Positions 1 through 12,591 of a stretch of DNA of 12,591 nt are shown in pieces (within the stretch, counting starts at the first letter, position 1; the number at the start of each line of letters is the position of its first letter). The DNA lies in the NCBI GenBank assembly GCA_041660065.1, contig JBAZXC010000001.1, positions 456,535 through 469,125 on the forward strand, in the 5' to 3' direction. Below the pieces are notes generated by a model. The model saw nothing but the letters and a program-made list of their open reading frames with translations. It did no database searches and had not been told where the DNA came from. The stretch is from Parcubacteria group bacterium. GTDB lineage: Bacteria; Patescibacteriota; Minisyncoccia; Moranbacterales; GCA-2747515. The position numbers and the translations under genes are program-made.

Positions 1-51
1 TTCAGGATCTTTGTAAGCTATAAGTATGAGATCCTGAAACAAGTTCAGGAT
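1..51. repeat. Three copies of TTCAGGAT(CT) forming alternative hairpins downstream of the mutY stop
   Basis: TTCAGGATCT at 1-10 pairs with AGATCCTGAA at 29-38, a perfect 10-bp stem. Alternatively ATCCTGAA at 31-38 pairs with TTCAGGAT at 44-51, an 8-bp stem with a 5-nt loop. The two structures are mutually exclusive. Confidence 0.5.
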
Positions 52-83
52 GACATAAATATTACATGAGCCATACACTTATG

Positions 84-983
84 CTATTTTAACATCCACA
101 CATCATTTTTGCACAGTACCATCTGGTCTTTTTTTAATCCATCCAAAACATTTTTACACCATTCATGATCATTTGCTTCATGCCAGTCCTTTTTGATCAC
201 TTGCCCGATATCGTTAATTGTTCCATTTCTCTGTCGTAAAAATTCCACTATGCGTCCTCGAAATATCCTCCGTGGCACATGTTTGTCACATTCACTCCGT
301 CCAACTTCTTTGCGCGCAACCTTTTTTTCATCCTGCGGATTCGGAAATGACAAACACATATCCATAAGGGGGCATTGCAAACATTGTGGCGCACGTTTTG
401 TACATATGATCGATGCAAAATCCATCAGCGCATTATGCCAATCTCGCGCATGCCCACGATACAAGAATTTTTCTGTCCACTTTACAACCTGTTTTTCCGG
501 TGCACTTTTTTTCTTGTGCAGTCGGCGCATGATACGCGCGATATTTACATCACATGCTGCCACATCACGATTACGTGCAAATATCAATATTGAGCGACTT
601 GTATATGTACCAATACCCGAAAACTCTATCAGTATTTCTGGCTCATCAGGAAATATACTTTGAAAATCTTTTACGATCGTTTGCGCCATTTTGTGTACAT
701 AGATTGCACGTCGATTGTATCCCAATCCCTGCCATTGCGTGATCACATCTTTTTGTGAAGCTTGCGCAAGCCGCTTGATTGTTGGAAAACGTTTGAAAAA
801 ACTTGTATACTTTTCAATAACCTTTGGTACATTTGTCTGCTGTAACATGATTTCCGCAATTGCAACATGATAGATATCTGTGGTTTTTCTCCACGGCAAA
901 TAATGGCGTCCGTATTTTCTATACCAAAGCATGATCTTTTTATGCATGACATCAACTTTATTTTGCATAGGCATTTTTACCAT
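84..983 (-). CDS. mutY: A/G-specific adenine DNA glycosylase, MutY-like (HhH-GPD plus 4Fe-4S cluster loop)
   Basis: The translation has WYRKYGRHYLPWR...YHVAIAEIMLQQTNV, matching the MutY/EndoIII N-terminus. The HhH motif is GIGTYTSRSIL, with no Lys after the GxG, which is MutY-like. The catalytic Asp context is AACDVNIARI. The FeS loop CTKRAPQCLQCPLMDMC has C-x6-C-x2-C-x5-C spacing. The track ORF runs to 1058, but that extension overlaps the upstream thermonuclease gene. The start is placed at the in-frame ATG 983-981; ATGs at 974 or 968 are alternatives. Stop is TAG at 86-84. Confidence 0.8.
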   Translation of the reverse strand: MVKMPMQNKVDVMHKKIMLWYRKYGRHYLPWRKTTDIYHVAIAEIMLQQTNVPKVIEKYTSFFKRFPTIKRLAQASQKDVITQWQGLGYNRRAIYVHKMAQTIVKDFQSIFPDEPEILIEFSGIGTYTSRSILIFARNRDVAACDVNIARIMRRLHKKKSAPEKQVVKWTEKFLYRGHARDWHNALMDFASIICTKRAPQCLQCPLMDMCLSFPNPQDEKKVARKEVGRSECDKHVPRRIFRGRIVEFLRQRNGTINDIGQVIKKDWHEANDHEWCKNVLDGLKKDQMVLCKNDVWMLK

Positions 984-1461
984 CAATTGACCATATCCCA
1001 CTCTCCGTTTCTCGCGCCCGCGTTTCCGCTTCCTTGAAATCCTGCACATGCGCAACATCCGGCGGATATGTTACGAGTCGTGCATAGCCATCCTCGATCA
1101 TTGTTTTATTGACCCATTGCTCTCCAACGTATACATGCCGCAAGAGACGCCCATAGCGATCTTTTTCGGATACATCTTTTTTTAATATGACATCTTTATC
1201 TTCTATCAAACTTTTCAGGTGTGCTGTTGCCTCCGCATAATATGGTTTGCCTCGCTCCGGCGTATCCATACCGATCATACGCACACGCTCACCGGTTTCT
1301 ATATCAAATGTATCCCCATCCACTATGTGTGTAACATGATGTGTCTCCATTGGAATATCTGCAGATCCTTCCTCTACTTGTGGCAAATCCATGCGATCTG
1401 CCATATACAGAATTGCCAACATAATGATGAGTGGAATAGCTTTTTTGAGGATACTTGACAT
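958..1461 (-). CDS. Secreted or membrane-anchored thermonuclease (staphylococcal nuclease/SNase-like)
   Basis: SNase motifs IVDGDTFDI, RVRMIGMDTPE, DRYGRLLRHVYV and GIWS are present. The N-terminus MSSILKKAIPLIIMLAILYMA looks like a signal peptide or anchor. The track ORF extends to 1707 via a TTG start, but that extension contains a plus-strand terminator hairpin and is antisense to an SD-led small ORF, so the ATG at 1461 is chosen. Confidence 0.8.
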   Translation of the reverse strand: MSSILKKAIPLIIMLAILYMADRMDLPQVEEGSADIPMETHHVTHIVDGDTFDIETGERVRMIGMDTPERGKPYYAEATAHLKSLIEDKDVILKKDVSEKDRYGRLLRHVYVGEQWVNKTMIEDGYARLVTYPPDVAHVQDFKEAETRARETESGIWSIDGKNAYAK

Positions 1462-1472
1462 TTTGGTTAATT

Positions 1473-1503
1473 TATAATACAGTCGGTGACACAACACAGG
1501 GGG
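1473..1503 (+). promoter_or_regulatory. Perfect -10 hexamer TATAAT (1473-1478) plus strong Shine-Dalgarno GGGGG (1499-1503), 7 nt before ATG 1511
   Basis: The sequence reads tttataatacagtcggtgacacaacacagggggttgaaaaATG. No well-spaced -35 was found: TTGACA at 1455-1460 is only 12 nt away. The SD is the only strong one seen at any gene start in this window. Confidence 0.45.
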
Positions 1504-1510
1504 TTGAAAA

Positions 1511-1681
1511 ATGGCAAAAATCGATAAAACCCACACGAGTTTCTTGGCCGAAATGATCAAAGCGTTGACCCAAGTGACACAAGAAACAGAACCACTTCCC
1601 AAAGAAATGTCGACAGCAGAATGGGACAGTTCAGTAATTCGTGATGACTTTAAGAAAATTCTGAGATCATATAAACAATAA
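1511..1681 (+). CDS. Small hypothetical protein, 56 aa (MAKIDKTHTSFLAEMIKALTQVTQETEPLPKEMSTAEWDSSVIRDDFKKILRSYKQ)
   Basis: This ORF is below the ORF-track size cutoff and was found by reading the sequence. It has ATG 1511 and TAA 1679-1681. It is preceded by a GGGGG SD at optimal spacing and a TATAAT box, and followed immediately by a GC-stem hairpin with a T-run. Its GC content is slightly higher than the surrounding intergenic DNA. No family was recognised. Confidence 0.55.
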   Translation: MAKIDKTHTSFLAEMIKALTQVTQETEPLPKEMSTAEWDSSVIRDDFKKILRSYKQ

Positions 1682-1692
1682 TACCTCTTATC

Positions 1693-1725
1693 GGCGATAT
1701 TCACCAAATATCGCCTTTATTTTTT
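1693..1725 (+). terminator. Rho-independent terminator: GGCGATAT-tcaccaa-ATATCGCC followed by TTTATTTTTT
   Basis: A perfect 8-bp stem (1693-1700 pairing with 1708-1715) has a 7-nt loop and is followed by a T-rich run at 1716-1725. The T-run overlaps the last codons and stop of the minus-strand peptidase gene. Confidence 0.7.
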
Positions 1726-2508
1726 GATCACGATCACATTTTTGTTTGCGCCGGAAATTTTTTCCTTTTCACCTGTTATGTAATCGCGAATCGCATTATA
1801 GAGGACACTGTCTTTGTATTTGTATCCCCTGCCCAATCGCGTACCGGGATCGTTTGTAATAAATTCTTTGTTCTTTTTGTCATACCCAATGATCACTACC
1901 ATATGTCGATCCGGACCGCCATTGGTAAAGTTCGGATTATTAAGCATTTTTCCATTAGTCGGCACAATGACGATTGATCCTTGTGCAAGAATGGCATAAA
2001 TATCTTCCATTGTAACGCCCGTGCGCAGTTCCGCCGGATAATGATAATATTCCTGAAAGATCTTTGCCGTATCCGCAGTTGACGTATCAATACTTCCGCC
2101 GAAATTTTTATCCTCATAGGAAAACAAGCTTTCCAATTCATTTTCTGCATCATTTTTTGAGATAGAACCTTCTCCGGTGACCCATGCATGTGCCATGAGC
2201 ATGGACGCCTCTTCACATGCATCTTGAAACCGCGGATCATCCCATTGCGCATGTGGCGCCTGCGCAGTAAATGGCACAGATTGCTTGATCGATTCTTTGA
2301 CCTCAACTGTTTTTTGCTCAACATCATTGGCGTGTGTTTCGGCAATCACTGTTTCTTTTTTTGTTTCCACTTCTTGTTGTTTTTCTCTCTCTGTTATGAT
2401 TGACGCATCAGAATACTCTACAAAAAATTTGTCCGGTACGATATACCATATAAAAACCACCAAGAAAAAGACACATAGAAGAGTACCCCGAATCATTATG
2501 CTTTTCAT
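1717..2508 (-). CDS. Membrane-anchored C39-like (papain-fold) cysteine peptidase, Peptidase_C39_2-type
   Basis: It has an N-terminal TM helix (TLLCVFFLVVFIWYIV). A Gln...Cys motif FQDACEEASMLMAHAW is followed later by the His motif RHMVVIIGYD...ITNDPG. Together these are typical of C39-like or BtrH-like peptidases. The track ORF starts at a TTG; the first ATG at 2508 is used (MKSIMIRG...). Confidence 0.65.
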   Translation of the reverse strand: MKSIMIRGTLLCVFFLVVFIWYIVPDKFFVEYSDASIITEREKQQEVETKKETVIAETHANDVEQKTVEVKESIKQSVPFTAQAPHAQWDDPRFQDACEEASMLMAHAWVTGEGSISKNDAENELESLFSYEDKNFGGSIDTSTADTAKIFQEYYHYPAELRTGVTMEDIYAILAQGSIVIVPTNGKMLNNPNFTNGGPDRHMVVIIGYDKKNKEFITNDPGTRLGRGYKYKDSVLYNAIRDYITGEKEKISGANKNVIVIKK

Positions 2509-2531
2509 ATAATTTAACAAAAACCAAACCC

Positions 2532-2554
2532 ATCTGTTTCCCCGAAAACAGATT
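2532..2554 (-). promoter_or_regulatory. 5'-UTR hairpin ATCTGTTT-(6-nt loop)-AAACAGAT followed on the minus strand by a U-rich tract, just upstream of the peptidase start codon
   Basis: An 8-bp inverted repeat at 2532-2539 and 2547-2554 sits downstream of a minus-strand extended -10 TGtTACAAT (2562-2570). On the minus strand it is followed by GGGTTTGGTTTTTGTT and then ATG 2508. The stem is AT-rich and weak. Confidence 0.3.
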
Positions 2555-2562
2555 TTACACTA

Positions 2563-2591
2563 TTGTAACACTTTTTTACACATGGTAAAAT
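2563..2591 (+). promoter_or_regulatory. Sigma70-like promoter TTGTAA-N17-TGgTAAAAT for the exonuclease gene; the same DNA carries a minus-strand extended -10 TGTTACAAT for the divergent peptidase gene
   Basis: The -35 is TTGTAA at 2563-2568, the spacer is 17 nt, TG is at 2583-2584 and the -10 TAAAAT is at 2586-2591. This leaves a 27-nt leader to ATG 2619 with no SD. The reverse complement of 2562-2570 is gTGtTACAAT. Confidence 0.5.
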
Positions 2592-2618
2592 AGACCTATT
2601 GTATTTTAATCAATTTTT

Positions 2619-3194
2619 ATGAGAAAAATCGTACTTGATATTGAAACAAAAAACACTTTCCAAGAGATTGGGTCAAATGACCCCGCAAAACTCGACATAT
2701 CCCTTCTTGTGATTTATGACTATAAAACAGACAACTATTTGACATTTATGGAAAAAAATCTCAATGAATTGTGGCCGATCCTCGAAGAAACCGATTTGAT
2801 CATCGGGTACAATTCAGACCACTTTGACATCCCACTCCTTAATAAATATTATCCGGGAGATTTGACTGCGGTTGGCAGCTTGGATCTTATGACAGAGATC
2901 AAGAAAGTGATTGGACGGAGCATCCGACTCGACAATATCGCCGAAGCTACGCTCGGAGCAGGCAAAAGTGGCCATGGACTTCAGGCCATTGAATGGTGGA
3001 AGGATGGCAAGATCGACAAAATCGAAAAATACTGTCGTGATGATGTAAAGATCACGAAGGAGATTTATGAATATGCGCTAAAAAGCGGGAAGCTGAAATA
3101 TAAAGATCTGCTTGACGTTGTCACATTCGATATAAATACAACGGCATGGGACAAAAAAACAAACCAAGCGATCAATTACACCTTGCCATTGTAA
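2619..3194 (+). CDS. DEDDy-type 3'-5' exonuclease, RNase H-like fold (YprB / PolB-exonuclease-domain-like)
   Basis: Three motifs define it: DIETKN (Exo I), GYNSDHFDIPLL (Exo II) and YCRDDVKITKEIY (Exo III with Tyr). Size is 191 aa, with an ATG start and a TAA stop at 3192-3194. Confidence 0.7.
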   Translation: MRKIVLDIETKNTFQEIGSNDPAKLDISLLVIYDYKTDNYLTFMEKNLNELWPILEETDLIIGYNSDHFDIPLLNKYYPGDLTAVGSLDLMTEIKKVIGRSIRLDNIAEATLGAGKSGHGLQAIEWWKDGKIDKIEKYCRDDVKITKEIYEYALKSGKLKYKDLLDVVTFDINTTAWDKKTNQAINYTLPL

Positions 3195-3199
3195 ACCCC

Positions 3200-4206
3200 T
3201 TATAAACCATGTGTCTGTTTATTGACGATGTGTTCTTCAAAAGTTTTGGAAAAGATTGTTTCTCCGGTGGATGGATCATTCAAAAAATACATGTAGTCAG
3301 TTTTTGCTGGTGCAATCGCCGCATCAATCGAAGCCAATGACGGATTATTGATCGGTCCCACAGGCAATCCAGGATATTTGTACGTATTGTATGGTGAATC
3401 AATTTCAATGTCCTCTTGTGAGTGTTTGATCTCCGCATCACCTTTGATATAATCGATTGTCGCATCACTTTGTAATGCCATATTGATCTGCAAACGATTG
3501 TTAAAAATGCCCGCAACCACACTCCGATCACCATGCAGCGGCACCTCTCCCTCAATAACACTCGCAAAAATGATTACATCATGCAAATTACGACCATGTT
3601 CCTTGATTGCGGTCCGTCTGCCGTCATCAACCTTTTTGTTAAAATTATCCAACATTTTTTCAATAATTTCCTGCGCTGTCGCAGTAGGCAAAAATGAATA
3701 TGTGTCTGGAAATAAATATCCTTCAAGAGACGCTCCTCGTGTAAGGAAATCGTACTTTTGATAAGTTCCGCAGGCGGATCAAGTGCGATCTTTTGAAACT
3801 CCTCCCCCGGCAATCCCTTTGCATTAAGTCGATCTTTCATTTTTTCCGCTGACCATCCCTCAGGAAAAAGAACATCAATATCTTGATCGACTTTGATCAT
3901 TGCCTGCCCATCTGTTGTCAATTTGTATACAATATCAGCAATAGTACTTTGTGGTTCGATCATATAATCACCTTCATTGAACTGTCCACGCAATTTATTT
4001 TTCCATGCATAATAATAAAAATAAAACCTGTTTGCAATCAAATCATCGTCCGCAAGCTTTTGTCCAATCACAACAATATCATCACCTTTTTGTACCGTGA
4101 ATTGAAAACCACTCGTATTGAGTGACACGCTTTTTTGTGTTCGCACATGTAAAAAAAATATACTACACACAAGTATGCCCAAAACAATGATAATCCATTT
4201 TTTCAT
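3200..4206 (-). pseudogene. mltG: Endolytic murein transglycosylase MltG/YceG, disrupted by an apparent 1-nt deletion in a homopolymer (coding-strand A4, plus-strand TTTT 3756-3759)
   Basis: Track ORF 3574..4206 supplies the N-terminus: signal anchor MKKWIIIVLGILVCSIFF and FPEGWSAEKMKDRLNAKGLPGEEFQKIAL. The other frame supplies YDFLTRGASLEGYLFPDTYSFLPTATAQEII, then track ORF 3200..3691 with ASVIEGE...VVAGIFNNRLQINMALQSDATIDY...SPYNTYKYPGLPVGPI. These are the hallmark YceG motifs. Adding one A at ATCAAAAGT would give ...AELIKKYDFLTRGASLEGYLFPDTY... as one continuous 335-aa protein. Confidence 0.75.
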
Positions 4207-4216
4207 ACATTTTACG

Positions 4217-4831
4217 TTAAACCGGCAAATATCTCATACTGTCAAAACGTTCCTCAACGTTATCTTCATTTTCTCCACGGTAATTGAAATAATAAATGAT
4301 ATTATCAATCGGTGCAACCATTACACCATCAATCTTGAGCAATGTAATAAAATCGTATAACGTCCACATATCGGGATTGATCACGATAATACGATCATAT
4401 TTTTCATCGGCAGGTATATCCTCCGAACCATTGATCACTTGCATCGTCACAATGTTGTCACGCGAGATAAAATTGAACTTGTTAATATTATTTTCCGTTT
4501 CCTCTTTCATGTCCGCAATCATGTCGATAGCCTTGATATGTCCCTCACTACCAACGATAAAACTCAGCATAGCAATTACCCACCCCCCACCAAAACCAAC
4601 AACTAAAATATCTTGTCCGCGACTTGGACGCAATAACTCTAGCATAAAGGAGACAACGGACGGCTCGGGCAAGACTTGTCCATGACCGATCGAGAGTGGG
4701 ATATCCGAAGCTGCCGCAATGCGAAATTTGTCAGATACAAACTCCGCCCGATTAATTTCCGAGAAAGCATCGATGATATTATCTGTTTTCAGATACCCTC
4801 GATGAATCAATTTATTTGCAATTTCACTCAT
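4217..4831 (-). CDS. pcm: Protein-L-isoaspartate(D-aspartate) O-methyltransferase (PCMT)
   Basis: DIPLSIGHGQVLPEPSVVSFMLELL corresponds to the [25 protein letters not shown] block of Pcm. Motif I is divergent (ILVVGFGGGW), and the C-terminus ends RYLPV. ATG is at 4831. Confidence 0.75.
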   Translation of the reverse strand: MSEIANKLIHRGYLKTDNIIDAFSEINRAEFVSDKFRIAAASDIPLSIGHGQVLPEPSVVSFMLELLRPSRGQDILVVGFGGGWVIAMLSFIVGSEGHIKAIDMIADMKEETENNINKFNFISRDNIVTMQVINGSEDIPADEKYDRIIVINPDMWTLYDFITLLKIDGVMVAPIDNIIYYFNYRGENEDNVEERFDSMRYLPV

Positions 4832-4870
4832 AAAGCAGAATTTGTGGGGAATGATTATGTGGATTCGATA

Positions 4871-5329
4871 CTACCCCGACACAGTAACGATCGCATCACG
4901 ATTGCGCGCACCATCAAAATCAACAGCCAGAATACTCTGGATATGCGCGAGCATCATTTTCCCATTTTCCAATGGGACAGAAACGTGTGACCCGATCATC
5001 ATCGCCTTACAATGTGAATGTCCATTGCTTCTGCCATCTGTCTTATTGTTTTTTCGTAGTTCGAACATGTCATGCGAATACCGATCATCTTGCGGTGCAA
5101 TGCGGTACAAAACGCGCATAAAATCCTGCAAAAGCATCGGCTCGTTGTGATTGATCACAATGCCCATGGTCGTGTGTTGCACAAAAACTGACACATGCCC
5201 CTCTCGCACCCCGCTAGCATCAACAACACGTTGCACAGCATCAGTGATATCGATAAACTCCACCTCCGCAGAACTCTTAAACGAGATCTTTTCTTTATAG
5301 ATTTTCATAAACTTTTGTTTTAATTGCAT
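4871..5329 (-). CDS. yjbQ: YjbQ/UPF0047 family protein (secondary thiamine-phosphate synthase-like)
   Basis: FIDITD..VFVQHTTMGIVINHNE...RYSHD...NGHSHCKAMMIGSHVSVP...AVDFDGARNRDAIVTVSG matches the YjbQ family along its length. The track ORF starts at GTG 5335; the first ATG is at 5329, and a later ATG at 5308 is also possible. Confidence 0.75.
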   Translation of the reverse strand: MQLKQKFMKIYKEKISFKSSAEVEFIDITDAVQRVVDASGVREGHVSVFVQHTTMGIVINHNEPMLLQDFMRVLYRIAPQDDRYSHDMFELRKNNKTDGRSNGHSHCKAMMIGSHVSVPLENGKMMLAHIQSILAVDFDGARNRDAIVTVSG

Positions 5330-5341
5330 CGCCACACAAAA

Positions 5342-5350
5342 ATTATACCA
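5342..5350 (-). promoter_or_regulatory. Extended -10 TGgTATAAT on the minus strand, 12 nt upstream of the yjbQ ATG, in the 27-bp gap after uppS
   Basis: The reverse complement of 5342-5350 (attatacca) is TGGTATAAT, a perfect extended -10 consensus. It implies a leader of only about 5 nt, so the transcript would be essentially leaderless. Confidence 0.4.
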
Positions 5351-5362
5351 TTTTTTTTGGTT

Positions 5363-6073
5363 TTATGCACCATGACGTCGCATGCGCCGCGCATAATCAG
5401 CGATCGCCTTTTCGAATTCTCCATCATCGAACTCTGGAAAATACAAATCTGAAAAGAATAACTGGGCATTGGCAATATCCCACATCATAAATCCGGTGCT
5501 AAGATGCGGTTCACCGCCAGTGCGAATTAAGTAGTCAACAGGGGGAAGATCTTTGGTAAATAAATGCTTTTTAACCGTATCTTTTGTAACCGTAGCACTA
5601 TCATGACAATTTTTAATGATTTCTCGAATTGCCGCAAGCATTTCATCATCTCCGCTATAACTCAAAAAAAAGTTGACATGATATTTGTGATGATATTTTG
5701 TTTTTTCTATGCCTTCCTCAAGAAGATTTACAAGATTTTTTGGCAGTTGTTCTCGCCATCCGCCGATAATATTGATACGCACATCATCTTTTTCCACCTC
5801 TTCACTGTTGATCAATTTTTCAAAATATTTTGTGTAAATATTGATCAATTCCTGACGCTCTCGCATCGGCCTCTTAACCAAATTTTCCTTTGATGACCCC
5901 CATATGGAAATATATTGAATGCCCAGCTCCCTTGCTTTTCTGACAATTTTTTCAATCATTTTTGCGCCAACATCGTGTCCTTCCCACGGTTGCAATCCCC
6001 GTTTTTTTGCCCAGCGACGATTACCGTCAGGAATGACCACAACATGTTTTGGTATCTTATTATTACTCATCAT
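5363..6073 (-). CDS. uppS: Undecaprenyl-diphosphate synthase (cis-prenyltransferase)
   Basis: HVVVIPDGNRRWAKKRGL...GHDVG...ISIWGSSKEN..RP..E fits the UppS signature. The track start is GTG 6094; the first ATG codons are at 6073 and 6070. The gene starts 4 nt after the upstream polyprenyl synthase stop. Confidence 0.85.
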   Translation of the reverse strand: MMSNNKIPKHVVVIPDGNRRWAKKRGLQPWEGHDVGAKMIEKIVRKARELGIQYISIWGSSKENLVKRPMRERQELINIYTKYFEKLINSEEVEKDDVRINIIGGWREQLPKNLVNLLEEGIEKTKYHHKYHVNFFLSYSGDDEMLAAIREIIKNCHDSATVTKDTVKKHLFTKDLPPVDYLIRTGGEPHLSTGFMMWDIANAQLFFSDLYFPEFDDGEFEKAIADYARRMRRHGA

Positions 6074-6077
6074 ACTA

Positions 6078-7145
6078 TTATTTTTCTCGATCACTTAAAT
6101 ATGTCACTAAAGCTGAAAGAAAATTTCGTGCATCATCAGAAATATTCATTTTTGCAAGCGCGTTTTTTCCGTCTGCGATTAGCTCTTGCATATACTTCTC
6201 CACATCCGCCAACGCACCAGTTTCCTCCATAATATGTTGAAACCTTTTTACTCCTTTATCGTCGATTTTTTGATCACCCAACAGTGACATGATCTCTTTT
6301 TTTGTTTTTTTGTTCGCATTTTTTAGCGCTGTTTCAACAAGCAATGTTCTTTTGCCCTCTGCAATATCAGAGCCGACAGGCTTTCCTGTTTTTTTTGCAT
6401 CTCCATAAATCCCCAATATATCATCTCTGATTTGAAATGCTATGCCAACCGGTATGGAAAACTTCTCGATCTTTTTGCAGAAATCATCATCGGCGTCAGC
6501 AAGAATTGCACCAAGCTTCAAAGGACCATCAAATGTATACCGTGCCGTTTTATTTTCATACATACGCAAAATCGCTTGTCTTGTTACTTTATGACCATAC
6601 TCCATATATATATCCTGCACTTCTCCTACACATGTCAATCCGACGATCTCCTGCAATTTATTCAATGCACGTACGATTGTACGTGGCTCAAATTTTGATG
6701 AAAACAAAACCTGATTACCCAAAGAATACACAAAATCACCAGAAATGATTGCTATAGACTTTCCAAAATGTTCCGCATCACTTCCGCAAAAAAATCTTCT
6801 ATAATAATCACGATAGTGCGCATGGATCGTTTGCTTGCCATGTCGCAAATCATCCCGATCAATGATATCATCATGCATGAGAAGAAATGCGTGGATGAGT
6901 TCGATACTGATGGATGTTTTGATGATTTCCTTTCGATTCGTGCCGCCAGCCGCATGATAACCCCAATACATCATGATAGGACGAATGCGCTTTCCTCCCG
7001 CAAGCATCGTTTTTTTGAAATACTTTACCGCCGATGCCATAAAAACATCCGTCTTTTGCGCCTCCTTGATCACGGAATCAAGATATGTAACCATTTCCTG
7101 ATCGATCTCTTCTTTGAGAATGTGCATCTCGCTCTTGATATTCAT
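6078..7145 (-). CDS. trans-Polyprenyl diphosphate synthase (IspA/IspB/GGPPS family)
   Basis: GGKRIRP is present. The first aspartate-rich motif is LMHDDIIDRDDLRHGK and the second is FQIRDDILGIYGD. Chain-length specificity cannot be told from the sequence. Confidence 0.85.
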   Translation of the reverse strand: MNIKSEMHILKEEIDQEMVTYLDSVIKEAQKTDVFMASAVKYFKKTMLAGGKRIRPIMMYWGYHAAGGTNRKEIIKTSISIELIHAFLLMHDDIIDRDDLRHGKQTIHAHYRDYYRRFFCGSDAEHFGKSIAIISGDFVYSLGNQVLFSSKFEPRTIVRALNKLQEIVGLTCVGEVQDIYMEYGHKVTRQAILRMYENKTARYTFDGPLKLGAILADADDDFCKKIEKFSIPVGIAFQIRDDILGIYGDAKKTGKPVGSDIAEGKRTLLVETALKNANKKTKKEIMSLLGDQKIDDKGVKRFQHIMEETGALADVEKYMQELIADGKNALAKMNISDDARNFLSALVTYLSDREK

Positions 7146-7189
7146 AAAAATATTTAATATACATTGCGGAGTATTGTACTATATTTTGC

Positions 7190-7242
7190 AGAAAAAAGCT
7201 ATCACGGGCATAAAAGAGGTTTTTTATTTTTCTTTTGTGCCC
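7190..7242 (-). terminator. Hairpin GGGCAtAAAAGA-(13-nt loop)-TCTTTTgTGCCC overlapping the channel stop codon, followed on the minus strand by TTTTTT
   Basis: A 12-bp stem (7206-7217 pairing with 7231-7242) has one T·G wobble. The TAA stop (7226-7224) lies in the loop. The minus-strand sequence after the hairpin is GTGATAGCTTTTTTCTGC. Confidence 0.45.
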
Positions 7243-7964
7243 AACAACAACCTTTTAACACTGCCTCCTACAATACTAATAAGCAAACCAAATAATATCA
7301 ATCCGACAAATCTGGTCACGATCACAACAATTTCCCCGGCAACAGTTTGTGGCATAGTCTGTGACACACCACCAAGCAACACCTTACTGCTCCAGATCAT
7401 CGCATAGGGTATGTTGGAAAATTCCACACGACCACCCTCAAAAAACCAGATCATCGTCCCACTAAAAAGAATTGCCGTAATAAAAGTTGCAACATAGATT
7501 TGCACAGTGAGAGAAAAAAGAGCATCATGCCCGTGATCTTCAATATCATCATAGCCTTTGTGCATACGCACCAATTTTGCCAAACGTATCATACGCAAAA
7601 ACCGGAGAACACGCAAAAACCGCACGCTTTTCAAAAATGTAAGATTTGCCACTCCTAAAAACGATGGGACGATTGCAATCAGATCGATAATACCGAAAAA
7701 GCTCCGCATGTATTTTAATGGACGATCTGCCGCAATGAGCCTGCCGACATACTCTAGAAAAAAGAAAAAAACTGCACCAAATTCAATGAAAAGAAAAATA
7801 TCCGTGTAACCGGATAATCTCTGTACCGTTTCCAAAACGATCACAAAAACAGAAATGATAGTGAGAATTGCAAAAAAATCATTCACCAAAACAAATGAGC
7901 GTGCATTCACATCATTAAAGGCTTTATTACATATTTCTTTTATCGTACGTTTTTGCATGCTCAT
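7224..7964 (-). CDS. Voltage-sensor-containing 6TM cation channel (Ion_trans superfamily, Kv/NaChBac-like)
   Basis: Six predicted TM helices are present. The S4 helix is VRFLRVLRFLRMIRLAKLVRM, with Arg/Lys at every third position. The pore region IPYAMIWSSKVLLGGVSQTMPQT lacks a canonical TVGYG or TxExW selectivity filter. ATG is at 7964. Confidence 0.7.
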   Translation of the reverse strand: MSMQKRTIKEICNKAFNDVNARSFVLVNDFFAILTIISVFVIVLETVQRLSGYTDIFLFIEFGAVFFFFLEYVGRLIAADRPLKYMRSFFGIIDLIAIVPSFLGVANLTFLKSVRFLRVLRFLRMIRLAKLVRMHKGYDDIEDHGHDALFSLTVQIYVATFITAILFSGTMIWFFEGGRVEFSNIPYAMIWSSKVLLGGVSQTMPQTVAGEIVVIVTRFVGLILFGLLISIVGGSVKRLLLGTKEK

Positions 7965-8001
7965 TGATAAGAATTGTCTTTAAAAATACACCTCATCATC
8001 T

Positions 8002-8031
8002 ATTATACTCCGTTCTCTATGTTTTTTGCAA
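8002..8031 (-). promoter_or_regulatory. Minus-strand promoter TTGCAA-N18-TATAAT for the ion channel gene
   Basis: The reverse complement of 8002-8007 is TATAAT and of 8026-8031 is TTGCAA, with an 18-nt spacer. It lies in the 88-bp gap between the helicase stop (8053) and the channel ATG (7964), leaving a leader of about 30 nt. Confidence 0.5.
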
Positions 8032-8052
8032 AAAGAAAACCAGCTGAATCCA

Positions 8053-11052
8053 TTATTCTTTCGCACATGTCAACACATTCAATAATGTTATATATTCTTC
8101 TACTATATGATCACCATATTTATGATCAATTTCCCGCTTCAAAAAATTCCCCGAAAGAATATCCTGCGCAAAGTTATTGATCTCTTTTTTGATCTGTACA
8201 ACATCTTCCACAGAAACGAGGATCTTCTCTCGTTCATACGCATGCGTTTGCGGATGTGGTTCAATAAAATCTAGCAAACCGGCTGTCATGTTATACTGTC
8301 CATCATGATAGCGATCCAACAATAGTTTATAAAAAACAACCTGTCTCTTGAGAGCAATGCGTTCCTCTTTTTTCTTTTTGCTCCATGGTTTTCCGGATTT
8401 ATAGTCAACCACGACAACTGTTCCATCCGGCAAAAGTTCCATCTTATCAACCACGCCGGTAAGAAGAATTTCATTGCCATCGTCCAATGTAAACGGTATA
8501 CCTGTGATCTTTTTTTCCAATTCTACATTGATTGTGAACTCCTGCGCATATTTTTTGTAATATCCACGCAATGCTTCTACACTACTCTTTTTTATCGCTG
8601 CACTATATTCACGTGGCACACGCATGACATTGATCATGCGTTCAAACTGCGCGATTAACTCATCTTCTGAGAGAATTGCTCCGCGAGATTTTGATAAAAC
8701 AAAAAATTTTTCCAATGCGGCATGCATGATCGATCCCTTGATCATCGTTTTACTTTGCACACTTGGCAATCGCACGAGATTACGAAAAAAGTACTTGAGC
8801 GGAGAATCATAATAATTATTGAGAGCCGTTGCGGATAACGGCGTTTGCAAAAATTTATCCCTGATGAATTCCACTGATACCAATGAGAGCGCTTGACTCA
8901 TGCGTGGCAGAAAAAAAATATCATATTGAGCACTCATTGGTGTTTCCATGTCGATCAGATCAGCAGAAAGATCAGAAATAAAAAGTGATGGTGATTTTTC
9001 ACGACCGGCATGATCGTGTTGTGCATACGTAATTGTCAACGACTTTTTGGCTCGCGTAATTGCCACATAGAACAATCGCCTCTCATCCTCCATGTCGCCT
9101 TCACATGTATCGATCGGTAATTGAAAACGTTCCTTTTTCTTTTTTCCGCCCCACAATCCATGCACGACGTTTGTGATATACACATGCTCGAATTCCAATC
9201 CCTTTGATCCATGTGCTGTCATCAACTGTACGCCACGACCATGAGCATTTCGCACAACATCCATCGAAAGACCATACTTCTCGAATGTATCCAAGTAGAT
9301 GATCAGATCATGTAAAGCAAAACCCTCTCTTTGCATTACGCATTCTTTTAACTCGTCAAACAATCTACCGAGTTTTTCCAGGGTGGATATATGATCTTTT
9401 CGCGAAAGAATCAATGGCAAAAATCCGGATTCCCGTATGAGATTTTCAAAAAATTCCACGAGAAACATCTCTTGCGAAAGTTCTTTTTGTTTTTTGATAA
9501 ATGCGTGCAACGCCAAAACAGATGCTTTCTTTGCATTTTCTTTTGCTAAAAAAAAAGTGTACAAACCTTGCATGCTTGGTGCATGTCGATATGCGTCAAG
9601 CAATGTGATCGCATCATCAATATCAACGCGGGAAAGATCCGACAGCAGCAGTGCGGCGAGATTTTGATCATTTAGCGGATCATCAATCACCGTGAGAAGT
9701 GTGATCAATTTTTTAATATCATTGTCTTGCAGTGCATTTTGTCTAGTGATGAGGTCAAAAGGGATATTCAGTTTTTCAAAGACCTCTTTGATATATATTA
9801 CATTGTGATGTTCTCTATAAAAAACGGCAATATTGGAAGCCTCGACACCACGCTCCAATTTACTTTTGATATCTTCTGCGATAGAAATAAGTTCATCCTT
9901 ATATGTCTTAAAACGAATGACGCGAATGTGCGCATCCTCTTTTTTTATCGCGGTCAACTCTTTGTGATTTTTATCACTATCGCCACTGCTAATGAGCGTA
10001 TGAGCTTCATCCAAAATGCCCTGTGCACTGCGATAATTATCTTCCAATTTGATCACGATCGCCTTTGGATATTTTTTTTCAAACCGCAAAAAATTCTCCA
10101 CGCTCGCCCCCTGAAAACGATAGATCGCCTGTTTGTCATCACCAACCGTAAAAAGATTTGGACTGTCCCCAATATACAGCTGATCGGTCAATGCTTCAAT
10201 GATACGATTTTGCCCATCATTTGTGTCCTGATGTTCATCCACCAATATATAGTGATATTGTTCCCGCAAAATCGATGCAAATTCTTCATTTTTTTCCGCA
10301 ACAATAATAAATTGCATGATCATATCAGCAAAATCATAAAGACCCTCTTCTTGCAAATATTGCTGATATGCGCGATATATTTTTTCTAATTCTCTATTTT
10401 TTTCAACCGGATGCAATACACCGATCTTTAAATCACCTTTTCTATTGTTCTTTGTCGCACGTTTGAAATATGATTCTGGATCCGCCAGAATGGCTTTTTC
10501 CTGCAAATCAATACGCACGAGAAAATCATCCGGTGAGACACCCTCTCGTTTTAACTGATCAATCGCCCACAAAATGTCCTTGGTATAATGATGATCACTG
10601 GCAAATGTGGTCAGTACCGCAAAATCATTTTCTGAAAGAATTTTTTCCACAATATGGATCCTCTCAATTTCTGACGCAACATGTGCATATGCAATTGCCG
10701 GAAAATAATCTGCAAAACGCGCAATATGATCTTCACAAAAACTATGAAACGTACAAATATTCACCCGATAGGCATCTTCCGCACCGATAAACATTGCCAA
10801 ACGCGCACGCATTGCCATAACACCAGCGTTTGTAAATGTCAGTGCCAAAATATTTTCCGGTTCAATCCCAGCTCCAGAACTGCGAAGAATATTGGCAATA
10901 CGCAACGTTAATATCTGCGTTTTGCCCGTCCCCGGTCCGGCAATGACAATTACAGGTCCTTCAATCGTATCAACAGCTTTTTTTTGTTGTACATTGAGAA
11001 GCTCATATTGCTCATTAAATGCATGAACAAAATCATTCTTATTTTTCTTCAT
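8053..11052 (-). CDS. UvrD/PcrA-family SF1 helicase fused to a C-terminal PD-(D/E)XK (RecB-like) nuclease domain, AddA-like
   Basis: Walker A is AGPGTGKT and motif Ia is TFTNAG. The DExx motif is ILVDEHQD, followed by LFTVGDDKQAIYRFQGA. Motifs V/VI are LMTAHGSKGLEFEHVYI and YVAITRAKKSL. The C-terminal nuclease domain carries GVVDKMELLPDGTVVVVDYKSGKP and the QxxxY motif QVVFYKLLL. Total length is 999 aa. Confidence 0.85.
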   Translation of the reverse strand: MKKNKNDFVHAFNEQYELLNVQQKKAVDTIEGPVIVIAGPGTGKTQILTLRIANILRSSGAGIEPENILALTFTNAGVMAMRARLAMFIGAEDAYRVNICTFHSFCEDHIARFADYFPAIAYAHVASEIERIHIVEKILSENDFAVLTTFASDHHYTKDILWAIDQLKREGVSPDDFLVRIDLQEKAILADPESYFKRATKNNRKGDLKIGVLHPVEKNRELEKIYRAYQQYLQEEGLYDFADMIMQFIIVAEKNEEFASILREQYHYILVDEHQDTNDGQNRIIEALTDQLYIGDSPNLFTVGDDKQAIYRFQGASVENFLRFEKKYPKAIVIKLEDNYRSAQGILDEAHTLISSGDSDKNHKELTAIKKEDAHIRVIRFKTYKDELISIAEDIKSKLERGVEASNIAVFYREHHNVIYIKEVFEKLNIPFDLITRQNALQDNDIKKLITLLTVIDDPLNDQNLAALLLSDLSRVDIDDAITLLDAYRHAPSMQGLYTFFLAKENAKKASVLALHAFIKKQKELSQEMFLVEFFENLIRESGFLPLILSRKDHISTLEKLGRLFDELKECVMQREGFALHDLIIYLDTFEKYGLSMDVVRNAHGRGVQLMTAHGSKGLEFEHVYITNVVHGLWGGKKKKERFQLPIDTCEGDMEDERRLFYVAITRAKKSLTITYAQHDHAGREKSPSLFISDLSADLIDMETPMSAQYDIFFLPRMSQALSLVSVEFIRDKFLQTPLSATALNNYYDSPLKYFFRNLVRLPSVQSKTMIKGSIMHAALEKFFVLSKSRGAILSEDELIAQFERMINVMRVPREYSAAIKKSSVEALRGYYKKYAQEFTINVELEKKITGIPFTLDDGNEILLTGVVDKMELLPDGTVVVVDYKSGKPWSKKKKEERIALKRQVVFYKLLLDRYHDGQYNMTAGLLDFIEPHPQTHAYEREKILVSVEDVVQIKKEINNFAQDILSGNFLKREIDHKYGDHIVEEYITLLNVLTCAKE

Positions 11053-11281
11053 ATTCCGCTTCTTTTATTTCATTCACTTTTGTCACATTTCGCTTGAACA
11101 AATGTCCGAGATCAATACCAAAATATGCCAATGAGGATAAAAGAAGCGTTGTGGCTGTTACCTCATCCACATTACCTATCAACGGAATATTATCAGGTAA
11201 TATTTCAAAAAGGCCTGCAGTCGGATTGATCAAATACAGAAAAGCCAATACACCAATAATGCCAACGATGATCGATTTCAT
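11039..11281 (-). CDS. DUF1232/YkvA-like small membrane protein
   Basis: A TM helix is followed by PDNIPLIGNVDE, matching the DUF1232 D-x-IP-x-IG-x-x-D(D/E) signature. Its 3' end overlaps the helicase start by 14 nt, which suggests translational coupling. Confidence 0.6.
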   Translation of the reverse strand: MKSIIVGIIGVLAFLYLINPTAGLFEILPDNIPLIGNVDEVTATTLLLSSLAYFGIDLGHLFKRNVTKVNEIKEAEYEEK

Positions 11282-11291
11282 AAAAACAATG

Positions 11292-11297
11292 ATTATA
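11292..11297 (-). promoter_or_regulatory. -10 hexamer TATAAT 10 nt upstream of the DUF1232 ATG (a leaderless-type arrangement)
   Basis: The reverse complement of 11292-11297 is TATAAT, followed by cattgttttt and then ATG. No convincing -35 was found. Confidence 0.35.
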
Positions 11298-11320
11298 CTC
11301 TTATGCTAATCATCATACCG

Positions 11321-11354
11321 CATAACACAAAAAATCAAAAGCAATCGCTTTTTT
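11321..11354 (-). terminator. Weak intrinsic terminator for the membrane protein gene: AAAAGC-aatc-GCTTTT, then GATTTTTTG on the minus strand
   Basis: A 6-bp stem (11337-11342 pairing with 11347-11352) has a 4-nt loop. The minus strand has a T6 run immediately after it. Confidence 0.4.
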
Positions 11355-11382
11355 GAATAATGCAAGTACATATACTAAACAC

Positions 11383-12414
11383 TTACAAAGCGATCATCTC
11401 AGCATCTCGTTGTGATTTTACAATATTGATAAATTTAAATTCTCGTAACAACATAAAGCCAAAACGTGAAAAAATGACCGCAAAAAACTTTCCGATAGTA
11501 GCTAAAGATAAAACAATGAGAAAGAAGATTGCCGTAAAAAATTCTGCCCGATGATCAAAAAGAAAATCATTTGACATGATCAAATGCTGTAATTGCATAG
11601 AGATCAGTTCCGATATTACACAGGAGGCCAATTCATCACCGCGAACTTCCCGTCCAATTTTTTCTGATATACCGCTTTTAATATCTTCTATTGCTTGTGC
11701 CTCTATATTGTTCTGCACCTTTTCGATCGCGATACCCATGCTACCGGCCCACCGTACGATCATACCTTGATCCTCTACTGAAACCCCTGCATTTTTATTT
11801 TCTTTGGTATATACATCACGAATTATGAGCAGGAGAAAATTATCTACCGTCATTGTATCAAGCGTGATATTTTCGACATTACTTTTTTTGATGACCATAT
11901 CAGTAAGCACATTAATGATCTTTATGTGCTCATTTGCATCAAAAACATAGTTTTCATTGCCTTTCAACAAAAAATAATATTGACTTGTCACGACACAGAC
12001 CATCGCAAATCCAACATAAAAGATCCCGCTCCGCACGATCGTCTTCATGTCAATCATCAAAAGGTTAAAAAGCGTATATCGCATTGTGAGCAATCCATAC
12101 ATGGCAACAAAAACCATTACGATCACAACCACAATGTGCCCCAATGTCGGTGTAAAGATTATGCTTGGCAAGAAAGCGATGAAAACGATCGGTGAAATTA
12201 ATTTTTTAACCCCAACCGTTACAGCAAAAATGGACAATAATGCAGCAAAGATCGTTGCGCTAAAAAATGGCACGAGCCATGCGCTTTGAGATTCTCCATT
12301 CATCGCGCGCGTCACGATCAGAAAGAAAATCGCTCCACAGGCCGTGATCAAAACAGCAAATACCATATCGATCGTGCGTATTTTTTTTGGATTCATTCCT
12401 TCTGCCGCACCCAT
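11383..12414 (-). CDS. Multi-pass membrane protein of unknown function (about 5 N-terminal TM helices, a ~140-aa soluble domain, and a C-terminal TM)
   Basis: The hydrophobic segments are clear, for example IDMVFAVLITACGAIFFLIV and FFTAIFFLIVLSLATIGKFFAVIF. No family was recognised. Start is at ATG 12414, or at 12396. Confidence 0.55.
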   Translation of the reverse strand: MGAAEGMNPKKIRTIDMVFAVLITACGAIFFLIVTRAMNGESQSAWLVPFFSATIFAALLSIFAVTVGVKKLISPIVFIAFLPSIIFTPTLGHIVVVIVMVFVAMYGLLTMRYTLFNLLMIDMKTIVRSGIFYVGFAMVCVVTSQYYFLLKGNENYVFDANEHIKIINVLTDMVIKKSNVENITLDTMTVDNFLLLIIRDVYTKENKNAGVSVEDQGMIVRWAGSMGIAIEKVQNNIEAQAIEDIKSGISEKIGREVRGDELASCVISELISMQLQHLIMSNDFLFDHRAEFFTAIFFLIVLSLATIGKFFAVIFSRFGFMLLREFKFINIVKSQRDAEMIAL

Positions 12415-12451
12415 AATTTTTTATTTTCTAAGTCTTTTTTTAATTTTTTTC

Positions 12452-12521
12452 CCCTGTACCAGTGCGGTACAGGGCACAGCCCTGTTGCCGAATGGTACGG
12501 GGCACAACCCTCTTCCCAAAT
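12452..12521. repeat. GC-rich structured element: a perfect 9-bp palindrome, an overlapping 6-bp palindrome, and two tandem 28-bp imperfect repeats
   Basis: CCCTGTACC (12452-12460), loop AGTGC, GGTACAGGG (12466-12474) form one palindrome. CAGGGC (12470-12475), loop ACA, GCCCTG (12479-12484) form a second that overlaps the first. Unit 1 (12466-12493) and unit 2 (12494-12521) match at 23 of 28 positions. A polypyrimidine tract follows at 12548-12576. Confidence 0.5.
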
Positions 12522-12591
12522 TAGCACAAGACAAGCCATTCTATAATTCCTACTCCCACTCCCCAACTCCTACCCCCTAATTGTAATACCC

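What the first reader, a model, noticed from the sequence alone, without database searches (positions are those of the whole stretch)
1455..1725. SD-led 56-aa ORF with its own -10 box and terminator, antisense between a secreted nuclease and a secreted peptidase
In a window where essentially no gene has a Shine-Dalgarno, this tiny plus-strand ORF (1511-1681) has a textbook one: GGGGG, 7 nt from the ATG. It also has a perfect TATAAT upstream and the cleanest rho-independent terminator in the window (GGCGATAT/ATATCGCC plus a T-run). It is an independent transcription unit, transcribed divergently from the exported SNase-like thermonuclease, and it invalidates the long TTG-initiated extension of the nuclease ORF. 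One testable hypothesis is a cytoplasmic nuclease inhibitor or immunity partner, analogous to barstar/barnase or NuiA/NucA. Another is a small regulatory protein. The protein is hydrophilic with no recognisable family.
Basis: partly seen in the sequence, partly recalled or inferred. Interest (0 to 1): 0.6.

Follow-up and report, generated by a model that had tools for sequence, protein, structure and literature searches.

The report
Orphan small gene splitting nuclease operon
The 56-codon reading frame is a real small protein gene with its own promoter, ribosome-binding site and terminator, found only in one Parcubacteria subgroup, but it is broken or absent in most relatives that keep the nuclease intact, so it is almost certainly not a nuclease inhibitor.

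Summary
ORF 1511-1681 (+) has GGGGG 7 nt before its ATG, a TTGACA-17-TACAGT promoter that also contains TATAAT, and the best terminator hairpin in the window.

It is a genuine protein-coding gene. A Moraniibacteriota relative (L009/L010) has a homologue at the same site and in the same orientation. The alignment score is 98, against a maximum of 53 in 20,000 shuffles. Codon position 3 is the least conserved.

Neither protein search found anything else: the 1.84-billion-protein search returned only the query, and the indexed profile search added only the 42-aa L009/L010 protein. There is no Pfam, PHROG, NCBIfam, PADLOC, PDB or Rfam match.

In other relatives examined, the peptidase and nuclease genes lie 0-19 nt apart. 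The small gene therefore looks like an inserted cassette that split an ancestral peptidase-SNase-HhH-GPD-LytB operon.

The window carries the only intact copy seen. An IS element cuts the gene after codon 12 in the closest relatives, a 1-nt insertion frameshifts it in L009/L010, and it has decayed in L006. SNase is intact in every locus that carries it. This argues against the immunity hypothesis.

One oddity remains. This is the only gene with a strong Shine-Dalgarno among about 36 neighbours checked, and that holds in all three lineages. Its function is unknown. The protein is predicted to be a cytoplasmic two-helix hairpin.

The parts
1455..1460 (+). -35 box TTGACA of the small gene's promoter. 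It overlaps the SNase start codon (ATG at 1461-1459 on the minus strand).
   Evidence: TTGACA-17-TACAGT, 10/12. The same TTGACA is present in L003 (12/12 promoter), in L009 (11/12) and, by eye, in L006.
1473..1483 (+). -10 region: TATAAT at 1473-1478 (12-nt spacing) overlapping TACAGT at 1478-1483 (17-nt spacing, the likely functional hexamer).
   Evidence: TACAGT aligns with TATAAT in L003. L009 has TATATT at the same 17-nt spacing.
1499..1503 (+). Shine-Dalgarno-like GGGGG, 7 nt before the ATG.
   Evidence: The equivalent positions are AGGAGGAGG in L002-L005 and AGGAGG in L009/L010. None of 36 other genes in these loci has a strong SD.
1511..1681 (+). Small protein gene of 56 aa plus stop. 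The product is predicted to be a two-helix hairpin (helices 6-25 and 40-55).
   Evidence: The homologue in L009/L010 scores 98 by Smith-Waterman against a shuffle mean of 23 (sd 4.5). Codon-position identity is 0.48/0.64/0.39.
1693..1725 (+). Intrinsic terminator: a 9-bp hairpin (1693-1715) plus the T-run TTTATTTTTT (1716-1725). The T-run overlaps the peptidase stop and its last Lys codons.
   Evidence: L009 has a structurally equivalent hairpin with a different sequence (12 bp, -18.1 kcal/mol) and the same kind of T-run.
958..1461 (-). SNase-family thermonuclease, 167 aa, with an N-terminal hydrophobic signal anchor. It is the divergent neighbour of the small gene.
   Evidence: PF00565, E = 5e-20. 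(P0002, 100% identity, 167 aa). (the DGDT...DTPE...DRYGR motifs are conserved).
1717..2508 (-). Peptidase_C39_2-like protein with an N-terminal transmembrane anchor. It is the convergent neighbour, and in most relatives it sits directly upstream of SNase.
   Evidence: PF13529, E = 2e-13. Synteny.

Best explanation
The ORF is a real, independently transcribed gene for a lineage-restricted ('orphan') cytoplasmic protein of 56 aa, predicted to fold as an amphipathic two-helix hairpin.

It arrived as a self-contained cassette of strong sigma-70-type promoter, SD, ORF and intrinsic terminator. The cassette inserted head-on between the peptidase_C39_2 and SNase genes of an ancestral peptidase-SNase-HhH-GPD-LytB operon, in one Moranbacteria-type Parcubacteria subclade. 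This follows from the distribution across relatives.

The protein was under purifying selection over the window-to-L009 divergence. That much is shown. It is nevertheless dispensable, because three of the four lineages that have the spacer have lost the reading frame while keeping SNase.

From its size and predicted fold, it most likely acts by binding a partner or by self-associating into a helical bundle, not as an enzyme. This step is inferred. It is not an SNase immunity factor.

In cis, the cassette separates the peptidase and SNase transcription units. Its promoter also overlaps the SNase start region, so its activity probably competes with SNase transcription. This last step is inferred and untested.
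For: Signals
- Promoter, SD and terminator are present and stand out in the window.
- They are conserved in relatives. L003 has TTGACA-17-TATAAT (12/12) and AGGAGGAGG. L009 has TTGACA-17-TATATT (11/12), AGGAGG, and a 12-bp hairpin of different sequence followed by a T-run.

Coding
- L009/L010 carry a homologue at the same site and in the same orientation.
- After removing one A from TACAAATAGC, the alignment is ungapped over 53 residues. The Smith-Waterman score is 98, and 0 of 20,000 shuffles reach it (maximum 53).
- Codon-position identities are 0.48, 0.64 and 0.39. Nine of the 21 identical residues use different codons, for example Ser AGT versus TCG.
- L002-L005 keep codons 1-12 with three synonymous and two non-synonymous changes.

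Insertion
- Peptidase and SNase are 0-19 nt apart in L007, L008, L011-L018.
- The SNases of the spacer-bearing loci cluster together in a neighbour-joining tree.

Dispensability
- An IS element (DUF4096 + DDE_Tnp_1) follows codon 12 in four contigs from four samples.
- The frameshifted 42-aa allele was recorded on seven contigs. The four loci read, from four records, are identical over the ~350 nt compared.
- In L006 both the ORF and the hairpin have decayed.

Fold
- AlphaFold2 predicts two helices with mean pLDDT 68.7.
- The conserved hydrophobic residues fall at i/i+3/i+4 spacing.
- The sequence has no hydrophobic segment, so the protein is probably cytoplasmic.
Against: - No expression data exist.
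- Only one intact copy is known, so recent selection on the window's own copy is untested.
- The protein has no detectable relatives beyond L009/L010 in 1.84 billion representatives. Function therefore rests on inference alone.
- The AlphaFold2 confidence is moderate and the alignment behind it has only two sequences.
- P0011 (L016) nests inside the spacer-bearing SNase clade yet lacks the spacer. The history therefore needs either one loss or an error in a tree built on 118 columns.
- Repeated decay alongside retained promoters fits equally well with a unit whose transcription matters more than its protein.
Confidence: 0.7

Rival explanations
1. Cytoplasmic inhibitor or immunity partner of the neighbouring SNase (barstar/NuiA-like). 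It would neutralise nuclease that folds before export.
For: The only support is adjacency and divergent orientation to SNase, in the window and in three related lineages.
Against: - SNase homologues in nine related loci (about seven lineages) have no such partner, and their gene is fused into an operon with the peptidase.
- In L002-L005, L006 and L009/L010 the small gene is disrupted while SNase is intact. P0003 is 97% identical to the window's enzyme in the mature domain, and the catalytic motifs are conserved.
- SNase has an N-terminal signal anchor. From general knowledge, the staphylococcal enzyme needs Ca2+ and has no known immunity protein.
- No hit to Barstar, NuiA or colicin-immunity models at E <= 10. 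No fold match either.
Confidence: 0.04
2. The unit works mainly in cis or as RNA. It would be a head-on transcription unit inside a former operon (a noncontiguous-operon or excludon-like arrangement). Its transcription or transcript would interfere with read-through from the peptidase into SNase and with the overlapping SNase promoter. The peptide would be secondary.
For: - The gene lies on the opposite strand inside an otherwise co-directional, tightly packed operon.
- On the peptidase strand the hairpin is not followed by a U-tract, so read-through antisense to the ORF is plausible.
- The -35 box overlaps the SNase start codon. In L009 and L003 an SNase-strand promoter (TTGCCA-16-TATAAT, 11/12; TTGCCA-16-TATTGT, 9/12) uses the reverse complement of the ORF's ATGGCAA as its -35 box. 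The two promoters therefore overlap.
- The promoter survives in lineages where the ORF is broken.
- Noncontiguous operons with mutual repression are documented in S. aureus (PMC11034616).
Against: - The window-versus-L009 substitution pattern is that of a protein: position 3 is the least conserved and Ser codon families are switched.
- A conserved strong SD makes no sense for a purely RNA-level role.
- In the window no SNase-strand promoter reaches 9/12.
- The disruptions in L002-5 and L009 look recent, so a retained promoter there says little.
- No Rfam match.
Confidence: 0.15
3. The window's copy, although intact, is a functionless relic on its way to loss, as in its relatives.
For: Three of four lineages have lost the frame by independent routes: an IS, a 1-nt insertion and general decay. 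The window's -10 (TACAGT) and SD (GGGGG) are weaker than those of its relatives.
Against: The 56-codon frame is fully open. All 21 residues shared with L009 are retained, and the terminator is perfect. Random decay would be expected to have introduced stops or indels, as it did in L006.
Confidence: 0.08

Closest known systems
Proteinaceous nuclease inhibitors or immunity proteins (barstar/barnase, NuiA/NucA, colicin E Im proteins)
   Same: A small hydrophilic cytoplasmic protein encoded next to a secreted nuclease gene.
   Different: There is no sequence or fold similarity. It does not co-occur with the nuclease across relatives, and it is lost while the nuclease is kept. At 56 aa and two helices it is smaller than any of those folds.
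Noncontiguous operons and excludons (S. aureus menE-menC/MW1733; PMC11034616, PMC7154746)
   Same: A gene transcribed in the opposite direction sits inside a run of co-directional genes that form a tight operon in relatives. There is potential for overlapping transcripts and promoter competition.
   Different: Overlapping transcripts and mutual repression are defining features and cannot be shown from sequence. Here the opposite-strand gene has its own efficient-looking terminator, and in some lineages SNase seems to have gained its own promoter in the spacer.
rpsU (bS21) of Flavobacteriia: the lone SD-bearing gene in an SD-'blind' lineage (PMC9976891, PMC13000453)
   Same: A small gene that is the only one with a strong, conserved SD among dozens of SD-less neighbours. 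Parcubacteria often lack bS21 and, in a subgroup, the anti-SD motif (PMC9297842).
   Different: There is no similarity to Ribosomal_S21. The protein is neutral to mildly basic rather than highly basic, and it is dispensable. Genome-wide SD usage and the 16S 3' end of this organism are unknown.
Taxonomically restricted small protein genes annotated as 'hypothetical protein'
   Same: Annotated in GenBank as hypothetical protein WC819_02375. It is short, has no family and has a narrow distribution.
   Different: Unlike most such calls, this one is backed by conserved expression signals and a coding-type substitution pattern in a distant relative.

Membership tests
Nuclease inhibitor / immunity proteins (Barstar PF01337, NuiA PF07924, Colicin_Pyocin immunity PF01320) | Sequence or fold homology to a known inhibitor family | tested here: not met
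Nuclease inhibitor / immunity proteins | Obligate co-occurrence with the cognate nuclease: the nuclease is never kept without the inhibitor | tested here: not met
   SNase is intact with no small ORF in L007, L008, L011-L018. It is also intact next to a disrupted ORF in L002-L005, L006 and L009/L010.
Nuclease inhibitor / immunity proteins | Physical binding and inhibition of the nuclease | not testable with these tools
   No multimer prediction or biochemistry is available here.
Protein-coding gene (as opposed to a chance ORF) | Conservation of the amino-acid sequence, with excess change at the third codon position, in a divergent relative at the same locus | tested here: met
   Smith-Waterman score 98 against a shuffle maximum of 53 (0 of 20,000). 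Codon-position identity 0.48/0.64/0.39. Nine conserved residues are encoded by different codons.
Independent sigma-70 transcription unit with an intrinsic terminator | -35/-10 hexamers at 16-18 nt spacing upstream, and a GC-rich hairpin plus U-tract downstream, conserved in relatives | tested here: met
   Relatives score 12/12 and 11/12. The hairpin is kept in L009 with a different stem sequence. Actual transcription is not testable here.
Noncontiguous operon | An opposite-strand gene embedded in an operon | tested here: met
   Peptidase-SNase-HhH-GPD-LytB is contiguous and co-directional, with 0-19 nt between peptidase and SNase in relatives. Here the small gene lies between them on the other strand.
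Noncontiguous operon | Operon transcript overlapping the opposite gene, with mutual repression | not testable with these tools
   This needs strand-specific or direct RNA sequencing. The only supporting sequence feature is that no U-tract follows the hairpin on the peptidase strand.
bS21 (rpsU)-type SD-gated gene | Homology to ribosomal protein bS21 | tested here: not met
   No Ribosomal_S21 hit at E <= 10. By my own residue count the net charge is about 0 in the window's protein and about +5 in the reconstructed L009 protein.
bS21 (rpsU)-type SD-gated gene | A lone strong SD in an SD-poor genome | tested here: inconclusive
   This holds locally. None of 36 other genes in the window, L002, L006 and L009 has a strong SD, and 1 of 41 in sister loci does. 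Whole genomes and the 16S 3' end are not available.

The most novel reading that the evidence does not exclude
The small gene may belong to a class of self-contained, SD-led micro-gene cassettes in Parcubacteria whose other genes do not use SD. A second, unrelated example is the 50-aa acidic ORF with AAGGAGGG and a terminator at L015 4924-5076. The conserved SD would make its translation depend on the availability of the ribosome's anti-SD. That would resemble rpsU autoregulation in Flavobacteriia, so the protein would report on, or act on, ribosome state.
Probability: 0.07. Interest if true: 0.7.

Novelty: new member of a known kind. Interest (0 to 1): 0.33.

Why it matters
The result corrects an attractive but wrong reading, that of a nuclease immunity pair. 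It shows that the secreted SNase of these Parcubacteria needs no partner.

It also documents a tiny orphan protein family, of which the window holds the only intact copy. The locus gives a clear picture of how such a gene enters a conserved operon as a complete expression cassette and is then lost by several independent routes.

The most useful lead for a specialist is that the small gene alone keeps a strong Shine-Dalgarno across three lineages in an otherwise SD-less neighbourhood. This bears on how translation initiation works in CPR bacteria.

Tried and rejected
- Word-indexed search of 5.8 billion proteins with the 56-aa sequence: only the query itself.
- Exhaustive phmmer search of 1.84 billion representatives: only the query itself.
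- Profile of the window protein plus the reconstructed L009 protein: only the query and the 42-aa P0122.
- Exact-sequence contig lookup of the small protein: not on record.
- Metagenome contig scans by peptide patterns and by a DNA pattern of the conserved 5' end: nothing. The collection evidently lacks even the L002/L003 contigs.
- Viral contigs, phage records and plasmid records by tblastn or patterns: nothing. A phage or plasmid origin is therefore unsupported.
- Pfam, PHROGs, NCBIfam and PADLOC at E <= 10: only sub-threshold noise, namely DSS1/SEM1, Syntaxin_2 and MinE.
- Rfam on the whole window: no match.
- Terminal inverted or direct repeats that would mark a mobile element around the spacer: only short chance-level repeats.
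- Programmed +1 frameshift in L009 at AAA-TAG: considered and rejected by inspection. There is no slippery codon pair and no upstream SD-like stimulator. A simple 1-nt insertion restores a perfect alignment.
- Traces of the ORF in L006: only weak, non-significant matches, IQINFKKPLRFTK and KSASKRNP.
- RHH or HTH DNA-binding fold: rejected, because the model has only two helices and a long loop.

Full report
**What is in the window**

The window comes from a Parcubacteria-group MAG. The small protein is identical to GenBank 'hypothetical protein WC819_02375'.

The region reads as follows:
- HhH-GPD glycosylase, 84-1058, minus strand.
- SNase-family thermonuclease, 958-1461, minus strand, 167 aa, PF00565, E = 5e-20.
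- The small ORF, 1511-1681, plus strand.
- Peptidase_C39_2-like protein, 1717-2508, minus strand.
- An RNase-H-fold exonuclease, 2619-3194, plus strand.
- Housekeeping genes (YceG, PCMT, UppS, polyprenyl synthase and others).

SNase and the peptidase both begin with a positively charged N-terminus followed by a hydrophobic stretch. I infer that they are exported or membrane-anchored. The small protein has no hydrophobic segment.

**Check of the observation**

- GGGGG occupies 1499-1503, 7 nt before the ATG.
- TATAAT is at 1473-1478.
- The hairpin GGCGATATT/AATATCGCC (1693-1715) is followed by TTTATTTTTT.
- The hairpin folds at -11.8 kcal/mol, with z = -4.6 against shuffles. It is the longest-stemmed of the 13 terminator-like sites and heads that list.

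Two refinements apply.
- TATAAT lies only 12 nt after the -35 TTGACA (1455-1460). The hexamer at the canonical 17-nt spacing is TACAGT (1478-1483). This gives a 10/12 promoter, tied second-best in the window.
- The T-run is at the same time the complement of the peptidase's Lys-Lys-stop. On the peptidase strand no U-tract follows the hairpin, so the terminator is one-directional.

The claim that other genes lack an SD is correct. None of the 12 other gene starts has an SD-like motif. This is the only intergenic SD-plus-ATG ORF in the window.

**Is it a gene?**

Protein searches alone say 'orphan'. The indexed search found only the query, as did the exhaustive search of 1.84 billion representatives. 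Synteny was decisive.

I looked up the contexts of the closest SNase homologues.

In a Moraniibacteriota complete genome (L009) and an independent MAG (L010), a 302-nt spacer separates the peptidase and SNase. It holds the following on the strand opposite to SNase:
- TTGACA-17-TATATT.
- AGGAGG, 8 nt before an ATG.
- A 42-codon ORF.
- A 12-bp hairpin (-18.1 kcal/mol) plus T-run.

The 42-aa product aligns with residues 1-37 of the window's protein. The following 17 codons align with its C-terminus in the +1 frame. Removing one A from TACAAATAGC restores a 59-aa protein that aligns without gaps over 53 residues.

The Smith-Waterman score is 98. Shuffles give a mean of 23.3, an sd of 4.5 and a maximum of 53 in 20,000 trials. 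Identity by codon position is 0.48, 0.64 and 0.39. Nine of the 21 identical residues use different codons. That is the signature of purifying selection on a protein, not on DNA or RNA.

The closest relatives are L002-L005, whose SNase is 85% identical overall and 97% in the mature domain. They have a perfect TTGACA-17-TATAAT, AGGAGGAGG, and the first 12 codons (MAKIDKNHASFL). Those codons carry three synonymous and two non-synonymous changes. After them comes the end of an IS carrying DUF4096 and DDE_Tnp_1 genes.

**Origin and fate**

In L007, L008, L011 and L012-L018 the peptidase and SNase genes are 0-19 nt apart. They form a co-directional peptidase-SNase-(HhH-GPD)-LytB string. L001 lacks SNase altogether.

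The SNases of the spacer-bearing loci (P0002, P0003, P0004, P0007) cluster together in a neighbour-joining tree. P0011 falls inside that group although its locus lacks the spacer.

The simplest history is a single insertion of a complete cassette of about 250-300 nt into an ancestral operon, followed by losses.

Among the four spacer-bearing lineages, only the window has an intact frame.
- L002-L005 are interrupted by the IS, in four contigs from four samples.
- L009/L010 carry the 1-nt insertion. The 42-aa product was recorded on seven contigs, and the four loci read are identical over the ~350 nt compared.
- L006 keeps the -35 TTGACA and a TATAAT box (by inspection) but has lost the ORF and the hairpin.

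SNase is intact in all the loci that carry it, with the DGDT...DTPE...DRYGR motifs. These correspond, from general knowledge of staphylococcal nuclease, to the Ca2+ ligands and catalytic Arg and Glu residues.

The 'independent transcription unit' reading is supported, as is 'invalidates the TTG extension'. Homologues and the NCBI call begin at the ATG at 1461.

The immunity hypothesis fails its most important test. An antidote cannot be absent or broken wherever the toxin persists.

**Most likely mechanism**

Shown:
- A protein-coding gene with conserved promoter, SD and terminator.
- A narrow distribution.
- Dispensability.

Inferred:
- The product is a cytoplasmic amphipathic helical hairpin. 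The conserved residues L12, I16, L19, I43, F47, I50, L51 and Y54 form hydrophobic stripes. It probably acts by binding a partner or by self-association.
- In cis, the cassette cuts the old operon in two.
- Its promoter overlaps the SNase start region. The -35 box covers the SNase ATG. In L009 and L003 an SNase-strand promoter uses the reverse complement of the ORF's ATGGCAA as its own -35 box. Occupancy of the two promoters by RNA polymerase is therefore probably mutually exclusive.

The main rival treats this cis or antisense effect (a noncontiguous-operon-like arrangement; PMC11034616) as the true function. It cannot be excluded without transcriptomics. It does not, however, explain the coding-type conservation or the conserved SD.

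**The unexplained oddity**

Across the window, L002, L006 and L009, none of 36 other genes has a strong SD. The small gene has one in all three lineages where its start survives: GGGGG, AGGAGGAGG and AGGAGG.

In 41 genes of sister loci there is a single exception. It is another unrelated small ORF of 50 aa, acidic, with AAGGAGGG and a terminator, at L015 4924-5076.

The published background is as follows:
- A Parcubacteria subgroup often lacks the anti-SD motif, and Parcubacteria often lack bS21 (PMC9297842).
- In Flavobacterium the only strongly SD-bearing gene is rpsU. Ribosomes whose anti-SD is free translate it at a higher rate (PMC9976891, PMC13000453).

The small protein is not bS21. Even so, an SD-dependent small gene in an SD-less setting deserves a genome-wide look.

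**Verdict**

This is a real small orphan gene that is correctly annotated as hypothetical. The immunity reading is not supported. Interest is modest, raised somewhat by the conserved lone SD and by the clear insertion-and-decay history.

Noticed in passing
window 3200-4206 (-): The YceG/MltG gene is split between two reading frames. Residues 1-171 of the L006 orthologue match one frame and residues 149-335 match another. This is a frameshift, a pseudogene or an assembly error.
   Followed up: partly
window 958-1058: The first-ATG HhH-GPD ORF (84-1058) would overlap the SNase 3' end by 101 nt. Orthologues are 295-305 aa and overlap SNase by only 13-44 nt, or start just after it, so the true start is probably near 983.
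   Followed up: partly
L015 4924-5076 (+): A second, unrelated SD-led small ORF lies between LytB and Peptidase_M50. It encodes 50 aa, very acidic: MKTDVCIVLSPKECLDGFDLIKNYPFHDLDDSDEFVLIYDEFDEFDELIE. It has AAGGAGGG upstream and a hairpin plus T-run downstream. It is the only strongly SD-bearing gene among 41 checked in sister loci.
   Followed up: partly
L002 75-885; also L003-L005: An IS element (DUF4096 + DDE_Tnp_1 transposase genes) is inserted after codon 12 of the small gene, leaving a 15-codon stub, MAKIDKNHASFLVTV*. The junction is the same in four contigs from four samples.
   Followed up: yes
L009/L010 2745-2922 (-): The homologue is frameshifted by a 1-nt insertion (TACAATAGC to TACAAATAGC), giving a 42-aa product. 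The downstream frame is still open and conserved. The product was recorded on seven contigs, and the four loci read are identical.
   Followed up: yes
L009 2916-2960; L003 ~150-180: On the SNase strand, TTGCCA (the reverse complement of the small gene's ATGGCAA) serves as the -35 box of a promoter-like site pointing at SNase. It scores 11/12 in L009 and 9/12 in L003. In the window the matching site has no acceptable -10 hexamer.
   Followed up: partly
L001 6001-7769: In this Moraniibacteriota genome the peptidase gene is followed directly by HhH-GPD, with a 4-nt overlap. There is no SNase and no small ORF, so SNase itself is variably present in the cluster.
   Followed up: no
L010 4680-4823 (+): Another called 47-aa ORF (MGKREAISVLMLSPIYWRLTTQQRVELIKEYCDLYNKVSQDSEQEHL) lies between LytB and aconitase. 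Its upstream signals were not examined, and it is unrelated to the small protein.
   Followed up: no

Follow-up and report, generated by a model that had tools for sequence, protein, structure and literature searches.

MltG is a membrane-anchored lytic transglycosylase of the YceG family that cuts nascent peptidoglycan strands. The protein is built from a transmembrane region, then a LysM domain and a catalytic domain, and in the case of the E. coli enzyme the E218Q variant is catalytically inactive (PMC8135044). The locus described here lies in a stretch of 12,591 nucleotides that was analysed as a whole and is referred to as the window: on its minus strand, positions 3200..4206 hold a single mltG gene (YceG/MltG family) that is broken once and lies in two reading frames. 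When compared with E. coli MltG (PDB 2R1F) and Listeria Lmo1499 (PDB 4IIW), this gene has a full-length family profile, a length of 335 aa, the order of domains and an invariant E-x-E motif in common with the described proteins, but differs from the family in that its frame breaks after codon 148, where one T is missing; once repaired, the sequence displays no other departure.

One mltG gene in two reading frames

The region was assigned to an endolytic transglycosylase gene with a one-base gap by means of PF02618, TIGR00247 and the closest homolog (P0001; 335 aa, 90% identical), with the gene measuring 1007 bases in the window and 1008 in the intact allele. The N-terminal part comprises codons 1–148 (M…PPAEL; 3763..4206, minus strand) and consists, as judged by translation and alignments, of a hydrophobic anchor and then a LysM-like region; it aligns to 18 homologs without gaps. 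Residues 4–19 (WIIIVLGILVCSIFFL) are hydrophobic on direct reading of the translation and represent a putative N-terminal membrane anchor. The open reading frame to which this part belongs (3574..4206, 210 aa) begins with MKKWIIIVLG…DPPAELIKSTISLHEERLL…, includes …GLPGEEFQKIALDPPAELIKSTISLHEERLL… and ends in an out-of-frame tail of 62 residues (IKSTISLHEERLL…VICMM and a stop; 3574..3762, minus strand, from the translation). The other frame reads …KYDFLTRGASLEGYLFPDTYSF… and …YQKYDFLTRGASLEGYLFPDTYSF…THGL*, ending at the stop at 3200, and holds the C-terminal part of the protein: codons 149–335 (YQKYDFL…THGL and stop; 3200..3763, minus strand), identified as the catalytic domain by Pfam and by alignment to the PDB entries 4IIW, 2R1F and 8YOA.

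The Pfam YceG profile is divided between the two pieces, with positions 1–100 matched in the first and 103–274 in the second; on the repaired protein, PF02618 is matched in one stretch (1–274 of 275) with a score of 260.5 bits (cut-off 32.4). Using TIGR00247 (cut-off 103.4 bits), the intact allele (P0121) reached 215.8 bits, with the N-terminal fragment remaining below this cut-off (41.4 bits) and the C-terminal fragment lying above it (143.4 bits). Residues 38–333 can be aligned to residues 43–344 of Lmo1499 (4IIW). The acidic motif E-G-E was located by translation and alignment at residues 219–221 of the intact protein (3545..3553, minus strand): both E219 and E221 are invariant in the family alignment and are aligned with the stretch 'asiieke' (IEKE motif) of the E. 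coli structure 2R1F, and the counterpart of E. coli E218 is either E219 or E221. Each of the 120 best homologs is a protein of ~335 aa encoded in a single frame. As read from its sequence, the window gene is a regular MltG/YceG member by profile, catalytic-glutamate motif and architecture. An initial sequence-only reading had described mltG on the minus strand with one break within 3740–3790 caused by one missing base, and in this it is borne out by open reading frames, translations and Pfam pieces alike. It had also considered that the tail of the N-terminal frame might be conserved in orthologs: this is not the case, with STISLHEERLLKDIYFQTHIHF sharing no 6-residue word with any of the 120 homologs.

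In the source MAG, on a contig of 469,125 bp, mltG has been deposited as MFA5986174.1 (210 aa) and MFA5986173.1 (163 aa), each named endolytic transglycosylase MltG and each entered as a separate protein, so that the record lists neither a single pseudogene nor a frameshifted gene; the neighbouring PCMT gene is WC819_02400 (MFA5986175.1; locus-tag prefix WC819). The IMG version of the contig exhibits different fragment boundaries, giving 151 and 184 aa, and the mltG fragments have been placed in protein clusters in the manner of genuine short MltG proteins. A split mltG in a public MAG can lead to miscounts in presence/absence or pseudogene surveys of the cell-wall genes of reduced-genome Patescibacteria.

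Position of the missing base

The interval in which the frame can be restored is short: a TGA codon in the C-terminal frame (3779..3781, minus strand, from the translation) forms its upstream bound, so that the repair must fall between 3778 and ~3757. The break had previously been placed exactly at a plus-strand TTTT run at 3756–3759, and this run is indeed present, reading AAAA on the minus strand. An extra A inserted here restores the frame and affords a good Pfam score, and the protein alignment is unable to place the gap, since positions 149–150 vary across the family (at position 149, 34 of the 120 homologs have Y and 14 have I). The site was instead determined at the DNA level, by aligning the window to L001 and to the four closest loci; the relatives were L018, L019 and L021, all encoding P0001, and L001, which encodes P0002 (77% identical). 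This alignment displays a single gap 4–5 bases upstream of the AAAA run: the relatives read GAACTTTATC and L001 reads GAATATTATC, where the window reads GAAC-TTATC. The AAAA run itself consists of four A in every relative aligned (ATCAAAAGT/ATCAAAAAT), and 3756..3759 (minus strand) is four bases long in the window, L018, L019, L021, L001 and L022, the last of these being a contig from a second assembly. Thus, the defect lies outside this run, and an extra A at this point is ruled out because the run is unchanged in the intact relatives.

In the lesion, CTT TAT (Leu148-Tyr149) has lost one T: at 3763..3764 the minus strand carries coding TT, with AA and not AAA on the plus strand, where L022 and all close relatives carry TTT. 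Placement of the gap is ambiguous within plus-strand 3762–3765, and the TT/TTT run lies inside the permitted repair interval. In the comparison with orthologs that had been proposed, the close relatives all exhibit TTT and one reading frame. Correct repair gives CTT TAT CAA AAG TAC, which encodes L Y Q K Y, and the true junction reads …PPAELYQKYDFL… and not …ELIKKYDFL…; the repair offered previously (ATC AAA AAG TAC, encoding I K K Y) did restore the length of 335 aa, but two of its residues are wrong. The difference matters for any inspection of reads: checking for T4 versus T5 at 3756–3759 is misleading, as T4 is expected there in the intact and the broken allele and would falsely suggest a genuine frameshift, while the informative position is 3763–3764 (A2/A3). 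A frameshift that is assigned to the nearest visible homopolymer can therefore be misplaced.

An intact allele in a second assembly and the origin of the difference

A second record of the locus was found via the flanking PCMT protein: L022, a contig of 12,466 bp assembled by Logan from SRA run SRR18595301, carries an intact YceG gene of 335 aa adjoining PCMT, and its MltG (P0121) reads …PPAELYQKYDFLTRG…. When the reverse-complemented window was compared with L022 by BLAST, the alignment spanned 12,466 columns and contained no mismatch and a single gap. The sole difference over 12,465 aligned bases is the T at 3763–3764, L022 reading GAACTTTATC at this site, and given that there is no other difference in 12.5 kb the window and L022 represent the same clone. 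Among the public assemblies that have been indexed, just two contigs, the 469,125-bp MAG contig and L022, carry the proteins flanking mltG (PCMT, helicase and RNase H-like), with intact MltG on L022 only and the fragments on the MAG contig only; the organism has thus been recorded twice, in one broken and one intact state, which suggests two assemblies from the same or a sister sample. The two assemblies also agree in every homopolymer of at least 5 bases (174 of 174, including 30 runs of 7–9 bases), and within mltG one 8-base run and five 6-base runs are the same in both. A scan of a genome collection in which each GTDB species is represented by a single genome gave L001 (77%) as the nearest locus, the window's own genome not being among the matches, and a literature search on the run accession SRR18595301 returned no paper mentioning the run. 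Scans of JGI metagenome contigs for either allele gave no match; a control pattern for L018 was also unmatched, and hence these scans are silent on allele frequencies. The unmatched control can be explained either by absence of metagenome 3300034342 from the JGI contig collection or by mishandling of gapped patterns.

The state of the gene was assessed by comparison with L018, which gave a dN/dS of 0.09 for the whole of mltG, 0.108 upstream of the break and 0.078 downstream. These ratios show that, along the lineage, strong purifying selection has acted on both halves of mltG. The repaired protein retains every column that is invariant in 19 family members, its alignment to 18 relatives is gap-free around the junction, and no further disabling changes were found in mltG relative to the intact allele. 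The absence of further lesions, together with the low dN/dS, argues against the gene being an old pseudogene.

We infer that the missing base is probably a consensus error of the deposited MAG rather than a trait of the organism. The uncultured Parcubacteria-group (Moranbacteria-like) bacterium would possess an ordinary, functional-looking mltG, and one T of the TTT at Leu148-Tyr149 would have been dropped during assembly or polishing, with the result that two MltG fragments were annotated; the organism itself would most likely carry the intact 335-aa gene, as found in the assembly of SRR18595301. Sequencing or assembly error had been one of the options put forward on first reading, and it has emerged as the best supported of these through the other assembly, which is identical over 12,465 bases and has the gene intact. 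The locus resembles the split-gene artefacts of draft genomes and MAGs in its one-base indel, two CDS of the same name, an intact allele elsewhere and no secondary decay. Technology-driven homopolymer errors typically favour longer runs; here, in contrast to typical split-gene artefacts of this type, the affected run is just 3 bases long and the longer runs are unaffected. Since a 3-base run is affected and all 174 runs of at least 5 bases agree, the error would not be a classical length-dependent one, but rather a sporadic error of assembly or polishing. A lesion in so short a run would also fit a real point deletion derived from a subpopulation.

Such a deletion is the strongest competitor to a consensus error: a genuine, very recent and unfixed loss of one base from mltG in the MAG population, with the intact allele in the population sampled by SRR18595301. 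We regard this as unlikely, although it has points in its favour, as the run is too short for a typical homopolymer miscall and the long runs all agree between the assemblies. MltG is dispensable in some bacteria, including E. coli, and a null allele could for this reason segregate. Were the deletion real, function would be abolished, the break parting the anchor and LysM-like region from the catalytic domain: translation would yield a LysM-like stub that is anchored in the membrane and ends in 62 residues of nonsense sequence, and any catalytic domain still produced would lack the membrane anchor. Against this stand the identity to the intact allele over the remainder of the 12.5 kb, which points to the same clone, the strong purifying selection on both halves (dN/dS 0.09) and the intact state of the gene in 120 of 120 relatives. 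Furthermore, a real deletion would require that, in a gene that is retained universally, a null allele has reached consensus frequency in one data set and is absent from the other, and technical errors are a priori commoner than null alleles at consensus frequency. That a clone of this reduced-genome Parcubacteria lineage has just lost the peptidoglycan strand terminase MltG and coexists with an intact clone is accordingly a doubtful proposition; if true, it would capture, in an episymbiont-type bacterium, gene loss in progress or defects of cell-wall remodelling that are tolerated. With regard to genome reduction, a null allele of such recent origin in a conserved peptidoglycan enzyme would be mildly interesting and would not be surprising. 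On present evidence, the split is probably not a real biological feature and its biological significance is small.

Slip-strand phase variation, in which a reversible switch in run length would turn MltG on and off, had also been suggested, and such a switch would take the form of a one-base difference in a run, as seen here between the two assemblies. A one-base on/off change within a coding mononucleotide run is also what the locus shares with contingency genes, for example those of Neisseria, Haemophilus and Campylobacter. Slippage at contingency loci becomes frequent from tract lengths of ~7 or more, and the run at 3763–3764 falls far below this with 2 versus 3 bases; the 4-base run that had been named is invariant in the relatives, which exhibit neither conservation nor expansion of a tract at the site. 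Moreover, the longer runs are unchanged between the assemblies (the 8-base and five 6-base runs of mltG and the 30 runs of 7–9 bases in the window), and the gene encodes a housekeeping cell-wall enzyme, unlike the contingency genes with their long tracts. Phase variation is thus highly improbable. A programmed -1 ribosomal frameshift or transcriptional slippage that would give full-length MltG from the broken gene is the least credible account of all: the second frame lies at -1 to the first and overlaps it, but no X XXY YYZ heptamer is present within 3778–3757 (the frame-0 codons are GCG GAA CTT ATC AAA AGT), the A/T runs are too short for RNA polymerase slippage, and the two-frame arrangement is absent from L022 and all relatives (120 single-frame homologs) and hence is not a conserved signal.

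Neighbouring genes and related loci

Besides mltG, the window holds eleven genes, all of them intact and in synteny with those of relatives, and scans of the window for tRNA genes and Rfam families gave no matches. A single-chain UvrD/PcrA-type helicase of 999 aa with a C-terminal PD-(D/E)XK nuclease is encoded at 8053–11052 (minus strand; PF00580, PF13361 and PF12705), representing an AddA-like fusion. The end of an 80-aa open reading frame (11039–11281, minus strand), which has no Pfam or NCBIfam match and is called as a gene in L022, shares 14 bases with the start of the helicase gene. At 11383–12414 (minus strand) lies a gene for a protein of 343 aa with several hydrophobic stretches, for which no Pfam family is on record and no NCBIfam match was obtained; this gene is also called in L022.

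The two closest genome records, L001 (DYDB01000001.1) and L002 (CAZHQB010000018.1), with MltG identities of 77% and 64%, carry the title 'Micavibrio sp.', which denotes an alphaproteobacterium. The label of the window's source is Parcubacteria group, and those best-matching homologs that bear a name are labelled Moranbacteria or Patescibacteria. The Micavibrio labels of L001 and L002 look like taxonomic misassignments, and L005 and L008 ('uncultured Gammaproteobacteria') may be similar cases. The window further encodes, at 7224–7964 (minus strand), a voltage-gated-channel-like protein of 246 aa (Ion_trans, PF00520), found here in a reduced-genome bacterium, whose NCBIfam match, to the model of an archaeal hyperpolarization-activated K+ channel, is weak (27 bits, cut-off 300). 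In the 90%-related locus L018, two extra genes directly upstream of the Ion_trans gene encode a TPR protein of 460 aa and a protein of 471 aa without Pfam match, the position that is occupied by the helicase gene in the window.

Follow-up and report, generated by a model that had tools for sequence, protein, structure and literature searches.

At the right-hand edge of the window, by which we mean the whole stretch of 12,591 nt that was analysed, a GC-rich island lies next to the gene of a 343-aa multi-pass membrane protein on the minus strand (Table 1); the protein itself gave nothing above the Pfam or NCBIfam cut-offs. The island begins abruptly, as the initial annotation had noted: the 36 nt at 12415-12450 have a GC content of 8.3% and directly adjoin a hairpin core (12451-12502) of 65.4% GC. 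Over 12451-12579 the GC content is 55%, that of the whole window being 39.4%, and a scan of the whole window placed its GC maximum in the island at both the 129-nt and the 52-nt scale. The palindromes reported there are present, namely a perfect 9-bp one (CCCTGTACC at 12452-12460 and GGTACAGGG at 12466-12474) and a second one (CAGGGC at 12470-12475 and GCCCTG at 12479-12484) that overlaps the second 9-bp arm by 5 nt, and so are the two tandem 28-nt units (12466-12493 and 12494-12521), which are identical at 23 of 28 positions. This tandem is the best in the window at a period of 20-40 nt, and 200 first-order Markov simulations of the window produced no tandem of such identity. It went unreported by TRF at a minimum score of 30, because two copies with five mismatches score only about 21 by our own arithmetic. 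What had been described as a poly-pyrimidine stretch is a C-rich tract (12549-12577), but one with five A residues in it, so that it is G-free rather than purely pyrimidine; it belongs to a 47-nt G-free run (12536-12582) that is the longest in the window. Read on the sense strand, the run contains several GGAG/AGGA motifs and is unstructured when folded alone (z = 0.04). A canonical G-quadruplex, with four runs of at least three G and loops of at most 7 nt, was considered for this tract and rejected, the minus strand reading GGGGG-8 nt-GGGG-3 nt-GGG with the next GGG only after 38 nt.

Table 1. Features at the right-hand end of the window (the sense strand is the minus strand; L002 is the matching JGI contig)
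Feature	Position	Strand	Remarks
343-aa multi-pass membrane protein gene	11383-12414	-	Downstream neighbour of the island
AT-rich spacer	12415-12450	-	8% GC, A7TTA7 on the sense strand; from the hairpin to the ATG of the 343-aa gene
Composite 21-bp stem-loop	12451-12502	-	52 nt; 10-bp outer stem and 11-bp inner stem
Alternative short hairpin	12452-12474		Perfect 9-bp arms, 5-nt loop; competes with the composite fold
Stretch identical to L002	12465-12591		127 nt, 100% against L002 154-280; equals one k=127 k-mer overlap
Tandem units	12466-12521		Unit 1 holds the inner hairpin; the start of unit 2 is the outer-stem partner
3' spacer	12503-12576	-	74 nt from stop codon to hairpin; identical in L002
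G-rich, C-free tract (sense)	12536-12582	-	Begins in the last codons and reaches 41 nt beyond the stop
Upstream gene end	12577-12591	-	Last four codons GYYN, then TAG 12579-12577; identical in L002; homologues end alike

The island continues past the window edge, in line with the initial annotation, since a JGI contig (L002) matches it and then runs on for 1.1 kb. L002 is 100% identical to the window over 12465-12591 and 97% identical over 12451-12591, and 89% of the stretch that the two have in common is non-coding. The homology ends at the base of the hairpin, at 12451, and does not include the AT-rich spacer; leftwards of 12451 the two sequences are unrelated, and L002 has there the beginning of another small membrane protein, for which a padded query found no match in the protein collection. 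On its minus strand L002 has an open frame of at least 300 aa that ends in SGQYTGEVTFTATSDASGYYN followed by a TAG stop. Because this frame ends within the identical stretch, the last 15 bases of the window are GYYN plus the stop, and they are coding, as the 3' end of a co-directional upstream gene for a surface protein with a multi-copy C-terminal module. The island is therefore the 162-nt spacer between this surface-protein gene and the 343-aa gene, both on the minus strand; the 3' spacer within it has no significant fold. L002 also contains an in-frame TAA within the module gene (approximately 1166-1168 on the minus strand; FNFQQFTA, stop, NVTQAVRDEQPTSR) at a position where homologues have a sense codon, and this module copy may be a pseudogene or reflect a sequencing error. 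The contexts seen in the window and in L002 probably represent two loci in one genome.

The initial annotation had placed the island in the 5' leader of the 343-aa gene, a placement that we had to abandon. The island is the 3' flank of the upstream gene, and since the same island precedes an unrelated gene in L002, it belongs to the former and not to the 343-aa gene. What lies upstream of the orthologues of the 343-aa protein (45-61% identity) is DnaK, a 152-aa ORF or a contig end, and none of them is preceded by a GC-rich island; judged from these comparisons, the island is not functionally tied to the 343-aa gene. The simpler arrangement against which the annotation had set its own reading, the 3' end of a convergent gene with a terminator, very nearly holds: there is indeed a gene 3' end with a terminator-like hairpin, but the gene is co-directional and the hairpin has no U-tract.

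The position at which the contig ends can be accounted for exactly. The first base that differs between the window and L002 is 12464, from which a k=31 unitig would be expected to stop at 12494 and a SPAdes k=127 contig at 12591. A Logan contig (k=31, SRR18595301) ends at 12494, 30 nt into the identical stretch, and the window ends at 12591, exactly 127 nt into it, so that both predicted graph-branch stops are found in two independent assemblies. Where another context has the same sequence from 12465 rightwards, the assembly graph branches and a contig ends; the window edge is such a branch, caused by the repeated gene, and is an artefact of short-read assembly. The suggestion that the island might be the edge of an integrated or repeat element was essentially right, inasmuch as the window stops where a multi-copy gene module has its boundary. 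At the opposite end of the window, positions 1-51 have the same arm/anti-arm/arm layout (TTCAGGATC at 1-9, GATCCTGAA at 30-38 and TTCAGGAT at 44-51), again with no U-tract, 33 nt downstream of the stop codon (84-86, minus strand) of an HhH-GPD glycosylase gene. Since a Logan contig begins at window position 30, the left end may be an assembly branch too. Two independent assemblies of the closest 343-aa orthologue (61% identity; L003 1-78 and L004 1-93) end in AT-rich sequence 78-93 nt upstream of that gene, a possible sign that the sister species has a repeat boundary there too.

The two palindromes had been described as mutually exclusive structures. In the minimum-energy fold they coexist as parts of one composite 21-bp hairpin: the left arm pairs with the first bases of tandem unit 2 to make the outer stem, and within this stem lies the inner hairpin of unit 1. 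The segment 12445-12504 folds at -36.1 kcal/mol on the plus strand and -31.3 kcal/mol on the minus strand (z of -4.95 and -3.94, respectively), and is the most stable 60-nt fold of the 12.6-kb window on either strand (next best -25.4, mean -8.2, sd 4.0). The composite fold is far more stable than the short hairpin at 12452-12474 (-17.3 kcal/mol, z -3.3). Four substitutions distinguish the window copy from that of L002, two C/T and two A/G transitions, all in the region of the 3' arm. On the minus strand, 21 of 21 pairs are kept in both copies, GC having become GU once and UA having become UG twice, with one change falling in a bulge, and the energy is equal (-31.3 kcal/mol in the window and -31.5 kcal/mol in L002); on the plus strand, the L002 substitutions break two pairs and cost about 7 kcal/mol. 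Sparing of the pairing on the minus strand only would favour an RNA-level role on the sense strand. The pattern points weakly in that direction, as the comparison rests on two copies with no compensatory double change among them, and chance alone would give three G-U-compatible transitions with a probability of about 1 in 8. As to covariation, the two copies offer three one-sided G-U changes, none of them compensatory. Two known kinds of element were tried and rejected for this region. An integron attC site would have an imperfect palindrome between R''/R' core sites (RYYYAAC and GTTRRRY) and an integrase gene close by; the candidates found on both strands of 12440-12591 (GTTGCCG, GTTGGGG and GTTGTGC) do not fit GTTRRRY, and there is no integrase in the window. 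The VR/TR pair of a DGR would differ at template adenines in the 3' coding end of a target gene close to a reverse transcriptase; here the differences are the four transitions just listed, 89% of the shared stretch lies outside coding sequence, and the window has no reverse transcriptase gene.

Homologues of the L002 protein all come from CPR bacteria (Moraniibacteriota / Parcubacteria), most of them on contigs of about 1 kb; the window, too, belongs to a MAG of the Parcubacteria group. In Moraniibacteriota a genome can have ten or more near-identical copies of the module. The complete genome CP175956.1 (Moraniibacteriota MKparc2, 1.3 Mb) has ten loci (L011-L020) with the module, which is C-terminal, about 300 aa long and fused to unrelated N-terminal parts in open frames of 348-910 aa. 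A hydrophobic, signal-peptide-like N-terminus is present at the first ATG in eight of these ten copies (not in L015 and L016). Over the last 600 nt of coding sequence the copies have 85-100% nucleotide identity, which falls to about 0.44 just past the stop and to the background level of about 0.3 by +90. Near-identical copies of the module across differing proteins indicate concerted evolution in this genome, as far as can be read from its sequence. The C-terminal module was also seen in L025-L039, and 11 contigs of four draft MAGs end within its last 28-110 codons. The module has no Pfam or NCBIfam match above cut-off, and a literature search found nothing specific to it. Its match to the Pam pilus pilin model NF058581 (CPR_Pam_pilin_C) has an E-value of 0.53, under the curated cut-off of 55 bits, and we regard a relation to the Pam-pilus pilin (preprint 10.64898/2026.03.03.709456) as a faint lead and not as membership; the module is possibly pilin-like.

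A canonical terminator consisting of an A-run, a hairpin and a T-run usually comes 10-60 nt past the stop of the module gene in the relatives, a statement based on reading the 3'-flank sequences, as an automatic best-hairpin scan picked inconsistent windows. The homology between paralogues stops right behind this terminator (L037/L038/L039, L011/L016 and L021/L024), and canonical terminators also follow the module in L009, L028, L032 and L036. A blastn-short search for island-like sequence in the 3' flanks of 30 module loci returned only L002, plus two Logan contigs (L001 and L040) that are the window's own sequence. Conservation in relatives, by which the initial annotation would have judged the island, was not observed: no recognisably similar sequence was found in any relative examined. 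Six module genes (L018, L025, L026, L029, L030 and L032) have C-free, purine-rich tracts in the first 23-50 nt past the stop, which are full of TAG, TGA and GGA and resemble the 47-nt tract of the window.

Taken together, the sequences show the gene context, the copy structure, the assembly branch and the strength and strand bias of the fold, and from these the role and the origin of the hairpin are inferred. We give somewhat better than an even chance to the reading as a whole, in which the island forms the 3' flank of a surface-protein gene present in many copies, the hairpin is a 3'-end or stabiliser stem-loop of the mRNA of this gene, and the edge is an assembly branch. Bacteria of the Moraniibacteriota type attach the module of about 300 aa to many secreted proteins with near-identical DNA, and in this organism the shared unit extends 126 nt beyond the stop codon and ends at the base of the 52-nt, 21-bp hairpin. 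Since it ends there, the hairpin occupies the position that terminators take in the relatives. It may have originated by tandem duplication, through slippage, of a smaller ancestral hairpin unit, and no switch would then be needed to explain why the palindromes overlap and the 28 nt are repeated. In the sense RNA, the hairpin may act as a terminator without a U-tract or as a pause site, or else it may block 3' exonucleases and thereby stabilise the mRNA upstream, and partial read-through past it would feed the closely following downstream gene. The sense strand past the stem reads A7UUA7 (AAAAAAAUUAAAAAAA) in the window, and L002 has GUGUAAAU there; as both copies lack a U-tract, the hairpin is not a canonical intrinsic terminator, and a terminator scan called none at the hairpin. 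A promoter and terminator scan of the AT-rich spacer likewise gave no match and no U-tract. As the downstream genes begin 22-36 nt past the hairpin and have no recognisable promoter, their expression would require either read-through or a promoter that was not recognised. Signals of the hairpin-plus-T-run type do occur in this genome, as judged from a weak, AT-rich but canonical-looking terminator after the 343-aa gene (11320-11345, minus strand; AAAAGC-GATT-GCTTTT followed by GATTTTTT). A TATAAT box was also noticed in the window, before an 80-aa gene.

The hairpin resembles intrinsic terminators in being a GC-rich stem-loop on the sense strand, 74 nt past a stop codon and at the 3' boundary of a gene unit; it differs from them in lacking a 3' U-tract, in having a long and composite stem (21 bp, 52 nt) and in being followed by the next gene after only 22-36 nt. 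Another parallel in layout is the REP sequence between malE and malF of E. coli, which Newbury and colleagues reportedly described in 1987 as an intercistronic stem-loop stabilising mRNA. As in that case, a strong hairpin with no U-tract lies between co-directional genes, as would be expected of an element that shields an upstream mRNA, here that of the surface protein and presumably abundant, from 3' exonucleases and still lets some transcription through. REPs are dispersed in hundreds of copies with a consensus, whereas the island hairpin has two known copies, both tied to one gene module. The hairpins between cistrons at which RNase III processes transcripts, such as R1.1 of phage T7, are similar in shape only, with about two helical turns of double-stranded RNA, a small internal loop and an intergenic position.

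The same hairpin could instead be a non-functional by-product, that is, a terminator-type hairpin that was duplicated by slippage, lost its T-run and has been carried along by duplication or gene conversion of the module, and we allow this a minor but real chance. The 28-nt tandem, its second copy degenerate and a third arm only partly present, is what slippage typically leaves behind, none of the relatives examined has the island, the U-tract is missing, and with only two near-identical copies selection is not demonstrable. Against a mere by-product, the shared unit stops exactly at the hairpin base, four of four substitutions spare the pairing on the sense strand and leave the folding energy unchanged, and the hairpin sits where relatives have functional terminators. 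More doubtful, and in our view improbable, is a GC-rich palindromic element of REP or MITE type that is dispersed in the genome and lies by chance in the 3' flank of a module gene. The island is a GC-rich imperfect palindrome within an AT-rich genome, assemblies break here, and a GC-rich palindromic element of about 70 nt follows two module genes (L021 and L024) of another Moraniibacteriota MAG. Yet both known copies lie at the 3' end of the same gene with an identical 74-nt spacer between stop and hairpin, neither terminal inverted repeats nor a target-site duplication are visible, and the 12.6-kb window contains no further copy. When the repeat unit was searched for as a degenerate 24-mer, it had no match in 185,579 GTDB species genomes or in IMG/VR, and in JGI metagenomes it matched L002 only. 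A signal acting at the DNA level, with the G-rich tract and a cruciform marking the ends of gene-conversion tracts that homogenise or shuffle the module, is very unlikely. The turn from perfect identity to non-homology is indeed abrupt at the hairpin, concerted evolution of the module is strong in the complete genome, and the G-rich tract lies directly past the stop; on the other hand, the three runs of at least three G followed by the 38-nt gap are no canonical G4 layout, the module is homogenised in relatives that have no such island, the substitutions speak for the RNA level rather than the DNA level, and there is no recombinase gene nearby in the window. In Neisseria, the multi-copy surface-antigen genes of the pilE/pilS system have a Sma/Cla repeat and a G4 element in conserved 3' flanks, and the island system is similar to this in its homogenised 3' coding end, its conserved non-coding 3' segment and its nearby G-rich tract. 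It is different in that the module copies of CP175956.1 are full genes with differing N-terminal parts and with no evidence of silent cassettes, and in that the G-tract is not a canonical G4. There is only a slim chance that the G-rich tract and the U-less hairpin together serve as a dedicated element bounding, on the 3' side, a cassette system for surface-protein modules; if so, the element would set the ends of conversion tracts or promote recombination, with a function like that of the 3' repeats and G4 at the Neisseria pilin loci, and a pilin-like module would be homogenised and exchanged among at least ten surface proteins through gene conversion.

Two further readings look downstream instead. 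The island could be a cis-regulatory 5' leader, either a riboswitch or attenuator or a portable promoter plus leader, that controls whichever gene follows. This agrees with the alternative pairings available (the short 9-bp hairpin or the composite one), with a weak promoter-like sequence, TTGGGG-17-TAGAAT, on the minus strand at about 12567-12539 (8 of 12 matches), and with the start of the downstream genes within 22-36 nt in both contexts. It is decidedly improbable all the same, and neither a riboswitch or attenuator nor a small ncRNA, as the initial annotation had proposed, could be upheld. Rfam gave no matches at the gathering threshold over the whole window, in agreement with the annotation's failure to recognise an RNA family, and a search of 12300-12591 at E-values up to 10 returned nothing beyond chance fragments of miRNAs, IRESs and sRNAs at 10-15 bits; a tRNA/tmRNA scan found none, in line with the absence of a tRNA T-loop that had been noted. 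The island is missing upstream of the 343-aa orthologues, the genes downstream of its two copies are unrelated, attenuation would need a U-tract where none is present, and a promoter scan finds nothing here on the minus strand. Finally, a small protein or upstream ORF could be read through the hairpin, yielding a Cys-containing peptide or coupling translation to the downstream gene. The frame 12539-12393 is open for 48 aa, with an ATG at 12539 and an SD-like AGGA 8 nt upstream of it; it is open in L002 too (32 aa), and it ends near the downstream start codon in both contexts. The C-terminal tails are, however, wholly different between the window and L002, thirty open codons are not unusual at 55% GC, exact look-ups found no gene on record for the 48-aa or a 57-aa product, and among 1.84 billion representatives there was no genuine homologue but only repetitive, eukaryote-like junk proteins, which makes a functional ORF highly unlikely.

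Most likely, then, the island is largely an ordinary, lineage-specific 3' stem-loop after a cell-surface protein gene present in many copies. Abrupt structured islands at the contig ends of CPR MAGs can mark the flanks of multi-copy genes, and they should then be read from the side of the neighbouring gene. Should it be true that hairpins without a U-tract end transcripts here, this would bear on termination in CPR bacteria. The module context is of more interest than the island itself, the module being kept at 85-100% DNA identity in ten different secreted proteins of a single 1.3-Mb genome: it systematically breaks short-read assemblies of bacteria of the Moraniibacteriota type, and it suggests that the cell surface evolves in concert in bacteria that are thought to live attached to a host.

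A few observations on individual module loci may be added. The closest module homologue from a genome (L010, 72% aa identity) has a tandem (ATTAAGA)x5 directly past its stop (3389-3425). It belongs, together with L028, to bins labelled 'Micavibrio sp.' (DYDB01000016.1 and DYDB01000004.1, respectively) that carry a CPR-type module at 72-88% aa identity, and a bin assigned to Pseudobdellovibrionaceae (L033) has a module match of only 33%; contamination or mislabelling of bins is likely, at least for the Micavibrio contigs. The common GC-rich palindromic element of about 70 nt in L021 (approximately 590-660) and L024 (approximately 2830-2975), which come from one MAG, lies behind canonical terminators and includes CCCCCTCTGTCC, GGACATCTCCC and AAAGGGGGAGAGG; it is a REP-like candidate, and L024 contains further CCTCC/GGAGG palindromes.
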